Sequence record: PP496438.1
Length of the DNA stretch: 64,000 nucleotides
Strand: one strand, 5' to 3'
Positions 1 through 64,000 of the stretch are shown here, in pieces; within the stretch, counting starts at the first letter, position 1; the number at the start of each line of letters is the position of its first letter. The notes beneath the pieces were generated by a model. That model did no database searches. It had not been told where the DNA came from and saw only the letters and a list, made by a program, of their open reading frames with translations. Position numbers and translations under genes: made by a program.

Positions 1-3
1 GAC

Positions 4-399
4 GTGATCAAAGAACTCAATGCCATGAAGGCGTACATTTATCACAAGAAAGGGTTGATCGGTGGGCGACTCCCAGAACCCACATTGCTGTTGCGAGCGA
101 TAACCGGTGACTTGATCTCGAATGCCGTGCGTGACCCATTCTTCAGTGGCAGTCGGTTTGATCAGACGTGCAGCGATACCCGACTACGGTTCAATGCCCA
201 GCATGCCAAGGCACCGGAAGGTTCAGTGAAAGAGCTGGCTGCGAAGTACGGGGTGTCGATCAGTGAGGTGCGCCGGTTGAAAGCTGCGGGCCAACTGCAT
301 ACCCTCGGCCAGTCAGCCGAACCACAACCAGACAATGTGGCTGCCGATGAACAAAAGGTAGCCCAAACTAAAGCCCTGCTTGAGAGCTTATTGCCATGA
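4..399 (+). CDS. Hypothetical protein with C-terminal helix-turn-helix-like segment
   Basis: 131-aa ORF; VKELAAKYGVSISEVRRLK fits an HTH pattern; stop overlaps next start (ATGA). True start may lie upstream of the window. Confidence 0.55.
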   Translation: MIKELNAMKAYIYHKKGLIGGRLPEPTLLLRAITGDLISNAVRDPFFSGSRFDQTCSDTRLRFNAQHAKAPEGSVKELAAKYGVSISEVRRLKAAGQLHTLGQSAEPQPDNVAADEQKVAQTKALLESLLP

Positions 400-1415
400 C
401 AGATGCAACGTTGGACACGTACGGTGACCTGCTGGTCGAAAACGCCACCAAGATCGTTGCTGATTTCTTGGAGAACGTGATCACTCCGGTTACACTGGCG
501 TTGGAGAAAGACTACCCGGCCAAGTTCAAAATCCTCAAGACCCGGCTGGCTCAAATGGCGGGCAGCGCAATGAGCCTCCCCGTAGCCGTTGTGGCAATGC
601 GTAACCTTCCGTTCTACGTGTTGCTGAGTTCACCGCGTCAGGTAAGTCACATCATCACTCTTGCCAAAGCCATGATGCCCGAAGGATTGCCGTTGAAGGC
701 TCTCGGGGCCAAGTACCACGAAGACGTTATTACCGCTTTGACTAGGGTACTGGTTGAACGTGGTGTAGGTGATATGTTTCTCGGCAATCGAATAGCTGAT
801 CTGCCCAAGTCGCCGGTAACGGAAACCGAGCGAAAGGAAGATCCATTCGCCAACGTAGATCACGACTCCGATCACGTGCACGAATTGAGCGAGATGCTGT
901 CCCCGGCGGGCGCCCCGTGGTATATCTCTAACGACCGGATCAAAGCCGACCGTAAGGACGCAGGCGGTGCGATGGACGCCGCTATGGTGATGGTTAGCGA
1001 GCGCCACGCCAAACGCCACCTGGTCGAGCTGGTGAACGCTGCGCTGCTATTCAAGCCGCCGGTCAAACATCCGTACCCTATCTCGGAGTATTCAGCCGAG
1101 GATTGGTGGGTAAAAGAGATTGAGGGGATTGCGTCTTCACTGGTGCCGCTTACTTCAGATCAATACCGCGCCATCCACATTGCCCGTAACTTCGCCCGTC
1201 TGGTGTTCGACACAATCGAGGCACCGAGCGAAGACGATGTGGTGTATCAGTACCGTTCGCGATGGAAAGCGGAAGACTCTTGGAGCGAATGGCATACCAC
1301 GACGAAGGCTAGCTTCGACACTATTAAGGTCACGTGGGGTCACATGACTGACCGTTACGAGTTCCGTCTTTTGCGAGTTATCCCGGAGGTGTCAGATGTA
1401 CCGCAGCGCAGTTAA
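396..1415 (+). CDS. Hypothetical protein (339 aa)
   Basis: Long ORF translationally coupled to the upstream gene by ATGA overlap; no recognisable motif. Confidence 0.75.
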   Translation: MTDATLDTYGDLLVENATKIVADFLENVITPVTLALEKDYPAKFKILKTRLAQMAGSAMSLPVAVVAMRNLPFYVLLSSPRQVSHIITLAKAMMPEGLPLKALGAKYHEDVITALTRVLVERGVGDMFLGNRIADLPKSPVTETERKEDPFANVDHDSDHVHELSEMLSPAGAPWYISNDRIKADRKDAGGAMDAAMVMVSERHAKRHLVELVNAALLFKPPVKHPYPISEYSAEDWWVKEIEGIASSLVPLTSDQYRAIHIARNFARLVFDTIEAPSEDDVVYQYRSRWKAEDSWSEWHTTTKASFDTIKVTWGHMTDRYEFRLLRVIPEVSDVPQRS

Positions 1416-1566
1416 GTATAAAGACCACGGGTATCTTGCGCCGGGTAGCCGTGCGTTCGAACTCTACCACGACAAGTCCGACAAAGGTCACAAGTTGCTG
1501 GATCAGCACATGGCCGAGGTGGATGCCGCGTGGCGCAAACTGGAGGGGCGCAAGAATGGAAAGTAA
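1396..1566 (+). CDS. Small hypothetical protein, 56 aa (MYRSAVKYKDHGYLAPGSRAFELYHDKSDKGHKLLDQHMAEVDAAWRKLEGRKNGK); absent from the ORF track
   Basis: Hand-translated; strong SD GGAGGTG 4 nt upstream of ATG1396; fills the gap between two + strand genes and overlaps both. Confidence 0.7.
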   Translation: MYRSAVKYKDHGYLAPGSRAFELYHDKSDKGHKLLDQHMAEVDAAWRKLEGRKNGK

Positions 1567-2008
1567 ATGGGTACGGGTCAAGTCCAGCCTGCTCACTTCA
1601 TTGATGGTCATTCTGATTATATCAGGGTACTACATGTTCAAGGAAGGTCAGATCCGAAGCGAAAAGGTGATGCGATATGCTTCGATGGTGGACACTAGCG
1701 CAGACTCCACCCGGTCCAAGTCCAACTACTCGTACAACACGTCTGGTTACTTCCGCGACGAAGAGACCAACGCGTTCTTTCGCGATGACATCTCGGATAG
1801 GCTGTACCGGCAGTTCGAGGCTGGAGGCAACAAGCCTATTCGTATGAGCTGGCCCTACAGCATCGACAAGCGGGAAGAGACCAGCATCGGCTTCTTCTAT
1901 ATGATGGGTGGGGTGATGTTAGAGGCCATCGCGATACTCCTACTCATCCATCTGACCATGGTGGCGTGGGCCAAGCACGTACGGGAGCGCAAACCTGATG
2001 TGGATTGA
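1556..2008 (+). CDS. Membrane protein, two predicted TM helices flanking a soluble domain
   Basis: Likely start ATG1556 (SD GGAGG) inside track ORF 1436..2008; hydrophobic stretches SLLTSLMVILIISGYYMF and IGFFYMMGGVMLEAIAILLLIHL. Confidence 0.65.
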   Translation: MESKWVRVKSSLLTSLMVILIISGYYMFKEGQIRSEKVMRYASMVDTSADSTRSKSNYSYNTSGYFRDEETNAFFRDDISDRLYRQFEAGGNKPIRMSWPYSIDKREETSIGFFYMMGGVMLEAIAILLLIHLTMVAWAKHVRERKPDVD

Positions 2009-2381
2009 TTACGTCTGGGGTTACAAGCTATTTGGTGGTCTGTACGAAACAGTGCGGGTCAAGTTCCAGAGTGAAGAGATGGACAAACTGGATAACGTCT
2101 TCCTCAGTGAAACGGATGCCCGTAAAGCAGTCGAGACGTTGAACTACAAACGCATTCAAGGCGCCGTGACCTACTTGCACGCTCTCAACAAACTCGACAC
2201 CGAGTCGGTTCAAGGCGAGCAGGCGGTATACACTGTGACTGCAGGTTATGGTGAACCCGACGCGTGTATAGAAGGGTACGAAGATAGGTTGCTGCTCAGA
2301 ACCAAGACAGCATGCCTGATTCGCTTTGACCGCCGCATCACTCAGAACCCACGCAACATCTCATTTCCGGCTATCCTATGA
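1998..2381 (+). CDS. Hypothetical protein (127 aa)
   Basis: ORF overlapping both neighbours in a compact operon. Confidence 0.65.
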   Translation: MWIDYVWGYKLFGGLYETVRVKFQSEEMDKLDNVFLSETDARKAVETLNYKRIQGAVTYLHALNKLDTESVQGEQAVYTVTAGYGEPDACIEGYEDRLLLRTKTACLIRFDRRITQNPRNISFPAIL

Positions 2382-2929
2382 ACATCAAAGAATTCAAGCG
2401 ACCGGCTGACCACATCTGGCGTGGTCACCCTATAACCCAAGAGCAATTCAGGATCATTATCGGTATTGCTCTTTCCAGAAACAGTCTGGAGAGTTACGAT
2501 AGTCTACGCGGGGACGTAGACTCCGAAGAGAAGTTCAATGCTGCGGTGGAAGAGGCGTTGGAAGCCAATGGGTGTCCGGTCCCTGAAGGTCAGGGTGAGT
2601 GGACTCTGGAAATTCCACCAGAGGTACTGGAAGCTCACGCCAACGCAGACTGTCAGGACCGTCGTTGGTTATCCGATCAGCACAAGGAGAACGGTAACTA
2701 CGGCAGTATCTGTTACGTTTGTAAAACAGAATTCGTCGGCAGTAAGAACCGAAATGCGTGTAAGCTCTGCCACGATATGCTTCGTGAGATGAAGCAGCGT
2801 CGGGACTTCGAGTTCCATGCCAAGGAGAACTTGGGTCTTAGCATTCACCGCCTTGCCACTGGCGACTATCAATCATTCGGTGCCCAGATGGCGTGGGACA
2901 CATGGCAATATCTGAGGGCTCAGCAATGA
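2378..2929 (+). CDS. Hypothetical protein with CxxC-x12-CxxC zinc-finger-like motif
   Basis: CYVCKTEFVGSKNRNACKLC; ATGA overlaps at both ends. Confidence 0.65.
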   Translation: MNIKEFKRPADHIWRGHPITQEQFRIIIGIALSRNSLESYDSLRGDVDSEEKFNAAVEEALEANGCPVPEGQGEWTLEIPPEVLEAHANADCQDRRWLSDQHKENGNYGSICYVCKTEFVGSKNRNACKLCHDMLREMKQRRDFEFHAKENLGLSIHRLATGDYQSFGAQMAWDTWQYLRAQQ

Positions 2930-3330
2930 CCGACAACAAAGATCCAGTAGTTGAAGACCGTGACTATCAACAACCTGTCAACGTCGGCACTGTAGGTCAC
3001 GTTGATAACCGGAACAGAGTAGGTATCCTCGGTGGTGGATCGTATCGCCGCAGTCTAGGGCTGGCCGTACTGGCGATTGCAGCTGCCTCTGCTGGTGCGT
3101 TCTCAACTTCACTTCCGCCTATGGTAGAACGTGAGGTAGGGCCTTCCCGCCGACGTAAACCGGAACGCATGGTACCTCGGGTGCTGCCCAAACAGTGGTA
3201 CATGGACACTGGCGGTCACTACAAGAAGACCCCGGTGACCGAGGACGATCATGCGGCCGTCTCAGCCGCCGAAGCCAAGCGCCAACGGAAAGCTAAGAAG
3301 CTTGCCGCTGCCCAATCTAAGGAGTCTTGA
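2926..3330 (+). CDS. Small protein carrying an EF-Tu N-terminal-like motif (PVNVGTVGHVD), a hydrophobic helix and a basic C-terminus
   Basis: Start ATG2926 coupled to upstream stop; motif compared from memory with EF-Tu KPHVNVGTIGHVDHGKT. Confidence 0.65.
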   Translation: MTDNKDPVVEDRDYQQPVNVGTVGHVDNRNRVGILGGGSYRRSLGLAVLAIAAASAGAFSTSLPPMVEREVGPSRRRKPERMVPRVLPKQWYMDTGGHYKKTPVTEDDHAAVSAAEAKRQRKAKKLAAAQSKES

Positions 3331-3332
3331 TC

Positions 3333-3761
3333 ATGGCACCGCAAAAGAAAGCCAAGCCTGCACCCAAGAAGACAGTCCCCGGTCGAGACGATGGCAAGTT
3401 CGTCGCTCGGCTAGGCGCCCTCCGTGATCTGGTTGCCGCACGGGCCAAGGAACAAGGCGTCAGCATGAACACGTGGCTGGTCAGTGCGGCTGCGCAGGTC
3501 CTTGGCGTGGAAAAGGATGAAGACGGTAATCAGTTGCTCCTCCCTCACCTCGGGCAGGGCCAGCCTCCGTTAGTGCCGGGCATGATGGTGCGCAACAAGA
3601 AGGCACCGTATCAGGTGTTCCAGATCAACACGTTCTCCATCAGCCGCTCCGTTGAATCAGCGAAGCAGGTAGATCAGCGACCGTTCATCAAGGTGTATGG
3701 TATCGATCTTAAAACCGGTAAGGGTGTCTCGGCATCGTTGAACGACGTGCAGGTGGTGTGA
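3333..3761 (+). CDS. Arc/HicB-type ribbon-helix-helix DNA-binding protein with C-terminal beta-rich (SH3-like) domain
   Basis: GKFVARLGALRDLVAARAKEQGVSMNTWLVSAA matches the RHH consensus; SD AAGGAG 8 nt upstream of ATG3333. Confidence 0.65.
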   Translation: MAPQKKAKPAPKKTVPGRDDGKFVARLGALRDLVAARAKEQGVSMNTWLVSAAAQVLGVEKDEDGNQLLLPHLGQGQPPLVPGMMVRNKKAPYQVFQINTFSISRSVESAKQVDQRPFIKVYGIDLKTGKGVSASLNDVQVV

Positions 3762-3762
3762 C

Positions 3763-4035
3763 GTGGGTAATCGGGCAGACGCATATCGCCAGCTCAATAC
3801 AGATATGACCAATACGTTGAACCGTCGCCAGCGTCTTGACCGAACCGTAGACATCCTGTTGCGATCTCTCGGGGTGGAAGATGATGCCGCCGACAAGATG
3901 TTGGACGAAGTACAGGCGTGTGACTTCCGGTCGCTGGGTAGACTCCTGCAAGAGAAGTTCCCGGACAGCCCGGATATCGAGTGGTGTCTGAAGACGCATC
4001 AAGGTTACGACACCATTCAAGTTGAGAAGTCCTAA
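3763..4035 (+). CDS. Hypothetical protein (90 aa)
   Basis: GTG start with AGGTGG upstream; fills the gap in the operon. Confidence 0.55.
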   Translation: MGNRADAYRQLNTDMTNTLNRRQRLDRTVDILLRSLGVEDDAADKMLDEVQACDFRSLGRLLQEKFPDSPDIEWCLKTHQGYDTIQVEKS

Positions 4036-4073
4036 TTACTGACTGATGATTCAACTCACTCAGGAAGACAGTT

Positions 4074-4754
4074 ATGACCATTTTACTCTCGAAGTATGTT
4101 GTCACCACGCCGATGACCGCTAAGGTAGTTAAGGGTAAGAACATTGCCCTTACGGTCAAGGGTGACGAGGCATGCGCTCGTTGCGCTGAGTTCATCTCGG
4201 TCAATGCTGACGGTGAACTAGATCTGTTTGCCCCGACCCATGGCGCAGCCACCGAGTCGGTACACAGAACCCGTACCGAGCTGATGGAAGCAGAGTACTG
4301 GTCGTTGGATTCTGCTGCTCACCACTGGCTGCGTCTGGCGATGACCGTCAAGTGCGTCAACCAAGGCGGCCGTGTCGTTATCGGCCAGTGCCACGTGGAA
4401 GACAGCAACAACCCGCTGATCAAGATCTTTTGGGACAAGGAGTCCATCAAGATTGGTTTCCGTGAAAAAGAAACCGAAGAGCCAGTGACCACCACGGTGT
4501 GCCGTGGCGTAGAACTGGGGCAGCGTTTCACCTTGGCGCTGCACATCACCAAGGCGGGTAGCGTCTCGCTGAACGTGTCGGTGGATGGCAAGAAGTACAA
4601 CTTCACGGAAAAGATGGATCCAACGTGGAAAGACTTCGAGTTCAACTTCCATGCCGGCCTGTACAACCAGCTGGACTACTCGGACAAGATCCCTACCACT
4701 GACTGCTCCCGTGCGACCATCCACACGCTGGACGTAGACCACGACGCAGCCTAA
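4074..4754 (+). CDS. Polysaccharide lyase family 7 (alginate lyase-like)
   Basis: Three PL7 motifs in order: RTELME (R[S/T]ELRE), VIGQCH (QIH), FNFHAGLYNQ (YFKAGxYxQ); correct size; SD AGGA; no signal peptide. Confidence 0.8.
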   Translation: MTILLSKYVVTTPMTAKVVKGKNIALTVKGDEACARCAEFISVNADGELDLFAPTHGAATESVHRTRTELMEAEYWSLDSAAHHWLRLAMTVKCVNQGGRVVIGQCHVEDSNNPLIKIFWDKESIKIGFREKETEEPVTTTVCRGVELGQRFTLALHITKAGSVSLNVSVDGKKYNFTEKMDPTWKDFEFNFHAGLYNQLDYSDKIPTTDCSRATIHTLDVDHDAA

Positions 4755-4852
4755 GCCCCACCAGCCGCCGCAGGCTGAATGATCCACTAGTGACATGGGC
4801 CATCGGTCCGGTTATCCACTAGCGTTCAGCCTGCGAGCGTATACGCGCCCAC

Positions 4853-4900
4853 AAAAAAAGCCCCACCATCCGGTCAAGTGCCGAGTGAGTGGGGCTTTTT
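4853..4900. terminator. Bidirectional intrinsic terminator at a convergent gene junction
   Basis: AAAAAAAGCCCCAC-22 nt-GTGGGGCTTTTT between the + lyase gene and the - fibre gene. Confidence 0.75.
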
Positions 4901-4904
4901 CGTC

Positions 4905-7751
4905 TTACATGGTTACCAGAGTTACGAAACGGTTGGACATTGCGCGAGCTGTCAACAGAGTTGCCAACAGTCCGGTGTCTGCCCGATACTTCAACACCAC
5001 CTTGTACACTTTGCCCGGTGTCAGACCAGTCGCCACGTATTCCCAAGAGCAAGTAGCGGCAGTCGCCGAGTAGCAGCTTCTGTCGTCACTGGCCGCGAGC
5101 ACAACCGTAGCACCTTCGGTCATTGTAAAACTGACCCGAGTACCTGCTGCACACTGAGCCCCGAAGGTGACCCTGATAATCCCGGACAGCCCACACGTTA
5201 TCTGCGCAGTCGGTCCTACCGTGGTCAGATCCACGAAGCCCACACTGAGAGTAGCCTCAGATGTATTTAGTGAAGCATTGACCAGTGAGGTGCTATTCGG
5301 TGGAATAGCGTACGTACCATCTCCCTTGAGGAACTTGCCGGTATCAGCAATCTTTGGTGCAGGAACCAGACCATGCTTGCCCCCAGTGGTTGCAGTAGAT
5401 CCCACCATGTCTGCCAGTCCGGCTAGTACGTTCGCCATGAAGGTGTCACTGTCCTTGACCGACATCAGGCTACGTCCGTAGTCCGTGGTCAGGAATGCCT
5501 TAACCGAACTTGCCAGTGCGTCCCCCATGAGCACAGCGTTCTCAGGAAGGGCCAAGGCTGAGATGTTGCTAAGAACGGTAGCCTTGGCTTGATATCCCGA
5601 CAAATCTGGGGGCGCCACAACGGGTTGCCCACCTTCCAGCTCCACTGTGGTTACCTTGATGGCGTTATCCGGCAGTGCAGGCTCCGTGAACAGCCCATTG
5701 GTTTCCGTACCTTTGCGCAGCTTGAACGTACCCGTCGTGTCCGCGTAGATCAAATCAATCCGTTGCTGACTGGTACCTGCTGCGGCAATCGTGAACGTCA
5801 CCGAGGTACCGTTGATGGTGTAGGTGTTCCCTTTTATTCGCCATTGAATCTGAGTGCCGCTGCGCAGCGTCAGGGTCACGTTCAATCCCGTCTGTGTGAC
5901 TTCCAGCGGAGTCAGCAATCCATCTGCCAGCCCGGCTTTCAACGCCAATGCCTGCGTGATGGTGTCCAGCGCTTGCTGCACCGTCTTGGGAATCGGCTTG
6001 TCAGCATCTGCCGTGTTGTCCACGTGGTCCAATCCGATGTTCGCACGCACCTGAGCTTTCTGGGCGTCAGCCAAGGTCTGAGCATTATACCGAACCAGCT
6101 CGGTGATTCCCAGATTGGTACGTACCTGTGCACGCTGCTCCGCAGTGAACACCTGATCGGCATCATACCGGAGGAAGTACCCGGTCAGCAGATCACGCAG
6201 CGACGGGCTGTCACCCAACCCCAACATCTTCAGTCCGAAATCGCTGTAAGGTATGTTGACGTTGCTGCCGTCCAGCTTGAAGCCTAGAATCGTGGCGGGT
6301 GTTGTCCCCATTTTGGCGAGCGCATCCAGCACGTTACTCTTGGCTTGGAATCCCGACAGGTCCGGGGGCGTAACCATCGGCTGCGCACCCTCTACGTATA
6401 CCGAGGTGATCCGAATAGTGCTGGCGGGTACAGCAGGTTCCACGGCGGTGACATTGGATTCCACGCCTTTGAGGACGTGCACAGTGCCGGTCGTATCCCC
6501 GTACAGAAGATCGTATCTCTGCATGCCAACGGCCGACGCATCCAAGACAAAGGATACTGAAGGTGTAGGGGACGTGTAGGTAACTCCGTCGATCCGCCAT
6601 TGTAGGTTACCTCCATTGTCACTTGCCAACCCGATAAGCAGGCCATTGCTGCTGGTAGCTATCGGAGTCAGTAATCCATCCTGAAGGTCTGCCTTCCCGT
6701 CCAGCAAGGCGAGGATGTGGGACAACTGATGCAGGACCGAGGTGGGGATCGGCTTGTCGATGTCCGCTGTATTATCTACTTTGTCGAGGTGCAAGTCAGC
6801 CAGTGTTACAGCGCCTGTCAGCCCATTGATCGATGCGACGACCAGACTGTCCTTGAGCCGGTCCCACCCTTCCCCGTTGGAGATAATCCAATCCCCAATC
6901 TGCCAGTCCTTGTTGCCGTCGATACTGGTAGATCCCGCCACCTTGACGATGTAATACAGACCCTTGTTCGCTGTGCTAGCCGCAGGCATGGCTGGCAAGT
7001 TCTTATCCGCATCCCACGTCCCCGCGTACCGCAGGCTACCGAGAATGGATTCCGGAAGATAGGATAGGTCGATCTTACGATTGCTATCCAGTGGCACCAG
7101 CCCACCTGACTGACCCAGCAGAAGAGCGTCCAACTTGGCGTCCAAAGCCATCTGTTGCGGTAGGGATACAGGCTTCTGAGAATCGGGGATATTGCTTACG
7201 TGTTCCAGGCCCACGGCGGCGGGGGTCAGCACATCTAGCAGACGGTCGCCCCGAATGTACTGCCGGAAGGTACCCAACGGGATCAGGGAGCTGATATCTG
7301 GTGCTGTCACCTTACCCAAGTCCGCGAGGGTTCCGTCGGTGTACATCACCATCAGGTTACCCGCAGCATTGATCATCGATGTGGAGATACCCCGTCCGGC
7401 AGACCCTTTGACCGTGCCCGCATATTCCTGATCCCCGTTGGCATAGGTGATCAACAAGCGACCGTCAGAAGTCACCTGAGTTTTCTGTACCACCTTACCC
7501 GTGGTATCACTACCGGCATCCGAGGTGAGTTGATCCTGTGCTGTCAGGAAGGCCTCGTAGCTGGTCATCAAAGAAGGACGTGAGCAGATCAACAGATTAC
7601 GGTTGACCAACTTGGCGAGTTCTTTCCAGTTCTTGTCAACAACTGCTAAAGACACGTAGTACCACTCGTCTACGCGCATGCGTTTTCCATTGACCTGTAC
7701 GTCTTGCTTCACATTCGGAAATTTCCGGAAGCCTACTAATACGTTATCCAT
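4905..7751 (-). CDS. Virion fibre/spike-like structural protein with internal duplication
   Basis: About 948 aa (ATG7751, SD AGGTG); VDNTADxDKPIP fibre motifs; about 150-aa module duplicated at 756-nt spacing; N-terminus homologous to the neighbouring spike. Confidence 0.65.
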   Translation of the reverse strand: MDNVLVGFRKFPNVKQDVQVNGKRMRVDEWYYVSLAVVDKNWKELAKLVNRNLLICSRPSLMTSYEAFLTAQDQLTSDAGSDTTGKVVQKTQVTSDGRLLITYANGDQEYAGTVKGSAGRGISTSMINAAGNLMVMYTDGTLADLGKVTAPDISSLIPLGTFRQYIRGDRLLDVLTPAAVGLEHVSNIPDSQKPVSLPQQMALDAKLDALLLGQSGGLVPLDSNRKIDLSYLPESILGSLRYAGTWDADKNLPAMPAASTANKGLYYIVKVAGSTSIDGNKDWQIGDWIISNGEGWDRLKDSLVVASINGLTGAVTLADLHLDKVDNTADIDKPIPTSVLHQLSHILALLDGKADLQDGLLTPIATSSNGLLIGLASDNGGNLQWRIDGVTYTSPTPSVSFVLDASAVGMQRYDLLYGDTTGTVHVLKGVESNVTAVEPAVPASTIRITSVYVEGAQPMVTPPDLSGFQAKSNVLDALAKMGTTPATILGFKLDGSNVNIPYSDFGLKMLGLGDSPSLRDLLTGYFLRYDADQVFTAEQRAQVRTNLGITELVRYNAQTLADAQKAQVRANIGLDHVDNTADADKPIPKTVQQALDTITQALALKAGLADGLLTPLEVTQTGLNVTLTLRSGTQIQWRIKGNTYTINGTSVTFTIAAAGTSQQRIDLIYADTTGTFKLRKGTETNGLFTEPALPDNAIKVTTVELEGGQPVVAPPDLSGYQAKATVLSNISALALPENAVLMGDALASSVKAFLTTDYGRSLMSVKDSDTFMANVLAGLADMVGSTATTGGKHGLVPAPKIADTGKFLKGDGTYAIPPNSTSLVNASLNTSEATLSVGFVDLTTVGPTAQITCGLSGIIRVTFGAQCAAGTRVSFTMTEGATVVLAASDDRSCYSATAATCSWEYVATGLTPGKVYKVVLKYRADTGLLATLLTARAMSNRFVTLVTM

Positions 7752-7779
7752 TATACGCACCTATAACCGGATTGAAGAT

Positions 7780-7812
7780 AAAAAACGGGGAACCAGTTTA
7801 AGGGTTCCCCGT
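7780..7812 (-). terminator. Intrinsic terminator
   Basis: 10-bp stem ACGGGGAACC/GGTTCCCCGT followed by a U-tract on the - strand, just after the 7829 stop. Confidence 0.7.
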
Positions 7813-7828
7813 GGGACTCAGATTAAGG

Positions 7829-10225
7829 TTAAATATGCTTTCGTGGGGCGAACTGGCCGATACGAACCACCGAGTCTTGAGCAACGTTCTGCGCGAAGTA
7901 AACGGTAACACGAACAGTCACCGCAGTCTCCGTGCCGTCCCACGTGTAGCGCTGAGTCTCCAGCGATGTCAATGGAACAACGGCGGGCAGGGTGTACGGA
8001 TCTACGTACTTGTCACCGTCTCGGAAGTAGAACACGGTTGATGCGGAGTTGACAGGTTTGGTTACCAGTACCTCGGTAGTTACCCCGAGGATACCGGACG
8101 TAGTACCGTCTACCCGAATCGCACCCACCAGACTGAACACGTCACCCACGGCCATGTTGGCAAGTGAGAAGGTAGTCGTCGGGGAGAACGCCAGATACGC
8201 AGCGGCTACACTAGGCGTACCCCCGAACTGAATTACCTGGTATTCACCGGGACCGTCAGTACGTACTTCTTTGCTCCAGGTGGTAGTCAACCCGGTGAAC
8301 GCCGAGCCAGCAGCCTTGAAGCCGGTCGCAACCACCGAACCTGCTGTGGGGTTGACCGAAGCCGTAGACATGTTCGAGGAACCGAGCAGCAACGGATTCG
8401 CGCCGAGAGATCCGGTCTTGTTAACCGCGCTGTAGAGGTCACCCGAGTCAACTGGCAGGTCAACTGGCAGGAACTCCAGTCTACGAACCAATGGCAGGTA
8501 GGGTTGAGCGAGCTTGAACGCACCTTGTACGTGTGGGTGCAAACCATCACGCAGGTCGGCTTCCACGATAGCGTCCCAGGTATTGACTACCGGAGTCCAC
8601 TTCGACACCTCGTTGGTGATCCAGTTGTGCACTTCGATGTGGTCTGCGAGTGCTTGGCCGGTAAGTGCCTTGTCGCCGAAACGGGGAGTCTCGTTACCCA
8701 CGATAACGATCTTGCCAGCACGTTGCAGGCGGCGGATGATTGCCGTTATGTTACGTTTGGAATCACCTGCAGTCATTGCTGGGGCAGAAGCGGTACGGTC
8801 GTTGGTACTTCCGAGGAAGAACACGATGTCGCCTACCGCAGCAGCAACTGCCTCGACACGTGCCAACATCTCAGCAGTGTTCTGGCCGCCGATACCGAAG
8901 TTCAGCGTGTAAGGCAACCGGATCACGCCGGTGAGCATGGCTACCCAGTTGTAGATGCCATAGTTCTTGGTCGAGAACGCGGTGGATGATGCGGTTGCCG
9001 CGAGGCCTGTAACCGCGTGGTTCATCTCAGTACGGCTGTCGCCGAAGAGGATGACTTCCCGAAGCAAAGGTCGGGACGGGAACACCAGCTTGTTCCAAGA
9101 TCCATTGGATCGAGTGAACTGACCTGGAAGTGATGCACTCACATCCGAGATCAGACCGGATAGATCTGTTTTGCTTGCCAGCCCTACCAGATCTGTTCTA
9201 CTCGCCAGATTAGCGATTTCGGTCTTGGTCGCAGCCCCTGACACGCCCTGACTCAGCGTACTAAGCGAGGTGGACAACCCGTTGATCGTGTTGATATCTT
9301 GAGTGCCAGTATGAGTACCCCGGTCACGCAGACTCGCATCGGTGTCGTTCTTGGTGGCGCCGACAGCAACCCCCGTGAGCTTGTCCTTGTCTGCGGTTAC
9401 GTAAGCATTGGTATCAGGGTTGCTTTCGTACAGCGTCTTGACCTGGGAAGCTGTCACCGGGGTGGCGCTGCTGGAACTCAAGACCCATTTGTTGTCCGAC
9501 GCGTCCCATACGTATCGGGCTACATCTGCACCTGCAACGTCCACGTCAGCATAGTTACCAGCGACCGGCAGCGATACGCCTGCGGTGAGTGCGGACAGCG
9601 ACGTGAACGTACCCCGGAACATCGGACCTTCGACACCCGCCAGCTTGTTCTTCTCCGCTTGGGTGAAGTTGGCCTGGGACAGCGCGTAGCCCGTCTGCTT
9701 TTCTACCTTGGTGTCCAACAAGTTCTGTAAAACGGCCCGAACATAGGCATCGTCGTAGTTGAACAGTTCGGCAAGCTTATTCTTCTGAGCCGCGTCGAAA
9801 TCGTTGGTGGATAGCATCTTGCCGGGGACTACGGCAACTGCACCGAGGTCAGCAGCCGTTTTCGGAATGTAGGGGGCATCAACCAGATCCCCGAACAACC
9901 CGGTGGTAGCCACCTTGGCGAGTCCGGGAATGTTACCCCCGCCACTGGAACCCTCACCTGCCGCGACTGCCGCCGCCGTACTGGTGCTGATCGAGGGGTC
10001 CATGACTCGACGGTGGAACTCTTGAGCGTTGGAATATGAGAGGATCGAGTCTTCGGAGCAAACCAACACGCCCCGTGCTACCTGAGTCCTCAACATCTCG
10101 AAGCTGTTCAGTACGAATTTTTCCGAAGGATAGAAGAAATTACCCTCCGTCAAAGTAGTACCTTCGATGGACAGTCCCTTCGGGGCGGAGGCCGTTCGTT
10201 TGAAACCAATAGATGATGCTGCCAT
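7829..10225 (-). CDS. Tail spike/fibre with SGNH (GDSL-like) esterase domain and C-terminal beta-sandwich
   Basis: SGNH blocks: ILFGDS (I), GIGGQN (II), LGSTND (III), DGLHP (V); N-terminal half has fibre-like motifs. Confidence 0.75.
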   Translation of the reverse strand: MAASSIGFKRTASAPKGLSIEGTTLTEGNFFYPSEKFVLNSFEMLRTQVARGVLVCSEDSILSYSNAQEFHRRVMDPSISTSTAAAVAAGEGSSGGGNIPGLAKVATTGLFGDLVDAPYIPKTAADLGAVAVVPGKMLSTNDFDAAQKNKLAELFNYDDAYVRAVLQNLLDTKVEKQTGYALSQANFTQAEKNKLAGVEGPMFRGTFTSLSALTAGVSLPVAGNYADVDVAGADVARYVWDASDNKWVLSSSSATPVTASQVKTLYESNPDTNAYVTADKDKLTGVAVGATKNDTDASLRDRGTHTGTQDINTINGLSTSLSTLSQGVSGAATKTEIANLASRTDLVGLASKTDLSGLISDVSASLPGQFTRSNGSWNKLVFPSRPLLREVILFGDSRTEMNHAVTGLAATASSTAFSTKNYGIYNWVAMLTGVIRLPYTLNFGIGGQNTAEMLARVEAVAAAVGDIVFFLGSTNDRTASAPAMTAGDSKRNITAIIRRLQRAGKIVIVGNETPRFGDKALTGQALADHIEVHNWITNEVSKWTPVVNTWDAIVEADLRDGLHPHVQGAFKLAQPYLPLVRRLEFLPVDLPVDSGDLYSAVNKTGSLGANPLLLGSSNMSTASVNPTAGSVVATGFKAAGSAFTGLTTTWSKEVRTDGPGEYQVIQFGGTPSVAAAYLAFSPTTTFSLANMAVGDVFSLVGAIRVDGTTSGILGVTTEVLVTKPVNSASTVFYFRDGDKYVDPYTLPAVVPLTSLETQRYTWDGTETAVTVRVTVYFAQNVAQDSVVRIGQFAPRKHI

Positions 10226-10361
10226 AATACTCTCCAGTTCGGTCCTGACTACGTTGTATGTCTATACCACCTTTGATTAGGTGGGACGGAATGCCCGAAA
10301 ACAGATCTGGGAAATAACGTCCTGATTTAACCTGGTATGCGTGTAATTAGGACTTACAGAC

Positions 10362-10398
10362 AAATAAAAGCCCGCACGGCGGGGGCCAATGCGGGCTT
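10362..10398 (-). terminator. Intrinsic terminator
   Basis: Stem AAGCCCGCA/TGCGGGCTT with a U-rich tail on the - strand, right after the 10402 stop. Confidence 0.7.
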
Positions 10399-10401
10399 AG
10401 A

Positions 10402-11598
10402 TTATGCAGAGGGTACAGGATCCCAACTAACCTTGAATACTTTTCCGAGATATTTGACAACCCGGCTGTAGTTCTTGGACTCGTCCATAATGCCGATTAC
10501 GTAGTTGAGCACGTCACCCCTAATCTGTGACTGACTCCACGCTTGGGGTACACCTTTCATATAGTCCAGTGCTGGACCTGGAATCCACTTGGCGCTGGCT
10601 GCGGAGTGCAGCGTCAGGTTGGCCGCACTCATCTCCGTCAGCTTGATCGCACCCAAGTCCCGGAGGACCAGCATCAAGGTGTTGATTGCTCGGTAGCTTG
10701 GCAGGTCCATATTGCGACATACGCCTTGAACCGTGGCGAAGTCGATGAACTCCTTGGGCTTGAACATTTCCGCAGGCTTAGGGTAATGATCTATAGCCTT
10801 GAATGGTTCGTAGTACGGCCCCCTCTCAGTCTTGGGCAGTTCCTTTTCCATCGACCTGACCAGATCGTCAATAGCTTCAGGACACATCGGGCTCTCCCGT
10901 CGTGGTTCGCTGACGATGGTTGCCAACACCTTAGGCGCCGGTTCTTTAGCGGACAGTGGTGGCGATGGATCAACGGCCAGCACCGGCGCCGGAACTTCCG
11001 GTTTGGCCGGGGTCACCGGCTTCGCAGGCTGCGTTTTGGGCGGCTTTGCTGGTTTGGCCGGGGATTGTGTAGCTTTCGGCAGTTTGTTCAAGGCGGAGCG
11101 TTTTACGGGCTTGCGAGTGGCGAGCATGATGTCGAGCGTGTGCTTGGTCTCTGGGCACTTGCACGCGTTCATAAGGTCCACGATGGCGTTGATCGGCATC
11201 ATCATGCTCTCAGCTTGCAATTCTCCGTCAGGAATCTTGATCGGTTTACTTTGGCCCGGCTGACGCACTATCTCGAAGTGCAGCAGGTTGTCAGCCAGTC
11301 CCGGAATGTTGGCCCAGTACTCACAGACGGCTTTGATGTCATCGTGAGTCTTCGGCAGTTGAAGCAGATGCTTACGAAGGGACGCGCCGGAATAGGTGAG
11401 CCCGCAAGACTTGAGTGCCGAAGCAATCTGTTCGAACGAGGCGCCATACGTACGCATCCTGACAATACCCGGCAATGCCTTGTCCAACAACAACTGTACT
11501 TCTTTTCTTATCTTGCGCGGCCCATCATAGTCGTACTCTTCGGCCAGCTTTAGGAACTGGTCAAGATCGAACTGTGGCTTATCAGTTGTGTCTTTCAT
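10402..11598 (-). CDS. Hypothetical protein with N-terminal HTH-like region and Pro/Lys-rich linker
   Basis: GIVRMRTYGASFEQIASALKSCGLTYSGASLRKHL resembles HTH regions of plasmid TraK/StbA-type proteins; central PAKP repeats. Confidence 0.55.
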   Translation of the reverse strand: MKDTTDKPQFDLDQFLKLAEEYDYDGPRKIRKEVQLLLDKALPGIVRMRTYGASFEQIASALKSCGLTYSGASLRKHLLQLPKTHDDIKAVCEYWANIPGLADNLLHFEIVRQPGQSKPIKIPDGELQAESMMMPINAIVDLMNACKCPETKHTLDIMLATRKPVKRSALNKLPKATQSPAKPAKPPKTQPAKPVTPAKPEVPAPVLAVDPSPPLSAKEPAPKVLATIVSEPRRESPMCPEAIDDLVRSMEKELPKTERGPYYEPFKAIDHYPKPAEMFKPKEFIDFATVQGVCRNMDLPSYRAINTLMLVLRDLGAIKLTEMSAANLTLHSAASAKWIPGPALDYMKGVPQAWSQSQIRGDVLNYVIGIMDESKNYSRVVKYLGKVFKVSWDPVPSA

Positions 11599-11651
11599 TT
11601 AGGGTAGTCTCAAAGTGGGGAGGAACCTACCCTCCCCTTGTTACGTACAGG

Positions 11652-12737
11652 TTATACCGGATGGTGGTCTGGGTCAGGGCCGTCCGCAGGTGATGGGGGC
11701 ACCTCCTCGGAATCATCCATATTCCAGATAGGGAGATCAGCTAGCGAAATGTACCGACGCTCCTGACGATCCCCACCGACGCACGCACTTCCCTTGCCAG
11801 CCAAGCGAGGATCATCTACGCTGTCCACGTTCTTGGCGCGGGCGTACGCGAACATCTTCTTGCCGAAATACTCGCCTGCGTACACATTGGAAGCTACGGG
11901 GCTTACGTCTACTGGCCCGCTATAGTTAAGGTGATCCAGTAGTCGATACAGAGTGTAAGGATCGAGCACCCGAGCAGTCTCATCCGTGATGACCAAGTTC
12001 ATCTCACTCATGTAGACCCAATCCTTGGTAGTTGCCTCCAAGATGGCGATGGCGCGCGCAGGGGTAATATGGAGGAACTTCTTGAGCTCTTCATCCCCAA
12101 CCCAAGCGTTGGTCAACCGATCAGGTGATGAATCACCCTCACTCTCTTTGATGTGCAGGTTGAAGTTACCGAATCCTTTACCAAACCTGTCGGCCCAGCG
12201 TGGATACCAGGTTCTCTCCAGCGTGTATTTGGTGTACAGATCAGGGAATACCCAGTGCGAAGGGTGGACGAGGTATCCGGTAGGGCTGTAGCCTAACGTG
12301 CGCTCCACGATCTCCGACATCAAGCAGCAGGTGAAACAGTGCTCCATCTTGCCGACATCGGGGAGGAAGACCACATAACCGAAAGCGTTGCACTTGATCT
12401 CGGAATGGTGGGAGTCCATACCAAGGCACTGGATGTGCGCCGGAATGTCTTTGGACTTGACCACATCCCGGTAGAAGGCTTCGGCCATGGCGATGCTGGA
12501 GCCGACTAAGGTGAGCATCGCTACTTCCCCTGACACCGCAGCTTTCATCACTTCCGTTTCACGGGTGGATCGGCATACTCTGGTCAACGCCATCTTGCTG
12601 TAGCTGTGTAGCAGGCCGCTCAGCGTGGCCGTGAACAGTGGCTCTGAATCAAGTAACACGAACTGCGACGCATCCTCGGGGAAGATGAGGGAGTGTGCAG
12701 AGGATGGACGTACTTCTCTTGGTTTGATATAGCTCAT
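11652..12737 (-). CDS. Hypothetical protein (361 aa)
   Basis: Long ORF with SD AGGA; no family recognised. Confidence 0.7.
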   Translation of the reverse strand: MSYIKPREVRPSSAHSLIFPEDASQFVLLDSEPLFTATLSGLLHSYSKMALTRVCRSTRETEVMKAAVSGEVAMLTLVGSSIAMAEAFYRDVVKSKDIPAHIQCLGMDSHHSEIKCNAFGYVVFLPDVGKMEHCFTCCLMSEIVERTLGYSPTGYLVHPSHWVFPDLYTKYTLERTWYPRWADRFGKGFGNFNLHIKESEGDSSPDRLTNAWVGDEELKKFLHITPARAIAILEATTKDWVYMSEMNLVITDETARVLDPYTLYRLLDHLNYSGPVDVSPVASNVYAGEYFGKKMFAYARAKNVDSVDDPRLAGKGSACVGGDRQERRYISLADLPIWNMDDSEEVPPSPADGPDPDHHPV

Positions 12738-12817
12738 TTGAGTTTTCCTGCGCCATCGCGCATGGGTGGGTGAAAGAGTGGCCTACGCATTGCAGGTCCA
12801 CCCCGGTTGCTTCGGTG

Positions 12818-13108
12818 TTACTCGACGGACACGGTGACGAATGTTACGCCGTCGTATTCCCTTAGTCGCTTGCAGAATTCATCTGCAATTTCCGCCAAGG
12901 GTACGAAGAGCATATCACGGGCCACTGTTTCTACCGCGAAGAAAGACGCATCCGTACGTACGTATATGCGATTGGTCGCTGACTTCGAGGAAGTTTCGTC
13001 TTCACACTCCGTACATACGGCAGTCGAAGATCGGAGCGTGACGGTATACGACTTCGTGCCTTCCGGCTCAAGCCCTTGACTACTTCCTACCTCTTGTGTA
13101 TCACTCAT
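12818..13108 (-). CDS. Hypothetical protein (96 aa)
   Basis: Overlaps the recombinase stop; contains CTEC. Confidence 0.55.
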   Translation of the reverse strand: MSDTQEVGSSQGLEPEGTKSYTVTLRSSTAVCTECEDETSSKSATNRIYVRTDASFFAVETVARDMLFVPLAEIADEFCKRLREYDGVTFVTVSVE

Positions 13109-14657
13109 CTTCTACTTCCTCTTCTTCCTCATCCAGCCCAGCGCCGGACAAGTGGTTGAAATACAACTCCAGTCCACGGCCCGAAGAAATCTGTGCGGCC
13201 AACACTTCACGGATGTCGAAGTCTTTCACTTCCCATTCCGCTGTCAGTTCCTTACGCGCCTTGCCTTTGAACAGAACCAGTTGCTTCAGGTCTTCCCACG
13301 TCAAGTCCAGCTCAGGGATAGACTTGCTGTCGGCGTGCAGCGTAAAGGTCTTCATGTTGCCGGACAACTGGCCGGTCATCCGCAGGTAGTACCACGTATC
13401 CCAGACAGGATCGAAGCCACGACCTTTACCGGTGGCGTCGCTGATCCACAAGCGCTGCCAGATTTCAAGGTTGTCAACCCCGTACTTGTTCTTGATCGCC
13501 TTCATGTTGATAAAGCGATAAGTGTCTGTACCGGACGCCCCTACACTTGGCTCTTCCATCGTGGCGCCGGTGGCCGAGATGAAGTCTGGGCAAACGCGAG
13601 GAGTCTGCATGATCCGGGCACCAGTGGCGTGCTTGATCGCCATACCGCCAGGTTCGTAGTTCGGGTTGCCCATTCGCATACCCGGATTCTGACGGATCTG
13701 GTTGATCGACACCACGGTCGCCATCTTCTTACGGAGTCGGCCCCACACCTTCTTGATGTGTTTGGAGTGCATGCGCGCATCCAGAGCCATACCCCGGCTA
13801 CCATCACCGTCTTCCCCTTCGTCTTCCTCGGTGGTCATCGAGGCGATGGAGTCGAGCAGGATCAGGCACTGCATCATGCCGCCGTTGGGCGACTTCATCC
13901 GCAGCTTGCCCTTGTAGATGGTATACTTGCCCTTGAACTTGCTCATGTTCTCTTTGGTGCGGTCATACAGCAGATACCACTCGCCGTTGATATGCACCTT
14001 GTCGGGCAGCTGTTTCAGGATCGACGACATCACCTTGTAGAACTTCTCGCCCGAAGATTCGTTGTAGTAACGAATGCGAGGCGGGATGATGTAGTTACCT
14101 TTGTCGTCCTTCACGCCGAACATACGCTTCATGCTGATCTTGATGCCTTGAGCTTCGAGCATGTTGACGATGTAGTCTTCGGCACCGGTGTTCTCATAGT
14201 CCCACCAAAAGGACATAGGAACGCCAGCCAAACAGATGGAACCCAACCACGACATCAGGTTGGTGGACTTGCCCGAGCCTTCTGGCCCTGAGAAGTTGTA
14301 CCAGCCGCCGGGATAGATACCACCCGCCAGCATAAGATCGGTGCACAGCATCCCCGTGGACACTCGCCCTTCCCGGAGGATCTCCAAGTCCGATACGCCT
14401 TGGACGATGTTGAAGTGTTCCTCCACCTTGTCAATCATGGCGGTGACGCCCATCATGTCAAGGATTTCGTCTACCATGTCTTCGCGGGACTTGGCAGGTG
14501 GTTCAGCTTTTGCAGCGGCTGCTTTGTTGGCCCCACGCTTCGCGGGTACCTTGGCGTCCTCGATCAGCTTTTCCGCAAGTGCGCTGACCTTTTTCTTGGT
14601 TGCTACCGTCGCAGTCTTGACGGGTTTAGCTTTAGCTCTGGTAGTGGCTGCTGCCAT
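13101..14657 (-). CDS. recA: RecA/UvsX-family recombinase
   Basis: STGMLCTDLMLAGG, Walker A GPEGSGKST, Walker B LILLDSI, INQIR and EPGGMAIKH motifs; basic N-tail and acidic C-tail. Confidence 0.9.
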   Translation of the reverse strand: MAAATTRAKAKPVKTATVATKKKVSALAEKLIEDAKVPAKRGANKAAAAKAEPPAKSREDMVDEILDMMGVTAMIDKVEEHFNIVQGVSDLEILREGRVSTGMLCTDLMLAGGIYPGGWYNFSGPEGSGKSTNLMSWLGSICLAGVPMSFWWDYENTGAEDYIVNMLEAQGIKISMKRMFGVKDDKGNYIIPPRIRYYNESSGEKFYKVMSSILKQLPDKVHINGEWYLLYDRTKENMSKFKGKYTIYKGKLRMKSPNGGMMQCLILLDSIASMTTEEDEGEDGDGSRGMALDARMHSKHIKKVWGRLRKKMATVVSINQIRQNPGMRMGNPNYEPGGMAIKHATGARIMQTPRVCPDFISATGATMEEPSVGASGTDTYRFINMKAIKNKYGVDNLEIWQRLWISDATGKGRGFDPVWDTWYYLRMTGQLSGNMKTFTLHADSKSIPELDLTWEDLKQLVLFKGKARKELTAEWEVKDFDIREVLAAQISSGRGLELYFNHLSGAGLDEEEEEVEDE

Positions 14658-14676
14658 GGAGATTTACCTGCGTCGT

Positions 14677-14721
14677 AAATAAAAATGGGGCACCGACCAG
14701 CGAACCGGCAGATGCCCCATT
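14677..14721 (-). terminator. Intrinsic terminator
   Basis: Stem AATGGGGCA/TGCCCCATT plus UUUUUAUUU on the - strand. Confidence 0.7.
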
Positions 14722-14737
14722 AGGGTTGCGCAACAGA

Positions 14738-14914
14738 TCACTTACGTGACTTGCGACGCTTCGCTTTGACCGTACTCACCGCCTTGAAGCCGGGCTTATT
14801 GTAGTCCGGTCTGGCATCGGCGGCGAGGTTGAACAACCCCCCGCTGCTCGGGTCAAAGCCTTTGGCGGATCGGCCCTTCGGCTTACCGCCGCCGGACTTA
14901 CCGCCGGCCTGCAG
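14738..14914 (-). other. In-frame 58-codon basic extension downstream of the UGA of the acidic repeat protein (candidate readthrough region)
   Basis: Hand translation: LQAGGKSGGGKPKGRSAKGFDPSSGGLFNLAADARPDYNKPGFKAVSTVKAKRRKSRK-stop; no ATG; terminator 17 nt after its stop. Confidence 0.55.
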
Positions 14915-15718
14915 TCACTCGATGTCGAGTTCGATCTTCAGCTTTTTGGCCGCTTTGACGATCTTGTCCTTGCCCGCTTCGACAACTTTCTCGACGATGG
15001 CGTCGGTGTCGTCCTTGCGGCCGATGGTGATCTTCAGCGCTTTGGCCAGCGACTTCAGTTCGTCTTCGTCCAGCTCTTCGAGGGCGTCTTGGAGTTCTTC
15101 TTCCTCCTCTTCTTCCTCCTCGTTTTCTTCTTCCTCTTCTTCGCCGTCGCCCAGTTCGATTTCCAGCTCTTCAGCTGCGTCACGAACGTCGTCTTCGTCT
15201 TCTTCGAGGATCAGCGCGATGATCGCGTCTTCGTCGTCTTTCTTGCCGACTTTGATTTCCAGCTCTTTGGCCAGCGCTTTGAGGTCTTTCAGGGAAACTT
15301 CACCGAGTTCGGCTTCGAGGTCGCCTTCCTCTTTTTCGTCTTCCTCTTCCTCTTCCTCCTCGTTTTCTTCTTCCTCTTCTTCGGATTCCTCCAGTTCGAG
15401 GTCGATGTCCAGCGCGTCGGCCGCGTCTTCGATGTCCGACTGCGAAGCACCTTCGGCCAGCGCTTCGGCCATGGCTTCTTCGTCAGCGCCCTTGGCGAAC
15501 TTGACCTTCAGCTTCTTGCCCAGCTGCTTCAGCTCGTCTTCGTCCAGATCGGCCAGCGCTTCGATCAGTGCTTCCTTGTCGTCGCCCTTGTCACCGCCGC
15601 CTTCTTCGTCCAGCTCTTCCGCCAGTTCAGCGATTTCGGCGAATGCTGCCTTGGCCTTTTTGTCCTTGGTCGCTTCTGCTGCTGCTTCGGCCAGTTCGAT
15701 GATTTTTTCAACAGACAT
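14915..15718 (-). CDS. Highly acidic protein with three Rho_N/HeH-like helical repeats separated by poly-Glu tracts
   Basis: Repeats LADLDEDELKQLGKKLKV / LGEVSLKDLKALAKELEI / LEELDEDELKSLAKALKI at about 80-aa period; a 33-nt identical repeat at 15111-15143 and 15351-15383. Confidence 0.8.
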   Translation of the reverse strand: MSVEKIIELAEAAAEATKDKKAKAAFAEIAELAEELDEEGGGDKGDDKEALIEALADLDEDELKQLGKKLKVKFAKGADEEAMAEALAEGASQSDIEDAADALDIDLELEESEEEEEENEEEEEEEDEKEEGDLEAELGEVSLKDLKALAKELEIKVGKKDDEDAIIALILEEDEDDVRDAAEELEIELGDGEEEEEENEEEEEEEEELQDALEELDEDELKSLAKALKITIGRKDDTDAIVEKVVEAGKDKIVKAAKKLKIELDIE

Positions 15719-15816
15719 GGTACATCCTCTTTACGGGTAGGGTGCCAACTAAGGCTCTTTAATCAACGGGGCGCCGTTTGGCTCACCCCGTTATACGAAT
15801 GATTTACAGCGGTCTT

Positions 15817-16905
15817 TCAGCGACGACTTGAACGCGAGGATCTTGTCGAAGTTTTCTCTTTGTCGCGGCTGGTACGGCTGCTGCGTTCCGACCGGCTCGA
15901 CGTTGATTTACCGGACTTCTCCGGCTTATCAGCTTTGACCTTGGTTTTCTCGCGGCGGGAAGTACGCTCTGGCTTCTCTTCACGGCTACTGCTACGCTTG
16001 CTGCCTCGCAGTGGACGATCAGATTCACGCTTGCGCTTGCTGCCCCGGTCGAGATCCTTACCGGCCTTCTCTTCCTCTTCCTCGACGTCCTCAGCATCAG
16101 GAGCCTTGGATTCCAAACTTGCCACTTCCTTTACAGCATCTGCGTAGGACATTGGCTGGTCGAGATTACCGAGGATGTCCCACTGCAGATACTTCTGCTC
16201 GGTACGGGACAGCGGAGTATGGCCTGTGCTGGAATCCAGCTGCACGTCATACATGTCCGACGCCGACTTCGCGTCTTTATCGTAGGACACCAGAATGTCA
16301 CGACCGAACTCGGGATCACCCAGCGGCATGATCTGCACGCCCTGCTTGGTTTTCACCTTGTTGGTGTCTTCCAGCTTCTTGATCTTGCCAGCGATACGGT
16401 CAGTAACCCGCATTACGCGAACCGGGGTCCACGAGGCGCTGTTGATGTTGTCCACGAAGCCGGTCTTCTTCTCGTTGGCCGAGTGCTCGGGGACACGCTT
16501 CGGCTCGCTGTCTTGCAGTTCCCGAACGATGACCGGCACGTAGTAGTACTTCTTGGTCTGCTTGGGATTGCTGATCTCAGCGAACGGGCAGTCGATGGTG
16601 GTGTCGAAGGTATCCGCATCCCGGTCGAAGTTCAACGGGGTATGCGAGATATCGAACTCACCCTTCGGCGTAACGATCTTGATCGAGTACACCACATCTG
16701 GAATCGGATCACCGACAATACGCACAGCGATGAAAGCACCACCTGGCGGGTATTCGATCATCTTCACTTTCTTGTTGAAGTACACCCGCTTGCCGCCGGT
16801 CTGGCCAGCATTGGTCGCACCGAAACCTTTACGAGCTGGGGCAGCACCAACGCTACCACCTCCGCCAGTACGGCTACGACCGGTTCTTGCACTGTCACGT
16901 GCCAT
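15817..16905 (-). CDS. T4 gp32-like single-stranded DNA-binding protein with basic low-complexity tails
   Basis: DCPF, YYYVPVIVR and LGDPEFGRDILV resemble gp32-family motifs; located beside the recombinase. Confidence 0.6.
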   Translation of the reverse strand: MARDSARTGRSRTGGGGSVGAAPARKGFGATNAGQTGGKRVYFNKKVKMIEYPPGGAFIAVRIVGDPIPDVVYSIKIVTPKGEFDISHTPLNFDRDADTFDTTIDCPFAEISNPKQTKKYYYVPVIVRELQDSEPKRVPEHSANEKKTGFVDNINSASWTPVRVMRVTDRIAGKIKKLEDTNKVKTKQGVQIMPLGDPEFGRDILVSYDKDAKSASDMYDVQLDSSTGHTPLSRTEQKYLQWDILGNLDQPMSYADAVKEVASLESKAPDAEDVEEEEEKAGKDLDRGSKRKRESDRPLRGSKRSSSREEKPERTSRREKTKVKADKPEKSGKSTSSRSERSSRTSRDKEKTSTRSSRSSRR

Positions 16906-16964
16906 GGTACATCCTCTTTCGGTTAGCTTACATCCCGTATTTACAGGATCTGATTTGGGGTGGA

Positions 16965-17474
16965 TTATTTAGGATCTGAAACTGGCTGCATGTCCATTAA
17001 TTTACCGGACACCAGCACGAACATCTCCAGAAAAGCGCGGGTAACCACGTTCTTCTTACGCTGGGACTCTTGAATCCGCAGCATGGAGTTGAAGGTGGCC
17101 AGCCGCAACGATGCCGAGGCGCTAAGCGCTGCATCGAAATACTCGGTCAGAGCCATTCCTTCCAGAACCTTGAAAGGAACCCCGGTAGTCTTCCAATCAA
17201 CGGGTAGGACCACGGAGTCTGCGTCGCCGTTATAATTAGGCCACCCCGGCTTGCCCAGGCTTGGAACGTATACCGAATCCTTATCCAGACCGGACTTACC
17301 AATCTCGGATAGCACGCGGTCCACCTGCATGTCGAACCACGCCCGTAGCGTAGAATCCATGGCCTCGAACTGGGCAAGACTCATAGTGGACAGGATCACC
17401 GGGGTCAGTACTGTCTCGTTCGTGAACACCGGCAGTTCTTTATCGAACGGTGAGCTCTCGTCGTTACTGAGCAT
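16965..17474 (-). CDS. Hypothetical protein (169 aa) in the recombination/replication cluster
   Basis: ORF overlapping the upstream gene; no motif recognised. Confidence 0.6.
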   Translation of the reverse strand: MLSNDESSPFDKELPVFTNETVLTPVILSTMSLAQFEAMDSTLRAWFDMQVDRVLSEIGKSGLDKDSVYVPSLGKPGWPNYNGDADSVVLPVDWKTTGVPFKVLEGMALTEYFDAALSASASLRLATFNSMLRIQESQRKKNVVTRAFLEMFVLVSGKLMDMQPVSDPK

Positions 17475-18009
17475 CGTTGTTACCTTTGGCGACGTGCATC
17501 AGGTGTTGATCCCAGTTCTCCATGGTGGGGGAGCTCTCATCCTGAGCCATGCTCGAATAATCTACGAGCTGCTTTTTGCCTACCCAGTCCTTGAAGGCTT
17601 CTACCGCAGGCGATGCATCGTGACGGGCGCTGAGAGTGATAACTTCATCACGGGTGGTCAGGAAGCCGAGGAAGTCCATGATTGCCATCTGCACCAGCTC
17701 GGTATTGATACGAGACTGATCCGGGTGCGGCTGGTAGTTCTGGCTGAACTGGGTCTTACCAATGACATCGAGCCGACGCTGACCATGCTCATCCAGCTCT
17801 TTCTGCAAGCGGACCAGTCCGTCCAGTCCTGCATAACCTGGGTGTTCAGCGGCTTGTGCAGCGGAATCAATCGCGGTCTTGACGGCTGCATGTTGATCTG
17901 GAGTCAGTTCCTCCACTTTGGCGTATGCGACGCCTGTGGTGTTCAGCTGCTTGATCTGATCTTCGGTCAGTTGCGCGCCCATGGAGGGGTAGTCTTTCTT
18001 GTCAGTCAT
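17464..18009 (-). CDS. Hypothetical protein
   Basis: Probable start ATG18009 (SD GAGG) within track ORF 17464..18063. Confidence 0.6.
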   Translation of the reverse strand: MTDKKDYPSMGAQLTEDQIKQLNTTGVAYAKVEELTPDQHAAVKTAIDSAAQAAEHPGYAGLDGLVRLQKELDEHGQRRLDVIGKTQFSQNYQPHPDQSRINTELVQMAIMDFLGFLTTRDEVITLSARHDASPAVEAFKDWVGKKQLVDYSSMAQDESSPTMENWDQHLMHVAKGNNDAQ

Positions 18010-18080
18010 TTCAGATGCCTCATTAGGGTAGGAACACCAGATGTCGTACAGTGGTGTGTGCATTGGGGTAGGGCCTTATG

Positions 18081-19040
18081 TCAGTCCAAGTTGAATGCTG
18101 ACCTAGCATAACCAACTGGGTCTGCGTATACGCATAGTTGGTAGATGCGGTCCGTACTGTTCTGCTCCACGATAGCTTCCTCGTAAGACGGAACCGAGAC
18201 CTCTTCCACCGAAGGATCGTCCATTCCCGTATACAGATTGGTTTGGCCCTCACCTTCTACCGCTTCCACACTCGGGACGTAATACGCCAGCCCCAGATAG
18301 TGGTTGAACTCGTTACTGGTCTTCGCATCCTTCACCCAAAACTCAAGGTAGGATGTGAACGTACCCTTGCTGACCTTGTACTTGTTGATCGCCCGCAGGG
18401 TGGCCAGCATGTAATTCTGGGCCATGTCATTGATGTCCACCTTGATCTTGGACATCGTGACTTCCTTGCGCACCTTGGAGAACAACCACCGGCTGTACTT
18501 CTTAGCGATCAGCTTGCGCAACTCATTGGCCAGACCATACCACATGATCACCTGACGCCGGGCTGACCATAGATCACGGTGACCGGTATAGCGAACGCTG
18601 GCTTCGATCTCCGACTTGCTCCGTACCAGCGTGTGATAGTTCGCCTTGGTAGCGGACGCCAACTCAAGGCACACACCGTCGTAGCCTTCCGTTCGTTCAA
18701 GGAAAGCCTCGATGATGGCATGGTACATGGTTCTTTCCAGTTGCATATCGAAGAACAGGGTCAGCTTTTCCTGTGGATCTTTAACCGACAGGAACCCGGC
18801 CATCAGAGATACAACATCACCCCGTGAGAAGGAGGATAGCTTGCGGCGCTTGTTCATCATCTGCCACGACATGGTAGTGGACACCACCTCATCGGCGATC
18901 AGCGTTGTTTGGAAGATGACCAGTAATGCCCGGCCAATGAGATCATCAAGTAGGCCAAACATCTGTGCACTGGTCAGGGTGAGGTCGTATGGATTATTCT
19001 GCTTCATCCACGACATCACATCTTGATGGTGACCGGCCAT
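18081..19040 (-). CDS. Phage sigma70-family sigma factor (region 2; no region 4 evident)
   Basis: DINDMAQNYMLATLRAINKYKVSKGTFTSYLEFWVKDA aligns with sigma70 region 2.2-2.4 (DLIQEG..GL..AV.KF....G..FSTYA.WWI). Confidence 0.75.
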   Translation of the reverse strand: MAGHHQDVMSWMKQNNPYDLTLTSAQMFGLLDDLIGRALLVIFQTTLIADEVVSTTMSWQMMNKRRKLSSFSRGDVVSLMAGFLSVKDPQEKLTLFFDMQLERTMYHAIIEAFLERTEGYDGVCLELASATKANYHTLVRSKSEIEASVRYTGHRDLWSARRQVIMWYGLANELRKLIAKKYSRWLFSKVRKEVTMSKIKVDINDMAQNYMLATLRAINKYKVSKGTFTSYLEFWVKDAKTSNEFNHYLGLAYYVPSVEAVEGEGQTNLYTGMDDPSVEEVSVPSYEEAIVEQNSTDRIYQLCVYADPVGYARSAFNLD

Positions 19041-19049
19041 GACCTACTC

Positions 19050-19211
19050 CTAGTTGAGCGCTTTGAGTGATTTCTTCTTCTGGAAGTCATCCCACATCAC
19101 GTCGTACTCTTCACGGGTGATACCCGGCTTGGCAATCTTGGCGATGTCCCAGAATTCTTCCTTAGTCATCAAAGACAGTTTTTCTGCGTCCTCTCCCGGT
19201 AACTTTTCCAT
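19050..19211 (-). CDS. Small hypothetical protein (53 aa)
   Basis: ATG19211 lies 2 nt after the upstream stop. Confidence 0.55.
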   Translation of the reverse strand: MEKLPGEDAEKLSLMTKEEFWDIAKIAKPGITREEYDVMWDDFQKKKSLKALN

Positions 19212-19213
19212 GA

Positions 19214-19666
19214 TCAGTATCCTTTGGCCTTGATAGCCATAAGTAGGCGCAAGACGTGCTTGCATACCAGTGGAACCATCGAGGCGTTCTTGACGATGGG
19301 CTTCTCACCGTTGGAGTACACGATGTCGGCGGCACCTACACGGTACAGCGCCACTTCCCACGTGAAGCAATGGTCTTCGCAGTCACACTCCACCTTGATA
19401 CCCGCAGCACGGCTCACCTTGGAGGCACGATCCAGCGCGGTGATCTTCACGCGGCGCTTCTGCGGGTTGGTGTTGATCCGGGTGCGCCGACTCTTAGCCG
19501 TGCACTCGACGACGAGGTTGCCTTCCTTGTCAACGGAACGCTTTGGGGAATACAGGCGAACATCACGGCTGCGCTCATACGTGTAAGGCATGTAGCGCAC
19601 GGTTTCGTTGATCAGCTTCTTGAGGGGCAATCCCTTCTTACTTTTTTGCTTTACTACGCTCGCCAT
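19214..19666 (-). CDS. SWIM-type zinc-finger protein
   Basis: ECDCEDH ... VCKHV (CxC-xn-CxH); basic N-terminus; probable start ATG19666. Confidence 0.7.
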   Translation of the reverse strand: MASVVKQKSKKGLPLKKLINETVRYMPYTYERSRDVRLYSPKRSVDKEGNLVVECTAKSRRTRINTNPQKRRVKITALDRASKVSRAAGIKVECDCEDHCFTWEVALYRVGAADIVYSNGEKPIVKNASMVPLVCKHVLRLLMAIKAKGY

Positions 19667-21239
19667 CGCTCTGCTTCCGTCTCTTAGCAACCCGATCCCG
19701 CGCTTCCTTGGAAGCCTTCGAGCCACGTTTGGTTGAAGTACTGGATGCCTTGGTATGACCCTTCGGTGCCCCGGTCTTGGACTTCACGCCGTGCTTGACC
19801 TTGGCTACCGTGTCGGACTCGTAACGCTCCAGAATGCTGGTGATACGGTCACGTGCGTCTTCCTCGGTCATCTCCGGAACAGGATCCCCGTTCTCGTCCA
19901 GCACCTGTGTTTCAGGAACTGCGCCGAACAACGACGAGGTCTTGCCGGGGCCAGTGGTCGGCAGCGAGTTCAGGAAGAAGGAATACTTGTTCCGAGTCGC
20001 GTCGTAACCTACGTCCACTACGCTGTCGATCAGATCGTACAGCTTCATCGACTCACCCTTGCCACCGCGAGTCTTCAAGTGACCGTTTACCACCTCACGC
20101 ACTTCCTTGTCGGTAGAGTTCATGATGATCTCAGTCATCGATGTCACAATCCGATTGTAGGTGTACATGTTGTGGTAGGCCAGCAGGAAGGTGGACACGT
20201 TGCCGCCAATCACGCTGAGAACGTCGGTGTACTTGATCGCGGTGCACACTGGGCAGTTGCACGGCAGATGGTTGAACGGGCTCGGGCTGTTCACCTTGTC
20301 GAACATCTTGAAGAAGCCCGGCGGAGTGCTGATGTGCTCTTGGAAGTAGTAGCCCTTGGATACCGATTCCTGCAACCACGTAGAGGCGTCACTAGTGATC
20401 AGCGGGGCCAAACCTTTCTTCGCCATGTAGATCAGCGGATATACCAGCGAGAGCTTGGCGACACCGAGCATGTGGTACTGCTCGTATTTGCGACCGGTAA
20501 CCATCTGCTGGATGATCTTGGCGATGGCAGTCATCTGGGTATCGTAATACGTGCCACCCATGGCCAGACGAGTTATGTCGTCACGCTCTACCAGTTCACG
20601 GTAGCGGCTTACTTCTTCCTGCGTGTTACCGTGGAAGATGTTCATCAGCTCCAAACTGGGACGCTTGTTCTGCATCATCAGTTCGGTGTTTGCAGCCTGC
20701 ACTCGACCCAAGCGCTGATACAACTCTGGATCGTTGAAGTGCATCGGGATATCGAGCACGATACCGATGTCTGCATTGTTGTTGTACCACTGGATGATCT
20801 CCATCGGGTCTAGGTAGTCGAGACGACCCATACCGAGCTGGAAACCTCCGGAGTCCGCGACGATGTGTCGAGACTTGTCAGCGAATGCAGTCACGTCACC
20901 TTTACGAGTGTTGTGAGAGATACTGTCTTTGTTGATGTGCTGGGTGTAGTTGACCATGTACTGGCTGACGCCCATGTCTCGCGCCGTCAGATCGTCAAAC
21001 GCACTCATGTGATACATCTCGTCGAACGACCCATCTGCCCAGCGCGTGGACACAGCATGGTGGGTATTGGACACGATGAACAGGTCACGGTCGGGACACT
21101 TGAGGAAGATATGGTTGCCACCGATTTCCACTAAGTCGATCTTGTTGGGGTTCTTGGCGTAACGGACGTATACCGAAATGCCTCCATGCGCGGGGTAGAA
21201 CACTCCAGCAGGCACCAGTTTGAATTGACCAGGCGTCAC
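19638..21239 (-). CDS. dpdA: TGT-family transglycosylase, probably DpdA (7-deazaguanine insertion into DNA)
   Basis: DSGGFQ, VLDIP, LAMGG, HMLG, DASTW (nucleophile position) and Zn site CNCPVC...H; GTG start with AGGAG 8 nt upstream. tRNA versus DNA substrate cannot be read from motifs alone. Confidence 0.7.
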   Translation of the reverse strand: MTPGQFKLVPAGVFYPAHGGISVYVRYAKNPNKIDLVEIGGNHIFLKCPDRDLFIVSNTHHAVSTRWADGSFDEMYHMSAFDDLTARDMGVSQYMVNYTQHINKDSISHNTRKGDVTAFADKSRHIVADSGGFQLGMGRLDYLDPMEIIQWYNNNADIGIVLDIPMHFNDPELYQRLGRVQAANTELMMQNKRPSLELMNIFHGNTQEEVSRYRELVERDDITRLAMGGTYYDTQMTAIAKIIQQMVTGRKYEQYHMLGVAKLSLVYPLIYMAKKGLAPLITSDASTWLQESVSKGYYFQEHISTPPGFFKMFDKVNSPSPFNHLPCNCPVCTAIKYTDVLSVIGGNVSTFLLAYHNMYTYNRIVTSMTEIIMNSTDKEVREVVNGHLKTRGGKGESMKLYDLIDSVVDVGYDATRNKYSFFLNSLPTTGPGKTSSLFGAVPETQVLDENGDPVPEMTEEDARDRITSILERYESDTVAKVKHGVKSKTGAPKGHTKASSTSTKRGSKASKEARDRVAKRRKQSDGERSKAKK

Positions 21240-21263
21240 TGCGCGTACTCCTATGTAAGGGTT

Positions 21264-21298
21264 AAAAACCCGCGTCCCAGTTTCCCAGAACGCGGGTT
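21264..21298 (-). terminator. Intrinsic terminator
   Basis: Stem AACCCGCGT/ACGCGGGTT with UUUUU on the - strand. Confidence 0.7.
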
Positions 21299-21332
21299 GG
21301 TTACACGCTATTTACAGGCGTGTTGGCCCTAC

Positions 21333-21911
21333 TTACTTCGAGTCGGCAGCTTTGTTTCCTTTCTTGGCTTCCTTTTCCGCAGCCTCGGAATCGGCTTTGG
21401 TGAAGATCGCTTGGATCAGGTGTGCAGCGGCACGTGGGTTGTGCGAGTTGCGCTCCAGAATCGTGCGGATCTCTTGCAGGCTGGCACCGGCGCCCGACTT
21501 GCCGGAAGTGGACTTCGCGCCTTCGTCGTGAGCATTGATCTCGACGGCGTGGAGTTCGTCTTTGGTCAGCAGTGTCAGGCCGTTGGCTTGCACGTAGCGG
21601 TCTACGACCAGCTTCGTGTCGGACTCAGACAGGTCCTCCGGGTCGAACGACTTGAGCATGGGGTCAGTACTGACTTGACCTTCCACGTCGGAACCGATCA
21701 CGTTGGTGGCTTTGGCCAGGTCTTCCGGGGTGGCTTTGTCTTTCGCAGCCGCTTGACCTGCACCGCCGGTATCGATCGCGCTCGCATCGGAAGAAGTGGA
21801 AGGAGTGGGCTTGGCCGAGGTTTCAGACTTGGCAGCAGTTTCCTTCGCTTCGGTGGTCGCTTTGGTTTTGGTCTTTTCTTCGGCAGCAGGTTTCGAGGAT
21901 TTAGCAGTCAT
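21333..21911 (-). CDS. Hypothetical protein with Ala/Lys/Thr-rich disordered N-terminus
   Basis: Probable start ATG21911 (AGGAG upstream); strong coding-like codon bias. Confidence 0.7.
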   Translation of the reverse strand: MTAKSSKPAAEEKTKTKATTEAKETAAKSETSAKPTPSTSSDASAIDTGGAGQAAAKDKATPEDLAKATNVIGSDVEGQVSTDPMLKSFDPEDLSESDTKLVVDRYVQANGLTLLTKDELHAVEINAHDEGAKSTSGKSGAGASLQEIRTILERNSHNPRAAAHLIQAIFTKADSEAAEKEAKKGNKAADSK

Positions 21912-21992
21912 GGTGAATCTCCTAACATTGGAATTACCACCCAAGAGGCCTCTCGGTGTGGGATGTTACAGTGCAGCACTTGCGGTAGACGG

Positions 21993-23090
21993 TTACTCCG
22001 GGTTCCGGTCGAAGCCTTTGCCGCGCATGGCGGTGAAGCTCTTCTCAACCAGCCGGTGGATCGATTTCGGCAGCTTCTCACCCATGGCGTACCAGCGCAC
22101 GGCTTCACAGAAGAATTCCGATGGGTTCTTCTGGCTGTACTCACCGATAGGTGATTCCATGATGTTGACCGGCAGGTCAGTGGTCGGCCACACGGCGTCG
22201 GGCACCAGATTGCCGGACAGGAGGATGTTCAGCTTCTCCTCATCCAGATAGTGGTTCTCGCCGACGTACGTGATGATCGCTGCCAGAGCCGCTTCATCTT
22301 TCTCGTTCATGCTGGCGTAGGCCAGTTCGGTGTTGCCCTTCTTGATCAGCGTACGCACGATCCGATCCAGCTGCTTCTTCGACGCCGTATCTTCTATTAC
22401 GTACTTGTGGTACTCGCTGATCCAGAGTGCCTGAATGGAATCAGGCATCAGTCGGCTCATCAGTCCGTGGGCGAACTCATGCGCAACCAGATGCTGCACG
22501 TAGTTGACGTTCTGAGCTTCCTTCGGTCGCAGGCGAACACGGTCCATTGGCTCTTTCGCCATGTTCACCGTGGTGTAGTCGCCGTCGTACTTACCTTTCG
22601 GTTCATGCAGCTCGATGCGCAGTGGGAAGATAGCGTCCAGTCCCCAGCCTTTGTACTGCTCGTACACCTTGTCCAGCCCGGTCATCAAACCTTTGAAGCT
22701 GGCTTCGTCCAGATCGGGGATGTAGCTGAACACCGGACCGTAAGGCTTGTCGTCGAAGCTGTCATGGCGCAGCAAAATGGTGCAACCGTAGACGCTGCCC
22801 GGCTCGGGGCGTGGGCCAAGGTTGAGGATGACTTGAGCGTGCGGGACACGGGTGAGCATCTCGTCGTCCAGCTCGTAGTCTTCCGACTTGTTCAACGCAC
22901 CCAAGTCGGCGCCGGTGACTTCGGAACCTTTAAGGCTGTACACACGCAAGGCCAGCTTGCGGTATTTAGTTTCGCCGCCGTCATCATCATTCTTGGCCGA
23001 CTTGCTGATCTTGACGATCACGATATCCCCGGCGTTGACCGGGACCAACGGCACCTCTGGAGCTGCCTTATTACGGTCTTTCTTTTTCAT
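21993..23090 (-). CDS. Zincin metallopeptidase-like protein
   Basis: LVAHEFAHGL (HExxH) and a distal YSQKNPSEFFCEA third-ligand motif as in lethal-factor-like zincins. Confidence 0.7.
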   Translation of the reverse strand: MKKKDRNKAAPEVPLVPVNAGDIVIVKISKSAKNDDDGGETKYRKLALRVYSLKGSEVTGADLGALNKSEDYELDDEMLTRVPHAQVILNLGPRPEPGSVYGCTILLRHDSFDDKPYGPVFSYIPDLDEASFKGLMTGLDKVYEQYKGWGLDAIFPLRIELHEPKGKYDGDYTTVNMAKEPMDRVRLRPKEAQNVNYVQHLVAHEFAHGLMSRLMPDSIQALWISEYHKYVIEDTASKKQLDRIVRTLIKKGNTELAYASMNEKDEAALAAIITYVGENHYLDEEKLNILLSGNLVPDAVWPTTDLPVNIMESPIGEYSQKNPSEFFCEAVRWYAMGEKLPKSIHRLVEKSFTAMRGKGFDRNPE

Positions 23091-23109
23091 CGGTAGGGTC
23101 TCTTGCGGA

Positions 23110-23397
23110 TTAAAGGTTGGCAGCGAGTAGTTCGCAGAACTGCTGCACAGTTAAGTACTGGGCCTCGGACTGCTTGACCAGTTCACTGACCAACTTATCT
23201 GGAACGTCACAAGCAATGCCTTCGTAGTCCTCCAATGCCATGGCAAACTCTACCCAGTCCAGCGAGTCAAGGCCCATATCGATAACCAGTGTGTCTGGCT
23301 GGGCCATGTAAGGAGCGGTGTTAACGTTCAACCTCGGTGTGGGCAGCGCGTGCAGACATTGGATGACAGCAGATGTTACAACATTGATGTGAAGCAT
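23110..23397 (-). CDS. Acyl carrier protein (phosphopantetheine attachment site Ser45)
   Basis: DMGLDSLDWVEFAMALEDYEG versus E. coli AcpP [20 protein letters not shown]; acidic, 95 aa; C-terminal LTVQQ matches the ACP helix-4 start. Confidence 0.8.
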   Translation of the reverse strand: MLHINVVTSAVIQCLHALPTPRLNVNTAPYMAQPDTLVIDMGLDSLDWVEFAMALEDYEGIACDVPDKLVSELVKQSEAQYLTVQQFCELLAANL

Positions 23398-23420
23398 GTA
23401 TCTTACCTATGACGAATACG

Positions 23421-23451
23421 AACAAACCCGCCAGACAGTAGCCTAGCGGGT
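23421..23451 (-). terminator. Possible intrinsic terminator upstream of the ACP gene
   Basis: ACCCGCTAG/CTGGCGGGT stem followed by TTGTT on the - strand. Confidence 0.5.
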
Positions 23452-23459
23452 GCTGGGGT

Positions 23460-24080
23460 TTAGTTTACCGCGACTTCAACCTCGGGTGCTTCCGGGATCG
23501 CATTGTCTCGGATACGGGCCGCCCAAGGCTTGTCAGCGAACGTGCCCCGTTTAAGGTGAAGGTGCGGCAGGATCGGATCAGGGATTGCCTGATTGGGCAG
23601 CAGCGTCGTCTCGATGCGCTTTCCATTACGCTTGCGGGCGCCCAGCTGAAAGATGTACGTTGGGACTCGACTGCCCGCCACCACCTTCGGGAACCTGCTA
23701 TTCAGGGTAAGCTGATGTTCTACGTCTTTTGCTTGATGCAGGAACACTACACCGACCAGGTTGGGATTCGCCAAGATGACGACATCCCGTTTGACCCCGG
23801 CCAGCTTGTTGTACTCTTTACCGTCAGCCCGATACGCAATCTCACACGGCTCGGACATATCGCCCCACGGCATCTCCACGCCGACCGGATCGTTCCCCAA
23901 CTCATCCAGACAGTATGAAGCGGCATGGGTTTCAGCACCTCGGCAGCGGCTGTTAATGATCGCCACCTCCTTCGGGTCGAGTCCCATGTGCTGAATCACA
24001 GAATTCAAGCATGCAACCATCAAAGGATAGGTCGTGAAACCATAATCCCCGATCACGGCAATCAGCTTCTTATCGGACAT
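23460..24080 (-). CDS. SLOG-superfamily (YspA/DUF2493-like) nucleotide-binding protein, divergent
   Basis: IAVIGDYGF..YPLM, IINSRCRGAETHA (cf. GGARGAD), EMPW, YNKLAGVKRD (cf. YN..AG..RN). Confidence 0.65.
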   Translation of the reverse strand: MSDKKLIAVIGDYGFTTYPLMVACLNSVIQHMGLDPKEVAIINSRCRGAETHAASYCLDELGNDPVGVEMPWGDMSEPCEIAYRADGKEYNKLAGVKRDVVILANPNLVGVVFLHQAKDVEHQLTLNSRFPKVVAGSRVPTYIFQLGARKRNGKRIETTLLPNQAIPDPILPHLHLKRGTFADKPWAARIRDNAIPEAPEVEVAVN

Positions 24081-24127
24081 GGTAGTGCTCCTACAGGTAG
24101 ACTTATGGGTAGTGTTGACCCATTGAA

Positions 24128-24748
24128 TTAGTAGGTATAACGGGGAGCTGCTGGAGTCTCAGGAACGACCAGTTGGTGCGTAGGGAAGAGTGAACCGATC
24201 ACGATGCGGAAGTATTGGCTTTCGCCGCACTCCGGGATGTTGAACGACATGAAGAACTTGCCGTCGTCCTTATCGTTGCCGCTTTCCAGCCCCATATCCT
24301 CCCAGCGCAGGATCTTCTGAGCTTCCAGATACTTGGTATCAGCGATCTCGACGATGGTGACTTCGCGCAGCATGGTCATAAGGCTGGCGCTACCCCGCAG
24401 TGCCTTGAGTGGCAAGCGGTAGTACTCGTAGCACAGATCGTTGAGCACCTTGAGGAACGTCACGTCGCTTACCTTGGGCAGCTTGGTGAAGTCCACCGTG
24501 TGAGAGTAACCTTGTGAACCGAGCTTGCCGCTGACGTTGCGAGACATAACAATCTCCCGTTGTGACATTCCCTTGTGGATTTTAGCCAAGGCTTCCCGAA
24601 CGTCGTCCTGCGCATCACGGGCGGCTTGCTGCGCCTCGGTCAGCGGCTTGTGATGATGGCCGCGACGAGAGCTGGCGTGCTGGAAGGCGTCGTTGTTGGA
24701 CGCGTTGTGCTGAGTGCGGTATGCCGGGGTAGGTGCTGGAATAGTCAT
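24128..24748 (-). CDS. Hypothetical protein
   Basis: Probable start ATG24748 (AGGA upstream) within track ORF 24128..24790. Confidence 0.6.
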   Translation of the reverse strand: MTIPAPTPAYRTQHNASNNDAFQHASSRRGHHHKPLTEAQQAARDAQDDVREALAKIHKGMSQREIVMSRNVSGKLGSQGYSHTVDFTKLPKVSDVTFLKVLNDLCYEYYRLPLKALRGSASLMTMLREVTIVEIADTKYLEAQKILRWEDMGLESGNDKDDGKFFMSFNIPECGESQYFRIVIGSLFPTHQLVVPETPAAPRYTY

Positions 24749-24758
24749 GGTCTTGTTC

Positions 24759-25859
24759 CTATAGGTTGCGGACTTTAATGAGGTTGCCACTGGATGCGGC
24801 GATTAACATGGTCTTGGTTAGCCCTCGCTTGCTGAAGCACAAATCGTCTTCGGCCAGCGGGCAGCTGAAATAATCATTCTTCATGATCTCGTCGTGATCC
24901 GCCTTGCAGTGGCAGGGACGCAACTTTTCGATCTTGTCGAATGTGGTCAACAATGCTGATTTACTGCGAACTTTCAACAAGTCCCTCCAGAGCTCCCATC
25001 CCAGCTCATATTCTGCCATGAGTTTTCGCAGTTGGCGCTTCTCTTTATCTGGCAGGATATCACCCACAATAACGCGGCGATGGAAGTTGTCTCGGGTGAT
25101 GTAGATCAGCATCCAGCCTTCAATGACGATGTTGTGCATCATTTCAAGCAGCACAATGTACGACTTGATCTGGGGCACGTTGGCTTTGGCTGGGAACACG
25201 CCACCTTCTTTCTGGTGCTTCATCACCTTGTAGCTGGACGTGGTCTTGTAGTCGATAACGTAGTACTTGCCGTCAAGCCAGAGCAGTCCGTCGGTGTGAC
25301 CCGTGATGTTCTTGCCATACCGAACTGCCAGCTCTTCATAGCGGAAGAACTTGTGCCCACACTTGACGCACTTGCCGGGATGGGGCGAGAACTCGTGGTT
25401 GTGTTTACACTTCTTGCAGTAGTAGTCGCCGACGATGGCCCGCTTGAGGCCCTTCATAAATTTCTGGCGACTCAGCTTCTTCTTCGTGGCTGTATCAAGG
25501 ACCTTGGCGTTACGGCGTGCCGTGTCTCCCATGGCGAATGGGGTCAGGCTGACAGCGTGCTGGAACGTCTCGTGCACCGCCGTACCAATGGACGTATAGA
25601 AGCCGCCACCGACAACTTCTTCCTCACGTTCCATAACCAGACCGCTTTCCAGCGTGGCGATGGCATGGTAGATCGGGCAGAACGGGAACGAACTAGGATG
25701 AAGATCCATCACCCGTGTTTCAGACATGTGGCGAACGTCCGTGACTTTGCACGCCTCCGCCATAATGCGTTCCATTTCTTTGAGCGCGTCGGCCATCGGA
25801 CCAGATGCTACCTGATGCCGACTCACTAACCCGATGTTTGCTTTTCCGAAACCTTTCAT
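24759..25859 (-). CDS. Cas4/RecB-like PD-(D/E)xK exonuclease with zinc-ribbon insert
   Basis: HPSSFPFCP, GTAVH, GHTDGLL..VIDYKT, QIKSY, C-terminal Cys cluster; insert CKKC..CVKC. Confidence 0.8.
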   Translation of the reverse strand: MKGFGKANIGLVSRHQVASGPMADALKEMERIMAEACKVTDVRHMSETRVMDLHPSSFPFCPIYHAIATLESGLVMEREEEVVGGGFYTSIGTAVHETFQHAVSLTPFAMGDTARRNAKVLDTATKKKLSRQKFMKGLKRAIVGDYYCKKCKHNHEFSPHPGKCVKCGHKFFRYEELAVRYGKNITGHTDGLLWLDGKYYVIDYKTTSSYKVMKHQKEGGVFPAKANVPQIKSYIVLLEMMHNIVIEGWMLIYITRDNFHRRVIVGDILPDKEKRQLRKLMAEYELGWELWRDLLKVRSKSALLTTFDKIEKLRPCHCKADHDEIMKNDYFSCPLAEDDLCFSKRGLTKTMLIAASSGNLIKVRNL

Positions 25860-26107
25860 ACTTCAACCCACCGGGCTAACTTGAACCGTTGAGACTTACT
25901 CATGGTTAGCAGTAGGTGGCCGAGTGCTTCGCCTTCCTGATCCCCTACCTGCCTAGCATTGTTGATGCACCAGTTCACGTGACCGTCGGCCATGTTGAAA
26001 TCTTCCAGTACGATATGCAGGCTACCCCATGTAGGGTTCTTCTTGTAGTAGCGAAGAAAGCGCTCCAGTACATCAGGTGGCACTGGCTTATTCTTTGGTG
26101 CAGTCAT
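25856..26107 (-). CDS. Small hypothetical phage protein (GSLHIVLED motif)
   Basis: 83-aa ORF overlapping the nuclease start. Confidence 0.6.
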   Translation of the reverse strand: MTAPKNKPVPPDVLERFLRYYKKNPTWGSLHIVLEDFNMADGHVNWCINNARQVGDQEGEALGHLLLTMSKSQRFKLARWVEV

Positions 26108-26170
26108 ATATAAGCCTTTTGAGTCATGTAAATGTTCAATAATTATGGGCTATTTACCGAGGTAATGGCA

Positions 26171-27289
26171 ATGGCCAGCCAAGTCAAGCAAGATTATGCA
26201 GCGATCAGTGCGGCGCACCGTACGATCCTGCGGGAGATCGAAAGAATCCCCGGTCGCAAGAAGCATAAGCCGACCAATATCGAGATTCAATGCCCGTTCC
26301 ACCCCGGAGACAATACGCCGTCATGCGGCATTTATATAGGCACGGGTGGCACGCTGCCCCTAGGGTGGTTCTACTGTTTGGGTTGCGGTGCCAAAGGTCC
26401 GTGGAACAAGCTGGCCGAGAAGTTGAAGCTGCAAACCATTGCAAGGTCTGATACCAAACGGGACAGTGCCTCCGTATCCAGTACGGAAATGGATCGGGCC
26501 AGATTGAAGTGTATGGGCGCTGACAAGACCGGGGTGGATCAGTATGCCAGTGTGATGCGTCTGGGAATGCCTAAGCCGTTCGACAGGCCCCAGTGGAGGG
26601 GTATCAGTGGCGCCTTGATGAGGGACTTGGGTGCACAGATAGCGGTGGATACGACCAGCAAACGACTGCGGGAGGTGTTGCTGCTACCACTGACTCTATA
26701 TGGGGAATTGGTTACTGTCATCAAGGCAGCGATGTACAAAGTGAAGGGTGACCTGAGCTATGTCGTGTATGACGAAGCAGATACCAAGACGAAAGGGTTG
26801 TTCGGCTTCGACCTAGTGGTGGATATGCTGAACAAAGGAAAGTATCAGTGGGTGGTGCTCGTTGAAGGCCAGCGTGATGCGTTGCGCCTGATCCAGTACG
26901 GCATCCCGGCTATCGCCATCCTTGGCACCCAGAGTTGGACAGCGGAGAAGCGTGACCTGCTGGTGGGCTTGGGTACAGGGGTGGCCGTGATGATGGATGG
27001 TGACCCGGCAGGTGTGGCAGCGGCTAGGAAGATCATGCCGGACTTGCGCCGTCTAACAGAAGTCCGGGAAATTGATCTGATGCCGTTGACCGAGGAATTC
27101 GGACAGAAGGTGGACCCCGGCAACATGCCCATCTGGAAAATCAAGGAGCTGCAGGCGCTAAATGTCAGCAGCCGTAAACTTCGGGGGCGCAGAGTTCCCC
27201 GGTACAGTCGCAGGCAGGAACGTGTCGATAAGCAAACACGTCAAGGCCAAGTTAATCGATATCAAGTTGAACTGGAGCAGTCAGAATGA
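26171..27289 (+). CDS. dnaG: DnaG-type DNA primase (CHC2 zinc finger + TOPRIM)
   Basis: CPFH...YCLGC zinc finger; LVEGQRD and MMDGDPAG TOPRIM motifs; probable start ATG26171 (SD GAGGT); track starts at 26132. Confidence 0.85.
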   Translation: MASQVKQDYAAISAAHRTILREIERIPGRKKHKPTNIEIQCPFHPGDNTPSCGIYIGTGGTLPLGWFYCLGCGAKGPWNKLAEKLKLQTIARSDTKRDSASVSSTEMDRARLKCMGADKTGVDQYASVMRLGMPKPFDRPQWRGISGALMRDLGAQIAVDTTSKRLREVLLLPLTLYGELVTVIKAAMYKVKGDLSYVVYDEADTKTKGLFGFDLVVDMLNKGKYQWVVLVEGQRDALRLIQYGIPAIAILGTQSWTAEKRDLLVGLGTGVAVMMDGDPAGVAAARKIMPDLRRLTEVREIDLMPLTEEFGQKVDPGNMPIWKIKELQALNVSSRKLRGRRVPRYSRRQERVDKQTRQGQVNRYQVELEQSE

Positions 27290-28146
27290 AACGTAGTTCA
27301 TGGAGTGCCATCTTTCGCTACACGTGGGCGGACATGTTCAAGGGCATGGGGCCAGATTGGGCTCGTACGTGGAAAGACATACACGGGAGTATATACGGAC
27401 CCAATACGCCACTTACGTGGGTTCTTAAATCGATCATCACCGTGATGATCATCTTAGTGTCCATGGTGGTGTTCGTTATCCCCTTGATGATCACCGTATT
27501 CTTTGGTAACCTTTGGGAGAACTACAGACGGTTCCGGACTCCAGACATGCACTATGCTGCCGGTCGCCGTACGAGAAGAAAGCTTGATCTCCTCCTTCGT
27601 GCATATAACGTCGTAGATGTAGATAGGCAGAAAGGAACTCGGCCAATGATACGAGACGTATCCTTCGATCCGTTCTGGGGTGATTTCGTTCGACGGTGGA
27701 TCTCCGTATCTTCCGATAAACCTGTGAATTACGACCATATCCCCAAACCGGATACGTCCGGGGTCATTCCAGCCGTGCACCCGCTTGTGCGTAACGCTGC
27801 AGGCGGGGTTTCCGACATTCCAGCGCCCCAACGTACCCCGCCCCGCGTATCGAAGCGCCTGCGACATCCTACGCGGTCGCATAAACCCGGACTGGATGCA
27901 CTGGCCGACTTCAATTCAAGGTACCGTGGGCCAGCGCACATCCAGATTCCAGCGGGTATGAACATACGAATGGGCGAGGCAGTGGTTATCAAGGAGAGCG
28001 TAGCGTTGGCTTTCGATCACGCAGACCGGACTCGCTACTATATCGGAGGTGGCCGTTGGACATACGACTATGAAGAGTCCATCCGGTTCAAGCTGTTCTT
28101 TCAAGAGCTGGTGAAAGAGTTAGTTGACGTAATCGTCGAGCAGTAA
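27286..28146 (+). CDS. Hypothetical protein with an N-terminal hydrophobic (TM) segment
   Basis: IITVMIILVSMVVFVIPLMITVFF; ATGA overlap with the primase stop. Confidence 0.6.
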   Translation: MKRSSWSAIFRYTWADMFKGMGPDWARTWKDIHGSIYGPNTPLTWVLKSIITVMIILVSMVVFVIPLMITVFFGNLWENYRRFRTPDMHYAAGRRTRRKLDLLLRAYNVVDVDRQKGTRPMIRDVSFDPFWGDFVRRWISVSSDKPVNYDHIPKPDTSGVIPAVHPLVRNAAGGVSDIPAPQRTPPRVSKRLRHPTRSHKPGLDALADFNSRYRGPAHIQIPAGMNIRMGEAVVIKESVALAFDHADRTRYYIGGGRWTYDYEESIRFKLFFQELVKELVDVIVEQ

Positions 28147-28210
28147 GAAATAAAAACCCCCAAGCATTCTCGGACACAGCGCCGGTGGCTTGGGGGTTTT
28201 TATTTCTTAC
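28143..28210. terminator. Bidirectional terminator; 23-bp perfect inverted repeat including both convergent stop codons
   Basis: GTAAGAAATAAAAACCCCCAAGC-22 nt-GCTTGGGGGTTTTTATTTCTTAC. Confidence 0.8.
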
Positions 28211-28653
28211 TTGACAGCTCCGCCGACAATTGCGGCAGCAGGGCTGTACTTCGCCATCGGGTCTTCCGGCAAGGGAACGTCTTTGCACTGGTCCTCCTTG
28301 AGGTCACGCCGGTAGTAGCACAGGAGTACCTTGTCCGACTTGATGTACCCCATGATCGATTGCAGATTGACACCCATGCTCAGGTAGTCCTGCCATGACA
28401 GTGCCACGAACGTGGTCTTTCCATCAGCGACTTGCTTCTCGAACTCATCGATGTTCTTGTCGCTGACCACTTTCCACGTGACCGTCTTAAGGCTTAGCGG
28501 CTGCTGCCTTGGTGGATGGAACTGCGGGATTACTCCCGCATCTTCCGCCGGTTGCACATTGGAGGTCGTTGAGCACGCTGTTAGAAGCATTGTTAATACG
28601 ACGCTCAACAAGGGTAGGCTTCTTACGTACGACTTCTTCAGTCTTTTTATCAC
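28207..28653 (-). CDS. Outer-membrane spanin (o-spanin, Rz1-like lipoprotein)
   Basis: Lipobox LLTAC after a basic/hydrophobic signal; overlaps the 3' end of the i-spanin; located in the lysis cassette. Confidence 0.75.
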   Translation of the reverse strand: MIKRLKKSYVRSLPLLSVVLTMLLTACSTTSNVQPAEDAGVIPQFHPPRQQPLSLKTVTWKVVSDKNIDEFEKQVADGKTTFVALSWQDYLSMGVNLQSIMGYIKSDKVLLCYYRRDLKEDQCKDVPLPEDPMAKYSPAAAIVGGAVK

Positions 28654-28990
28654 GGTGACTCTCCAATTTATCGGTAGCGGTTTCTTTCTCGCTGCGGATG
28701 ATGTTCAACTGTTCGTTGACCGCGTTGGCGAAGAGTTGGGTAGATGTGGCGGAAGTCTGTAGCCGGGAGATCTGGAACGCGGCTTGACCCAGTTGCAGGT
28801 CACGTTGCGCGATAGTTCCCGCCTGCTTTTGGTTTTCTTCCTGAAGATGATACACCACTAGAATGCTGGCACCCAGTAGCGTTGCCAGAACAAGCGTAAC
28901 CCCGATCATCACCTTGCCCAGCATTGAACCGATAAGGCTCTTGCTGCCGGTAACCACCGCTTCCTCCACGGTATCGATCACGTTACTCAT
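28487..28990 (-). CDS. Inner-membrane spanin (i-spanin, Rz-like)
   Basis: N-terminal TM helix followed by coiled coil; KPTLVERRINNA resembles T4-type spanins. Confidence 0.7.
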   Translation of the reverse strand: MSNVIDTVEEAVVTGSKSLIGSMLGKVMIGVTLVLATLLGASILVVYHLQEENQKQAGTIAQRDLQLGQAAFQISRLQTSATSTQLFANAVNEQLNIIRSEKETATDKLESHRDKKTEEVVRKKPTLVERRINNASNSVLNDLQCATGGRCGSNPAVPSTKAAAAKP

Positions 28991-29303
28991 TGGTAGGATC
29001 TCTAGTTATGATTACAGATGGGGGAGGGCCATTGTCGAACTTCCCGTTAGGTCCGGTTTCCACGTAGAACTTGAAATAGGCCGCAGCAGAGCCGACGGTG
29101 GCAGCTAAGATTGCAGCAGCCCCCAGCCCATCCATGGACGACGCCTTCATCCAGTTGATAACATCAAATGACAGCTTCATCCAGAAGAACAGCAGCAGGA
29201 TGGGGAAGATCCGCCATGCGACCATGATGTATTGCACGTGGTCCACGAAAGACCTGAACCACGGATTTAGTTGTTGCGGATCAGGTTTCTGTGACGAAGC
29301 CAT
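28983..29303 (-). CDS. Putative holin (2 TM)
   Basis: 106 aa, two hydrophobic helices, between the amidase-like gene and the spanins. Confidence 0.55.
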   Translation of the reverse strand: MASSQKPDPQQLNPWFRSFVDHVQYIMVAWRIFPILLLFFWMKLSFDVINWMKASSMDGLGAAAILAATVGSAAAYFKFYVETGPNGKFDNGPPPSVIITRDPTNE

Positions 29304-29775
29304 ACGGCACCCCTTGTAGTGACTGCACTAGATCTTGTACGTCGAAGCATGGACTCTCCGTCGGCGGCTGTCCTTCCACCTGGGGATGTTCCTTGGCCCC
29401 GCGTATCTCCGTGAGGGGAATCCTGTACTTGCTGACCAAACTGTCCAGCAGATAACACAGCGACTCTTTCTGCACCGGCGTGAAGTTGTCCACCCACTCG
29501 CCTTTATTGTTCAAGCCCCCGATCAAGCAGATACCCAAGTTGCCCTGAGCCTTGTTCGGGGTGTGCATGCCGATCGACCTGTCGTCCCGACCATTGATCA
29601 CGTTCCCGTTTGGAAGAATCAGGTAGTGGAAGTCAATGAACAGTCCGGTGTGTGAACACTTGCGCTTCGGGTCTGACTGGCAGGACTTCATAGTCTGGGA
29701 GTTCAGGAATTCAAGCCATGAGAACCCCGTCATCTTTTCAGTCCCGGAGCAATGGATTGTTACCTCTGAGATCAT
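29281..29775 (-). CDS. T7-lysozyme/Amidase_2-fold protein, apparently catalytically degenerate
   Basis: IHCS, HYLILPNG..GR, GMH, LGICLIGG, DNFTPVQKESL and PCFDV align with T7 gp3.5; positions equivalent to Y46, H122, K128 and C130 are F, A, T and S. Confidence 0.75.
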   Translation of the reverse strand: MISEVTIHCSGTEKMTGFSWLEFLNSQTMKSCQSDPKRKCSHTGLFIDFHYLILPNGNVINGRDDRSIGMHTPNKAQGNLGICLIGGLNNKGEWVDNFTPVQKESLCYLLDSLVSKYRIPLTEIRGAKEHPQVEGQPPTESPCFDVQDLVQSLQGVPYGFVTET

Positions 29776-30242
29776 TATAACTCCCCTTGCAGCAATTGGC
29801 GGGTGTTGCCAGTTTTCCCGATCAAGCCAAGGTTCTTGGTGAAGAAGTCGAACAGGACTTTGCCCGTGACCGCGTGGTTCTTAGGCATAACTTCCACCCC
29901 GTTCTCGCGAAGGCACTCGGAGATGAGTTCGAAGCAGTACCACCTGTCCTTGGAGTGAATGTGCAGGAACCACAAGGCGATCCCGAGGAAGTCGTACTTA
30001 CGGCCTCTGTTCCGTAGCAAGAATTCCTTGGCATCCATCTGTGGGAAGTCGAACACCATGATGGTGCGATCCATCTCATGCTCCGGGAACGTGTTGATGT
30101 CGAGGTGACCCCGAGCCATGTTCGAGTCCCAGACTTCGTCTCCCTGCACAATGGACGCATGCGAAACAGGATAGCCTGTGCCGATACTGACAGCCATCGA
30201 TGCGATATCGTAGACATAGGCTTGATGAAGAATAACGCGCAT
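29775..30242 (-). CDS. Permuted papain-like (NlpC/P60, YiiX/YaeF-type) amidase
   Basis: SHASI (His), GRKYDFLG, WYCFELI (Cys) in permuted order. Confidence 0.7.
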   Translation of the reverse strand: MRVILHQAYVYDIASMAVSIGTGYPVSHASIVQGDEVWDSNMARGHLDINTFPEHEMDRTIMVFDFPQMDAKEFLLRNRGRKYDFLGIALWFLHIHSKDRWYCFELISECLRENGVEVMPKNHAVTGKVLFDFFTKNLGLIGKTGNTRQLLQGEL

Positions 30243-30327
30243 GATCCTAACCTTCCCTTTTGAACTGACTTACTGGTACCTGTATGATGTTTCGGATTGG
30301 GATAGGCAATCCTTTGCCTGTTCTTGC

Positions 30328-30888
30328 TTACCAGATGATAACGTTCAACTGTTCCCGAGTTTCTGCCACTTTGATCTGGTTTTCCAGCTGATCCTTCTTG
30401 ACCAAGGTATCCAGTATAAAGGCTTTGGCATCTTGCCCCACCTTTTGAATCTGGTCCTTGTTGTGCATCCGGTACTGACTCACGTTGTCCGAATCGGTGC
30501 ACCAGAACGGAGTCTGCCAGTTGTCATCTTTACTCAACAGCGAATCCACGACGGATGCTGTAAGGTTGGCCTGATCCGTAACCTTGGACGGGTACGTGTA
30601 AGACTTACCCAGCGCCGTGCTGACAAAGCCACTGGTGATCGCCACGGCACACGCCTTGGCAATGATGTCCAGCTTGTTCTCTCGCAACGATTCCACGTCG
30701 ATCATCTCAACGGGGGTAAGAGGTGCTTCGAACTGACCAGAACGGTATGTCCATCCCACTTGAACAGGTGAATCATCGCGAAGGCGTTGAAGTGTTCGGT
30801 TTGCTTCAGGTTTCCAATCGGATATACCATCCCACATCGCAATAGATTCCACGACGCCCTTGTAGATTACTGCGTAGTTATCACTCAT
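30328..30888 (-). CDS. Tail fibre assembly chaperone (DUF4376-like)
   Basis: Directly downstream of the tail fibre; VGWTY..F..P, AITSGF, YPS..TDQANL, QL..I.W terminus. Confidence 0.75.
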   Translation of the reverse strand: MSDNYAVIYKGVVESIAMWDGISDWKPEANRTLQRLRDDSPVQVGWTYRSGQFEAPLTPVEMIDVESLRENKLDIIAKACAVAITSGFVSTALGKSYTYPSKVTDQANLTASVVDSLLSKDDNWQTPFWCTDSDNVSQYRMHNKDQIQKVGQDAKAFILDTLVKKDQLENQIKVAETREQLNVIIW

Positions 30889-30940
30889 TGTATCTCCTTA
30901 ACTGGGCCGAAGCCCAGTTATCTAACTTGGGTATTAAGGG

Positions 30941-33900
30941 TTACCACTGGAGGAAGATTACGCCTGATTTACCCGCGCTGCCGTTCCCGCCTTTTGCCGC
31001 GCTGACGTTGGTGTAGTTCTGGCGAGTATACGCACCGCCACCGCCACCGCCACCTGCACCGTAACCAATCGAGGCTGAACCGTTGCTACCCGGACCGTTG
31101 GCCTGACGACCACCACCACCGCCCGTACCCCAAGGAGTACCTGCACCGGCACCGCCCGCACCACCCAGATACAAGCCGGGGGCGTCTTGTCCGTCGGTAA
31201 CACCGGGGACAAGGCTGATACCGCCTGCACCGGAAGAAGTACCACCGTACGCCCCCCGTGTGCCGCCGCCCAAAGTAAGAAGTGTGGTAGATCCGAGTTT
31301 GAACGTGGTAGCACTACCGTTACCTCCCAGAGCACCTGCACCCGCCTCACTACCTACCACACCTTGGGCCAAAGCCGGGCCACCATTACCGCCTGCGCCA
31401 CCGCCACCGATGGTAATGGTATAGGTGCTTCCCGGTACTACCGTGATCGGAGTAAGAACTGCATACGTACCACAACCACCACCCGAACCCCCACCTGCGC
31501 CACTGTCTGAGGCGCCACCGCCACCCGCACCACCGCCACCGCCACCGCAACCCGAAAGGTAAACAGTGGTCACACCTGCTGGACACAACCAAGAGCCGCT
31601 AGCAGTAAACGTCTGAACGCCGGTGAATTGTCCGATCATGTCTTGCGGAGCAACAATCGAACCTCGGTCAACGATCCAGTAGGAGGTGCCACTTGTTGCC
31701 AGCTCCAATGTCTCCAGTGGTTGCATGGTGATCTGCTGCACCGAACCAGAGTCACTGATGGTTGCACCGGACGGAGCTACAATAGTCTGAACCGTGGAAG
31801 TCGGGTTGCGGAACACGAAGGTTGCACCCGGAAGCAACGTGGTAGGATCTGGGAGCGTTACTGTGATTCCACTACCCGCCAGGTTCAACCAGTAGCCGGA
31901 ATGCGAGACGTCCAACGTGATGCTGGCGGATACCCCGACACCGACACCTTTGAACTTACGCGACTGCGAGAAGTTCAAGTTCTGTGCATAGGCCGTGTTA
32001 GCCAGACGAGTGCTGTTGTCCGTGGTAGGTGGTGTAGGTGCGGTCGGAGTTCCGATTAATGAAGGCGAGTCAGTGGCTACCGCCTCGTTCCACGCAGTCC
32101 AGTTTCCACCTGCCTGACTCCGCCAGAACATCCTGTTGTTGGAGTTAAGAGCAGTAGCAATCTGTAGGCAACCCCCACCGTTGTAGGGGACCACGATGAC
32201 TGAGAAGTTAGACGAGATCGGAATGTTGGCCGTGGTAGACTGAGCGCGGTACAAGCCACCCAATACAGCCTGGTTCATGTCGTTGCCGGTGACGATGTTG
32301 CTGACCAGCGTGCCCAGGCCCCATGATGCCAACTGGTTCTGAACGAACGCGGTGTTGGCGATGGTCAGGTCGGTATCACCCAGCGCAGCTGTAGGGGCCT
32401 GCGGGTCACCAGTGAATACCGGAGAGTTAGTACTCGCCAGTTCTGCCCATGCGAACCATGCACCATCATGCTTGACTCGCGTGAAGGTACGGTTACGGCC
32501 CGATGGGAAGATTGAGTTGGCGTACTGCGTGACCCGGAACGCCCCAGGCACACCAATGGTGATCAGGGTGAAGGCTACTGCTGTCGTACCCGCAACACCC
32601 AAGAGTGGACGGTTGTAGGTGGTCGAGTTGGTTTCCGTACCTTCGGCCTTAACGAAGGAGTTCAACGGGGCGTCGTTGAAGTTCAGAGTGTCGCCGCTGA
32701 TCGCGGAACCACCCAACCCAGATGCACCCATCAAACCTTGCACGAAAGCGGTGTTGGCAATACTCAGGTCGTTGTCTGCCAACGATGCTGTAGGAGCCTT
32801 TGGATCGCCAGTGAACGTCGGCGAATCCAGGCTTGCAATTTCACGCCATTGCGACCATTGAGTAACGCTGTTTACCTGCCCGTTGGACACCCGCTGGAAC
32901 ATGCGGTTGTTAGCCTGCGGCATGAAAATCTGCTGGGTGTAATACAGAGCGTTAGTGGCAACAATCACAACGCCGGACAGATAGTTCACGCCGTTGATCG
33001 TGATAGTCGAACTAACCTGATACGTACCACCCTCGGTTAGCGTACCAACGTCGGCAACAGTATCGTCCATGTCTGACGTACCAATACCGTACCGCGCCAA
33101 GACATTTCGGACGAAGTTCGTGGTAGCAACCGAGGTATCGTTATCCGTGGTTACCGGCGTCGGAGCCTTAGGATCCCCAGTGAAGACCGGGGAGTCCAGC
33201 GCTGCGAACTCTTTCCACCCACCCCACGAATTCGACGCACGAACACGCCAGAAGATGCGGGTAGGGTTCAACGGTGATGCCCAGATCTGCAACGCGGCGC
33301 TGCCATCCCCAAACGGGGTATGGATCATCAGGCCGTTAGACGCAATCGGAACACCGGTGGCAGTGGTAGAGGAGTTGTAGTAGAAACCACCTGCACCCAC
33401 GGCGTTAAGGTCTGTGACGTTCGCAGCATTCGGCGTACCGATACCGAACAGGGCCATTGCTGCTCTTACGAAAGCAGTGTTTGCCACCGAGGTATCTATG
33501 TCACCTGCCGCTGCCGTCGGGGCCTTGGGGTCGCCCGTGAACGTCGGCGAGTCAATCGTCGCCTTGGTAGCAATCAGGTTGTTCATCGTGGTTGCGAAGT
33601 TGGGATCGTCTCCCAGTGCCGCAGCCAGTTCGTTCAAGGTGTCCAATGCTCCCGGCGAAGAGTCGATCAGCGCAGCAATCGCCAGCTTCACGAAGGCCGT
33701 GGTAGCAACCGAGTTGTCATTATCTGTAAGCGGCGGAGTTGGTGCCTTGGGATCACCAGTGAACGTCGGACTGTTGATCGGTGCGTACGCCGTCAGGTCA
33801 ACTCGGGTACTGCTTACGAGTTGGAAGCTCGCCCCGTCGTAGAACACGTCATGCACCTTACCTACCGACAGCTCGCCGCCTGTGAGGGCATCCGTACCAT

Positions 33901-34981
33901 TGGACGTAATTGCCTTGGCGCCCAAACTGTTCAGGTTCAGGGTAGCTGCACCGGTGTTGGCAGTAGCAACCTTGAGCTGAAAGCGCTGGCCTGCTGCGTA
34001 GCTGGTGAACGCTTGCCCGAATGCACCCGCTGTCGGGATGCTGTAGGTCAGTACGTTGGCACTCGGCTGACCTACCTGACCGAGGTAAGTGAGTCCGGCA
34101 CCGCGTTGAGCCGCAGTCTTGACGAAGCCCGCGTGAGTGGCATCGTCTACCACACGCCAGCCAGTCGTGGCGTTGACGTACTGATAGCCTCGCACCCCAT
34201 TGATCGATTGGATGTAGTCAGATCCAGTCACAATGCCTTCGAACGCTTGGCCCGCTGCCGCTGTGATCTTGATCGGATACAGGTTGGAGTTGGCCGAGTA
34301 GTCGCCAACAAACACCAGGTCACCAACCCGGCCTTGTGGCAGGGCTACCGAAGGTGCGGCAATACTGTTGGTGTTGTTGACCCACAACATCTCGCCGTTG
34401 TTGACGGGCAAGGCCGTGGCGATAGCTACCGCGACCCGGCTGTTACCGAAGCCGCCGACACCCATCTGACCTACAGCCAGTTGAACGTCCCACGATGCAC
34501 CGTTCCAGATGAACCGGTAGTCTGCGTAGGGGGTTGCCATTACGAAGTTAGGCAGACCGCCGACAGCGACGCCGTTACCCGAGATGGTCACCGGATACGT
34601 ACCGATGGTGCCCCCGGTTACCTGCACACGGACCGCATCGCCGACGACCAGAGCAGTACGCTTGGTGGCATCAGACTGGTTAGGAATCTGCTTGTCAGTA
34701 GGTAGCAGCATGGTTACAGGGTTGAGCAAAGCCTGATGCTGGTACATGCCGTTGGCGAACAACAGGGTGTTGTTGTCCGAGCCGTTGGTCTGAAGCAGTG
34801 TCAGATAGGCACCCATGGCTTGCTGCAACATCTCGGTGCTTTGGTACAGGCTATACAGCGGCCTGTTCAACACACCTTCCGTGGGTACGGGCGGTTCTTG
34901 AATCGAACCGTCAGCATGCTCGCCGTCTTTAAACCAGCCGACCAGTGCCTTTGGAATGAATTTGAGTAAGTTATTAGCCAT
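30941..34981 (-). CDS. Long tail fibre protein (1346 aa)
   Basis: Six (D/N)SP(T/V/S)F/LTG(D/T)P.APT repeats with A(T/N)T.FV/YA, LDTLNELAAALGDD, and a Gly-rich C-terminal domain. Confidence 0.85.
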   Translation of the reverse strand: MANNLLKFIPKALVGWFKDGEHADGSIQEPPVPTEGVLNRPLYSLYQSTEMLQQAMGAYLTLLQTNGSDNNTLLFANGMYQHQALLNPVTMLLPTDKQIPNQSDATKRTALVVGDAVRVQVTGGTIGTYPVTISGNGVAVGGLPNFVMATPYADYRFIWNGASWDVQLAVGQMGVGGFGNSRVAVAIATALPVNNGEMLWVNNTNSIAAPSVALPQGRVGDLVFVGDYSANSNLYPIKITAAAGQAFEGIVTGSDYIQSINGVRGYQYVNATTGWRVVDDATHAGFVKTAAQRGAGLTYLGQVGQPSANVLTYSIPTAGAFGQAFTSYAAGQRFQLKVATANTGAATLNLNSLGAKAITSNGTDALTGGELSVGKVHDVFYDGASFQLVSSTRVDLTAYAPINSPTFTGDPKAPTPPLTDNDNSVATTAFVKLAIAALIDSSPGALDTLNELAAALGDDPNFATTMNNLIATKATIDSPTFTGDPKAPTAAAGDIDTSVANTAFVRAAMALFGIGTPNAANVTDLNAVGAGGFYYNSSTTATGVPIASNGLMIHTPFGDGSAALQIWASPLNPTRIFWRVRASNSWGGWKEFAALDSPVFTGDPKAPTPVTTDNDTSVATTNFVRNVLARYGIGTSDMDDTVADVGTLTEGGTYQVSSTITINGVNYLSGVVIVATNALYYTQQIFMPQANNRMFQRVSNGQVNSVTQWSQWREIASLDSPTFTGDPKAPTASLADNDLSIANTAFVQGLMGASGLGGSAISGDTLNFNDAPLNSFVKAEGTETNSTTYNRPLLGVAGTTAVAFTLITIGVPGAFRVTQYANSIFPSGRNRTFTRVKHDGAWFAWAELASTNSPVFTGDPQAPTAALGDTDLTIANTAFVQNQLASWGLGTLVSNIVTGNDMNQAVLGGLYRAQSTTANIPISSNFSVIVVPYNGGGCLQIATALNSNNRMFWRSQAGGNWTAWNEAVATDSPSLIGTPTAPTPPTTDNSTRLANTAYAQNLNFSQSRKFKGVGVGVSASITLDVSHSGYWLNLAGSGITVTLPDPTTLLPGATFVFRNPTSTVQTIVAPSGATISDSGSVQQITMQPLETLELATSGTSYWIVDRGSIVAPQDMIGQFTGVQTFTASGSWLCPAGVTTVYLSGCGGGGGGAGGGGASDSGAGGGSGGGCGTYAVLTPITVVPGSTYTITIGGGGAGGNGGPALAQGVVGSEAGAGALGGNGSATTFKLGSTTLLTLGGGTRGAYGGTSSGAGGISLVPGVTDGQDAPGLYLGGAGGAGAGTPWGTGGGGGRQANGPGSNGSASIGYGAGGGGGGGAYTRQNYTNVSAAKGGNGSAGKSGVIFLQW

Positions 34982-35041
34982 TTAAAGAATCCCTGAATCA
35001 ATGGTGGCTGTACGTCTGGGAATGCCTAGTCACGATAGGGA

Positions 35042-35638
35042 TCAGGCGAACACGATGGTCCAACGGAGAACCAACTTGCGCTGGTTGGTCTTGACCAGTG
35101 CCGGGAACGTCTCACGGCAAAACAGGTTGCCGTTGGTGCAAAACATCCCTGCTTCGGTGTACGCCAGACCAGCCGACGGCGTGGTGGGGTTGTTACCTTC
35201 GGACTTGTCGATGACCAGCGTGTACTGAACCTGAGTCTCACTGCCAGTCGGCTGATACGTGTAGTCTTTCGGATCGACCGACGTGTTGAAGAGCTTGCTG
35301 AACACCGTGGTGGATACGTCTAGCAAGCCGGTGTCTGTTTCTTTCGGCGCAACCGGGGTCATAATGTCGCCGGTGGTCAGGTTGTGACCTTTGGTGCCGA
35401 ACTTGAACGACGCGATGGAGTAAGCTGCGTCTGCTGACGCCAGCAAGTGAGCCAACGCCTTGGCACCGAGCGTTACCACGAGGTTGGGTTTGAAGTGCAC
35501 CAGTCGAGTGATACCGTCTTCCTCGATGTATGCTTCCACCTGACCACGGCACTTGATGCCTTCAGCCTTGTCCATGCCAATACCCGACTCCATTGCAGCA
35601 ATGGCCTTGATGGCTTCTACGGTTTGATGCGTGCTCAT
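35042..35638 (-). CDS. Baseplate tail-fibre attachment / collar protein
   Basis: NLVVTLG..ALA, FKFGT, TEAGMF, F..LVK..W.I.F pattern; position upstream of the fibre. Confidence 0.6.
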   Translation of the reverse strand: MSTHQTVEAIKAIAAMESGIGMDKAEGIKCRGQVEAYIEEDGITRLVHFKPNLVVTLGAKALAHLLASADAAYSIASFKFGTKGHNLTTGDIMTPVAPKETDTGLLDVSTTVFSKLFNTSVDPKDYTYQPTGSETQVQYTLVIDKSEGNNPTTPSAGLAYTEAGMFCTNGNLFCRETFPALVKTNQRKLVLRWTIVFA

Positions 35639-36831
35639 GCGGTCTCCTCAGCTGGGGCATAGTCTACCCATTCAGCGTCAATATAATCGTGTGCGTAGAT
35701 GTTGGAACCACCGATCCACTTGCCTTGGGTTGCCGGGGTTGCTCTCACTACATCGGGATTGTTGATGTAGAACCCACCGATGACCGGCATGCCTCGCCCA
35801 TTACGGCTTGGCTCGCTGATATTGGTGACGATCTCACCTGCGTCGAATTCTAGCACTGACAGCGAAGACGAAGGAATCGCCGGTTGCGTTATCAATACCT
35901 CAATGTCAAAATCTAGAGTAAGCTCTAGGGCCTTGATGCGGGGTTCAACCACGTCATGGTAGCTTTCGATTGAATTAGCATCGAGGTACTTTTTGACGAT
36001 ATCCCGGAAGTCCGCACCGTAGAAGTCCATCTCGTACTTATCGTACCAGCCATCCAAGGCGTTGATAGGTTTGTTCCTATGATGGCCTCCGATAATCGGG
36101 TAGGGATACGGCAGCGGTGCACCCTGACCGATGAAGAAGCCACCGATGTCGAATGGCGGGTACGGATAGTCTCGCAGCTTACCGACACGGAACGGCTGGC
36201 GGATGTCTTCGTTGATTTGCTCCTCGATGTCTTCCGTGAAAGGAACAATGTCTTTGATGTTGACGCCCAGTTTGAAGCCGATGATGTTGGAGCAGACCCA
36301 CATGAACTCTCGGGCCAGCACCAGCAACTGTGCCTCGGTCAGCAGGTCAGGAGTGGAAGTAGGGGAAGCCTCAAGTCCGATTATGATCTCGCAGTTGTTC
36401 AACCCCACCAGCTCCGGGTCATCTGCCCACGCCACGCCGTTGGCGGTTTGAAGTTCAATCTCCCGCTGAACCCGTGTACCTTCGTAGATGGTTGCACCAA
36501 TGCCCAGTAAGCGAAGGATGAACACCAGTCCACGTGACGTACCTTTCAACCGGTAGATCATACGAGTGACGCCGACCAACGATCGGTCTTCAATGACAGC
36601 CCCGGCGGCACTCAGGATGCGCTTGATCTCATCCGCACCGAACTCGTCTGCGCCGATGCCCGGATCATAAGCATCACCTTGAATGTTGAACCGGTCTACC
36701 ATCTCCTCCACGTTCGCATAGTGGTTGGTCAGCGAGATGAAGTCCATGATCGCTGCCACTTTCTGGAACACAGGGTGATTACGTTGTTGCTCTGGAACCA
36801 GCTGAATGCTTGGTAGGATCTCCATAGCCAT
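35635..36831 (-). CDS. Baseplate wedge protein (gpI/gp7-like)
   Basis: IYRLKGTSRGLVFILRLLG motif; follows the gp6-like gene. Confidence 0.65.
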   Translation of the reverse strand: MAMEILPSIQLVPEQQRNHPVFQKVAAIMDFISLTNHYANVEEMVDRFNIQGDAYDPGIGADEFGADEIKRILSAAGAVIEDRSLVGVTRMIYRLKGTSRGLVFILRLLGIGATIYEGTRVQREIELQTANGVAWADDPELVGLNNCEIIIGLEASPTSTPDLLTEAQLLVLAREFMWVCSNIIGFKLGVNIKDIVPFTEDIEEQINEDIRQPFRVGKLRDYPYPPFDIGGFFIGQGAPLPYPYPIIGGHHRNKPINALDGWYDKYEMDFYGADFRDIVKKYLDANSIESYHDVVEPRIKALELTLDFDIEVLITQPAIPSSSLSVLEFDAGEIVTNISEPSRNGRGMPVIGGFYINNPDVVRATPATQGKWIGGSNIYAHDYIDAEWVDYAPAEETA

Positions 36832-36834
36832 GGT

Positions 36835-38319
36835 TTAATCCTCTGTAACGACGGTGTAACCCGTTGAGAGATCACCGTCATCAGGCCCAAAGTTAGCCAA
36901 TTGGGTTTCGTCCGTGGTGAAGGAAACGTTCAACTCTCCGGGAATGAAGTACTGGTAGAAGCGCAACTTCTTATCCTTGATCGGGGTCTTGACATACACC
37001 CGAGTAACCTTGTCCAGTTTCTGCCCAATACCGCCGGTGAAGAACGTCCCACCCAGCTTGTAGCATTGGGCCAGACGTTGCTTGGCGATAGCAGCTTCCA
37101 GAGCCGTGGTGTCGGCCGTCTTATCGATGACCAGTACCAGCTCAAGGTCAACTCGTACCGCAACCGAATCGATCCACACAATGCCTTCAGCACTGATTTT
37201 GAACTTGGCCAGATAGTCCAGCAAGGCCAGCTCTTCAAGCGGGGACAGGGAATGGGTATCGTCGAACAGGTAGGCGATGGCGCACCGGCAGCAACCTTCC
37301 TGCTTGCCGTCGTCCCACGTACCCCCAGCAACTTCACAGGCTTCCTTGCTCCACTTGTCATCGAGGTTGCATTCACCCCGGTGGAACTTGGCATCGATCA
37401 TACCTGGGTACGACTTCACCAGAGCTTCGTGGTCGCTCGGGGTCACCATACGCCTTTGAGTTGAGTGGTACGCCGGGGCCAGTGTAGCGATCTTTTCCAG
37501 TGTGTCAGCGGGGTAAAACGGGGTGGACGTCTCGATGGCTTGCGGCGTCATAAAGCCTGAATCCAACGACACCTTGGGCAGCGTCAGGTTGAAGCTTGCC
37601 AGCACACGGGTATCTACCACCCGCAAATAGGACAATGACACCTTACCGTTGAATGGCAACCGGTAGCCGATGGCCCCGTCACCTGATTTCAAGGCCAGCG
37701 CGTCGGGAAGGGTAGCTACAGGCAACGCACCTTCGTACATGTCGTCGGTGAACTTGCTGGTCGGAACCACCTGATCCTCAACCGTTACCTGAACGAAATT
37801 GTTGTCCACGGTCATGATGTCTTCGACAGGAATCACGAACGTGTAGAAGTCTGTGTCGGAGTCCACGAACGTTTCAATGGTCTCCCACGTGCCCAGTAGC
37901 AAGGTAAGTTTGTGCGTACCGACTGCAAGATACTGGGACTCTCGCAAGGAAAGCGGTTGGCTGTCAACGTAGCCGAACGGCACTTCTCGCAGGAAGTAAT
38001 TCGCTTTGGTAACCTGAACCGTGACGTCGATGGTCATGGCCGTACACCTGTTGACCGGGTAGTCAAGGTGATACGCGATGTTCAGGATCGTGCTCTGAAG
38101 TTTTGCGGTGACCAGCGAGCGTTCCCGTAGCAGGGACATACTGTGGAAACGCAAAAATGTCCCCAGACCAGCAGCCAATTCCTTGACAACCGTACCTGTG
38201 GACATGCTGAAATAGTCTTTCCACTTCGCTGCGTCGTCTTGGCCGTCTAGAAATGTATTCAGGTCGTCCAAGATCGTAGCTTGGGAAATGCGGCTGGGAT
38301 CAATGATGGTGGTGCCCAT
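36835..38319 (-). CDS. Baseplate wedge protein (T4 gp6 / gpJ-like)
   Basis: RERSLVTAKLQSTILNIAYHLDY and QRRMVTPSDHEALV motifs; probable start ATG38319 (GAGGA). Confidence 0.75.
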   Translation of the reverse strand: MGTTIIDPSRISQATILDDLNTFLDGQDDAAKWKDYFSMSTGTVVKELAAGLGTFLRFHSMSLLRERSLVTAKLQSTILNIAYHLDYPVNRCTAMTIDVTVQVTKANYFLREVPFGYVDSQPLSLRESQYLAVGTHKLTLLLGTWETIETFVDSDTDFYTFVIPVEDIMTVDNNFVQVTVEDQVVPTSKFTDDMYEGALPVATLPDALALKSGDGAIGYRLPFNGKVSLSYLRVVDTRVLASFNLTLPKVSLDSGFMTPQAIETSTPFYPADTLEKIATLAPAYHSTQRRMVTPSDHEALVKSYPGMIDAKFHRGECNLDDKWSKEACEVAGGTWDDGKQEGCCRCAIAYLFDDTHSLSPLEELALLDYLAKFKISAEGIVWIDSVAVRVDLELVLVIDKTADTTALEAAIAKQRLAQCYKLGGTFFTGGIGQKLDKVTRVYVKTPIKDKKLRFYQYFIPGELNVSFTTDETQLANFGPDDGDLSTGYTVVTED

Positions 38320-38335
38320 ACGTTCCTCGATTCGG

Positions 38336-38719
38336 TTAGGAGGCTGGGCGTTTAAGATCGCCGCCAACGGAATAGTTACCGTCTAAGCCTTGGATGTAGA
38401 AGTTCAGCTGGACGTAATACATCTGGGCGTCCATGTAGGGGATAACCGAGGACGACTTCATGTCCAATCGAAGGCGGGGTTCATACTTCTGAATGCCCCC
38501 GATGAAGTGAGCCATGATCATCGAGGCCGTATCGGAGTTGATGGGCTCGAATAATAGGTCTCGAAGATCGGGATCGATGTCAGGCCGAAACAATCGCTGC
38601 TTCTGCCCGGTGTTCATCAAATTGTCCAGCGCCTGATAAACCGCTGACTCATTGAACTGGAGCGGAAGCCCAGACAATGGATCGTTGCTCAAGTCGCTGT
38701 AGAGTACCGTGATCGCCAT
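38336..38719 (-). CDS. Baseplate wedge/sheath initiator (T4 gp25 / gpW-like)
   Basis: AVYQALDNLMNT...RLFRP...I.KYEPR motif. Confidence 0.8.
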   Translation of the reverse strand: MAITVLYSDLSNDPLSGLPLQFNESAVYQALDNLMNTGQKQRLFRPDIDPDLRDLLFEPINSDTASMIMAHFIGGIQKYEPRLRLDMKSSSVIPYMDAQMYYVQLNFYIQGLDGNYSVGGDLKRPAS

Positions 38720-38855
38720 AGTCCGGCTCCAGCGTGCCGCCCGTATACGCTCACAGGCGGGGTTTTACGTGATGAGTGGTTAAATGGTACGTCCCGATAA
38801 ATAACGAGCCCACCTGCCGCCGCTGGGGGCCGTTACAGTTCAACCTGATTCCACG

Positions 38856-39356
38856 TCAGTTCTTGCCGCGTAGTTCCAGTGTGCTCGCCGACGAAGCCGT
38901 CGGAAAGAACTCTACTACAGGGTCTCCCTTGGAATCAGTGAAAAGCCGCTCCGGTAGATTAACCTCAGGGATTGTCGTTGCAGCGTTGGACGCCGCTGAC
39001 GGAGATAAGCTACTGGGAGGTGGAACGGCTACCATTTTTTCCTTGTCGTCTCCTTCCTTACTTCGGGAGGAGTTGAACCTGCTATACAACTCGCTGATCT
39101 GACTCTGTTGATTTCGGAACTGCTCCGTGGTTTCCCGGTTGAACTTGGTCTGGGTAGACACGAAGGAGATTACCGTCTTCTTCAGGGCATCGATGTCAGC
39201 GCTAACAGGAGCCTGCTTGGCATAGCGATCTTCCACAAAGAAATACATGGAGAACAACGCAATGACAATGGCTATTACTTGGGTAGGCGAGAGTCGGATG
39301 GCAGAAACTTCTGTGTTAGGAGAAGGTGTGCCTCCGCTTGCGGGTTGACCAGCCAT
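38856..39356 (-). CDS. Single-pass membrane protein with coiled coil
   Basis: VIAIVIALFSMYFFV TM segment. Confidence 0.55.
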   Translation of the reverse strand: MAGQPASGGTPSPNTEVSAIRLSPTQVIAIVIALFSMYFFVEDRYAKQAPVSADIDALKKTVISFVSTQTKFNRETTEQFRNQQSQISELYSRFNSSRSKEGDDKEKMVAVPPPSSLSPSAASNAATTIPEVNLPERLFTDSKGDPVVEFFPTASSASTLELRGKN

Positions 39357-39394
39357 ACTACCGTCCTCTACAGGCCATCAGGCAGTGGGTTAGC

Positions 39395-40402
39395 TCAGGC
39401 GAGGAATCTGTGTAAGCCCGAGGAATATTTGTTCTGGTACATGGTCATCACCTTATTGGACGCGGTGGTGGCTCGGTTACCAGATCGGTTAAACGACATA
39501 TGCAGCCAAGGTCGGTTTCCATGCTCAAAGATGAACTGGTCATAGTTGATGTTGTCTTTGACCCAATTGGCACGATCCCAATATTCTTGATTGCTAATGC
39601 CGGGCCACTGTACATCGATGGCTTGTCCCGTTTCATGCTGGGACCTACCATTCTGCTGTGTACGGAAACCGGAGTTGAAGGAAAAACCTGGGTAGGCGTC
39701 CCACAACGGTTCCAGTATATGCTCGGCCAATGCCTTGAGGTTGCAAACGATCTCCTGTTCCGTCAAGCCCCGTTGAGCCTTGATGGTGTGAGGGAAAGCA
39801 GTCTTGATCGATACGTTAGCCAACGTAAACCTTGCGGATAGACGCAGCCCGTAATCCAGCGGTAGAGTAATCATGGCGCAGTCAGTGATAGGTGTAACTC
39901 GGTCCGGCGGGGGCACCTTGTTCTCTTCCTGTGCGGGTGTGTCTATTGGCGGTGGCGGTGAAGTCTGGGGTGCCGGTGGATAACTCTGCTGCGGAGTACC
40001 GGGACTGGTCTCGTATTCATCCGCGAAAGCGTCGTAACCGGCAGTCCGAATAAGCTTGGCTGCATTCTCAGGGCTGTTCTGATCCACCGGAATAATAGTG
40101 GCAGCGACAATCTCCACCTTACCCTTATCCGATGTACCGTCACCTACCAGCACAGTAGGTGAGCCTGTCATGGGTGCGTCATTGTCTTGGAACCCGTCAC
40201 CCAGTCGGGCAACTGGCAGGCCGTTGGTGAACACCGTGGCACTCCCAACTCTTTGAGAAGTAGGTCCGGGTGGGCCGATCCAGGTATCGCTGACCCGTAC
40301 AACAGGGAAGCCATTGACCATGTGATTCGGGGATCCAGACACTGCCACCCGTTTAGCGTTTGACAAGTCTGGGCCTTGCCGGGCCACTGGTTTCAATGCC
40401 AT
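39395..40402 (-). CDS. PAAR-repeat spike-tip protein fused to a Peptidase M15A (peptidoglycan Zn-peptidase) domain
   Basis: PVAR/PVVR/PVARLGD repeats with GS..V..NG; Pro-rich linker; NSGFR, SQHETGQAID and WLHMS (His-Asp-His Zn ligands intact). Confidence 0.8.
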   Translation of the reverse strand: MALKPVARQGPDLSNAKRVAVSGSPNHMVNGFPVVRVSDTWIGPPGPTSQRVGSATVFTNGLPVARLGDGFQDNDAPMTGSPTVLVGDGTSDKGKVEIVAATIIPVDQNSPENAAKLIRTAGYDAFADEYETSPGTPQQSYPPAPQTSPPPPIDTPAQEENKVPPPDRVTPITDCAMITLPLDYGLRLSARFTLANVSIKTAFPHTIKAQRGLTEQEIVCNLKALAEHILEPLWDAYPGFSFNSGFRTQQNGRSQHETGQAIDVQWPGISNQEYWDRANWVKDNINYDQFIFEHGNRPWLHMSFNRSGNRATTASNKVMTMYQNKYSSGLHRFLA

Positions 40403-40411
40403 GTGCCCACC

Positions 40412-41050
40412 TTAAGGGTTGTCCTGAATCATGCCAGCCTTACGAGTCTCGATACCGATGGTGTTGGTATCCTTAGCTCCTTCGACATTCTCAGCCAGAT
40501 TGCCTTTGACCAGTACCGCGCTGTCACCCACCACTTGCCGTGAGAAGTTCCTGCCGACAACCTCGATCAAGTCCCGCTTGGCAGTTCTGATGATGTCGCC
40601 GTCGTTGGTGAATACTTCCTTACTGCCGGTGTGGTGGATGAACGTCACCTCACCACTGGTCAGGTCCGTGATCCACTGGTTACCAGATGCATCAATCTGG
40701 CCGTAAGTGGTCGGGTAGTTGGTGCCCGACACATCCGTCTGCTGCGTGCCCGCCGACTTCCAGAACCCCGTATAGACTGGGAAGTGGGGATCTTGGCTGG
40801 GGAACTCGATGATCAGTTCAGATCCGACGATAGGCACTCCGAAGGAACTGGTGCCACCTCCGCCACCCTGATCAGCAGGAACCTGAGCGTAGCACCATGG
40901 CAGGGAATCCACGTCTCCGTCGATGAACGGCGGAATGCGACATTTCACCCGTGAGATGCCACGTGGGTCTTGGTTGGTGACCACGATGCCTTTGAGCGGC
41001 TGATCGAAGAACCGCCGGGGTTTCATCACTTGATTGATAGAAAAGAGCAT
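40412..41050 (-). CDS. Baseplate central spike (gp5/gpV-like, no lysozyme domain)
   Basis: GIVVTNQDP..RVKCRIP, LPW, P.VGS...F...DP..PVY.G OB-fold; short beta-helix repeats. Confidence 0.8.
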   Translation of the reverse strand: MLFSINQVMKPRRFFDQPLKGIVVTNQDPRGISRVKCRIPPFIDGDVDSLPWCYAQVPADQGGGGGTSSFGVPIVGSELIIEFPSQDPHFPVYTGFWKSAGTQQTDVSGTNYPTTYGQIDASGNQWITDLTSGEVTFIHHTGSKEVFTNDGDIIRTAKRDLIEVVGRNFSRQVVGDSAVLVKGNLAENVEGAKDTNTIGIETRKAGMIQDNP

Positions 41051-41068
41051 GGAAACCTCTCGTGCCGG

Positions 41069-41890
41069 TTAGAAATATTCCGGCTTGAACTGCTCGATCT
41101 GAACCGCGAATTCCTTTTTCAACTTCTCCTGACGATCCTGATCTTCCATCACGATGATGTGGCGACGGATCTTCGAGCACGCGGTCAAGTCACCGGCAGC
41201 ACGTTCCAGGTCACGGGCGTAATCCTCAAGCTCGCTGATCTGTTTATCCAGCTTGAACGTGGTCTCACCCTTCACATACTTCTGGATGTAGAACTTGCGC
41301 ATCTGCTTGTCGTACAAGCTGCGGTAGGTCTTCTCGTATTCCGCCAGCGCATCCGCCGGTTTCATTTTGAGTGGACCTTTACGCACCTTGTCGGTCTTGA
41401 TGGTATGAACGGTGTCCTTCGTTTCCACCTGCTTGATCGTCGGGATCAGCGGGTTGTTCTTGTCCGCTTTGGTTTGCGTAGGGATCTGCGCTTTGGGCTT
41501 TTCCTTGGCAACCTTGACGGTGGTGTCTACCTTGGGCCGTGCACGACCGAGGAAACCAGCGACGTCATCTGCGCTGACCCACTTCGGCAGTTCCTTGACC
41601 GGTAGGGCAGTCTTACGCACCTTGTTGCTGGTGCACTTGCCCAGTACCCACTTACGGGTGGCCGGGAACTCTGCAACTTCGCCGTCGTCGAAGCGGATGA
41701 ACAAAGTCTTGTCCGCCACACTGCGTTTGGATACGGTGCCGATGAAGATCAGCGGGTCTTGCTTCTTGCCGTCGTAGTTGATAACGAGCCGGTCACCTTT
41801 CTTGAATTCATCAATCAGGGCTGACGTTTCGATCTCTTGCTTGTCGTGCGACGACGTAGAGCGGGCCGGGTTAAGAGTCCGAATGCTCAT
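41069..41890 (-). CDS. Hypothetical protein with N-terminal SH3/Tudor-like domain (paralog of 58753..59901)
   Basis: GDRLVINYDG..DP..FIG......LFIRFDDGE...RKTALPVKELPKWV. Confidence 0.65.
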   Translation of the reverse strand: MSIRTLNPARSTSSHDKQEIETSALIDEFKKGDRLVINYDGKKQDPLIFIGTVSKRSVADKTLFIRFDDGEVAEFPATRKWVLGKCTSNKVRKTALPVKELPKWVSADDVAGFLGRARPKVDTTVKVAKEKPKAQIPTQTKADKNNPLIPTIKQVETKDTVHTIKTDKVRKGPLKMKPADALAEYEKTYRSLYDKQMRKFYIQKYVKGETTFKLDKQISELEDYARDLERAAGDLTACSKIRRHIIVMEDQDRQEKLKKEFAVQIEQFKPEYF

Positions 41891-41958
41891 TATTTTCTCC
41901 TGTTCGGGCGCTGTGCCATGTCATTCAAATCATGCCCATAATTAGGCCTTTTGCGTGT

Positions 41959-43122
41959 TTAGCGAACGTTGCCTTTGAGGGCAGCTGGCGCTTCCCGACT
42001 CATCTCAACCCGAGTAACCATATCGCCGTTGATAATTCGCCTTGCAACCATGTTGACCAAGTACATCCCGGTATACGTCTCCGAGGTTTGCTTGTTCTGG
42101 TTATTCACCTCAAGCTCATCGTCCTTGAACAGCACCAGATCCAGTAGCCGCACAGGATAGAACTCGTTCTTGAACGACACGTCCACGGTGCACGCCGAGT
42201 AGCTGCACAGGTAGTTCAAGTTGTTGATGTAAGACTCGTTGTACCGGGCGTGAACGTTGTCTCCCACGAAGGAGTTAGGCACCCGGCGAATCTTGACATC
42301 CGCGTTACGGCCCAGCGTCTTGGACGCGGCCAGCAGTGTTGATACCGTACTGCTCTTACCGATGCTACCCCCACTGTCCAGGTTATACTCCAGCGTTTCC
42401 AGGCCGTACCCGGCGAACTGGTTCAGCAGGCCGTTGGACAACTGGATCGTGTACTCACCTTCAATGGGGATCTGTACGCTCGCTGCCTTCTGCTCCGGCG
42501 AGGATGCCCCATAGTTGAAGATGTAGGACGGAGCCAAGCTCAACATGGACTTCAGACTGCGGAACCGGAAGATGGAATCCGACGTGATGCCGATCAGAGG
42601 AACGTTGTTCAACCCCACGTCAGTGCGCAACCAGGTGCTGTTGACGAACGCACGGTCTGTCGTGTACGGCTGAATCCACTTCATCTTGTCCACGGACGCG
42701 GGAAGATTGGTGTCGAACTTCATGTTGTTCCGTTGGGCAACCCCGGCCATCACCTCGACACCCGACATCAGCTTGGTGATCTGCTGGTGGCAGTCGTTCA
42801 CATAAGACGGATGGTACGCCAGCCCGGACAGGTTGAACACATACTCCGACTGACCATTCCTTTTTACCTTGGGGTTCAGAATCCAAAGGCGATAGTCCAT
42901 CATGTTGTCCGCTGTCCGACCAATGGAGATCGTCAGCGGATTGCCTTCGTTCATGTTGTACATCACTTCCTTGTTGCTAGTTGAGAACGTCATCTCGAAC
43001 TGTGGAAGCTCGCCCCCGGCACGTTCGATGATCTGGAAGTCAGTGAGCTGATCCCCGGACAAGAAGTCCTTGATGGTGCCGATGGATGCCGAGAGTCGCC
43101 ACTGACCGTTAACGCCGATCAT
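41959..43122 (-). CDS. Baseplate hub (gp27/gpD-like)
   Basis: Size and position between the gp53-like gene and the spike; KWIQP..TD..F motif. Confidence 0.6.
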   Translation of the reverse strand: MIGVNGQWRLSASIGTIKDFLSGDQLTDFQIIERAGGELPQFEMTFSTSNKEVMYNMNEGNPLTISIGRTADNMMDYRLWILNPKVKRNGQSEYVFNLSGLAYHPSYVNDCHQQITKLMSGVEVMAGVAQRNNMKFDTNLPASVDKMKWIQPYTTDRAFVNSTWLRTDVGLNNVPLIGITSDSIFRFRSLKSMLSLAPSYIFNYGASSPEQKAASVQIPIEGEYTIQLSNGLLNQFAGYGLETLEYNLDSGGSIGKSSTVSTLLAASKTLGRNADVKIRRVPNSFVGDNVHARYNESYINNLNYLCSYSACTVDVSFKNEFYPVRLLDLVLFKDDELEVNNQNKQTSETYTGMYLVNMVARRIINGDMVTRVEMSREAPAALKGNVR

Positions 43123-43508
43123 AATGGAGAACTCCCGTAGGACGTGGTAGGCACACCTGAAGACTTCAGCGGCTTGAGTCGGAAGTACAAGTCTTCCAAG
43201 TCAGATAGGCGGAAGTAGTTCATCACGGTGCCCACCTTCAGCTCGGTGAACAGGCACTTGTTGTTGTAGTGCATCAGCAAGGCCCAATAGTCCACGGAGC
43301 CGTAGATGGTATAGGACAAGAACTCAGGGTGGTACTCATCTTCCGCACCGACCAGTAGTGTGCCTGCCTTTTCCAACAGCGATACCTGCTTGAGGAATAC
43401 ACTGCTCAGGGGGTCATACATCTCAACCCCACCGGCGCTGACCGTCTGGATGAATTTCTCCAGATCGTAGCGGCCATCACCTTTTCCTTCGTCAATGATG
43501 AAACCCAT
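43119..43508 (-). CDS. Baseplate wedge gp53-like (LysM-like) protein
   Basis: HPEFLSYTIYGSVDYWALLMHYN motif. Confidence 0.7.
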   Translation of the reverse strand: MGFIIDEGKGDGRYDLEKFIQTVSAGGVEMYDPLSSVFLKQVSLLEKAGTLLVGAEDEYHPEFLSYTIYGSVDYWALLMHYNNKCLFTELKVGTVMNYFRLSDLEDLYFRLKPLKSSGVPTTSYGSSPL

Positions 43509-43516
43509 GACTCACC

Positions 43517-44392
43517 TCAATTAAGCTTGGCCGCGCCGGAAGTCAATAGGTCCTTCAACTGCGCTGTGGTCTTGGTGCCTATCGCGGTGGCACTGGCATA
43601 AGACTTATCGAACTCAGATGATATTTGAGCCAGCCGTTGCTGATTGGTAAGCGAAGGGGTTGCGGCGGCAACGGCTGGCGCAGAGGCTGTAGCCGTGATG
43701 CTGGACAGCAGACCCAATCCTACGTCGCGGAAGAAGGCGAGGAACTCTTGATCGGAAACCAGACGGTACGGTTGCACCGTCAGGGAACCTGTGGCGTACA
43801 GCGGTGTGCCGTCAACGGTGACTGCCTGCGAGAATTCGAAGTTGGCATCCACCAAGATCAGGTTGGTGGCGCGGAACCACTGCCCGATCTCCAGCGTCCA
43901 CGTACCCTGCGCTTCGGACTTACCCGAAGGCAAGTATCCGCCCGGCGGGGTGAGGAATGCCGAGAGGAAGGAATCGACGCCTACCTTTTCGTTCTTACCT
44001 TCACCGATCCGAGGGTACAAGTAGCTTTGCAGTTTGGCGGACTTTAGGTGGACGGGTTCCTCACTCTCGTTGTACCGCACGATAGCCACCTGAAGTGGGA
44101 ACGTCGGGCGCTGTGTGCCGTTCCAGGTAGACACCGTGTTGAGCAGCGTCTTAATTTGGAAGGTCTTGAAGTCCGTACCGAAGGCGATGTTGGTCGCCGT
44201 GGTCAGCTCGGTAAGCTTCTGGGACTTGTCGTTGAAGAATTGTTCAAATGGACTCTCATAGTTGGCCGAAGAGTTGATACCGAACGGCGCTGTGATGATG
44301 CACTTGAACTGATAGAGGTCTAACTGGTGGGAGAGGCGGATCGTATGATCCGCACTCCCCATCAGCGCAGCGTAATCTAAACCGGCGCTCAT
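43517..44392 (-). CDS. Tail tube initiator / baseplate gp48-54-like protein
   Basis: Position immediately after the tape measure; beta-rich tube-like pattern. Confidence 0.5.
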   Translation of the reverse strand: MSAGLDYAALMGSADHTIRLSHQLDLYQFKCIITAPFGINSSANYESPFEQFFNDKSQKLTELTTATNIAFGTDFKTFQIKTLLNTVSTWNGTQRPTFPLQVAIVRYNESEEPVHLKSAKLQSYLYPRIGEGKNEKVGVDSFLSAFLTPPGGYLPSGKSEAQGTWTLEIGQWFRATNLILVDANFEFSQAVTVDGTPLYATGSLTVQPYRLVSDQEFLAFFRDVGLGLLSSITATASAPAVAAATPSLTNQQRLAQISSEFDKSYASATAIGTKTTAQLKDLLTSGAAKLN

Positions 44393-44401
44393 GGTATCCC
44401 C

Positions 44402-47400
44402 TTAGAAGGATGAATTGTTGACCATCATCACCATAATGTCATCGATGTTCTTGGCCGCTTTGGTCGTACCATTACCAGAGTTGCTGCCCCCACCACCGGA
44501 TTGAACCACTTGTGGTGCAGGTTGCTCTTTAACCGCATTGGTGGTACGGTCCTGTGTCTGAATGAGTGCTGCCGTCTGCGCAGTCTGCAACTGCGACTTG
44601 CTCTCATTGAGACTGCTTCGGGCGGAACCAACGTCTTGCAAGCTGTTGTTGGCTGCACTCAAAGACTTGAACTCACCTGTGACAAGGGGTGCCGAAGATT
44701 CTACTGGCTTGATCATCGACAGTCGTTGTGCCGGTTCGGTCAGCACACCTTTGCTAACCAGTGGGTCCAGCACAATTGCCGGATCTGTAGGCTTGCTCTG
44801 GGTGATCGGGACCGGACCAGTAACACCTTTAGTTGCCGACATCGACTGATTAGCAGCAGGCGTGGACACAGTGTTCGCTGGCAATGGGGTGATGCCTGGA
44901 ATGAAGGGTGGGGTAGGGGCAGCAGCACCTTTAACCGGTACGTCGGTGGCAGGTCCAGCCTTGCCGATAGCCAACGGAGTTACTATCTTGCCGTTGGTGT
45001 CTACCTTAGGTACAGTCATGGACGTACTGATCGCAGCATCCACTTTGTTCTTCATGTCCTTGCTGTACTTCTGGTTGTTCTCCGTACCGTTCCAGGCGTC
45101 AAGCATTTCTATGTCGGAGATCTGACCTTGGTAGCCTTCCTGACGGAACACTGCCTTGGCAATCGCCATCATCGTCGGCTGGTCGTTAGGATCCAGCTTC
45201 TGGTTTGGATCGATACCGGTTTCCTTCGAGACGGCCGTGACATAGCCACTGGTATCGTTCTCGTTCGGCGGTGTCAGCTTGTTGACCAACTGCTTCAAGG
45301 TCATGCCTTCCGCAGACACGTGCTTACGCGCCAGCTTGAACCACGCCCTCGCACCGTGCACGACAGTATCGAACTTCTCGAAGCCACCTTCCTGACCGAC
45401 TTCACCTACCCACTGGTTCTTGTCGCTGGCCCGGATGTTACCTGGGTTGAAGTTCCGGGTTGCCAGTGTGGCTTGTCCTTTAAGTGGTCCCGAGCCTGAA
45501 CCCTGATACGATACGCTCTGATCCAGCGTACCCGGCTGCGGCAGAACAGGAATGGCTTGGCCTTTGATGTTAGGTGACGCACTGAAGTCTTCAGCTGGGC
45601 TAGATACGGACTGTTCTTTGTCGAACCAGTTCATCGGATTGATGCGGGTTGCCAGATCCTTGGCTTTCTGCACCATGTCTGCGATACGGTTCGGGTTGCT
45701 GAAGAAGTCGATGGCCGCACCGATGGCAATACCCGTCGGGCCAAAGATTGCACCCTTGAGTCCACCTTCACCAAGGTAATCCTTGGCGGTGTCCAGCATG
45801 TTCGTGCCGAGCTTGGTCACAGAGTCCAAAGTACCCGACGCCAGATCCTGTACCGACTTCCAGCCCTCCGTGCCCCACGTTGTGACAGTATCCCAGCCTT
45901 TGCTTAGGCCGGTCATCATGTCATTAGTGAAACCTTCCATATACTTCGATGCTTTGTCCAGGCCACCGGCTACTGTGTCAGTGACGAACTTGGATGCAGG
46001 TCCCAGTACGTTGGTAACCTTGTCCAGTCCCGCATAGATGTCTTTGGTGTCGATCAAGCCGAACGACAACCCCGAGGCAATAGAGGATAGTGCAGCTTGA
46101 GACTTCTGACCGAACGTGGCTTCTTGGCCCGGCTTCAACCCGGCGATGTCTGAGGCGTTATTCCAACCGTCGAACCCATCGTAGGCCGCCATCGCAGCGA
46201 TACCGATAGGACCTAGGAGTTTGCTGGCACCGGAAAGCATGCCTCGACCCGCCATACGGGCTACCTTACCCCCAGCTCTGGCTAACCCCACGCCTCGGCT
46301 GGCAAGCTTACCTGCACGGGTAGCTGGCTTTGGGCGTGCCGACGGAACGTGAGGTTCACCAGCGGACGGGGCGGAAGTACGTGAAGATGAGGGAACAGTC
46401 GTGTGTGGATTAGAAGAAGAATTACGAGGACGAACTTCACCCGTGGCCGTATCCAGAACTGCATCAATGTTGTCATCTGTTCGGTCGCGACCCCGACGTA
46501 GGCCGACCAGACTACCAATAGCCCCGGCTCCGGCACCTACGAATGCTGCCATCTTACCGACGCGACCCGTGGCGAAGCGTCCTACACCTTTAGCAGCACG
46601 CCCAAGACGACTACCGCCCCGAGCGGCACCTTCCGCCGTACCCGCAGCACCCCTTGCAGCACCTTTACGCGCAGCGCGGCCTGCGAGGATAGCCGAACCA
46701 GCGGCACCCAGACCACCCACGATACCGTCGGATAATCCCAGAGCAGCGTCGAAGTTACCCAAGCCTAGAGCATTTAGCAACCCGGAGATTGCAGTGGACG
46801 CTACGCCTTTACCGGCGGCAACGATGCCGGGGTTACGGACGAAGCGATCACTCAATTTGTTCTTTTGCAGCCCAGTCTCTACGTCGCTATGATCCAGCAA
46901 TGACTCATCGAACTTCTCATTCAACTCTTTCAGGTTGAATACGATCTTTTCGTCAGTGGTGTCCGCCTGCACTTTCTGCAAGATGTTGGCAACTTTCTTG
47001 CTGGTGTGTGCGTTCAGCTTACCGTCTGCCCGGAACGCCTTCTGCATAGCCACCACTTGCGCGGCGAACTGCGGAATGGCAGACAGCTGTTTGATCACAC
47101 CTTGCATCGCATCCTTGCGCTCGTTCAGATTACCGTTCTTCAACGTCTTGATAGCACCCGCGATATCCGCGTCTACCGACTGGCGTTGGAATGCAACCTT
47201 CTCATACCCCTTGAGCATGGTTGCAATCTGAGCGTATTCCTTCTCCGAGATGTCGCTGTTATGCGACAGGAGCTTCTCGATGTCCTTTAACTGCGGGTTC
47301 TCTTTAAGCTGACGCGACTGGCGCAGGAAACCCACAGTCTCACCGGCAATGGTGCTACGGTAGTTCTTGCCCAGTCGGCGGTCCGTGATCCTGTCCGTCA

Positions 47401-47953
47401 TCTGATTGACGACTTTGCTGCTGTCTACGTGCGCAATAGGAGCAACCGCTTTTAGATCGGTAGCTACCGCTTTGGCAGACTCGACAACGGCGTGCGCCTG
47501 ATCAGAGTCAACTGACTTCCGGTTCAACACATCTTCGTACAGCTTGCGCTCAGGACCGGAGCGGAACTTCTGCAGGCGTTCCAGTGCGTCCATCTGGTTT
47601 TGAATGGTCTCTTGCAGGGAATCATCGCCCTGCTTCTGAGCCTTCTTCATCTGTTTCATCAGTTCCAGCTGAGTCTTACTGTAATCCAGCAGATCCGACT
47701 GGTTGCTCACCGAGTCCAGAATGGTGGTCAACTGATCGTGTAAACCTTTACCCATGAGGAAGGTGGGCACCATGGATTTCATGGCACGCTTGAGCACGTC
47801 AACGCCTTCCGTGAAAGCACTAGATGCCAATGCGTTTGACCGCTCGGCCATCTTGAGTTGCTTTTCACTCATCTTGTCCCGATCAATGGAACTCGGGTCG
47901 ATGTTGTTACTCTTGAGGATGTCTAGGTACGTTTCATTGATTAGGGTCGGCAT
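44402..47953 (-). CDS. Tape measure protein with lysozyme-like muramidase domain
   Basis: 1183 aa; helical N-half, Gly/Ala-rich middle; RNFNPGNIR..F....G......L.....TPP.ENDT.GY...FRQEG domain near aa 835-940. Confidence 0.75.
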   Translation of the reverse strand: MPTLINETYLDILKSNNIDPSSIDRDKMSEKQLKMAERSNALASSAFTEGVDVLKRAMKSMVPTFLMGKGLHDQLTTILDSVSNQSDLLDYSKTQLELMKQMKKAQKQGDDSLQETIQNQMDALERLQKFRSGPERKLYEDVLNRKSVDSDQAHAVVESAKAVATDLKAVAPIAHVDSSKVVNQMTDRITDRRLGKNYRSTIAGETVGFLRQSRQLKENPQLKDIEKLLSHNSDISEKEYAQIATMLKGYEKVAFQRQSVDADIAGAIKTLKNGNLNERKDAMQGVIKQLSAIPQFAAQVVAMQKAFRADGKLNAHTSKKVANILQKVQADTTDEKIVFNLKELNEKFDESLLDHSDVETGLQKNKLSDRFVRNPGIVAAGKGVASTAISGLLNALGLGNFDAALGLSDGIVGGLGAAGSAILAGRAARKGAARGAAGTAEGAARGGSRLGRAAKGVGRFATGRVGKMAAFVGAGAGAIGSLVGLRRGRDRTDDNIDAVLDTATGEVRPRNSSSNPHTTVPSSSRTSAPSAGEPHVPSARPKPATRAGKLASRGVGLARAGGKVARMAGRGMLSGASKLLGPIGIAAMAAYDGFDGWNNASDIAGLKPGQEATFGQKSQAALSSIASGLSFGLIDTKDIYAGLDKVTNVLGPASKFVTDTVAGGLDKASKYMEGFTNDMMTGLSKGWDTVTTWGTEGWKSVQDLASGTLDSVTKLGTNMLDTAKDYLGEGGLKGAIFGPTGIAIGAAIDFFSNPNRIADMVQKAKDLATRINPMNWFDKEQSVSSPAEDFSASPNIKGQAIPVLPQPGTLDQSVSYQGSGSGPLKGQATLATRNFNPGNIRASDKNQWVGEVGQEGGFEKFDTVVHGARAWFKLARKHVSAEGMTLKQLVNKLTPPNENDTSGYVTAVSKETGIDPNQKLDPNDQPTMMAIAKAVFRQEGYQGQISDIEMLDAWNGTENNQKYSKDMKNKVDAAISTSMTVPKVDTNGKIVTPLAIGKAGPATDVPVKGAAAPTPPFIPGITPLPANTVSTPAANQSMSATKGVTGPVPITQSKPTDPAIVLDPLVSKGVLTEPAQRLSMIKPVESSAPLVTGEFKSLSAANNSLQDVGSARSSLNESKSQLQTAQTAALIQTQDRTTNAVKEQPAPQVVQSGGGGSNSGNGTTKAAKNIDDIMVMMVNNSSF

Positions 47954-47963
47954 GGCCTGTTAC

Positions 47964-48173
47964 CTATTTCCGCTGGATCAAACTGGAGAGCATCTTCAAC
48001 ATGTTAGCGTTGCGGTCAGCCTCCTCTTTGAGACGGATCGTTAACAGGTTGTTCAGCTTCACTAGTCTGTCGTACGGCATAAATTGAATGTGGAAGGCAT
48101 CAACTATCCCTTCCGCGGCCAAATCGCAAGCCATTTTTAGAAGTAGGCGGGGCTCCACGAAAGGGTGTGACAA
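47964..48173 (-). CDS. gp51-like / GT-like tail assembly chaperone segment (separate TTG start or +1 frameshift extension)
   Basis: HIQFMPYDRLVKLNNLL..RLKEE pattern; overlaps the chaperone 3' end in the +1 frame; immediately precedes the tape measure gene. Confidence 0.6.
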   Translation of the reverse strand: MSHPFVEPRLLLKMACDLAAEGIVDAFHIQFMPYDRLVKLNNLLTIRLKEEADRNANMLKMLSSLIQRK

Positions 48174-49107
48174 GCATCGAGTCCTCCTTCACCTCGACAC
48201 GAACATTTTTGATGACCCGTTCAATGAACTGCGGATAGAAGTTCTTTTGACCTTCCTCTTTCTCCGCTTCCATTTTTACCCAATCTTCGTTGAGCACTTT
48301 CTCTTTGACCGGGACGATCAAGTCCGAGATACCGTGGTAGAGCATGGTATCGATGGCCGTCAGCATCATCATCCGCTCGCCTGTGGCGTCGGCCACCAGC
48401 TTCAACATGGGCTCAAGGTCCTGATCGCTGCCCAAAGCCAACCATGCGTGAGCCTGATTGATATCCTTGCGAACTTCTTCCGGGACATTGAGGTAGGCCA
48501 GATGCTGGCGCAGAGTGACCGGCATGAACTCGATGCTCTGCATGCGACCACTGATCTCAGTATCGAGGATGATCGGCAATTCTACAGTGAGTTCATCGAA
48601 TTCCAGCTGAGATGCACGCATGATGTGGTGACATTCTACATCATCCACCACGAAGGACAGCTGCACTTCTTCCGTACCCATGGTGGAGAACTTGCGATAC
48701 ATAGCGATACAGATGAAGTCACCCATAGTCAGGTCGAGCGGATCGATCCCGGTGGCAGTAATGCCGTCGAGGATGTGCATGAACCGCTCAATCTCAGAGA
48801 ACCGCCCTTCACTGACCGTTTCGATCTCGGCAAACGTGTAGGGACGGTAAGACACCGTGACACCCGCCGGATAGGGGCGGAACTGGCTCGGCAATTCCTT
48901 CATCTGGAACCACGGTACGTCCACTTCTTCAGTGGTGAGCTTCTGAGGGGGCAGTGGCTCGGGTGCTGCTTGCATCATGGAGGCCAAGCTTACTGCATCA
49001 CCATCCACGGAGTCTTGATCAACGTCGCCCCAATCAAGGCTTTCCTTTTTAGGGTCGGGCGTATCCGCCTGCCGTTGGTGTGGGGGAATGGGGTTCTGGG
49101 TGAACAT
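48100..49107 (-). CDS. Tail assembly chaperone / baseplate hub assembly protein (gp26-like)
   Basis: LPSQFRPY, YRPYT..E, DLT.GD..I...R..T motifs; position upstream of the tape measure. Confidence 0.6.
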   Translation of the reverse strand: MFTQNPIPPHQRQADTPDPKKESLDWGDVDQDSVDGDAVSLASMMQAAPEPLPPQKLTTEEVDVPWFQMKELPSQFRPYPAGVTVSYRPYTFAEIETVSEGRFSEIERFMHILDGITATGIDPLDLTMGDFICIAMYRKFSTMGTEEVQLSFVVDDVECHHIMRASQLEFDELTVELPIILDTEISGRMQSIEFMPVTLRQHLAYLNVPEEVRKDINQAHAWLALGSDQDLEPMLKLVADATGERMMMLTAIDTMLYHGISDLIVPVKEKVLNEDWVKMEAEKEEGQKNFYPQFIERVIKNVRVEVKEDSMLVTPFRGAPPTSKNGLRFGRGRDS

Positions 49108-49134
49108 TATGGTGACCTCATTTATAGGTAGGGT

Positions 49135-50217
49135 TTAGCTGAAGAACTGACCGATACTCGTCTTGGCCGACTTGTAGCCACTGGCTACCTGGTTTGCACC
49201 GCTGTTGATCGCGTTGTTAGCTGACTGCGAGATTCCACTAGTGGCGCTGTCGAACTTGCTGGAGACGGCACCGATGGCGCTGGTGTAAGCATTGCTGACA
49301 TCATTCTGCAGGGTGGTCAAGCCTGTGGAGATGCGGTCGATGGCACTGTTGGCCGTGCTACTCAGCCCCGCAGCACTCTTGAGCAAGCTGGTCGCCGTTC
49401 CAGATGGATCCAGGTCGCTACGGGTTGCACCTGGCGAACCGATGACCTCAAGCTTGAGCACATACTGGCTCAAGTCCCCTTGTGACTTGCCCGAGAACGT
49501 GAGCGTACCCGACGGAACTACCTTGTAGGGGCGAATCTCCACGGTATCCTTTTGCCGGGACATCTTCTTGATGTACAGCATCTTGTACGCATCACCCATG
49601 GGCACGATACGACCACCTGACCCGCCGATGTTCTGGTTCATCCACGTGGTGAAGTAGTTGAACAGACTATTGACATGATCGTCCAAGAAGACAATCTGGA
49701 TCGACATGGCATGCGTACCTTCCATGATGGTGATCGTGGTCGGCCCCATCTGGAAGTCACGGGTGGTCACGTGCGCAGCGTCTTCCTCGATGTCAATGAC
49801 CGGGAGCCAAGACTGGAAGTACGAGGGCAGCGCATTGGCGTCGGCCAGCTTGATATCCCAGAGCTGATCGGTATTCCACTCCACCTGTTGCAAGTCCAGC
49901 ACGTTCTGCAAGTAGCCGGAGTGTGCCGGGATAGGAGGTGACGCATTGGCGTAGTTGCCGATGCTGCCTTGGAACAGCCCGAGGGACGTAAGCCCGCTCT
50001 TGATGGCTCCCAGTGAAAGGGAGTTATCACCTGTGAGTCGATACAACTTGTCGTTGATCTTTTGTTCAACGTAGCCACCCAGCCGACTCTGAATGGTGTT
50101 GCCGATGATGCCTGTTACCGCGCCAAGTGATCCACTCTTGCGATAGGTACTGATTGCCTCGATACCCGTAGTGAATGCCCCCAGCGCGCTATTGGTCTTT
50201 AGACTGAAAAGGCCCAT
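49135..50217 (-). CDS. Tail-tube-fold structural protein (gp19/gp54-like) with Ser/Ala-rich extensions
   Basis: WDIKL...P...I.F.DD....F..WM...... pattern typical of tube-fold proteins; probable start ATG50217 (GAGGA). Confidence 0.55.
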   Translation of the reverse strand: MGLFSLKTNSALGAFTTGIEAISTYRKSGSLGAVTGIIGNTIQSRLGGYVEQKINDKLYRLTGDNSLSLGAIKSGLTSLGLFQGSIGNYANASPPIPAHSGYLQNVLDLQQVEWNTDQLWDIKLADANALPSYFQSWLPVIDIEEDAAHVTTRDFQMGPTTITIMEGTHAMSIQIVFLDDHVNSLFNYFTTWMNQNIGGSGGRIVPMGDAYKMLYIKKMSRQKDTVEIRPYKVVPSGTLTFSGKSQGDLSQYVLKLEVIGSPGATRSDLDPSGTATSLLKSAAGLSSTANSAIDRISTGLTTLQNDVSNAYTSAIGAVSSKFDSATSGISQSANNAINSGANQVASGYKSAKTSIGQFFS

Positions 50218-50289
50218 ACCGATATCCTCTTGTATGTAGCGGCGGCGCATACACGTAATTAGCGTAAGGGCCTAGTTGCCACACAGACG

Positions 50290-50324
50290 AAAAAAGCCCG
50301 CGCAGCTTGTGGCCGGGCGGGCTT
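50290..50324 (-). terminator. Intrinsic terminator
   Basis: AAGCCCGC/GCGGGCTT stem with UUUUUU on the - strand. Confidence 0.7.
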
Positions 50325-50345
50325 GAGGTGGTGCAATTACATGGT

Positions 50346-50837
50346 CTAGCGTTTGCTGAGCAACCCCATGATCGCCAGCAGTCGATCCTTCGTTGTGGAT
50401 TCGCCTGATGCGATTGGGGGCGTTTCCGGGGTTTCCTCCACCGTTGATACGTCCAACGGGGTGATCGTGTCGCCTGCGGCTTCCTGCGTCGGTTCCGGTG
50501 CGTCAGCCACGGCCAGCGCATCGACCCACGTTGAATCTGCGGGACCACGTTGCACATCCCGGCCAGTCAGATCCACATTGGTTGCGACGATGAGTTGATC
50601 GTCTTGGGTGTCAGTAGCCCCACCCTTCTTCATGGACAGCACCGAAATGATCTCCTTGACCAGCAGTACGTCATTCAGGTTGATTTGCTTGGGGTAGCGT
50701 TGCACACTCTTACTTCGCATGTAGGCCACGTAAGCGCGAGTGGTAGGTGCATCCCACACACCAGGTTCATAATCGTCGTGCAGCAGACCACGGCGTATGA
50801 ACGCCCGCTGCACCTTGGCTAGCAAGGCGGTATCCAT
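50346..50837 (-). CDS. Protein with N-terminal peptidoglycan-binding-like three-helix motif
   Basis: KVQRAFIRRGLL...PGVWDAPTTRAYVAYM resembles a degenerate PG_binding_1 (lQ..L...G....DG.fG..T..A...fQ). Confidence 0.45.
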   Translation of the reverse strand: MDTALLAKVQRAFIRRGLLHDDYEPGVWDAPTTRAYVAYMRSKSVQRYPKQINLNDVLLVKEIISVLSMKKGGATDTQDDQLIVATNVDLTGRDVQRGPADSTWVDALAVADAPEPTQEAAGDTITPLDVSTVEETPETPPIASGESTTKDRLLAIMGLLSKR

Positions 50838-50858
50838 TCAACAACTCCTCTTGGTAGG

Positions 50859-50888
50859 CAGGGTGGATGGGAATTCCCATCCACCCTG
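50859..50888. repeat. 30-bp perfect palindrome
   Basis: CAGGGTGGATGGGAA|TTCCCATCCACCCTG, intergenic, with no U-tract on either side. Confidence 0.9.
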
Positions 50889-50897
50889 TATCACGTG

Positions 50898-53800
50898 TTA
50901 CGCCACCTCACGCAGCTTCCACTTGGTTTCGGCCTTGACTGCTTTCGCCAGTGCCCGACCGGCAGCAGCCTCGCTTACCTTGCCGAGATCTGTGTTGCCG
51001 TCCTGCGTTTCGAGTACGTAGCCATCCTTGGTCTTGACCAGTGCGATGAAGCGCGTGCCAGACTTGGTTTGGAAGCGACGGATCGTCTTGCCGGTTACTT
51101 CGGTGTTCACCTTGGCAGCGGGTGTACGCTTCTTCGTGCGCAGCGTCAGCGACTTGATCGTTTCCATGACCTCGTCGTAGTTGGCGATGCTCACACCTGA
51201 ACGCACGATGGCGTCCAGTTCTGCCTTGGCTTCCGCCTTGCTGTTCGACAGGATGAACCACTCGCTGTCCGAAGACTCCCACTTGACCGTAGGAACAATA
51301 ACCTTGCGACGCACCTGTACAGCCGATGGTTGCTTAGTCATGTCTACCAAGATCCAGCATTCACCTTCGTAGAACATCACGTATGGACGCAGTTCACCTT
51401 TAGGCACCGCACGTTTGCGGTCCAGGTGGAAGTTGCGAACGTCGGTGTCGAGTGCAGCCTCGAAGTTCAGGAGTCGGCGCTTGCCCTGTGTAAAAGCGGC
51501 CAGTGCTGATTCCAGGTCCTTCAAGTAGCGGGGCTGAACCTCGAAGTTCTCTTTCAGCTTGTCGATAACGCTGGACAACGCCCGGTAGGTCGGCACGATT
51601 GCGTAGATGAACTTCCCGGTCTCGCGGAAGCCCAACTGCGTAGCCATCTTGTCCGTGACATCCGGGTCTTCACGATCCAATGCCAACTGGATCATGTTGT
51701 TCAGCACGCCTGGGTACACGTAGATCTCACCGTCAAGGTCACGGTTACGCTCAACCACCGCCTTCTTAACCGGCACTTCCGGTTCAGGGGCCGTCTGTTC
51801 CTCCGGCTCCTCGGTGTCATCGTCTTCCTCCGGTTCCTCTACTACTGGATCGGATTCAGGCGTCGAGTACTGCGTGGCGCGTTCCGGCATGCCCACCATC
51901 TCCGCCAGTCGCTGGCGTACGGGCACCTTGTTCGGCTTGAGGATCACGAACACCGCCAGCTTGTTCACTGAGACAGTACCGATTTCCTTGATCTTCACCT
52001 TGAGGGTGTTTTTACCAGAGCTGATAACCTCGCCATCCCCGTACTCGGTATGCACCTGCAAACCTTTCATGTCGGCGTCATCCGCCGTCAAGTCATTGTC
52101 TGCCAGCCAATCAGCGACCGGGATGATACCCAGTGCGTCTGTGAATGGCAGTTGTTGGTTCGAGGTATACGGCACCGTGATCAACGCGGAGCCCGGCAGG
52201 TTACCCGCTGTCGGAATCTCCTTGGCTTTCGTTGGGCCGTCGTACGTCTTGAGGAAGTCGGCGTACTCATCCCGGCGGATCTTGGTGTACTGCCCATAAG
52301 CATCTACGTAAGCGAACAGCGAACCCTGATCGTCTTCGGAGCCGAACTTGTTGGCATCCATGATCGAGTCGAGGGTCATGCTGACCAGCGGCAGGTTAGG
52401 CAGCTTGTCGTAACGAGCATCCGAAGCCTGGAAGCGAACCATCGTCAAGAGCTTAGACATCATCCGTGCGGTCTTGGTCACGTCGATAGTGCCGTCGGCA
52501 ATGATGCGGTCGAAGAAGATCTTGTTGCGCTTGCCGTACTTGTTCTTCGGATCGGGGCGGTTGAGTCGCGACTGCCCTTGTTCGAATTCCCCCGGCGACC
52601 ATACCGAGTCCGTCGAGATCAAGCGGTTGACGAACTGGAAGTTGTGGCCTGTGTTCAGGGATGTCTCAACCCCGATCAAGCCGATGATGCCGTCATCCTT
52701 CTCGAACTTCGGCAGCAGCTTGTCCTTGTCTGCGGCGTAGTACAGGATGACCTTCTTCTGGAGGTCAGGTGGAAGCGACGCGTGCAATGCCTGAGCTGAT
52801 GCCACGTACGCACAGAAGATCAGCACCTTGCCGTTAGTCTTGTCCTTGGAGTGCTCATCGAACAACCGGATGATCTCTTTGGCTTTCGGGCTGATACGAT
52901 CCGAGCCCTGCAATACCTTATCACCAACCTTATCGTGCGCCGGTGCCGAGATGAACATTTCCAGTCGTTGCAAGTACGGACGCAACAGCATCTCGATGTT
53001 GGCGACGTTTTCCTCACCTTCATCCGACGCTTTCAGTTTCTTCATAAGATCCGCGTCGGCCATGATGGCTTCTACGGCATCGTTCAGAATGTCCTGATAC
53101 ACGGCCATCTGTTTCTTCGACAGCGACACCTTGTGGAACGTCTCGGTGGCCGCTGGCAACAATGCTGCCCACTCCCGCCGGGATACACGCACGTAATCTG
53201 CTGCGCTGTTCATCTGGTTACGCACATCACGCTCGGCATTGTTCTTCCAGCTGAGCGGCTTACCTTGGAACGTTTCGGCAGCGTACCGCTCGATGAAGTC
53301 CTTCTTGGAACCGAACGTTGAGGGCGACATGATCGAGAACTGACCAGCAGCATCCGTCAGTTGCCCGTGCACGTAGGTACCTGTGGTCTGCCGGAGGTTG
53401 TCCGACAGGGTAGCCTGAGCCCGTACCGAAGCAGAACGTGCACTGTCCAAGTTGGCCAGATACTGTGATTCGTCCATGGACAAGTAGATCCACTCGAAGC
53501 GACGCATCAGCTCTGAGTTGTTCGACAGGATCAGATCGGTGTTGCCGTACTGAATGCTGTACTGCCCGTTCTTGGGGAAGTCGAAGTCACACAGAACCAA
53601 CGTGTTGATCGGCGCGTTGTAGATCAAGTTGTACATGTAGTCGTGACCGTAACGGTTGATCACGTCTGTGGACAGCACAACTACGTTGACCGCGCCTTGG
53701 GTCAGATAGGTGATATCCTCGATATAGTTCTTGATCAGGTTCTTCGGACACATCATCAGCGGACGTTTCTGCTGATTGCCTTTCAGATCGCCACGCTCGT

Positions 53801-56660
53801 AATACTGACCGAGGGTGTACAGGCAGTCCAGCACGTTCATCAGCGTCTTACCGCCGCCCGCATCCACGTGGTCAACCTTCTTGTCCGGCTGACGCTGACC
53901 CGACACGATAGCTCGGATCTGGTGAGCCAGTGCGGAGAAGTCTGGGCGAATGAATGGCACGGGAGCCACTTCCGTCTCGTCGTTGACCTTGACCGGGTTC
54001 AGCGAGTACTTCGCCTGCTTGGCCGCTACTTGAGACTTCAGTTCATCCTTGGCCGACTGCTCTGCGTACTTCGCCATGGCAAAGATCGAAGCCACACCCT
54101 GCATACGACTGGTGACCGAAAGCACATTGCTGGTGCCGATGGCCTTCGGATCGCTGAGTACCTTGAACAGCGAGTCCGCACCGTCTTGCATGGCTTCGAC
54201 CGCGATACGGCCAATGCCTCGAAGCATAGGGATGTCGGAGTCCGCAGTCAGGTGACTGATACGCAGGTCCTTGTAGACCTCTTCGAACGGGTAATCGTTC
54301 GTCGCGATGTCTCGGTCAACCAGACGCTTCGCCAACGACTGAATCGATGCCAGAACTTCGTGGATAGTCGGGTTGCCGCCCACCGGGAACAGGAAGTCTT
54401 TAACGCTCTCCCCCAGCACGTCAGTTACGGCCCCCGGTACTTCGAAGTCTCCATCCTCGAAGTAGTCGGTAACCTTCTTGCCCTTGTAGTTCAACCACGC
54501 CGTCAGCGAGTTACGCAGATAACCGAACGACAGAGCCTTGGGGTTTACTTTTTCTTCCATCGACTTCTGGTATTCCATGACACTGGCCGGTGAGTAGGCC
54601 GAGACGTCAGCGGTAACCAGTCCACCAGATGCGGTGGTGTAGCTGAGGATGTCTGCGCCCCAGTCGGTGAAGATGTAGTAGGAACGGAGACGGCCTTGAG
54701 CGAACTGCTTGATAACCAGATTATCCGTCTTGGCGTTTTCCGGGATCATGTACTGGTTCTGGATACTGATCTCAGGAGTTTCCTGACCCTCTACGTCTTT
54801 GAACTTCGCTTTGACGTTACCCATACCCACGTCTTGGCGCGTGTACTCGTTGTCTGCGAAGGCGCCGCGATACGAGTCCTCGATGGCCTTCTCGTACTGC
54901 GTAACGATCTGTGGGTCAGCGGTGGGCACGAACACCAGGTCAGCATCGGGGCCGACCATCATCTGGTCACCGTTCAAACGCGAACGCTGCGGCATTGCGC
55001 GGGTATCTGCGATTGCCTTGCCCACGGCACGATAGAACGATGCATCTGTCTTGGCGAACGAGTACTGCGCGTCAGTCATCTGATACGCCCACTCGGCCAC
55101 GTCAACCGGAGCGGGTGGAGAATGCTGAGTCACGAACGCGGCTACGTCTTCCGAAATGGTGAACTCGGAGAAAGCAACAACCTCGGCATCACCCGCTTCA
55201 CCGATGTTAGACAGACGGCACATGAACGAGCGGGACTTCAGACGCGCCATTGCATCTTTGTAATCTGCCTTGTCCACCACATCAGTCTGCAGGGACGGTG
55301 GCACCGGCATCTTGTTGGACGTCAACCAGCCGTTGAGGCGGGTCATCGGCGTGTTTTCCAGAAGCCAGTTGATGAAGTCAACCGGAGCCGTTGGCATGGT
55401 TGGTTCTTCCGGCGCACCCGCAGTCAGGTTGCCGTCCAGCCCACGGTATGCGTGGTTCCAGTTCTTGAGCAGGCGCTCCAGAATCTTGCCGCCCACCTCG
55501 TCCTTCACTCGCTGGAAGGATGGCTTGTCTTCTTTCGAATAGGCGAAGATGATCTTGGCGACCATACTGTCGTTGACATCAGACCAGTTGTTGTCGTAGT
55601 CCAGATCGTCGATGCGATACTTGCGAAGAACATCCAGCTCTTGCTGATTGGCAAAGCTGCAATACATCACGCTCTCGCCGAGGGTACGGCGCACGTACGG
55701 CATCTTGCCAGCGGTGCCAGTGCCGTTGATGAAGCTAACCTCATTGATGCTTTGTACGCCTGCTTCACCACGGGGTGGGGATACTTCGATCAGCAGGTTG
55801 AGCCCACCGACAAGTTCCTTCAACCCATCTTTCTCGAAGGCGAAGTCGTTCTCGCCCATCAAGATTTCCTTGTCGATGAACGGACTGTTCAACGCAGATT
55901 TGAAGTTGACAGGGATGCGCAACCTCATCTGGCGGGTCATGTCGTCCAGTGCCAGCGGATCTTCCATGAACTTGCCCAGTGCAGTCTTGAGCAGTTCCAA
56001 CTGGCTGGTCATCAAGGCGTCAACCTTGGTTTGCATCCGGCTACGCTCTTCCGGCGGCAGATACACCATGGCATTTTGCAGGATCTTCACGCGGGGAACA
56101 ATGTAGGCCATGTCGATCCTGCTCTCGACGCAAATACCGATTGCGTCGAGCATCTCAGGGACCGAGAAGCCGGGAATGCGGGATTCTTTGACGTTGCTGC
56201 CCATGGCCGGGATAGCCAGCGTGAAGTCACCTCGACCATTCGCTGTAACCTTGGTATACGGCGCCAGCGTACGCATGCCTTCCGACATCTCGTCCCATTT
56301 CTCAGCCTTGATCGTAGCACGGTTGGCACGGAAGGTAGCTGGTGGGGTCACACTGTAGTCTTTGAACTCCAGGCTTTCCTTCATGTCCTGCAACAGACGC
56401 TTGCCGTTGTCGAACAGCTTCGGCAGCTCGGTCTCGAACAAGTTCGGTACCTTGAACAGCGAGTCCATCAGCGATGCGCCACCTACGGAGAGGACGGCAT
56501 ACGCCATGCTATGCAGGTCACCCAGCTTGTAGTCGAACGTGGACTCGTAGTCTTCCGGTTCTTCAATCGGCTCGGCCAATGGTGCCGCCAGCGAGCGTAA
56601 GCGTTCCATCTCTTCCGGGGCACGACTACGCCGTCTTGATTTCTTGCTCATGGGTTGCAC
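50898..56660 (-). CDS. Very large SNF2-family SF2 helicase/translocase (1920 aa), probably virion-associated
   Basis: DAGGGKT (I), MDESQ (II), TTGTYVHGQL (III), KVLIFC (IV), LNTGHNF (V), WSP..FEQGQSRLNR (VI); about 900-aa unassigned N-terminus. Confidence 0.8.
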   Translation of the reverse strand: MQPMSKKSRRRSRAPEEMERLRSLAAPLAEPIEEPEDYESTFDYKLGDLHSMAYAVLSVGGASLMDSLFKVPNLFETELPKLFDNGKRLLQDMKESLEFKDYSVTPPATFRANRATIKAEKWDEMSEGMRTLAPYTKVTANGRGDFTLAIPAMGSNVKESRIPGFSVPEMLDAIGICVESRIDMAYIVPRVKILQNAMVYLPPEERSRMQTKVDALMTSQLELLKTALGKFMEDPLALDDMTRQMRLRIPVNFKSALNSPFIDKEILMGENDFAFEKDGLKELVGGLNLLIEVSPPRGEAGVQSINEVSFINGTGTAGKMPYVRRTLGESVMYCSFANQQELDVLRKYRIDDLDYDNNWSDVNDSMVAKIIFAYSKEDKPSFQRVKDEVGGKILERLLKNWNHAYRGLDGNLTAGAPEEPTMPTAPVDFINWLLENTPMTRLNGWLTSNKMPVPPSLQTDVVDKADYKDAMARLKSRSFMCRLSNIGEAGDAEVVAFSEFTISEDVAAFVTQHSPPAPVDVAEWAYQMTDAQYSFAKTDASFYRAVGKAIADTRAMPQRSRLNGDQMMVGPDADLVFVPTADPQIVTQYEKAIEDSYRGAFADNEYTRQDVGMGNVKAKFKDVEGQETPEISIQNQYMIPENAKTDNLVIKQFAQGRLRSYYIFTDWGADILSYTTASGGLVTADVSAYSPASVMEYQKSMEEKVNPKALSFGYLRNSLTAWLNYKGKKVTDYFEDGDFEVPGAVTDVLGESVKDFLFPVGGNPTIHEVLASIQSLAKRLVDRDIATNDYPFEEVYKDLRISHLTADSDIPMLRGIGRIAVEAMQDGADSLFKVLSDPKAIGTSNVLSVTSRMQGVASIFAMAKYAEQSAKDELKSQVAAKQAKYSLNPVKVNDETEVAPVPFIRPDFSALAHQIRAIVSGQRQPDKKVDHVDAGGGKTLMNVLDCLYTLGQYYERGDLKGNQQKRPLMMCPKNLIKNYIEDITYLTQGAVNVVVLSTDVINRYGHDYMYNLIYNAPINTLVLCDFDFPKNGQYSIQYGNTDLILSNNSELMRRFEWIYLSMDESQYLANLDSARSASVRAQATLSDNLRQTTGTYVHGQLTDAAGQFSIMSPSTFGSKKDFIERYAAETFQGKPLSWKNNAERDVRNQMNSAADYVRVSRREWAALLPAATETFHKVSLSKKQMAVYQDILNDAVEAIMADADLMKKLKASDEGEENVANIEMLLRPYLQRLEMFISAPAHDKVGDKVLQGSDRISPKAKEIIRLFDEHSKDKTNGKVLIFCAYVASAQALHASLPPDLQKKVILYYAADKDKLLPKFEKDDGIIGLIGVETSLNTGHNFQFVNRLISTDSVWSPGEFEQGQSRLNRPDPKNKYGKRNKIFFDRIIADGTIDVTKTARMMSKLLTMVRFQASDARYDKLPNLPLVSMTLDSIMDANKFGSEDDQGSLFAYVDAYGQYTKIRRDEYADFLKTYDGPTKAKEIPTAGNLPGSALITVPYTSNQQLPFTDALGIIPVADWLADNDLTADDADMKGLQVHTEYGDGEVISSGKNTLKVKIKEIGTVSVNKLAVFVILKPNKVPVRQRLAEMVGMPERATQYSTPESDPVVEEPEEDDDTEEPEEQTAPEPEVPVKKAVVERNRDLDGEIYVYPGVLNNMIQLALDREDPDVTDKMATQLGFRETGKFIYAIVPTYRALSSVIDKLKENFEVQPRYLKDLESALAAFTQGKRRLLNFEAALDTDVRNFHLDRKRAVPKGELRPYVMFYEGECWILVDMTKQPSAVQVRRKVIVPTVKWESSDSEWFILSNSKAEAKAELDAIVRSGVSIANYDEVMETIKSLTLRTKKRTPAAKVNTEVTGKTIRRFQTKSGTRFIALVKTKDGYVLETQDGNTDLGKVSEAAAGRALAKAVKAETKWKLREVA

Positions 56661-56661
56661 C

Positions 56662-57135
56662 TTACTTGACTAAGCCGTTGTTGTTGACCAGTAGATCCCA
56701 GTACGGAATCGGCGGGGTGAGCTTGCGGCGCTGGAAGAAAACCAGAATGGTCTTGGCCACCTTGATACGATCATACGCACGCAAACCTTCGATCAGCGTG
56801 GGACCGTACAGCGTCTCCGCCAGATTGCTTGCTTCTCGATCCGTGTAGCCATCGAGGTTGGTGTTGATGACCGTACACAGACGATCGATCGGCATGTCCA
56901 AGCCTTTTTCGTACAGCTGGACGTGCATCTCGTTGATCTGCCCACGAAGACGGCGCAGCGTGTTGTACAACTGCGTGATCTGCTGGGCGTTGAGCTGGGG
57001 CACTTCCATGGTGCCTGAGTCATCGGCGCCGGGGACAGGAGCCACCAGACTCTCAGCGATGGTCACATCCTTGATCAGCCTGTCGTACTGGTCAAGCATG
57101 GTGACGCTGATACTCTTGATGCCTTTACTTTTCAT
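56662..57135 (-). CDS. Hypothetical protein (157 aa)
   Basis: SD AGGAG; abuts the SNF2 start. Confidence 0.65.
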   Translation of the reverse strand: MKSKGIKSISVTMLDQYDRLIKDVTIAESLVAPVPGADDSGTMEVPQLNAQQITQLYNTLRRLRGQINEMHVQLYEKGLDMPIDRLCTVINTNLDGYTDREASNLAETLYGPTLIEGLRAYDRIKVAKTILVFFQRRKLTPPIPYWDLLVNNNGLVK

Positions 57136-57182
57136 ACTAGTGCTGCTCCTACTCTCGAATTGGCATGTGTCAATACGGCTAT

Positions 57183-57593
57183 TTACCGTTTGTTTTGCCG
57201 TGCGATCTTCTTCCGCTGCTCATCTTTATATAGGTGACCATGCAGGAAATTCTTGGAATGACACGCGGGACATAACGGGATCAGGTTGGACTTGCTGTCG
57301 GTGCCCCCACGGGATGCCTGCTTGATATGGTGCAGCGCGAGCCGCCCACCGTCAGGGATCTTGCTCTGGTGAATACCACAGCGACCGCAGCAGTTGTTGA
57401 AGACCGCTTTGACTTCCTTCTTACGGTCCTTCCACTCGTCCGTCTTGAGCCCACCCAAGTACGTTGCCTTCTTGGATCGCTTGACGATACCGGTCTTGCT
57501 GATACCCGAACCAGTCGATGGGCGTGCTATCTTGATGCCCGGTTTGCCCGGCTTACGGGGGCCATTGATCCGGGCACGGGGCGGCGTTTTCAT
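57183..57593 (-). CDS. HNH endonuclease with basic N-terminus
   Basis: CGRC...LALHHIKQASRGG....NLIPLCPACH. Confidence 0.85.
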   Translation of the reverse strand: MKTPPRARINGPRKPGKPGIKIARPSTGSGISKTGIVKRSKKATYLGGLKTDEWKDRKKEVKAVFNNCCGRCGIHQSKIPDGGRLALHHIKQASRGGTDSKSNLIPLCPACHSKNFLHGHLYKDEQRKKIARQNKR

Positions 57594-57596
57594 AGC

Positions 57597-58346
57597 TTAC
57601 TCCAGAAACGATTTCAAGTCAACGTTGATCTTCCCGTACATTTCCTCGGTCTTTTTGCCCATGTCGCGGAAACATTGCAGCACGGCGTCTTCAACCTTGG
57701 CCCAGCGCTTGTCCTTGATATGCGGTGCCAGTGCAGTCTTCAGCATGTTGGCCTGACTCACGTACATGTGCGCGAAGCCAATGAAGATAGGGTACATAAC
57801 CTTCTCGCTGATGTTGGCCGCGAGATTGCTTTGCTCCTGATTCGCCTGCATGTCGTTGATCAGTTCTCGGATCGAGTTGATCATAGCATTCAGAGAGTAG
57901 ACAGCGGACTGTGAGCCTTCCGTGTTCCTCACTCGGAGTTCGAGAATGGGCACCATGTCAATCAAAGTGATCAACATGCGTACCTGGAACATGGAAAAAC
58001 CCCGATCTTTTTCCTCAGCGGACGAGATCAGGGACATAATCTTATTTGAGTCAGTGCCGAAGATCGACTCCAGCATATCCGGGTCAACTTCCAGCTCACC
58101 ACCTTCCGCCATGGAAGTTTTCATCTTAACCAAGTAGTCCCGCAGTTCATCCGGGTTCTTACTGGACACGGCGTCAACCCCGGTGAATCCGCAAGAGTCA
58201 CACACGGGATCATCGTTGAGTATCTCGGAGGACAACTCATCTGGTGCACGGCATTTGGTACACCGGCACTTGTATGTATCTTTGGTCAAAGTCTTCACGA
58301 CACGGAACGCGCCGTAGGTGGCCTTCACCTTGATTGGATCAGCCAT
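57597..58346 (-). CDS. Hypothetical protein with N-terminal zinc ribbon and helical C-terminus
   Basis: CTKC...CDSC; a packaging role is possible but unsupported. Confidence 0.6.
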   Translation of the reverse strand: MADPIKVKATYGAFRVVKTLTKDTYKCRCTKCRAPDELSSEILNDDPVCDSCGFTGVDAVSSKNPDELRDYLVKMKTSMAEGGELEVDPDMLESIFGTDSNKIMSLISSAEEKDRGFSMFQVRMLITLIDMVPILELRVRNTEGSQSAVYSLNAMINSIRELINDMQANQEQSNLAANISEKVMYPIFIGFAHMYVSQANMLKTALAPHIKDKRWAKVEDAVLQCFRDMGKKTEEMYGKINVDLKSFLE

Positions 58347-58746
58347 GATTGAGCACCTCTAATACATTCACGGTAGACAGGAAGTGTTTGGTCGGCGGGT
58401 TGGTCTGGAACAAGCGAAGCATCTGTGGTTGGATCCACAGGAACCTGTCATGTTCGTCGTTCAAAGTGATGGGTGGCACATGAGTCAGATTGATCAGGAC
58501 GTACACCCGGTCGGCATCCAGCTTATCCGCCTTGATGCGTTTCCACGGCTCGCTCTTGATTGTGTGCCAGCCCAACTCCTCTGCCAGTTCCCTGCGCAAT
58601 GCGACCGCTGCCTTCTCCCCCGAGTCTAACCGACCACCGGGGAGATTCCACGTTCCTGCGTTATTCACCTTAGCGCTGCGGCGTGCCAGTAGCACATCGC
58701 CTGTTGCAGTGTTTCGAATGATGGCGTACACGCCGCGCTTTTCCAT
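58339..58746 (-). CDS. NUDIX hydrolase
   Basis: WNLPGGRLDSGEKAAVALRRELAEELG Nudix box. Confidence 0.9.
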   Translation of the reverse strand: MEKRGVYAIIRNTATGDVLLARRSAKVNNAGTWNLPGGRLDSGEKAAVALRRELAEELGWHTIKSEPWKRIKADKLDADRVYVLINLTHVPPITLNDEHDRFLWIQPQMLRLFQTNPPTKHFLSTVNVLEVLNHG

Positions 58747-58752
58747 ACCTAC

Positions 58753-59901
58753 TTATCCTTGACGTGAAGCCCATGCTTCCAGAATCTTTTCCGCTTGCTC
58801 CGCTACATCACCTGCAAACTTCGGATTGGGTTTCTGTTGCTTCGAGCTCTTGACAGCCCACTGACCAATCTGAATCGTCGGACACGCTGGAACACCGGTC
58901 TCTTGGGTGGAGGCCATGAGTTGTGCAAACTCGACTGTCCCATTTACTGCTTTGTTCAAGACGTCACGTGCGAAGCTGTTCAGACGCTCCGCTGAAGCAG
59001 TGCCGGCCTTGAACGCCATGGTGACGATGAACGACGTAGTGCTCTTGTCCACCGCGATGACAAGCGGCAGGGTATCCGTGATACTACCCGAGGCGCTGGA
59101 AGCCGTAATGCGCTGCACGTCACCGCTGGCCAGACCCTTGAGTGCGTCCAGCTCTTTCTTGCCGAGCGAAGTCATGGCCGCTTTTATCTTGTCAAGGCTG
59201 GTGTAGTCTTCGATGCGGAACGTGGACTTGTCTTTCAGCAGGGTGAACTCCTTGCGGAATCCGGTCTTGGAGCCGATGTAGATGGCGAACGTGTCGTCTT
59301 CGTACGAACGGTACACCGCGTAGTTCTTGTCGCCGGGGTCTGCGAAGAAGAACTGGTGAATGACACCCCGCGCCGAGTCCAGCGTGCCCTTGGCGACTTC
59401 CTTGAACTGCAACGTCTTGACCAGTTCGGAGAACGCCTTGCGCAGCTTGCCGTACGTACTGTCTTCATCGCCGTACAGAATGAACACGTCTTTGCCGTTG
59501 GGGCTGGCCTTCACCTTGTCCAATCCGAGCGATTCGGTGAGCTGATCCACGTATCGTCTGACCACGGTGCTGCGGCCAGTGTCCGGGTTGAGCTTCTCGA
59601 AGTCCTCCGGAACTACCCACTTGGAGAGCTGGCTGGCCGGGATCGGTTTGGTACGGGCGGTGAGGATGGCAGCGCGGCCGATGATGCCAGACATATTCAT
59701 CATGGCGTAGTACATTGCCACGTCATCATCGTCGAACAGCACCTTGATGCTGTCTTTGCCCCGGTACTTGGAAAACTCTGTGATCACCACAGTGTAGTAA
59801 TACGGGTCGCTCTTATCACCGTAGTTGACGATGATGCGGTCATTGATCTTTACGGGTGGGAGAACCGCAGCCACCACGATTTCTGCATGTACTAGGGGCA
59901 T
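58753..59901 (-). CDS. Hypothetical protein with N-terminal SH3/Tudor-like domain (paralog of 41069..41890)
   Basis: NDRIIVNYGD..DPYYY...IKVLFDDDD...RTKPIPASQLSKWV. Confidence 0.65.
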   Translation of the reverse strand: MPLVHAEIVVAAVLPPVKINDRIIVNYGDKSDPYYYTVVITEFSKYRGKDSIKVLFDDDDVAMYYAMMNMSGIIGRAAILTARTKPIPASQLSKWVVPEDFEKLNPDTGRSTVVRRYVDQLTESLGLDKVKASPNGKDVFILYGDEDSTYGKLRKAFSELVKTLQFKEVAKGTLDSARGVIHQFFFADPGDKNYAVYRSYEDDTFAIYIGSKTGFRKEFTLLKDKSTFRIEDYTSLDKIKAAMTSLGKKELDALKGLASGDVQRITASSASGSITDTLPLVIAVDKSTTSFIVTMAFKAGTASAERLNSFARDVLNKAVNGTVEFAQLMASTQETGVPACPTIQIGQWAVKSSKQQKPNPKFAGDVAEQAEKILEAWASRQG

Positions 59902-59939
59902 GATTTATTACCTTGAGTTGCGTGTCCACATGCGTTAAA

Positions 59940-60488
59940 TTAGACAGGCTGGAAAGTGAAGGCCGTGTGGCGGGTTACTTCAGAGCCACTGGCATTGATG
60001 GCGTCATCGATGAATGACAAGACCTCCCAGTCACGGTCTTCCGCGTACCGGGTTAGCGTGATTCGGGCCAGGTCGGGGAGGGACACCGGTGGACATTCAA
60101 CCTCACGCAGTGGATCCGTTTGGGACACTGCACCCTGTAGCTCGTCAACCACCATCACGACGCCTGTGATGTTACCGCTGGCGTGCATGTTCAGCAGGAT
60201 GTCTACTAAGGTGCCTATGACGCGTGCCTGATCATCTCGGTCTGCCATCAAGGCCATTACCACATTGCCGTGGGTTTCAGGGATCGACAGGTTCCACACG
60301 GTGTCCAGCGGGTATGCCGGGGTAGGATCGATCAGCAGGTCAGCGTCCACTCGATCTAGATCTATGCGAAACTGCGGCATGTTAGGCAGCGCTACCGTGG
60401 CCTGCATTTTGTTGGGCGCCTGCAGTGACCAGCTCCACTGCAAGGGCTCGAAATAGGACAACACAACCTGTTTGGCTTGTTTAATCAT
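59940..60488 (-). CDS. Hypothetical protein (182 aa)
   Basis: SD GAGGTG; no motif recognised. Confidence 0.65.
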   Translation of the reverse strand: MIKQAKQVVLSYFEPLQWSWSLQAPNKMQATVALPNMPQFRIDLDRVDADLLIDPTPAYPLDTVWNLSIPETHGNVVMALMADRDDQARVIGTLVDILLNMHASGNITGVVMVVDELQGAVSQTDPLREVECPPVSLPDLARITLTRYAEDRDWEVLSFIDDAINASGSEVTRHTAFTFQPV

Positions 60489-60510
60489 TGGAATGTCACC
60501 TCACACATAC

Positions 60511-60542
60511 AAAAATGGGGGATGAACGTGTCATCCCCCATT
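60511..60542 (-). terminator. Intrinsic terminator
   Basis: 12-bp stem AATGGGGGATGA/TCATCCCCCATT with UUUUU on the - strand. Confidence 0.75.
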
Positions 60543-60565
60543 GGGTGCTTCGTCTGCGCTACCGA

Positions 60566-60838
60566 TTAACGGTCGCCCAGTTTGATCTTGACTGGAGCAC
60601 CAACCTTGCTACGTTTGCGAGTGACACGCAGGTCACCTTTGGCTTTCCGCGAACGGCGAACCTTGGCCCGTTTCAGGATCTCGGACTTGTTTTTGCGGTA
60701 GTACTGCTTGCTCGCCAGCTTGCGGGCTGCACGATTCTTGCGAGCTTCCACCAGCGCCTTTTTGCGCTCAGCGGCAGTACGGGGTTTGGTGCGACGGGTC
60801 AGGCCATTGCCTTTCAGCTTCAACCGTTTCATAGCCAT
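60566..60838 (-). CDS. Very basic small protein (protamine/core-protein-like DNA binder)
   Basis: 90 aa, roughly 40% Lys+Arg, with few acidic residues. Confidence 0.6.
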   Translation of the reverse strand: MAMKRLKLKGNGLTRRTKPRTAAERKKALVEARKNRAARKLASKQYYRKNKSEILKRAKVRRSRKAKGDLRVTRKRSKVGAPVKIKLGDR

Positions 60839-60854
60839 GGTGGTATCTCTCCAG

Positions 60855-62834
60855 TCAATTGATTCCGTACTTTTTGATAAAAGCGGAATAAGGGGTTTTA
60901 TCGCCTTCGAAGGAATTGACCTTCGAGTTACTTGCCCCGTCTTTATAGATCAGGGTCGTGGTAAGGTTCGCGCTGAACGGCCCAATGACGCCGCCGTTCT
61001 TCACGATGAACTCGTTTACCTTGCTGTCCCGTACGCCGGTCAAGTAGAAGCGCTGACCTTTGAACAACTGGGACGCCACCCGAACCTTCTTCGGTGGCTT
61101 CGGCAACACGTACGTCACCCCAGCCTTGGTATACGCCATGAAGGCCGTCATGAAGGCCGGAAGTGCTGCAATGAACTGATCCGCGCGCTTAGGTCCGAAT
61201 CCATCCAGTTCTGCCAGCTTTTCCCGCAATGCCTCACGGGAAGCTTTGGTCCGCTGCAAGCCCGTAGGATCGCCCAGGCTCAACGCTGCCGGTTTCAGCA
61301 GTGTGAGTCCCATCCCGTGGCCGAACGCCCCGCTGGCGACCATTAGGTCGGCTAGGTCAACGTCCACCACACAGTCGGCCAGCGCCGCGACGAACTTCTT
61401 AGCCGTCGGGGCACCGAACCCAGCTTGCTCGACCAGTTCTTTGGCGAACCGGATCGGGGTTTTGGTCACTTTACGAATTAGGCCCTGTACGCCGCCAACG
61501 TCCATGTACTCTAGCATAGCGTCAAACGTGGCTTCCTTGAACCCTTCCAGGCCGAGCGTCACGAAGAAGAACGTCATGGACTTCGTAAGCTGTTGCTCTC
61601 CGCTACCAATGGTGCGGATGTTAACCCCGTTCTCATCCCAGTCGTACGACCCCGACTTGGGCAGATCGGCTTTACGTGCGGGGGTGACCACACCTGTGAT
61701 GTAGGGGATCACGTCACCAGACCGGACTAGGGTGATGACGGCGCCCTTACCGATCTTGTTGTCCTTGATGAACTTGGCGTTATGCCCTGTGGCCCACGTA
61801 ACTTTGACACCCGCCAGTCGTACGGGAGTGATCTTGACGCGGGGCTTGAGCGTCCCGTATCTTGATTCGTTCCACTGGACTTCCTCAACGGTTGCTGTTG
61901 CCACCTCTGACATCAGTGCGGACTTGAAGGCGAACTGATAGTCCGGGTTACCTGAACCCGACGGGACGCGACCCACCTTGGTCGTGGACACGATGATGCC
62001 GTCCATCTCGTATATAGACTTCTTGCGGCGGTCCAACAGGTACTCGGTCAGCTCATTGACATCCAGTCGCGGTACCTTCTTGACCGTGGGGATCAGGAAA
62101 CCCATTGCCTTAAGTTTGGCGAACTGCTTGTCTACGTCCATAGCAGGCTTGACGATCTGATACATGACAACTTTGATCTTCTTGCCCTTGAACACCGGCG
62201 GAATGATCTTGCTGTTCGCGGCACCGGCCACCAGATTGCGGGGGTTGGCGAAGTCGTCCTTGAACTGCTCGAAGGTGGCCACCGGCATGATCAGCTCACC
62301 ACGGCCTTGCCAACCGTTGGGGATTGGCGGTAGTTCCAGATACGGTGCCACGTGGCTGATGTCCAAGCCTTGGTCCCCGTCGCCACGGGTGTACAGCTCC
62401 GGCTTCTTGGGATTGGTAGTACCTTTGATACCGATGGAGATCCCGTCCAGTTTGTCCGACAGCACATAGGGACCTGGGTTCGCCCCGGACCAGCGCATGA
62501 TGGACTTCTCATCCAGATACTTATTCATGCTGCCCATGCCGAACGGAAGCGAAGTCTTATTCAGCTCGTTGGACTTTGAACCCACCTGATACAGTTTCTT
62601 GTCCACGGTGAGGATGACGGTCTCATACTTGTCGAACTCCGCATCCGTCACGACAGGCACACCAGCGTAGTAGGCGTCTTTCAGCAGTAGGTAGGCGTCG
62701 GCTAACTGCTTCTTTGGCACTTCTTTAGCCGCTTCCACCTGCATGGCTTTGCTCAAACTGGAGATGATACCGAACACGAAGTCTTTCAGTTCTTGGCGAC
62801 CTTTCTTGGTGCCTATGGTGAACTTGGTCGCCAT
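60855..62834 (-). CDS. ligA: NAD+-dependent DNA ligase
   Basis: Domain Ia YYAG.P..TD.EFD, KLDG (motif I), TRGDG, RGE, NPRN, DGII, AFK, OB-fold, HhH, C-terminal BRCT (FYLTG); no Cys4 zinc finger. Confidence 0.92.
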   Translation of the reverse strand: MATKFTIGTKKGRQELKDFVFGIISSLSKAMQVEAAKEVPKKQLADAYLLLKDAYYAGVPVVTDAEFDKYETVILTVDKKLYQVGSKSNELNKTSLPFGMGSMNKYLDEKSIMRWSGANPGPYVLSDKLDGISIGIKGTTNPKKPELYTRGDGDQGLDISHVAPYLELPPIPNGWQGRGELIMPVATFEQFKDDFANPRNLVAGAANSKIIPPVFKGKKIKVVMYQIVKPAMDVDKQFAKLKAMGFLIPTVKKVPRLDVNELTEYLLDRRKKSIYEMDGIIVSTTKVGRVPSGSGNPDYQFAFKSALMSEVATATVEEVQWNESRYGTLKPRVKITPVRLAGVKVTWATGHNAKFIKDNKIGKGAVITLVRSGDVIPYITGVVTPARKADLPKSGSYDWDENGVNIRTIGSGEQQLTKSMTFFFVTLGLEGFKEATFDAMLEYMDVGGVQGLIRKVTKTPIRFAKELVEQAGFGAPTAKKFVAALADCVVDVDLADLMVASGAFGHGMGLTLLKPAALSLGDPTGLQRTKASREALREKLAELDGFGPKRADQFIAALPAFMTAFMAYTKAGVTYVLPKPPKKVRVASQLFKGQRFYLTGVRDSKVNEFIVKNGGVIGPFSANLTTTLIYKDGASNSKVNSFEGDKTPYSAFIKKYGIN

Positions 62835-62845
62835 CTGGATCGTCC

Positions 62846-63430
62846 TTATATGGGAATGGTGTCTATGTCAGCGAACCGCTGCATGCACCACTTGACGTAG
62901 GGTTTTACCTGCTCTGGCCATCGCTTCGTATACCCACGGGCGTACAACTCTACCATGCCGGGCACAGCTTCATAGTAGTTGCCGAAGGGATACACATCGA
63001 AGTTCTTGAGTTTTAAGCCGAGCAGCTGCATCAGTAATTTACCGTTCTGGATAGTCGTAGCATACGCCGGATTATCATAGGTAAACCCCTTACGCCACTC
63101 GTTGAACTTCGGGTCTTGCGGGTTCTGGCCGAGCAAGGACAGCAGCAGGTCCCCGCTACGCAGTTGTTGCAGTGTCGTCCCTTCCTTCTCCAGCAGTGCG
63201 TGCGTACACTCATGCAGCAAGGTGGCCCACGCTTTCGGCTCGGTGAAGAAGGAGTCCCGGAGTAGACAGGTGCCGCCGGTGAATGAAGCAGTAGGCTGGC
63301 CGTTGCCCGGAATCAACGTGAAGGTGTGAGTCCGTGCATAACCGTAGACGGGCGCCCGCATGTTCTGCGGCATCTTGTCGATGATCTTCAGTAACGCCGA
63401 ATTGTCAACCTCTTTCCCACTTCGATCCAC
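62846..63430 (-). CDS. Zincin-like protein
   Basis: LLHECTHALL (HExxH); distal E in YEAVP. Confidence 0.55.
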   Translation of the reverse strand: MDRSGKEVDNSALLKIIDKMPQNMRAPVYGYARTHTFTLIPGNGQPTASFTGGTCLLRDSFFTEPKAWATLLHECTHALLEKEGTTLQQLRSGDLLLSLLGQNPQDPKFNEWRKGFTYDNPAYATTIQNGKLLMQLLGLKLKNFDVYPFGNYYEAVPGMVELYARGYTKRWPEQVKPYVKWCMQRFADIDTIPI

Positions 63431-63435
63431 CGTTG

Positions 63436-63984
63436 TTACTTTGGGACCTCGGCAACCTCCATCAGATGGGCCACTTCCGCAAAGAGTTCAGCACTGGACA
63501 GCGCCGACATGCGTTCCCGGTACAGCTGAATCTCGATGGGTTCCTCCAGCTCTTTCAGGAACTTTTCCAGCTTGGTCTTGAACCGATCAGTGTACGGCTT
63601 CTGAATGGTGATGTGTGCCTTGTAGTCGGGGAACGTCGGTGCCGCACCAATGCCCAGTAGCTGGTTGTGCAGGTCAGTCAGCTCCTTGCAGTTGACCAGC
63701 AGGACCAGAGTGTCATCCTTGGGGCCGAAAACATCAACACCTGTCACCTCCGCGGTGTACTTGTGCGACGGGTTGAGAACGCCACGGGCTGCTACGTCGT
63801 CGATGGTTGACGAAGAGTACATCACGGTGCAGTGCAGTTCAGACATCGGCATCACGTCTGGCTCACGGTCGTAGCCGGACTTACTCAGCGTCAGCAACAT
63901 CTTGGCGAGGGTCAGTTTGGAGTCCGGGTGGATCTTGACATCTACGTAAGAACCTTCCTTGATCAACGACCGGGCCGTCTCCAT
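63436..63984 (-). CDS. acb1: Anti-CBASS Acb1-like 2H phosphodiesterase (T4 gp57B family)
   Basis: GSYV, ELHCTVMYS and YKAHITI (two HxT motifs), LVLLV..EL..LH..L..IGA..TFPDY; order and spacing match T4 Acb1 (GLYV, IHSTICYS, LVLVLDSEYL..RH...LGATHDFDDYTPHITL). Confidence 0.8.
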   Translation of the reverse strand: METARSLIKEGSYVDVKIHPDSKLTLAKMLLTLSKSGYDREPDVMPMSELHCTVMYSSSTIDDVAARGVLNPSHKYTAEVTGVDVFGPKDDTLVLLVNCKELTDLHNQLLGIGAAPTFPDYKAHITIQKPYTDRFKTKLEKFLKELEEPIEIQLYRERMSALSSAELFAEVAHLMEVAEVPK

Positions 63985-64000
63985 TACCTTAACTGTTTTC

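Follow-up and report, generated by a model that had tools for sequence, protein, structure and literature searches.

Why should a small protein of a virulent bacteriophage carry, near its N terminus, a short copy of the N-terminal segment of the bacterial elongation factor EF-Tu? No bacterial protein is more abundant than EF-Tu, which is also a known hub of phage-host conflict, as exemplified by Lit, type IV Thoeris, Avs7 and Q-beta replicase. The question is raised by gene SKa4_00088 of Pseudomonas phage vB_PpuM-SKa-4, a 202-kb virulent jumbo myovirus of P. putida PaW85/KT2440 (genus cluster G3, CEPEST collection; PMC7616413). The stretch of DNA analysed here, referred to below as the window, comprises 64,000 nucleotides (positions 62001-126000 of PP496438.1), and coordinates are those of the window unless given for the genome. 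Its initial 8 kb match positions 62001-70000 of that record at 100% identity. An earlier note, made from the letters of the window without database searches, had proposed that the EF-Tu-like string in this protein might serve as a mimic or a decoy.

The gene and its neighbourhood

The open reading frame picked out in that note is real, as is confirmed by both the annotation and the sequence: residues 17-27 of the product read PVNVGTVGHVD (nt 2974-3006) and are followed by NRNR. The features of the gene and of its product are collected in Table 1. The start codon shares bases with the stop codon of the preceding gene (ATGA), an overlap that speaks for translational coupling; the stop codon of SKa4_00088 itself is TGA (3328-3330), and the gene on its 3' side, which begins 2 nt past this stop, codes for an Arc/HicB-like ribbon-helix-helix (RHH) protein. 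Neither a HicA fold nor any other toxin partner for the RHH neighbour was found in SKa4_00088 with Pfam, NCBIfam and PADLOC, and the protein gave no match at all in Pfam, PHROG, NCBIfam or PADLOC.

SKa4_00088 is located within a long plus-strand series of tightly packed small genes, SKa4_00073-00091, which comes after nucleotide-metabolism and DNA genes and meets the tail-fibre genes head-on. Lysis genes are not adjacent, the endolysin gene SKa4_00071 being placed about 8 kb upstream on the opposite strand. Change in the C-terminal third of SKa4_00088 is predominantly synonymous (eight synonymous changes, one nonsynonymous). Judged from its sequence, SKa4_00088 is an expressed-looking gene in a block of small accessory genes. 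A paper on RexAB prophage defence in the host says nothing about it.

Table 1. Features of SKa4_00088 and of its product, in window coordinates
Feature	Coordinates	Strand	Basis
CDS SKa4_00088, "hypothetical protein", 134 aa, modular	2926..3330	+	annotation; intact homologs in 9/9 related P. putida phages
Shine-Dalgarno GAGGG, 7 nt 5' of the ATG	2914..2918	+	read from sequence
Acidic N-terminal extension, residues 1-17, net charge ~-3; SKa-4 clade only, plus shorter in P0003/P0004	2926..2976	+	sequence, alignment
EF-Tu-like peptide VNVGTVGHVD, residues 18-27, equivalent to EF-Tu strand beta1 and first half of P-loop (EF-Tu ~12-21)	2977..3006	+	PDB and profile searches, family alignment
Degenerate P-loop/helix-alpha1 remnant and Gly-rich stretch NRNRVGILGGGSYRR, residues 28-42, no Walker-A Lys/Thr	3007..3051	+	profile alignment (EF-Tu 12-40)
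Ala/Leu/Gly-rich hydrophobic helix, residues 43-64, borderline membrane span, differs among clades	3052..3117	+	Kyte-Doolittle; AF2
Basic cluster SRRRKPER, residues 74-81; same in 9 P. putida phages except one substitution in Pori-4	3145..3168	+	alignment
C-terminal basic helix, residues 106-133	3241..3324	+	AF2
C-terminal core AAEAKRQR, residues 114-121, family-wide hallmark	3265..3288	+	14-16/16 rows identical

The EF-Tu match of the single protein and of its close homologs

When a 22-aa peptide containing the string was compared with the PDB, only EF-Tu chains were matched (43 distinct sequences), VNVGTVGHVD being identical to VNVGTIGHVD of EF-Tu at 9 of 10 positions, with a V/I change at the remaining one. 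The E values against full-length EF-Tu chains were 1.2-1.7, and the ungapped score of 26.7 bits corresponds to E = 0.45 for a comparison of the six-frame window with one EF-Tu. The string is the sole 10-mer of the window with more than 5/10 identities to the matching EF-Tu segment. On these scores, the EF-Tu match of the SKa4_00088 string taken alone is not significant. The whole protein did not find EF-Tu at E <= 10, and Pfam GTP_EFTU was matched neither by the peptide, even at E <= 10, nor by the protein at E <= 1. A match of SKa4_00088 to MltF (E 0.5-1.2) was weak and was taken as chance.

Close homologs of SKa4_00088 occur in just nine phage records, all of them from sister P. putida phages isolated in Estonia and Finland. 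The EF-Tu-like string is contiguous in four of the nine; in the other five it is split mid-way by seven additional residues, and His is replaced by Thr. At the DNA level, codons 1-23 form a conserved 5' island, codons 24-68 are strongly diverged and contain indels, and the 3' part is conserved; the string spans the first of these conserved/variable borders. Because of this position, seen in the nine P. putida phages alone, it was provisionally read as an accident of the junction, a reading that was dropped after profile searches had revealed distant relatives.

Distant relatives and conservation of the peptide

A profile search of 1.8 billion representatives yielded P0003, and two profile searches of 5.8 billion proteins added P0004-P0017. 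The SKa-4-type family assembled in this way consists of about 17 clusters of phage and metagenome proteins (P0001-P0017). P0003, which comes from a TARA ocean scaffold, carries an unbroken VGTIGHV close to its start and shares the C-terminal AKRQRK. In six compact members of 82-86 aa (P0006-P0009, P0011 and P0012) the EF-Tu-like string stands two residues past the Met. It is followed by His-Gly and Lys-Lys or Asn-Lys in P0007, P0009 and P0011, while P0012 has 14 consecutive residues in common with EF-Tu, including the full Gly-Lys-Thr, and matches full-length EF-Tu at E = 0.002-0.009. A profile of 10 motif-bearing members matched EF-Tu at E = 1.6e-5 to 3e-4 and aIF2-gamma at 8e-5, covering EF-Tu positions 12-40.

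With PDB matches that are all EF-Tu, with these profile scores and with the 14-residue run in P0012, the likeness to EF-Tu asserted by the earlier note holds, and so does its statement that the rest of SKa4_00088 is unrelated to EF-Tu. Since distant relatives hold the contiguous string, and the family profile reaches E values of 1e-5 to 1e-4, the split allele of the five sister phages is the derived state. Scans of viral contigs and of genome contigs with the family alignment found no relatives, and the same kind of scan of metagenomes added only ORFs of the C-terminal module.

Conservation of the motif against its flanks, to which the note had attached weight, speaks in favour of the note once the distant homologs are taken into account. 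On average, 10.4 of the 16 family rows are identical at residues 18-27, compared with 3.5-5.4 in the flanking N-terminal segments; individually, and with the V/I position excepted, these residues are identical in 10-12 of the 16 rows. No columns of the N-terminal half are better conserved than those of the motif, and the only comparable block is the C-terminal core (14-16 of 16 rows). The hallmark of the family, an A-A-x-A-K-R-x-R core after T-x-x-D, is present in the SKa-4 protein, with residues 105, 108 and 114-121 identical in 14-16 of the 16 rows. Two elements are conserved in the SKa-4-type family, namely the EF-Tu-like peptide and the C-terminal basic helix.

The codons of the motif vary freely, for which reason its conservation at the level of DNA or RNA was rejected. 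Between SKa-4 and P0006, all ten residues of the motif are the same and six of the ten codons are different; among the matches listed from the viral contigs described below, every synonymous codon is used across the motif of 65 small ORFs (<300 aa). Comparison of the sequences indicates that purifying selection, acting on the protein, maintains the EF-Tu-like peptide and that the residues required for GTP binding have decayed. The family-based tests (the 16-row alignment, the SKa-4/P0006 codons and the Erwinia/Salmonella family treated below) are not circular.

The motif is an optional N-terminal module, found in 11 of the 16 aligned rows and missing from five to seven members (P0005, P0010, P0013-P0017). 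P0013-P0017 keep the remainder of the protein and have no EF-Tu-like peptide, and the C-terminal module alone occurs in metagenomes as ORFs of about 45 aa. Because some members do without the motif, the EF-Tu-like module is dispensable for the role of the C-terminal module.

Structure of the protein and the missing GTPase

The Walker A (G1) pattern GxxxxGK[ST] is not present in SKa4_00088, which reads GHVDNRNR and has no Gly-Lys-Ser/Thr. No G2-G5 motifs and no G domain of about 190 residues were detected with Pfam, an EF-Tu HMM or AF2; the beta-barrel domains II/III are absent from this protein of only 134 aa; and just 13 positions of it are aligned by an HMM derived from 21 full-length EF-Tu ORFs. 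Since the P-loop Lys/Thr is gone and no other G-domain motif is found, SKa4_00088 is not a GTPase, as had been concluded from the sequence at the outset. With the same HMM, no other EF-Tu-like pieces were detected in genome positions 40000-126000 (86 of 202 kb). A split GTPase complemented in trans was rejected, as these 86 kb hold no second EF-Tu-like piece.

AF2 models of the SKa-4 protein (pLDDT 57) and of P0007 (pLDDT 65) were made with the 16-sequence alignment. Both consist of isolated helices, with no sheet in the SKa-4 model. In both, confidence is low over the N-terminal half; the motif comes out as coil (pLDDT ~50), and the hydrophobic segment forms a short helix. The confident element is the C-terminal helix, formed by residues 106-133 in the SKa-4 protein and by residues 60-85 in P0007 (pLDDT 84-91). 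As modelled, the SKa4_00088 product is a modular, largely disordered protein; its family is confined to phages and metagenomes.

The same peptide in other phage proteins

The earlier note had looked to phage proteins outside GTPases for further copies of the motif, and such copies exist in viral contigs as well as in cultured phages. A scan of IMG/VR with a degenerate back-translation of residues 19-27, in which V/I was allowed at two positions, gave at least 99 loci, the rough chance expectation for the whole collection being one or two. Among the matches listed, 29 loci are EF-Tu-sized ORFs and about 11 are colinear EF-Tu fragments or ORFs ended by a contig edge. At least 56 small ORFs carry the peptide, and they fall into at least 29 clusters (70% mutual coverage). 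Conservation counts inside this viral-contig set are partly circular, because the set was chosen by the motif itself.

In the small ORFs among the matches listed, the likeness to EF-Tu spans 9-63 residues inside EF-Tu 1-64, and a graded series leads from ORFs colinear with EF-Tu 1-40 or 1-60 down to 9-residue remnants. Of the 56 small ORFs listed, 20 have the peptide near their start and 5 near their end; in 31 it is internal, a number that is inflated because the most upstream start codon was taken. GK[ST] is kept in 11 of these 56 ORFs, as against 29 of the 29 full-length EF-Tu ORFs, and in 37 of the 56 not even GK is found.

Among cultured phages, the peptide is carried by ORF27 of Aaphi23 (59 aa), whose gene lies between ninB and ninG, by VPDG_00052 of Vibrio phage henriette 12B8, which adjoins DHFR, and by the protein P0089 of Vibrio phage 150E35-1; matches were also found in Aggregatibacter phage S1249 and Moraxella phage Mcat7. 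A 109-aa motif protein has 50 matching phage records, mostly from Erwinia and Salmonella jumbo phages, in which it is labelled "hypothetical", "putative elongation factor Tu", "putative GTPase" or "putative translation elongation factor". The small motif proteins listed from viral contigs and those of cultured phages are either without annotation or bear the automatic name "putative elongation factor Tu". In the 109-aa family, which is independent of the SKa-4 type, H-V-N-V-G-T-I-G is invariant in eight of eight members at 48-80% overall identity, and there is no Gly-Lys-Thr. PHROGs 27465 and 12626 collect such proteins as "unknown function", and the match to Pfam GTP_EFTU is limited to positions ~1-35 of 188. 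The SKa-4 protein matched nothing among the PHROGs, 27465 and 12626 included, at E <= 0.1; P0007 and P0012 matched via the motif only.

Carriers of the peptide appear to range over temperate lambdoid, T4-like and jumbo phages of Pseudomonas, Erwinia, Salmonella, Vibrio, Haemophilus/Aggregatibacter and Moraxella, and over marine metagenomes. The EF-Tu-like peptide is a portable module, and at least 29 clusters of small phage proteins with no other relation to one another have it at their start, in the middle or at their end. Its origin as a by-product of attP/tuf integration was rejected for the cases examined, as the ORFs are found in nin regions (ninB to ninG/Q) or in virulent jumbo phages, not beside integrases or contig ends.

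Discussion

It is highly probable that SKa4_00088 and its counterparts carry a tuf-derived peptide which selection maintains, which has lost its nucleotide-binding residues and is disordered on its own, and which is portable among unrelated small phage proteins. As to its mechanism, we tentatively favour linear-motif mimicry of the N-terminal segment of EF-Tu. The module would derive from a tuf gene whose 5' end was captured; graded intermediates still retain EF-Tu ~1-40 or 1-60. The peptide would act as a short linear motif that mimics this segment and folds only when bound. It might occupy a factor of the host or of a rival phage that recognises the segment where it is accessible, for instance in EF-Tu that is nascent, unfolded or cleaved. 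Another possibility is strand pairing of the peptide with a G domain of the EF-Tu type. The hydrophobic and basic helices may provide localisation or avidity through contacts with membrane, nucleic acid or ribosome, or through self-association.

EF-Tu residues 12-21 form the central strand of the G-domain sheet and are buried in folded EF-Tu. To our knowledge, no EF-Tu ligand contacts this N-terminal strand, because it is buried; for the same reason, a reader of the segment would have to meet nascent, unfolded or cleaved EF-Tu, or else the peptide would have to form a strand pair with a G domain. On a wider scale, many phage lineages may have attached this stretch of EF-Tu, its first strand with half of the P-loop, to small proteins that are otherwise unrelated, where it would serve as a linear motif mimicking the host. 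Under this many-lineage reading, the partners that may tentatively be put forward are a chaperone or quality-control step through which nascent EF-Tu passes, a sensor or effector of defence that keeps watch on EF-Tu, and a partner of the G domain, and SKa4_00088 could possibly represent a minimal, highly diverged example.

Several observations point against mimicry: the copied strand is buried in folded EF-Tu, the known EF-Tu-directed defences act elsewhere on EF-Tu, the motif is split in five of the nine closest phages and missing from five to seven family members, and the structure models are of low confidence in the N-terminal half.

A different explanation would see in SKa4_00088 a membrane- or self-associating accessory protein (superinfection-exclusion-like, lysis-timing or signal-peptide-bearing), whose activity would reside in the hydrophobic helix and the basic tail, and whose N-terminal peptide is a structural strand of its own, functionally unrelated to EF-Tu. 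The hydrophobic helix has a Kyte-Doolittle 19-residue maximum of 1.66 (threshold ~1.6), Arg residues precede the segment and AF2 predicts a helix there (residues 43-54 only, at low confidence); moreover, motif-less members retain the Gly-rich/hydrophobic part and the C-terminal helix, and the basic C terminus recalls holin tails. However, the hydrophobic stretch is 12-14 residues long in most members and barely hydrophobic in P0003 and P0004, and the endolysin gene lies about 8 kb off on the other strand. The explanation is unlikely, in our view, and it leaves unaccounted for the recurrence of exactly the EF-Tu string in at least 29 unrelated clusters, many of which, among those listed, are without any hydrophobic segment.

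The peptide could also be a minimal binder of phosphate, nucleotide or nucleic acid, in which a strand/P-loop/helix relic (for GTP, alarmones or RNA) is aided by the basic tail. Walker A is intact in P0012 and in 11 of the 56 small ORFs listed, and basic tails are enriched about threefold, a net charge of at least +4 in the last 20 residues being found in 31% of motif ORFs compared with 11% of a crude background. This possibility nevertheless seems distinctly improbable when set against NRNR in place of Gly-Lys-Thr in the SKa-4 protein, the lack of GK in 37 of the 56 listed ORFs and the invariant run of the Erwinia/Salmonella family, which is the strand and not the loop. Because the loop residues are lost and this invariant run is the strand, selection is taken to act on the strand part.

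Very unlikely, too, is a functionless relic, that is, a captured 5' tuf fragment fused to a phage gene and carried along. The graded series from ORFs colinear with EF-Tu 1-40 or 1-60 to 9-residue remnants agrees with such an origin, as do the loss of the module in some family members and its splitting in five sister phages. A relic would, however, hardly hold ten of ten residues with six of ten codons changed (SKa-4 and P0006), stay unchanged throughout a second family whose members are about 50% identical overall, or be held in virulent jumbo and temperate phages of different bacterial orders. Chance resemblance where a conserved N-terminal island borders on a variable cassette, a reading which drew on the non-significant single-sequence match and on a string that crosses the border and is split in five of nine P. 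putida phages, is counted as refuted by distant relatives that hold the contiguous string, some of them nearer to EF-Tu, at profile E values of 1e-5 to 1e-4.

No described family or system accommodates these motif proteins, the nearest being uncharacterised PHROGs and automatic "EF-Tu" labels. The G domain of EF-Tu (GTP_EFTU, PF00009) is alike in that SKa-4 residues 18-27 correspond to EF-Tu ~12-21 at 9 of 10 positions and the family profile aligns with positions 12-40; unlike EF-Tu, the SKa-4 protein is without the Walker-A Lys/Thr, G2-G5 and domains II/III, and is a largely disordered chain of 134 aa. The proteins of PHROG 27465 (Aaphi23 ORF27 type, 59 aa) and PHROG 12626 (109 aa) resemble it as small phage proteins in which an N-terminal segment of EF-Tu is followed by unrelated sequence, several of them with basic tails, and their genes are found in accessory or nucleotide-metabolism blocks. 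They are, however, unrelated to the SKa-4 protein outside the motif, and they keep EF-Tu ~1-40 where SKa-4 keeps 10 residues. Their neighbourhoods are the nin region or a GNAT-X-macrodomain arrangement, whereas SKa4_00088 is accompanied by Zn-ribbon-like and RHH genes.

Lit/Gol, type IV Thoeris and Avs7 are comparable in that they show EF-Tu to be a hub of phage-host conflict. Lit cuts EF-Tu in switch I at G59-I60, the caspase of type IV Thoeris cuts at R45 and R59, and Avs7 binds domains II-III. In contrast to the peptide considered here, these systems act on switch I or on domains II-III, and none of them on EF-Tu residues 12-21. A decoy for Lit, which the earlier note had named among EF-Tu-directed systems, is not supported, since the cleavage region of EF-Tu (switch I, ~45-60) is not copied, only ~12-21, and the same applies to the Thoeris IV caspase; the plant receptor of elf18, a peptide that the note had also brought in, is irrelevant to a phage of a soil bacterium. 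T4 Gol is a segment of the capsid protein that binds EF-Tu, whereas the SKa-4 peptide is a copy of EF-Tu. In a more general sense SKa4_00088 might still act as a decoy.

Viruses of eukaryotes mimic short linear motifs of their hosts by means of disordered, portable, host-derived peptides that recur in unrelated viral proteins. The present case is unlike theirs in that the copied segment is a buried strand and not a natural host docking motif with a known receptor domain. Gp247 of Caulobacter phage Colossus, a truncated EF-Ts whose role is not known (PMC3556154), provides a precedent for a phage-encoded fragment of a host translation factor, although it is a folded EF-Ts sub-domain and not a 10-residue peptide of EF-Tu.

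A full-text literature search found no description of these motif proteins, though one may exist elsewhere. The recurrence of a borrowed peptide in dozens of unrelated small phage proteins points to an undescribed form of host mimicry, which, if true, would be among the first cases of short-linear-motif mimicry in phages. A recurrent phage copy of an EF-Tu segment that no ligand is known to touch would imply an unrecognised interaction surface or surveillance step, and the peptide of 10-14 residues offers a concrete handle for finding such a step. Finally, the analysis corrects the database names "putative elongation factor Tu" and "putative GTPase" now borne by proteins of 59-110 aa that are unable to be GTPases.

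Genes adjoining SKa4_00088

SKa4_00088, which carries the EF-Tu-like peptide, lies between two small genes (coordinates of all features are collected in the table). In the protein encoded directly downstream, the N-terminus is an Arc/HicB-like ribbon-helix-helix (Pfam HicB, E=1.9e-4; Arc, E=2.2e-3), and the protein also matches PHROG 3178, 'Arc-like DNA binding domain'. Relatives belonging to the SKa4_00088 family have a gene for an HTH_17 protein at this position instead, and a small DNA-binding gene 3' of the family gene may be a repeated arrangement. Beyond the ribbon-helix-helix gene, at window positions ~3765-4050, SKa-4 has one small gene, whereas four sister phages (Peetri, Amme-1, Voja-6 and KoPa-5) have two and ~300 nt of extra DNA.

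The zinc-ribbon-like segment of the upstream protein is accompanied by a match to PHROG 8931 with E=8e-6. Few stretches differ as much between the two phage clades as its gene, with ~50% DNA identity and indels, and this divergence runs on into the middle of SKa4_00088. Restriction-alleviation genes of the zinc-ribbon Lar type are often found near relatives of the family. On the host side, the literature describes up to 1e5-fold protection by prophage P3 of P. putida PaW85, specific to the G3 jumbo phages, the group to which SKa-4 belongs.

At the locus of P0003, a family member on a TARA scaffold, the preceding ORF ends in a Lys/Arg-rich helix similar to that of P0003, which suggests small genes arranged in tandem whose products have related basic tails. 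Within SKa4_00088 itself, residues 51-100 (window 3076-3225) are weakly similar to the C-terminal part of the P. aeruginosa lytic transglycosylase MltF (E 0.5-1.2; letters in common ...PR..-KQWY), a likeness that we took as chance.

Features discussed in this section
Feature	Location	Strand	Description
Zinc-ribbon-like gene	window 2378-2929	+	183 aa; CxxC...CxxC; PHROG 8931
Arc/HicB-like gene	window 3333-3761	+	142 aa; Pfam and PHROG matches; adjoins SKa4_00088 on 3' side
Alginate lyase 2 domain gene	window 4074-4754	+	226 aa; PF08787, E=6.7e-38; annotated 'hypothetical'
'Minor tail protein' gene	window 4905-7760	-	951 aa
61-aa ORF	L011 734-919		TARA scaffold; directly upstream of P0003
P0089, Vibrio phage 150E35-1	L125 2513-3232		239 aa; EF-Tu N-terminal segment and ERGITI

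EF-Tu-segment proteins of other phages

GNAT acetyltransferases and macrodomain proteins are protein- or nucleotide-modification enzymes. In the Erwinia and Salmonella jumbo phages, the gene of the 109-aa EF-Tu-N-terminal protein always has a GNAT acetyltransferase gene on its 5' side, and in the Machinavirus records, five of the seven that were inspected, a macrodomain ('Appr-1-p processing') gene follows two to four genes later; these neighbours could hint at the pathway of the 109-aa proteins. In P0089, the string ERGITI, ~110 residues beyond the EF-Tu N-terminal segment, resembles the switch-I region of EF-Tu, where Lit and the Thoeris caspase cleave. P0089 was the sole EF-Tu-segment protein examined with such a copy.

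Enzyme and tail genes further downstream

The alginate lyase 2 domain is complete, and its gene immediately precedes the convergent tail-fibre genes; the product is possibly an exopolysaccharide depolymerase. The translated 'minor tail protein' appears to be internally duplicated over a few hundred residues: two similar blocks were recognized by eye, each with D-N-T-A-D-x-D-K-P-I-P and later P-P-D-L-S-G-[YF]-Q-A-K.

Follow-up and report, generated by a model that had tools for sequence, protein, structure and literature searches.

A conserved UGA stop followed by a basic in-frame tail points to readthrough in an acidic protein gene of a Pseudomonas jumbo phage

The locus lies on the minus strand of a 64,000-nucleotide stretch (hereafter the window) that megablast places in Pseudomonas putida jumbo phage vB_PpuM-SKa-4 (PP496438.1, 202 kb; window base 13000 is record base 75000). 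Eight sister phages from the same P. putida collection are 93–98% identical over this region, and all are jumbo myoviruses of ‘cluster G3’ in the paper that describes them (bioRxiv 10.1101/2024.03.26.586772), which, as far as it was searched, does not mention the gene discussed here. The local gene order is a sigma factor, two small genes, a single-strand DNA binding protein (SSB) with a long basic Ser/Arg/Lys-rich C-terminal tail (15817–16905), a hyper-acidic repeat protein (14915–15718; SKa4_00098, annotated as hypothetical), a 257-nt gap, and a UvsX-like recombinase of the RecA family (13101–14657). A 303-aa Ser-rich ORF lies antisense to the acidic gene on the plus strand (14829–15740); it is longer than the real gene and was picked by a naive longest-ORF rule, but is a mirror artefact of the GAA/GAG-rich coding strand.

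The acidic gene encodes 267 aa with 107 D+E against 33 K+R (net charge about –74) and ends ATC GAG TGA CTG CAG, its TGA stop occupying 14915–14917. The same frame then stays open for 58 sense codons (14741–14914) before a second TGA (14738–14740), which is followed by T, with an in-frame TAA six codons further on. The extension contains 15 K/R, 3 D and 10 G; it has no ATG, and in-frame TTG and GTG occur only at codons 27 and 46, respectively. It consists of a Gly-rich start, a conserved core (14792–14857; codons 20–41, from FDPSSGG to NKP) and a basic C-terminal end (14741–14767; codons 50–58), in which 7 of 9 residues are K/R. A GCCGG-N8-CCGGC inverted repeat is found at 14891–14908, starting 6 nt after the first TGA. 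An intrinsic terminator (11+5 bp hairpin and a U-run; z = –3.7) lies at 14679–14721, 16 nt after the second stop, closes the transcription unit and is invariant in the nine Pseudomonas phages (SKa-4 and its sisters). Every sequence statement made in the original prediction, which had proposed that a programmed UGA readthrough appends a basic tail to the acidic protein, is thus confirmed.

Taken alone, the open frame is not beyond chance. In a crude gene set of the window, 9 of 61 genes (about 15%) have at least 57 open in-frame codons after their stop, and TGA is an ordinary stop here, ending about 36–40% of ORFs. The inverted repeat is not part of the minimum-energy fold, and the region folds no better than shuffled sequences (z = –0.8). 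All nine Pseudomonas phages keep the TGA and the open frame, but they are so similar (99% mean column identity) that their roughly ten substitutions are too few to show selection (dN/dS 0.47).

We therefore looked for more distant relatives. tblastn of the acidic protein and of the tail against GenBank phages returned only the nine sister phages at significant E-values. However, a hit of the 57-residue tail at E = 9 in Vibrio phage vB_VcorM_GR7B, which would normally be ignored, lies at the syntenic spot, about 100 nt upstream of the start of the recA gene of that phage, in unannotated DNA. GR7B and GR11A are the nearest GenBank relatives (UvsX 48–49% identical) and have the same gene order. 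In both, the homologous acidic repeat gene ends GAC TGA AAG, the frame stays open for 44 and 50 codons and ends TAA TAA, and a terminator follows at once. With UvsX as the anchor, two metagenomic contigs were found to carry the same arrangement. In L014 (UvsX 53% identical) the gene ends GAA TGA GCA and is followed by 79 open codons, TAA and a terminator. In L015 (UvsX 46–49% identical to SKa-4 and 62% identical to GR7B) it ends GCT TGA AAA and is followed by 41 open codons, TAA and a terminator. None of the eleven phage records examined annotates the tail.

The five tails are homologous. Their core reads FDPSSGGLFNLAADA in SKa-4, YNPSSGGFFNEAPDA in GR7B, FNPSAGGLLQQATNA in L015 and DSKRGGFFNLPKD in L014. 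The Gly-Gly pair, one Ala column and two Lys columns are invariant in 6 of 6 rows of the alignment, and every tail ends in a run rich in K/R. BLASTP of the SKa-4 extension against that of GR7B gives E = 8e-8, two further pairwise comparisons give 5e-11 and 2e-4, and similarity starts within two residues of the stop. A recombinase-binding FxxA motif was considered for the tail (FNLA in SKa-4, FNEA in the Vibrio phages) but was dropped, since it is not kept in L014 or L015.

The tail evolves as protein. For GR7B against GR11A, pS is 0.64 and pN is 0.20, giving a dN/dS of 0.16; between the distant lineages synonymous sites are saturated (pS 0.74–1.0), while pN is 0.3–0.54. The G+C content of the tail ranges from 39% to 64% with the peptide kept, and all length differences are whole codons. 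Frame 0 is the only one of six frames without stops in all six sequences compared, every other frame having stops in at least four of the six.

The stop is selected to be UGA as well. TGA is present at this position in the nine Pseudomonas phages, GR7B, GR11A, L014 and L015, although the codons on both sides of it differ in every lineage, so that no nucleotide motif explains the TGA. In the four AT-richer loci none of 18 neighbouring genes ends in TGA (15 TAA, 3 TAG), yet the acidic gene does in 4 of 4. Three related contigs carry the acidic repeat gene without the tail; there it ends TAA TAG (L017) or TAG (L081 and L082), and the terminator follows directly. In a neighbour-joining tree of UvsX the tail-bearing lineages form one clade and the tail-less ones its sister. 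The TGA is therefore one old state, not several independent gains, which has been retained over a divergence at which a neutral TGA would be expected to have drifted to TAA.

Further searches did not extend this set. A first IMG/VR scan with a three-sequence UvsX alignment found nothing; a wider IMG/VR scan and a metagenome scan, checked with positive controls, returned only distant relatives with UvsX at most 45% identical, in which SSB sits directly before RecA and there is no tail motif. A word-indexed search with the acidic protein was swamped by poly-Glu proteins and gave one distant homologue (P0027; L023:4001-5161, JGI contig Ga0502774_0000167) in a different gene context. That gene also ends in TGA, followed in the same frame by six Gly/Ser/Ala codons and a 108-aa Cys-rich ORF with its own GTG; this may be chance (one in three for the frame) or a second readthrough candidate, and is uninformative for the present case. 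An exhaustive phmmer search with the 58-residue tail against 1.84 billion representatives found no protein with the tail fused by a sense codon. Its two hits are a low-complexity giant protein and a 918-aa metagenomic leucine-rich-repeat surface protein (P0124), four copies of a repeat in which resemble residues 20–47 of the SKa-4 tail (E = 1.6e-4); since the matching part is not shared by the other tail lineages, we read this as a repeat-inflated chance match.

Taken together, these data indicate that the acidic gene most likely makes two products, and we put the probability of in-frame decoding of the UGA at about 0.75. In this view, most ribosomes stop at the UGA and release the 267-aa polyanion, while a minority decode it, most likely with the near-cognate tryptophan tRNA of the host, and continue for 58 codons to the next stop just before the terminator, giving a 326-residue isoform with a glycine-rich linker, a conserved short motif and a Lys/Arg-rich end. 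Each extension ends in a strong stop (TAA TAA, TAA or TGA-T) directly before a terminator. Our analysis establishes that the UGA and the in-frame tail are conserved across a whole clade of roughly 200-kb myoviruses, that the tail evolves as a protein, that it cannot be started independently in at least two lineages, and that lineages without it use UAA or UAG; the decoding event itself, the inserted residue, the ratio of the two forms and the role of the tail are inferred from sequence comparison alone. The core of the original interpretation is supported by the comparison of orthologs that had been named beforehand as decisive, whereas its proposed signals are not supported and its functional part remains hypothetical, so that overall it is partly supported.

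With respect to signals, the original prediction had pointed to UGA followed by C and to the downstream hairpin as stimulators. The base after UGA is C only in the Pseudomonas phages and is A, A, A and G elsewhere. Downstream folds are neither conserved nor significant (z from –0.4 to –1.9), and Rfam gives no match. The hairpin as a stimulator is therefore rejected, although such elements are not universal for readthrough and their absence lowers the expected efficiency more than it lowers the claim. In E. coli the near-cognate decoder of UGA is tRNA-Trp, and misreading is favoured by A after the stop (Engelberg-Kulka 1981, as cited in PMC5289835); three lineages have that A. The main tension is that in P. 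putida PaW85, the parent of the strain used to isolate these phages, a dual-luciferase reporter gave only 0.08% UGA readthrough, against 12% in E. coli MG1655 (PMC9481147), so that unstimulated leakage would give very little product. A very small dose of the long form may be enough, the local context may raise readthrough, or infection may change termination, and our data do not decide between these possibilities. Concerning context, the residue before the stop is D or E in four of five lineages, as is the one before that in four of five, and work by Isaksson's group reportedly showed that the last residues of the nascent chain modulate UGA termination in E. coli.

Of the alternatives, the one that survives best, though it is unlikely, is that the tail is a separate small gene translated from its own start or by reinitiation after termination at the UGA. 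GR11A has an in-frame ATG at codon 11 behind an AAGGG stretch, GR7B has a GTG at codon 9 and L014 a TTG at codon 14, all upstream of the conserved core. Yet L015 has no in-frame ATG, GTG or TTG at all, and in SKa-4 the first one (TTG, codon 27) lies inside the core. Conservation begins right after the stop, and in every lineage the tail is in the frame of the upstream gene with a single stop between them, despite several whole-codon indels. The stop is always TGA, which an independent gene would not require. Reinitiation at the CUG following the stop, which the original prediction had listed as an alternative, is refuted, since the corresponding codon is AAG, AAA or GCA in other lineages.

Selenocysteine insertion directed by a hairpin just downstream is more doubtful still. 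UGA is the selenocysteine codon, P. putida has the selenocysteine machinery, and small hairpins start 6 nt after the UGA in SKa-4 and L014 and 2 nt after it in GR11A. However, these hairpins differ in place, size and sequence and are absent in GR7B and L015, none of the hairpin regions folds better than shuffles, there is no Rfam match, and glycine codons (GGN) explain G+C-rich local pairing. Equally improbable is that the region is an untranslated 3′ end, or a decaying former C-terminus cut off by an old nonsense mutation, open by chance or conserved as RNA. The frequency of such open frames in one genome, the low host UGA leakage and the fact that in the nine phages the region is as well conserved at the DNA level as the terminator speak for it. 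Against it are the persistence of amino-acid similarity at saturated synonymous sites and over the range of G+C content, the single open frame and the lack of a conserved RNA fold; a dead tail would have collected stops and frameshifts over this divergence. A recent nonsense mutation, the other alternative raised originally, does not fit, because the TGA is ancient and shared. Finally, although some large phages of other hosts recode stop codons, a suppressor tRNA or changed code making the gene simply 326 codons long can be dismissed: ARAGORN finds no tRNA gene in the window or in the other 138 kb of the SKa-4 genome, about 40% of its ORFs end in TGA, as does the SKa-4 extension itself, the known hosts use the standard code, and no in-frame TGA was seen inside conserved domains of the other genes read.

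No family in Pfam (no hit at E up to 1), NCBIfam, PHROGs or the PDB matches the acidic body or the tail. An AlphaFold model from a two-sequence alignment (pTM 0.29 overall) predicts three helical modules (pLDDT 72–90), each with a helix, a loop of about ten residues and a helix, separated by disordered poly-Glu linkers (pLDDT below 50). Foldseek finds nothing in the PDB; the best neighbours among viral models (BFVD) are proteins with Rho-factor N-terminal-like (helix-extended loop-helix) motifs from Gordonia and Brevibacterium phages and a Marseillevirus, at a sub-threshold E of 0.03–0.5, which we treat as a lead only; the acidic protein is far more acidic than DNA-binding members of that kind. 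The original prediction had envisaged a polyanionic DNA mimic or chaperone and a stoichiometric charge switch between the two forms. No similarity to known acidic DNA mimics, such as Ocr or ArdA, came back from these sequence and fold searches, which do not exclude charge mimicry without homology.

The net charge of the body is –29 to –101 in different lineages, and that of the tail is +6 to +12. The acidic linkers expand and contract quickly: two contigs with UvsX proteins 99% identical differ by about 77 residues in one Asp/Glu run of the acidic protein (L081:2015-2476 against L082:2051-2743; 153 against 230 aa). In more distant relatives (NCTB, Yoloswag, and many IMG/VR and metagenome contigs) there is no separate acidic gene. 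There the SSB itself carries a long tail of alternating acidic and basic blocks, ending either in the classical acidic-hydrophobic tip (DDDIPF, DDDIPY) or in a Lys run; such charged SSB tails were seen at L010:1030-2025, L012:2104-3402, L013:2057-3319 and upstream of RecA in L025–L038, all loci of relatives. The SSBs of SKa-4 and GR7B end in basic runs too. A basic tip is therefore a recurring feature of this module, and the readthrough form would give the polyanion the same kind of tip. From this we infer that the tail may act as a tether or address label, a short interaction motif plus a basic end that would bind DNA or polyanions, placing a small fraction of the acidic protein on DNA, on itself, or on a partner of the replication and recombination module. 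A bolder and unlikely possibility is that the UGA works as a dosing valve for a charge-driven assembly, in which the rare isoform would nucleate or cap an electrostatic assembly around replicating or recombining DNA. Given host UGA leakage of only about 0.08%, the phage, or the very acidic nascent chain, would then have to raise readthrough locally, which would be a new bacterial readthrough stimulator.

To our knowledge, programmed stop-codon readthrough in bacterial viruses is documented chiefly in small RNA phages, and it would be a rare way for a DNA phage to make two forms of one protein. In RNA phage Qbeta, the precedent named in the original prediction, a leaky UGA at the end of the abundant coat protein gene is decoded by a normal, near-cognate host tRNA, giving the minor A1 protein with an added C-terminal part from an in-frame extension. 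Here, on comparative evidence only, the genome is that of a 202-kb double-stranded DNA myovirus, the gene sits in the replication and recombination module and not among virion genes, and the extension is short, basic and predicted to be flexible rather than a folded domain. Tailed phages make C-terminally extended isoforms, such as those of tail assembly chaperones and capsid variants, in a set ratio by programmed frameshifting at a slippery site (reviewed in PMC5009743); here the extension is in the zero frame behind a stop, and no slippery site is needed. In fungi and animals, short conserved extensions behind a UGA serve as targeting signals in peroxisomal forms of metabolic enzymes and in MDH1x (PMC4207609, PMC5133446) and were detected by the same comparative signature, but with a known UGA-CUAG context and known signal receptors, whereas the context here is not conserved. 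If confirmed, the case adds a recoding event that gene callers miss, kept across hosts as different as Pseudomonas and Vibrio, gives a natural test case for UGA decoding in a host where leakage is measured to be very low, and points to an unstudied acidic partner of SSB and UvsX.

The UvsX/RecA genes of two relatives (L015:453-3962 and L082:3001-5766) are interrupted by inteins with homing-endonuclease domains (LAGLIDADG hits). In the SKa-4 genome all 241 annotated features are protein-coding genes, and outside the window the record annotates QueC-like, QueE-like and GTP cyclohydrolase genes, which suggests 7-deazaguanine modification.

Follow-up and report, generated by a model that had tools for sequence, protein, structure and literature searches.

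Genes and elements around SKa4_00108

The DNA analyzed here, a stretch of 64,000 nucleotides referred to as the window, belongs to Pseudomonas phage vB_PpuM-SKa-4 (PP496438.1), a Pseudomonas putida jumbo phage with a genome of 202 kb. Our analysis centered on SKa4_00108, which is currently annotated as a hypothetical protein only and for which a literature search found no publication discussing it. Its product is a putative acyl carrier protein (ACP), encoded between genes for a SLOG protein and a zincin metallopeptidase (Table 1). The first-pass annotation had described these neighbors and a DpdA two genes on, and all of them were recovered, although the SLOG assignment is weak for the SKa-4 protein alone, with better scores for its positional Vibrio phage orthologs.

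Table 1. Features of the SKa-4 locus and acyl-related genes; positions refer to the window unless marked as record positions.
Feature	Position	Strand	Remarks
PD-(D/E)XK (Cas4-like) nuclease	24759-25859	minus	PF12705, E 2e-8
Hypothetical protein upstream of SLOG	24128-24790	minus	part of syntenic block
Divergent YAcAr-type SLOG protein	23460-24080	minus	206 aa
Conserved GC-rich hairpin	23426-23451	minus	11-bp stem; between SLOG stop and ACP start, then UUUGUUCGU
Predicted orphan phage ACP, SKa4_00108	23110-23397	minus	95 aa, acidic, pI about 4
HExxH zincin metallopeptidase	21993-23090	minus	365 aa; N-terminal beta-rich domain
Hypothetical protein between zincin and DpdA	21333-21944	minus	fast-evolving; Lys/Glu/Ala/Thr-rich N-terminus
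DpdA-like DNA/tRNA-guanine transglycosylase homolog	19638-21008	minus	annotated 456 aa; two genes downstream of ACP
Virion-type GDSL/SGNH esterase	7829-10225		within window
GNAT	record 150963-151787		about 66 kb away

The PD-(D/E)XK nuclease is encoded by the first gene of a syntenic block, lies divergent from the primase gene, and is about 43-45% identical to its Vibrio phage orthologs. The SLOG protein of SKa-4 gave a weak match to the YAcAr/DUF2493 family PF10686 (E 0.2; 11.8 bits vs. a cut-off of 28.2), and the usual GGR, GAD, and AG..RN motifs are degenerate. Better values were obtained for PHROG 289 (E 4.5e-4) and in a tblastn search, in which the protein reached its ortholog in Vibrio phage GR7B (E 8e-4). 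The positional orthologs in GR7B and GR11A clear the YAcAr cut-off with 29.8 and 28.5 bits, respectively. The hairpin that follows the SLOG gene (-22.6 kcal/mol, z -2.4) has a stem that is invariant in the phages Illi-2 and Peetri and a variable downstream spacer, and may represent a terminator-like or RNA-stability-like element.

The zincin carries HEFAH at residues 204-208, with H204, E205, and H208 invariant or nearly so among 11 homologs, and a distal glutamate, E329, in an ExxAE-like motif that is invariant across the 11 homologs and is predicted to serve as the third zinc ligand. It matched PHROG 17197 'peptidase' (E 3e-40) and none of the curated Pfam families. Weak profile matches were obtained to M1 and lethal-factor catalytic motifs, the protein atlas points to ATLF/M90, and at this level the protein resembles the lethal-factor/MtfA type of gluzincin. 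The zincin is kept in 11 jumbo-phage lineages, and IMG/VR scans with it found nothing. The hypothetical protein between zincin and DpdA had no family match in Pfam or PHROG, and positional counterparts are present in GR7B and GR11A.

The DpdA-like protein scored 32.6 bits against PF01702 (cut-off 26.3) and matched TIGR00449 with an E-value of 9e-7; it is about 50% identical to the TGT proteins of GR7B and GR11A. An upstream GTG at 21239 would extend the product to 533 aa. QueC (two copies), QueE, and FolE were annotated or confirmed elsewhere in the SKa-4 genome, and the combination of TGT-superfamily membership with preQ0 genes in the same genome identifies the gene as a predicted DpdA. The large ORFs beside the QueC genes had no Pfam or PHROG match.

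A divergent ACP and the search for partner enzymes

The translation of SKa4_00108 includes VIDMGLDSLDWVEFAMALEDYEG, in which Ser45 lies within a DSL motif that falls on the DSLD of solved ACPs when aligned. The stretch GLDSLDWVEF (G42-L43-D44-S45-L46-D47...) places the attachment serine at the N-terminus of helix II, and the recognition helix reads D44-S45-L46-D47-W-V49-E50-F51...E56. The GLDSLDxVE motif with Ser45 had led the first-pass annotation to propose an ACP, a proposal now backed by profile, PHROG, phmmer, and hhalign matches. The Pfam PP-binding family PF00550 was a borderline pass (21.3 bits, cut-off 20.8, E 3e-4), while PHROG 5934 'acyl carrier protein' was matched with an E-value of 4e-7 and solved ACPs with 1.2e-5 by phmmer, collinear across residues 10-78. 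Profile-profile comparison (hhalign) with canonical jumbo-phage ACPs gave 96% probability and an E-value of 2e-9, and the best match in the protein atlas (score 0.94) was a PP-binding cluster made up mostly of viral proteins. The match to NCBIfam TIGR00517 (E 5.5e-6, 26.2 bits) stayed far under the equivalog cut-off of 70.45, so that SKa4_00108 is no AcpP ortholog. Judged from these sequence comparisons, it is a real but very divergent type-II ACP, and the assignment is beyond chance. AF2 models from the single sequence and from a 5-row alignment had low confidence (pLDDT 50.8 and 47.5, respectively); the helices predicted in these low-confidence models (3-17, 45-59, 67-79, and 84-94) would fit a four-helix topology.

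Bacterial AcpP (TIGR00517; E. coli, Helicobacter pylori; 1ACP, 1L0H, 8JFN) is collinear with SKa4_00108 over helices I-III and shares the Ser at the N-terminus of helix II. All acidic side chains of helix II on which AcpS, Sfp, and FAS enzymes rely are kept (10.1101/2025.01.28.635281): by alignment, E. coli D35, E41, and E47/E48, on which AcpS recognition rests (bioRxiv 10.1101/2025.01.28.635281), correspond to D44, E50, and E56/D57. Unlike bacterial AcpP, SKa4_00108 has no fab operon context, its helix I contains proline and few charged residues, its identity to any cellular AcpP is <30% overall, and it has a syntenic ortholog without the Ser. Known phage ACPs of PHROG 5934 include acpP of vB_VcorM_GR7B, which is the positional ortholog of SKa4_00108 in the same SLOG-ACP-zincin block, ORF083 of Ralstonia phage RSL1, and gp339 of Achromobacter phage Motura. 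Like SKa4_00108, these are small, acidic, single-domain proteins with a DSL motif, and they too come from large lytic phages without PPTase or FAS/PKS genes. SKa4_00108 differs from other phage ACPs by a PF00550 score of 21 bits vs. 46-58 bits for the ACPs of RSL1, Motura, and PhiXhv-12, by a helix II with VEF where the others have IE(I/L), and by additional residues behind helix II and ahead of helix IV.

It had further been noted in the first-pass annotation that the window contains no PPTase, acyltransferase, or FAS/PKS gene. This holds and could be extended with four profiles to the whole 202-kb genome, in which PPTase (PF01648), ligase (PF00501), ketosynthase (PF00109), and FabD-type acyltransferase (PF00698) were absent; control genomes were positive in these searches. 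The same four profiles gave zero matches in GR7B and GR11A, and a PPTase was not found in five further ACP-bearing jumbo phages. Only two acyl-related genes of SKa-4 were identified, i.e., the GDSL/SGNH esterase and the GNAT (Table 1). The GNAT was rejected as an ACP client, as it is missing from the Vibrio phages that share the ACP. By these profile searches, SKa4_00108 is an orphan phage ACP without a phage-encoded loading or using enzyme, and would therefore have to work via host proteins.

Conservation and gene order of the ACP family

Among SKa-4, Illi-2, and Peetri, SKa4_00108 showed a dN/dS of 0.06-0.09, based on 14-28 synonymous vs. 5-9 non-synonymous changes, with motif and helix II invariant; this points to a functional gene under purifying selection. 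The reading frame is intact in 9/9 isolates, and the gene has been kept since before the split of the Pseudomonas and Vibrio phages. Against this background, it is barely conceivable that SKa4_00108 is the decaying or nonfunctional remainder of an ACP gene once captured, even though the ACP is absent at the locus of the nearest relative, GR11A has lost the attachment Ser, and an HMMER scan of 1.84 billion representatives with SKa4_00108 returned its own cluster and generic PP-binding domains with no further relatives.

The columns that are invariant among the ACPs of SKa-4, GR7B, and GR11A (D40, D44, L46, D47, V49, E50, F51, E56, and D67) cluster on helix II, and the docking motif D-x-L-D-x-V-E-F is kept across three lineages that are otherwise 25-31% identical. 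The ACPs of GR7B and GR11A share 28% identity, compared with 62-80% for the adjoining enzymes of the same phages. The ACP of GR11A reads ILDDLDLVEF, with an Asp at the attachment Ser position (GAC vs. the Ser codon AGC in GR7B, i.e., two base changes); it has no other Ser upstream, and its PP-binding score is lost. GR11A is the exception, since the Ser is kept in SKa-4, GR7B, and all other jumbo-phage ACPs compared. Based on the Asp in GR11A and on the absence of the ACP at the nearest relative's locus, what this small ACP family constantly requires appears to be the docking surface rather than the prosthetic arm.

The order SLOG-ACP-zincin-x-DpdA is syntenic in GR7B and GR11A and sits in a longer backbone that runs from primase to sigma factor. 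Gaps between ACP and zincin are tight (3-19 nt), with an 8-nt overlap in GR11A. In the closest metagenomic relative (runs ERR13715691 and SRR23468754), whose zincin is 63% identical, SLOG and zincin are separated by 23 nt and the ACP is absent at that position. At least 10 further lineages, from jumbo phages or metagenomes, have the zincin without an adjoining ACP; most other zincin-bearing jumbo phages also encode an ACP, elsewhere in the genome and with or without DpdA. A metagenome scan revealed one distant zincin locus with the upstream ACP absent, and word-indexed searches with ACP, SLOG, and zincin returned their own clusters plus one metagenomic relative and nothing more. Small ORFs upstream of the Lu11 and HRDY3 zincins were rejected as ACPs, and SLOG homology was rejected for a PhiXhv-12 'kinase' at the SLOG position, which is a P-loop protein. 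The ACPs of RSL1, Motura, PhiXhv-12, BCSR5, HRDY3, and Lu11 have zero neighbor genes in common, which makes orphan status the rule for the class; orphan carrier proteins are common in related giant phages.

These patterns bear on the idea of a phage-internal module, in which the ACP would be a subunit, chaperone, regulator, or substrate-presenting partner of the zincin and perhaps also of the YAcAr SLOG protein. The fold of the ACP would then act as a protein-interaction domain, comparable to mitochondrial ACP within complex I and within complexes of LYR proteins. Several observations fit this idea: SLOG-ACP-zincin order and tight spacing are shared by the Pseudomonas and Vibrio phages despite a zincin identity of only 35%, the GR11A ACP gene overlaps the zincin start, the conserved hairpin sets SLOG apart from the ACP-zincin pair, and GR11A, with its Asp, demonstrates that such an ACP can do without a prosthetic group. 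However, the many lineages with a zincin but no adjoining ACP, the ACP-free SLOG-zincin junction of the nearest relative, and the large distance between ACP and zincin in other phages argue against it, and we regard such a module as fairly unlikely.

A second function proposed in the first-pass annotation is that of an acyl or aminoacyl donor for hypermodification of DNA. Here, the ACP would deliver its group onto the 7-deazaguanine base installed by DpdA. In line with this, the ACP and DpdA genes keep their spacing in GR7B and GR11A, SKa-4 has a full preQ0-pathway gene set including two QueC-like genes, and an ACP or ACP-like gene was found in 6/6 DpdA-positive phages examined. Nevertheless, the proximity is restricted to the clade with one inherited backbone block (primase / PD-(D/E)XK ... 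zincin-x-DpdA-x-sigma), and PhiXhv-12 has the same backbone without an ACP in it. In PhiXhv-12, Motura, and BCSR5, 23-94 kb separate the ACP gene from DpdA, and RSL1, Lu11, and HRDY3 have an ACP but no DpdA homolog. Within SKa-4, the preQ0 genes lie 75-115 kb from the ACP gene, and no adenylating, condensation, or ACP-dependent acyltransferase enzyme, and no ligase able to use the ACP, was found. Furthermore, the DpdA of GR11A is 77% identical to that of GR7B, yet the attachment Ser is lost. The closeness of ACP and DpdA in SKa-4 thus seems to stem from inherited gene order and not from a common function. The first-pass annotation had made linkage in related genomes the measure of its donor proposal; as the two genes are unlinked outside the inherited block, the proposal largely fails by that measure, and we consider it very improbable. 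SKa-4 does share a DpdA-like TGT and preQ0-pathway genes with known 7-deazaguanine DNA modification systems (DpdA with FolE, QueD, QueE, and QueC; preQ1 derivatives), but the comparison gives no ACP-DpdA coupling beyond inherited synteny. We know of no described phage system of this kind that includes a carrier protein.

A host-directed competitor as the favored reading

The other function proposed in the first-pass annotation, a decoy or competitor ACP, fared better. It gains some support as the most economical reading from the lack of a phage partner enzyme, the invariant docking helix, and the Ser-to-Asp change in an ortholog, whereas the differing SpoT-binding positions count against it. 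We tentatively favor, while giving it less than an even chance, that SKa4_00108 is a divergent, selected ACP that works through host proteins as a competitor or sink and not as a carrier for any phage pathway. As all PPTase-contacted acidic residues are kept, the protein would be pantetheinylated on Ser45: the host PPTase in P. putida may recognize apo-SKa4_00108 and probably loads it. Through the same helix II it could then occupy host ACP-client proteins and perturb acyl-ACP-dependent metabolism or signaling of the host during the unusually long infection cycle.

Docking on helix II beyond acyl shuttling has precedents in mitochondrial ACP (complex I, LYR complexes) and in the E. coli ACP-SpoT interaction (PMC3340395), and the PDB matches of SKa4_00108 include complex I ACPM subunits. 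Helix II is where SpoT and other ACP partners dock, the S36T variant cannot be modified, and L42 and V43 of E. coli ACP are critical in SpoT binding (PMC3340395). These two positions correspond to F51 and A52 in SKa4_00108, mitochondrial and SpoT-binding ACPs still require the (acyl-)pantetheine arm, and no LYR-type or SpoT-type partner was identified here. Its divergence, together with an E-value of only 0.011 to E. coli ACP, means that SKa4_00108 mimics the host protein poorly beyond helix II. The tight, conserved adjacency of ACP and zincin could instead mean a phage-internal partnership.

Retention of the Ser in SKa-4, GR7B, and other jumbo-phage ACPs fits a true carrier function equally well. 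In such a role, a host-PPTase-loaded phage ACP would serve host FAS or lipid A enzymes and sustain or redirect lipid synthesis in the 3-h latent period after host gene-expression shutdown. The canonical DSL motif and acidic helix II, the Ser kept in almost all jumbo-phage ACPs, the purifying selection on SKa4_00108, and the usual annotation of phage ACPs as auxiliary metabolic genes (PHROG 5934; PMC13573597) speak for it. On the other side, the sequence of the protein has diverged strongly outside helix II and carries insertions both behind that helix and ahead of helix IV, and the fast evolution of the ACP (GR7B/GR11A 28%) is unlike that of a housekeeping carrier serving a dozen enzymes. GR11A has the Asp, and the nearest relative does without an ACP at the locus. 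Few proteins match host AcpP in abundance and stability, so that supplementing it seems unnecessary. An auxiliary carrier is accordingly rated as unlikely.

Direct host targeting could also do without pantetheine. Here, SKa4_00108 would mimic holo-ACP and bind to a single specific ACP-binding regulator or enzyme of the host, e.g., the TGS region of SpoT or the sole host PPTase, thereby setting (p)ppGpp or lipid metabolism. The invariant helix II and a negative charge at the Ser position, i.e., the phosphodiester in SKa-4 and Asp in GR11A, would be in keeping with such a mimic, which we consider distinctly unlikely. The conspecific phage Aura encodes an ACP identical to that of SKa-4; its latent period is 3-3.5 h and its infection of (p)ppGpp-null cells is weaker (PMC12814882), which is circumstantial support for the favored competitor reading. 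If true, holo-ACP mimicry would explain the weaker infection of (p)ppGpp-null P. putida by Aura.

Whether as competitor or otherwise, SKa4_00108 belongs to a class of orphan ACP genes that recur across many large phages and are routinely labeled 'auxiliary metabolic genes'; to our knowledge, none of them has an experimentally demonstrated function. The case of ACP and DpdA, in which adjacency appears to reflect inherited order, cautions that neighborhood within a conserved jumbo-phage backbone is a poor guide to function. SKa-4 offers a tractable system, with the non-pathogenic P. putida as host and nine closely related phage isolates in a published collection, and the Ser-to-Asp ortholog of GR11A and the close relative without an ACP at the locus are natural comparison points. 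The partners and cargo of SKa4_00108 would tell carriers, decoys, and structural adaptors apart for phage ACPs.

Gene block around the SKa-4 acyl carrier protein

Pseudomonas phage vB_PpuM-SKa-4, a lytic jumbo myovirus of the Estonian CEPEST collection that infects P. putida (PMC7616413), carries an orphan acyl carrier protein (ACP, SKa4_00108) within the block SKa4_00105 to SKa4_00111, in which the record labels all genes hypothetical except a 'peptidase' and a 'CRISPR/Cas system associated protein'. Window positions equal record positions minus 62,000 (PP496438.1, 202,022 bp). Eight sister isolates share 91.6-98.7% identity with SKa-4 over the region 19600-25900. For the conspecific phage Aura, a latent period of 3-3.5 h and strong blocking by cryptic prophages of the host were reported, and DNA of G3 jumbo phages is difficult to purify with a standard kit (PMC12814882, PMC7616413).

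Coordinates of the block and related features, with amino acid identities between the orthologues of Vibrio phages GR7B and GR11A
Feature	Position	Strand	GR7B vs. GR11A
PD-(D/E)XK nuclease	24759-25859	minus	80%
Hypothetical	24128-24790	minus	
SLOG, 206 aa	23460-24080	minus	68%
Hairpin	23426-23451	minus	
ACP, 95 aa	23110-23397	minus	28%
Zincin, HExxH, 365 aa	21993-23090	minus	62%
Hypothetical	21333-21944	minus	
Open frame upstream of DpdA, to GTG at 21239	21009-21239	minus	
DpdA, TGT-like	19638-21008	minus	77%
Large ORFs around two QueC-like genes, outside the window	record 157918-171273 (L005:7918-21273)	plus	
GR11A ACP orthologue	L007:3592-3921 (MT366761.1 125958-126287)		
Nearest relative, SLOG-zincin region	L018:1479-3205, L019		
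PhiXhv-12 P-loop kinase-like gene	L014:3232-3819		

As judged from sequence, the ACP assignment is carried by several agreeing results, each modest alone. The protein contains the motif GLDSLDWVEF with Ser45 as attachment residue, and is acidic (pI about 4; 13 Asp+Glu vs. 3 Lys+Arg). It matches Pfam PP-binding (21.3 bits, cut-off 20.8), PHROG 5934 'acyl carrier protein' (E 4e-7), TIGR00517 (E 5.5e-6, far below the equivalog cut-off), solved ACPs (E 1.2e-5, collinear across residues 10-78) and, in profile-profile comparison, the canonical jumbo-phage ACPs (96% probability, E 2e-9). Its best look-alike in a protein atlas is a mostly viral PP-binding cluster (score 0.94, 202 features in common). 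Two AlphaFold models of low confidence (pLDDT 51 and 47) place helices at 3-17, 45-59, 67-79 and 84-94, compatible with ACP topology. SKa-4, Illi-2 and Peetri agree in motif and helix II, and the 14-28 synonymous vs. 5-9 non-synonymous differences between them (dN/dS 0.06-0.09) indicate that the gene is real; that it is a decaying remnant seems barely credible.

The first-pass annotation had recognized this ACP by its Ser45 motif and placed it beside SLOG and zincin genes, with DpdA two genes further on; both points held. The zincin matches PHROG 17197 (E 3e-40) and keeps H204, E205, H208 and E329 across 11 homologues; weak profile and atlas matches to the lethal-factor/MtfA style of gluzincin serve as leads only. 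The putative SLOG of SKa-4 matches YAcAr weakly (E 0.2) with degenerate family motifs; the orthologues at the same position in two Vibrio phages exceed the YAcAr cut-off. The TGT-like DpdA protein exceeds the PF01702 cut-off. Its reading frame is open upstream, which would extend it from the 456 aa of the record to 533 aa; with 529-538 aa annotated for the Vibrio orthologues, the true start may lie further upstream than recorded. The hypothetical protein encoded between zincin and DpdA lacks a family match, evolves fast (dN/dS 0.15-0.25, the top value within the block) and combines a small C-terminal domain with a long Lys/Glu/Ala/Thr/Ser-rich N-terminal half, which is probably disordered. Between the SLOG stop and the ACP start lies a strong hairpin (-22.6 kcal/mol) whose 11-bp stem is shared unchanged by Illi-2 and Peetri, in contrast to the variable spacer after it. 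The hairpin may act as a terminator/attenuator or RNA-stability element separating ACP-zincin from the upstream genes.

Synteny and the relation to DpdA

The whole arrangement is common to the Vibrio coralliilyticus phages GR7B and GR11A, with the order primase, PD-(D/E)XK, two hypothetical genes, SLOG, ACP, zincin, hypothetical, TGT, hypothetical and sigma factor; the GR7B record already names the ACP gene acpP. Since the full primase-to-sigma arrangement is shared, ACP-DpdA proximity is conserved, apparently as a piece of a long inherited backbone. In Xanthomonas phage PhiXhv-12 this backbone reads PD-(D/E)XK, P-loop kinase, zincin, small ORF, DpdA homologue (E 4e-80), hypothetical and sigma factor; it contains no ACP, and the ACP of this phage sits 67 kb off. 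There, an unrelated P-loop kinase-like gene fills the SLOG position. The slot upstream of the zincin thus looks like a replaceable position.

Jumbo phages marked by the zincin form a large set (PaBG, Lu11, HRDY3, RSL1, BcepSauron/Saruman, Motura, BCSR5 and PhiXhv phages). Clear ACPs, mutually related with E down to 1e-18, were found in RSL1, Motura, PhiXhv-12, BCSR5, HRDY3 (as a tandem pair) and Lu11; BcepSauron gave sub-threshold matches only and PaBG none. They sit at differing places among hypothetical genes. An all-against-all comparison of their neighbourhoods revealed nothing in common but the ACP, and the adjoining genes have no homologue in SKa-4. A PPTase was found in none of the five ACP-bearing genomes tested. 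Orphan ACPs seem to recur across this phage supergroup as an unexplained trait.

Of the phages compared, GR7B, GR11A, PhiXhv-12, Motura and BCSR5 have a DpdA homologue, and none was found in HRDY3, PaBG, Lu11, RSL1 and BcepSauron. ACPs thus occur both in phages with DpdA and in phages that lack it. Where phages outside the SKa-4/Vibrio clade have both, the genes lie 23-94 kb apart; linkage in related genomes, named beforehand as a check, is close only inside the SKa-4/Vibrio backbone, i.e., it reflects synteny. The earlier proposal that the ACP donates acyl or aminoacyl groups for DpdA-linked DNA hypermodification is thus highly improbable. The SKa-4 genome does encode two QueC-like proteins as well as QueE and FolE (record 159-162 kb and 194-197 kb). 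The large ORFs around the QueC-like genes (253-694 aa) have zero Pfam or PHROG matches, and in the second QueC-like protein the QueC domain is represented by its C-terminal half only, accompanied by a PHROG match of amidotransferase type; the 7-deazaguanine pathway may have an unexplored extension here.

Divergence, serine replacement and absence of the ACP

The ACP diverges far more quickly than the enzymes encoded beside it (see table). Across the three independent lineages carrying a zincin-adjacent ACP (SKa-4, GR7B and GR11A), the ACPs share 25-31% identity only, and the invariant columns cluster on helix II (D44, L46, D47, V49, E50, F51 and E56). In the GR11A orthologue the aligned motif reads ILDDLDLVEF, with Asp replacing the attachment Ser. 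The codon is GAC in GR11A, AGC in GR7B and TCG in SKa-4, AGC to GAC requiring two substitutions. The orthologue has a 10-residue insertion ahead of the motif and no other Ser upstream of it, and keeps the D-x-L-D-x-V-E-F helix. PPTases require Ser, and in E. coli even S36T remains unmodified (PMC3340395); by its sequence, the GR11A protein is therefore unable to bear the prosthetic arm here.

Outside the genus, the nearest relative, present in two independent public runs (ERR13715691 and SRR23468754; Logan contigs), shares 63% (zincin) and 61% (SLOG) identity with SKa-4. In both samples the SLOG stop and the zincin start are separated by 23 nt, leaving no ACP at this position; these contigs span 1.5 kb and 3.3 kb only, and the ACP may have moved rather than been lost. 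This absence, together with the many zincins lacking an adjoining ACP, speaks against a phage-internal partnership of the ACP with zincin or SLOG, which we consider unlikely, although the adjacency is tight and conserved and the conserved hairpin parts ACP-zincin from SLOG.

Partner enzymes and proposed function

The first-pass annotation had reported that PPTase, acyltransferase and FAS/PKS genes are lacking in the window, and profile searches extend this absence to the whole genome: PPTase (PF01648), AMP-binding ligase (PF00501), ketosynthase (PF00109) and FabD-type acyltransferase (PF00698) gave no match at E<=1 in SKa-4, GR7B or GR11A, with control genomes positive. PP-binding matches numbered one each in SKa-4 and GR7B and zero in GR11A. 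The 'lipase' of the window is a GDSL/SGNH esterase within a large virion-type protein, and the sole GNAT of SKa-4 was rejected as a possible ACP client, being absent from GR7B and GR11A. A role as productive auxiliary carrier is quite doubtful.

Any explanation has to account for a selected ACP whose loading motif and recognition helix are intact, for which neither SKa-4 nor its relatives yielded a phage loading or client enzyme, and whose docking helix appears to be the conserved core while Ser is replaceable by Asp, divergence rapid and loss occasional. The simplest mechanism would be that it works via host ACP-binding proteins. AcpS-type PPTases need D35, E41 and E47/E48 of E. coli ACP (bioRxiv 10.1101/2025.01.28.635281); as the equivalents are kept in SKa-4 (D44, E50 and E56/D57), the host PPTase is likely to load the phage protein. 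If abundant, this ACP would vie with host AcpP, either for the PPTase or for client enzymes. A host-directed competitor or sink, as the first-pass annotation had envisaged with a decoy, is accordingly our tentative preference.

SpoT would be an attractive target, since infection of (p)ppGpp-null cells by Aura, whose ACP is identical to that of SKa-4, is less efficient and has a longer latent period (PMC12814882). However, helix-II mutations at L42 and V43 of E. coli ACP abolish SpoT binding (PMC3340395), and the phage ACP has Phe and Ala at these positions; we therefore set this aside as the speculative case.

Phage-encoded ACPs have been noted for jumbo phages (PMC13573597) and form an annotated class (PHROG 5934; acpP in GR7B; RSL1 ORF083), for which no demonstrated function is reported in the literature searched. 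The SKa-4 protein adds a very divergent member that had gone unlabelled. New are the recognition of the ACP gene in CEPEST G3 phages, a natural orthologue that has Asp for Ser and keeps the docking helix, the absence of an ACP gene from this locus in the nearest relative, and the DpdA neighbourhood as synteny, not a functional module. With the hypermodification link dropping out, the case is less striking than first supposed; the SKa-4 ACP is a good experimental entry point to the question of phage-ACP function.

Follow-up and report, generated by a model that had tools for sequence, protein, structure and literature searches.

Does the protein annotated as "amidase" in a phage lysis cassette cleave the cell wall? 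Phage lysis cassettes are annotated by gene position and domain content, and an "amidase" in the endolysin slot would pass as the lysin. The locus analyzed here lies in a stretch of 64,000 nucleotides (the window) from the genome of Pseudomonas phage vB_PpuM-SKa-4 (PP496438.1), a 202-kb myovirus and jumbo phage with the host Pseudomonas putida that belongs to the Estonian CEPEST collection. Positions 27000-33000 of the window are 100% identical to positions 89000-95000 of the record, and the same region is present in eight sibling phages, with 85-99% nucleotide identity to SKa-4. Our preferred reading, to which we assign a probability of roughly 0.7, is that the cassette "amidase" SKa4_00118 is a folded Amidase_2 pseudoenzyme that is no longer a zinc amidase and is kept in the cassette by selection, and that a GH19 enzyme lyses the cell via the cassette holin.

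By position, SKa4_00118 is a cassette endolysin: the gene overlaps that of a holin-like membrane protein by 23 nt, and the genes for the i-spanin and the o-spanin follow (Table 1). In the holin-like protein, residues ~26-44 are clearly hydrophobic, and an Ala-rich second stretch (~59-81) was recognized by eye. Its phrog_10198 relatives in other phage contigs adjoin an M23-like peptidase or spanins. Scans of viral and metagenome sequences with the holin recovered only distant holin relatives (36-47% identity), and in tblastn searches none of these had an amidase ortholog next to it. The o-spanin ORF overlaps the 3' end of the i-spanin gene in a different frame; in GenBank, the o-spanin is annotated only for its last 56 aa. 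The terminator-like hairpin directly past the o-spanin stop, found by a consensus scan only (one found versus 2.9 expected), is probably where the cassette transcript ends.

Table 1. Lysis cassette of SKa-4 and adjacent features (window position = PP496438.1 position minus 62000)
Feature	Window position	Strand	Assignment or remark
Putative pseudo-amidase SKa4_00118 (annotated "amidase"), 164 aa	29281..29775	-	T7-lysozyme/PGRP fold, predicted to be zinc-less
Pseudo-amidase 3' end and holin-like gene start, 23-nt overlap	29281..29303	-	gene overlap
Permuted-papain-like (Peptidase_C92-like) protein, 155 aa	29775..30242	-	weak family signals
Holin-like membrane protein, 106 aa	28983..29303	-	phrog_10198
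i-spanin (Rz-like), 167 aa	28487..28990	-	phrog_739, 5e-16
o-spanin ORF, 148 aa, lipobox LLTAC	28207..28653	-	phrog_812, 6e-20
Terminator-like hairpin and T-run directly past the o-spanin stop	28159..28174	-	consensus scan

SKa4_00118 belongs to the Amidase_2 family (PF01510; 32.7 bits, with a cut-off of 26), matches the phrog_822 amidase (3.7e-23), and is closest in sequence, among solved structures, to T7 lysozyme (1lba, 6e-15). An AlphaFold2 model based on 83 sequences (pLDDT 85, pTM 0.81) gave the same structure as the top Foldseek match (E = 9.5e-10, TM 0.70/0.78), followed by clostridial and Thermus amidase endolysins and insect peptidoglycan recognition proteins (PGRPs); the Drosophila proteins PGRP-SA and PGRP-SD are among both the structural and the sequence matches. 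The protein, which has neither a signal peptide nor a transmembrane segment, thus shares its fold with T7 lysozyme (gp3.5, 151 aa versus 164) and with the Ts2631 endolysin, retains the IHCSGT motif, and, like active relatives, is encoded in the endolysin slot beside a holin and spanins. The first-pass annotation had described this ORF as one for a PGRP-like protein with these neighbors, and this description stands. Word-index protein searches with SKa4_00118, its C92-like neighbor, and the diverged ortholog described below each returned the query's own cluster only, and a scan of viral contigs with a two-sequence alignment of the pseudo-amidases found no relative.

The difference from T7 lysozyme and Ts2631 lies in the active site. 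We aligned SKa4_00118 using MAFFT with T7 gp3.5 (AY264774) and the 149 representatives that an exhaustive HMMER search had supplied, 151 sequences altogether. T7 residues H17, Y46, H122, K128, and C130 correspond to H8, F49, A127, T139, and S141 of SKa4_00118, encoded by CAT (29754-29752), TTC (29631-29629), GCC (29397-29395), ACG (29361-29359), and AGT (29355-29353), respectively; the codons were verified by visual inspection of the DNA. Of the zinc ligands, just the first (H8, within IHCSGT) is kept (His in 132/151 sequences). The column of the catalytic Tyr contains Tyr in 147 of the 151 sequences, and F49 is the only Phe; the column of the second His ligand contains His in 140 sequences, and A127 is the only Ala; and Cys occupies the column of the third ligand in 140 sequences, with Ser, as in S141, in four. 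SKa4_00118 accordingly lacks both the complete His-His-Cys triad and the catalytic Tyr, that is, a competent muralytic site, and the substitutions are so far off the family norm that they cannot be a chance fluctuation. These losses are the ones listed in the first-pass annotation, and the alignment and codons bear them out.

Two other details of that annotation need refinement after the comparison. The K128-to-Thr change had been counted as a mark of inactivity; we rejected it as such, because Lys is found in 106/151 sequences and Thr in 17, and Thr is also the natural residue in the active Ts2631 endolysin (PMC4573324). The Cys of the "PCF" motif (C143) had been named as a potential shifted ligand. 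It falls in the column of T7 S132, where Cys is present in 81/151 sequences, typically within "CPCFD", which also includes the C130 ligand; being commonly found beside C130, this Cys is a feature of the family and no obvious replacement ligand. With regard to a peptidoglycan docking groove, SKa4_00118 keeps G69, H71, and R63 but has A76 where the family has a near-invariant Asn; Ala, Thr, or Ser occurs there. The T139-E-S141 segment in the K128 and C130 columns reproduces the Cys-to-Ser change with a Thr two residues earlier that is seen in non-catalytic PGRPs such as PGRP-SA.

Single substitutions equivalent to these inactivate related enzymes. The Ts2631 endolysin variants Y58F, H131N, and C139S keep 10%, 3%, and 12% of the activity, respectively (PMC4573324); T7 lysozyme requires these active-site residues, as summarized in the same paper; and in PGRP-SC1B, replacement of the Cys with Ser or Ala abolished activity but not peptidoglycan binding (cited in PMC515366). 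Given that three substitutions of the inactivating type are combined in one protein, we infer with confidence from its sequence that SKa4_00118 has lost zinc-amidase activity, and the earlier description of this endolysin as catalytically dead appears to be correct.

The first-pass annotation had also asked whether orthologs share the loss. A single protein, P0002 (138 aa), lies between the SKa4_00118 cluster and the generic family among 1.8 billion representatives, and conservation in orthologs accordingly means this one diverged sequence. P0002 (E = 2e-22, 42-48% identity to SKa4_00118), a singleton encoded on an assembled contig of 3.2 kb, is degenerate too, and more so than SKa4_00118. As in SKa-4, its gene shares 23 nt with a holin-like gene (65% identical), and genes for an i-spanin (39% identical) and then an o-spanin (57% identical) lie downstream; upstream, a gene for a DUF7338 protein takes the place of the C92-like gene. 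The columns of T7 H17, Y46, and H122 contain Arg, His, and Glu, respectively, and deletions have removed the C-terminal ligand segment as well as two loops (6 and 7 residues) that include near-invariant family residues, such that P0002 has no equivalents of H8, the T-x-S segment, H130, or C143. All four of its indels are in frame, and there are no stops or frameshifts. The P0002 model (pLDDT 79) matches amidase endolysins and T7 lysozyme in Foldseek searches, with TM scores of about 0.55-0.6. Because P0002 lost the catalytic residues and yet is kept in the cassette, retention does not need the zinc site and, in the P0002 lineage, probably no intact substrate groove either.

Another chemistry might nevertheless keep SKa4_00118 active as a peptidoglycan hydrolase, through either a His8-Ser141 dyad working as an L,D-carboxypeptidase or a metal site rebuilt from H8 with nearby H130 (the His of KEHP), C143, or acidic residues; we consider this unlikely. 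P. putida has DAP-type peptidoglycan, the substrate that the dyad would call for. The precedent is PGRP-SA, which binds peptidoglycan and has a Thr156/Ser158 arrangement matched by T139-E-S141 in SKa4_00118, with H8 retained as well; it is a very slow L,D-carboxypeptidase on DAP-type peptides for which His42 and Ser158 are each required, but its kcat of 0.48 per hour would be useless in a lysis enzyme (PMC515366). As to the rebuilt metal site, H130 and C143 do not vary from one sibling phage to another, but sibling divergence is too low for this invariance to be informative, and the C143 column typically holds its Cys alongside C130. P0002, moreover, has dispensed with H8, the T-x-S segment, H130, and C143.

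The inactive gene is not decaying. All nine sibling phages have an intact ORF. Versus Peetri, with 24 synonymous and 10 non-synonymous changes, dN/dS (Nei-Gojobori) is 0.10; it is 0.12 versus Illi-2 and 0.04 versus Voja-6. These values are in the same range as for the neighboring C92-like, holin, and spanin genes, and the excess of synonymous changes in the three sibling comparisons is significant (p = 5e-10, 8e-11, and 1.5e-3). Residue-by-residue comparison with Peetri, Illi-2, Voja-6, and Lauda showed no difference at positions 8, 49, 127, 130, 139, 141, and 143, and the Aura protein is 100% identical to that of SKa-4. Although the clade is tiny (nine near-identical phages and one metagenomic singleton), retention under purifying selection is well supported by these substitution patterns. 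A recently inactivated endolysin gene, eroding since the GH19 enzyme took over, would be redundant next to that enzyme, and the progressive loss of loops and ligands in P0002 would fit such erosion; but with an ORF intact in ten genomes, dS of up to 0.26 at dN/dS of about 0.1, and a frame that is still free of stops and frameshifts where identity has fallen to 42-48%, we rejected decay, which the first-pass annotation had left open for this copy, as extremely improbable.

The reading frame might also be kept open solely for translational coupling, the protein having no function of its own. The Shine-Dalgarno sequence (AAGGGG) and ATG of the holin gene are embedded in the codons of the C-terminal LQGVPYG motif of the pseudo-amidase; on the P0002 contig (L008), these signals are arranged alike (AAAGGAG ... 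ATG) in codons for LKGVPYG, and the indels of P0002 preserve the frame. The upstream C92-like gene is coupled too, its stop overlapping the pseudo-amidase start (TAATG). The C-terminal motif and the open frame may thus be kept for holin translation. Coupling, however, selects against stops and frameshifts and not against missense changes, and the holin signals cannot explain the low dN/dS, the same as in the holin and spanin genes, across the remainder of the gene; furthermore, core fold elements are kept at 42-48% identity, and both proteins are confidently modeled as this fold. A role limited to coupling is therefore quite improbable. We also considered L(Q/K)GVPYG as a protein interaction motif and rejected it, because it coincides with the holin Shine-Dalgarno and ATG in both lineages.

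If SKa4_00118 is inactive, another enzyme must cleave the wall, as the first-pass annotation had supposed, and a search of the genome for a further endolysin identified a canonical candidate. SKa4_00071, annotated "endolysin", is encoded at 55930-56604 of PP496438.1 (minus strand), outside the window and ~35 kb from the cassette. It matches the phrog_181 endolysin (5e-64) and solved GH19-type lytic enzymes (9eoi, 3e-46; 8p8e, 4e-40; SPN1S endolysin 4ok7, 5e-25); the Pfam GH19 score is 22.5, below the cut-off of 25.5. The protein contains "HES" and "FEEGLNYS", which we take to be the motifs with the GH19 catalytic Glu residues, and is 98-100% identical in all nine siblings. Its family is represented in ~600 phage records, some annotated as R2-pyocin lytic enzyme. 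The N-terminus of SKa4_00071 is not hydrophobic, and neither a membrane protein nor a holin is encoded among its neighbors. A six-frame search of the whole SKa-4 record revealed no second Amidase_2 domain and no Phage_lysozyme, M23, or NlpC/P60 domain; an SLT-like region was detected only below threshold, in a structural-region protein. Another protein annotated "endolysin", SKa4_00133 (1183 aa), resembles proteins of the tape-measure type and seems to include a lytic segment.

Because this orthodox GH19 protein is conserved and has no holin beside it, it is the most likely lysis enzyme of SKa-4. The arrangement is most simply read as a split lysis system, in which the GH19 enzyme would be muralytic, the cassette would contribute the holin and spanins, and the dead amidase would sit in the old endolysin slot.

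The papain-like neighbor of SKa4_00118 is a weaker candidate for this role. Its family signals are weak (Peptidase_C92, E = 0.004; PHROG 1128, 2e-8), its language-model neighbors include C92 clusters, and its candidate His28 and Cys103 are conserved in a homolog from the Acinetobacter jumbo phage ME3. This homolog, the sole distant one, is encoded among small unknown genes, outside a lysis context. With a link to peptidoglycan that is no more than putative and a sole distant homolog outside a lysis context, the C92-like protein is less likely to be the lysin; the idea that lysis is supplied by another enzyme stands with respect to the GH19 protein and loses ground with respect to this neighbor. 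A conserved partnership between the pseudo-amidase and the C92-like protein is not supported either, because of the location of the ME3 homolog and the DUF7338 gene upstream of P0002.

Under our preferred reading, SKa4_00118 would descend from the amidase endolysin of a tail-fiber-proximal endolysin/holin/spanin cassette and would have been retained there as a pseudoenzyme under purifying selection. The closest active relative on a long contig (P0004), with the canonical HYHKC residues, is preceded by a protein of >1,700 aa and followed by a pair of membrane proteins, a position that fits an ancestral active cassette endolysin. The signal-less GH19 enzyme, encoded ~35 kb away, would degrade the cell wall after release through the cassette holin. 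The dead amidase would stay in the cytoplasm until the holin fires and would then take a non-catalytic part in the lysis step: it might dock on DAP-type peptidoglycan in the manner of non-catalytic PGRPs or, alternatively, contact the holin, the GH19 enzyme, or the C92-like neighbor and tune lysis. Part of the 3' coding end of its gene doubles as the ribosome-binding site and start codon of the holin gene.

Peptidoglycan docking is plausible by analogy, because SKa4_00118 shares the PGRP-SA state, with the His kept and Thr-x-Ser in place of Lys-x-Cys. Like PGRP-SA and PGRP-SD of Drosophila, SKa4_00118 combines the PGRP fold with the Cys-to-Ser replacement, the Thr two residues before it, and the retained first His. 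Unlike non-catalytic PGRPs, it additionally lacks the Tyr, the second His, and the near-invariant Asn, and P0002 has deleted two loops with near-invariant residues. Immune-receptor PGRPs, moreover, are secreted, whereas SKa4_00118 is a phage-encoded, presumably cytoplasmic product of a lysis operon, to which peptidoglycan binding is attributed by analogy. The losses in P0002 seem to argue against a conserved function of the peptidoglycan groove and weaken the binding version; they point to a conserved function away from the groove, for which contacts with other proteins of the lysis machinery would be the simplest basis. We therefore entertain only tentatively, as possible but rather doubtful, the more specific proposal of a dedicated non-catalytic lysis factor that would set the timing or efficiency of lysis by docking either on peptidoglycan or on one of the lysis proteins (the tail of the holin, the GH19 enzyme, or the C92-like protein).

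Dead wall hydrolases with a regulatory role are known in bacteria. Escherichia coli EnvC and NlpD contain degenerate, catalytically dead LytM domains and regulate active hydrolases, activating Amidase_3 enzymes. As in EnvC and NlpD, a dead hydrolase homolog is retained in SKa-4, and their regulatory logic could apply by analogy; unlike SKa4_00118, which is a phage protein of the Amidase_2 family, they are bacterial periplasmic proteins with the M23 fold. If SKa4_00118 has a regulatory or wall-binding role, this would be the first description of a pseudo-endolysin that forms a conserved part of lysis by Gram-negative phages, and it would parallel two reuses of dead wall hydrolases, the non-catalytic PGRPs as binders and the dLytM factors as regulators. 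If it is a dedicated lysis factor, holin, pseudo-endolysin, and spanins would form a module moving between phages as a unit. The paper on the CEPEST collection makes no mention of an endolysin or amidase, and a search of the literature for pseudo-enzymes among phage endolysins returned nothing relevant and no description of a cassette pseudo-endolysin. For jumbo phages, the arrangement would be a split lysis system, with the endolysin encoded 35 kb from the holin and spanins. Mining of endolysins for antibacterials could mistake SKa4_00118 for an active enzyme, and peptidoglycan cleavage by it is, to judge from its residues, almost certainly impossible.

Apart from lysis, T7 lysozyme offers a precedent for an amidase-independent function: amidase-negative mutants still inhibit T7 RNA polymerase (RNAP), as summarized in PMC4573324. 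By analogy, SKa4_00118 might be a protein-binding regulator of transcription, and the first-pass annotation had pointed to the RNAP inhibition. For SKa-4, unlike T7, this analogy has no visible target. A six-frame search of the 202-kb record with PF00940 found no T7-type RNAP (the control genomes were equally silent), and none is listed among the 241 annotated features (record to 199,999). The gene, furthermore, is part of a late lysis cassette and translationally linked to the holin, rather than placed among early or middle genes, which makes such a regulator very improbable here.

The analogy fits other members of the family better. Among the top 150 matches, four further relatives are zinc-less (P0014, P0029, P0076, and P0141), and three of these (P0029, P0076, and P0141) take the place of gene 3.5 in T7-like contigs, flanked by the endonuclease and primase-helicase genes; the P0029 contig also encodes a T7-type RNAP. 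Like SKa4_00118, these three have lost the H122 and C130 ligands (C130 mostly to Ser). Unlike SKa4_00118, with its place in a myovirus lysis cassette, they keep Tyr46 and the gene-3.5 position, and amidase-independent regulation of RNAP could plausibly apply to them. The scaffold, as far as can be told from these relatives, can survive without catalysis, and recurrent loss of the zinc site in the T7-lysozyme family is indicated.

The GH19 endolysin proposed as the working lysis enzyme is an orthodox one, and about 35 kb separate its gene from the sole holin/spanin cassette that could be recognised. No membrane protein was found among the neighbours of this gene; the product of the overlapping upstream gene SKa4_00072 (113 aa) is soluble and matched no family. 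SKa4_00133, also annotated as an endolysin, matches tape-measure and tail-injection transglycosylase PHROGs across residues 670-970 and is probably a virion-borne wall-piercing protein rather than a lysis endolysin.

Within the cassette, the holin-like protein shares the AAAYFKFYVETG motif with distant relatives belonging to PHROG 10198 (labelled “unknown function”). In other phage contigs, such relatives follow spanins or come immediately after an M23-like peptidase, the latter assigned by reading HxxxD / HxH motifs, and this placement supports a holin role for the unannotated family. The o-spanin ORF carries a lipobox (LLTAC) and matches phrog_812 over residues 16-125. It is under-annotated in those sibling records whose tables were inspected because GenBank gives only a 56-aa “hypothetical protein” (SKa4_00115) for the 148-aa ORF.

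For the C92-like permuted-papain protein, encoded directly upstream of the pseudo-amidase, the sole homolog beyond the siblings in the phage collection searched comes from Acinetobacter jumbo phage ME3 (27% identity), where it is surrounded by small unknown genes. The PHROG 1128 label of this family, “enoyl-CoA hydratase-like,” looks like a mislabel.

Four independent T7-lysozyme homologs retain H17 and Y46 and have lost both H122 and C130, the latter mostly through Cys-to-Ser replacement. Three of these occupy the gene-3.5 position of T7-like contigs (endonuclease, amidase, primase-helicase, in that order), and the zinc-less homologs may be lysozymes that act only as RNAP regulators. A further GenBank label in the window, “CRISPR/Cas system associated protein,” is attached to SKa4_00111, immediately upstream of the primase gene.

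Locations of the features discussed (L, contig or record stretch)
Feature	Location	Strand	Remarks
GH19 endolysin	PP496438.1 55930-56604 (L005:5930-6604)	-	outside window
SKa4_00111	window 24759-25859	-	
o-spanin ORF	window 28207-28653	-	
SKa4_00115	window 28207-28377		sole annotated part of o-spanin ORF
C92-like protein	window 29775-30242	-	conserved His28/Cys103
SKa4_00133	window 44402-47953	-	1183 aa
Holin-like relatives	L012:5576-6213; L009:2935-3665		
T7-lysozyme homolog P0029	L030:5001-5465		
T7-lysozyme homolog P0076	L033:3896-4432		
T7-lysozyme homolog P0141	L031:574-1047		
T7-lysozyme homolog P0014	L032:145-750
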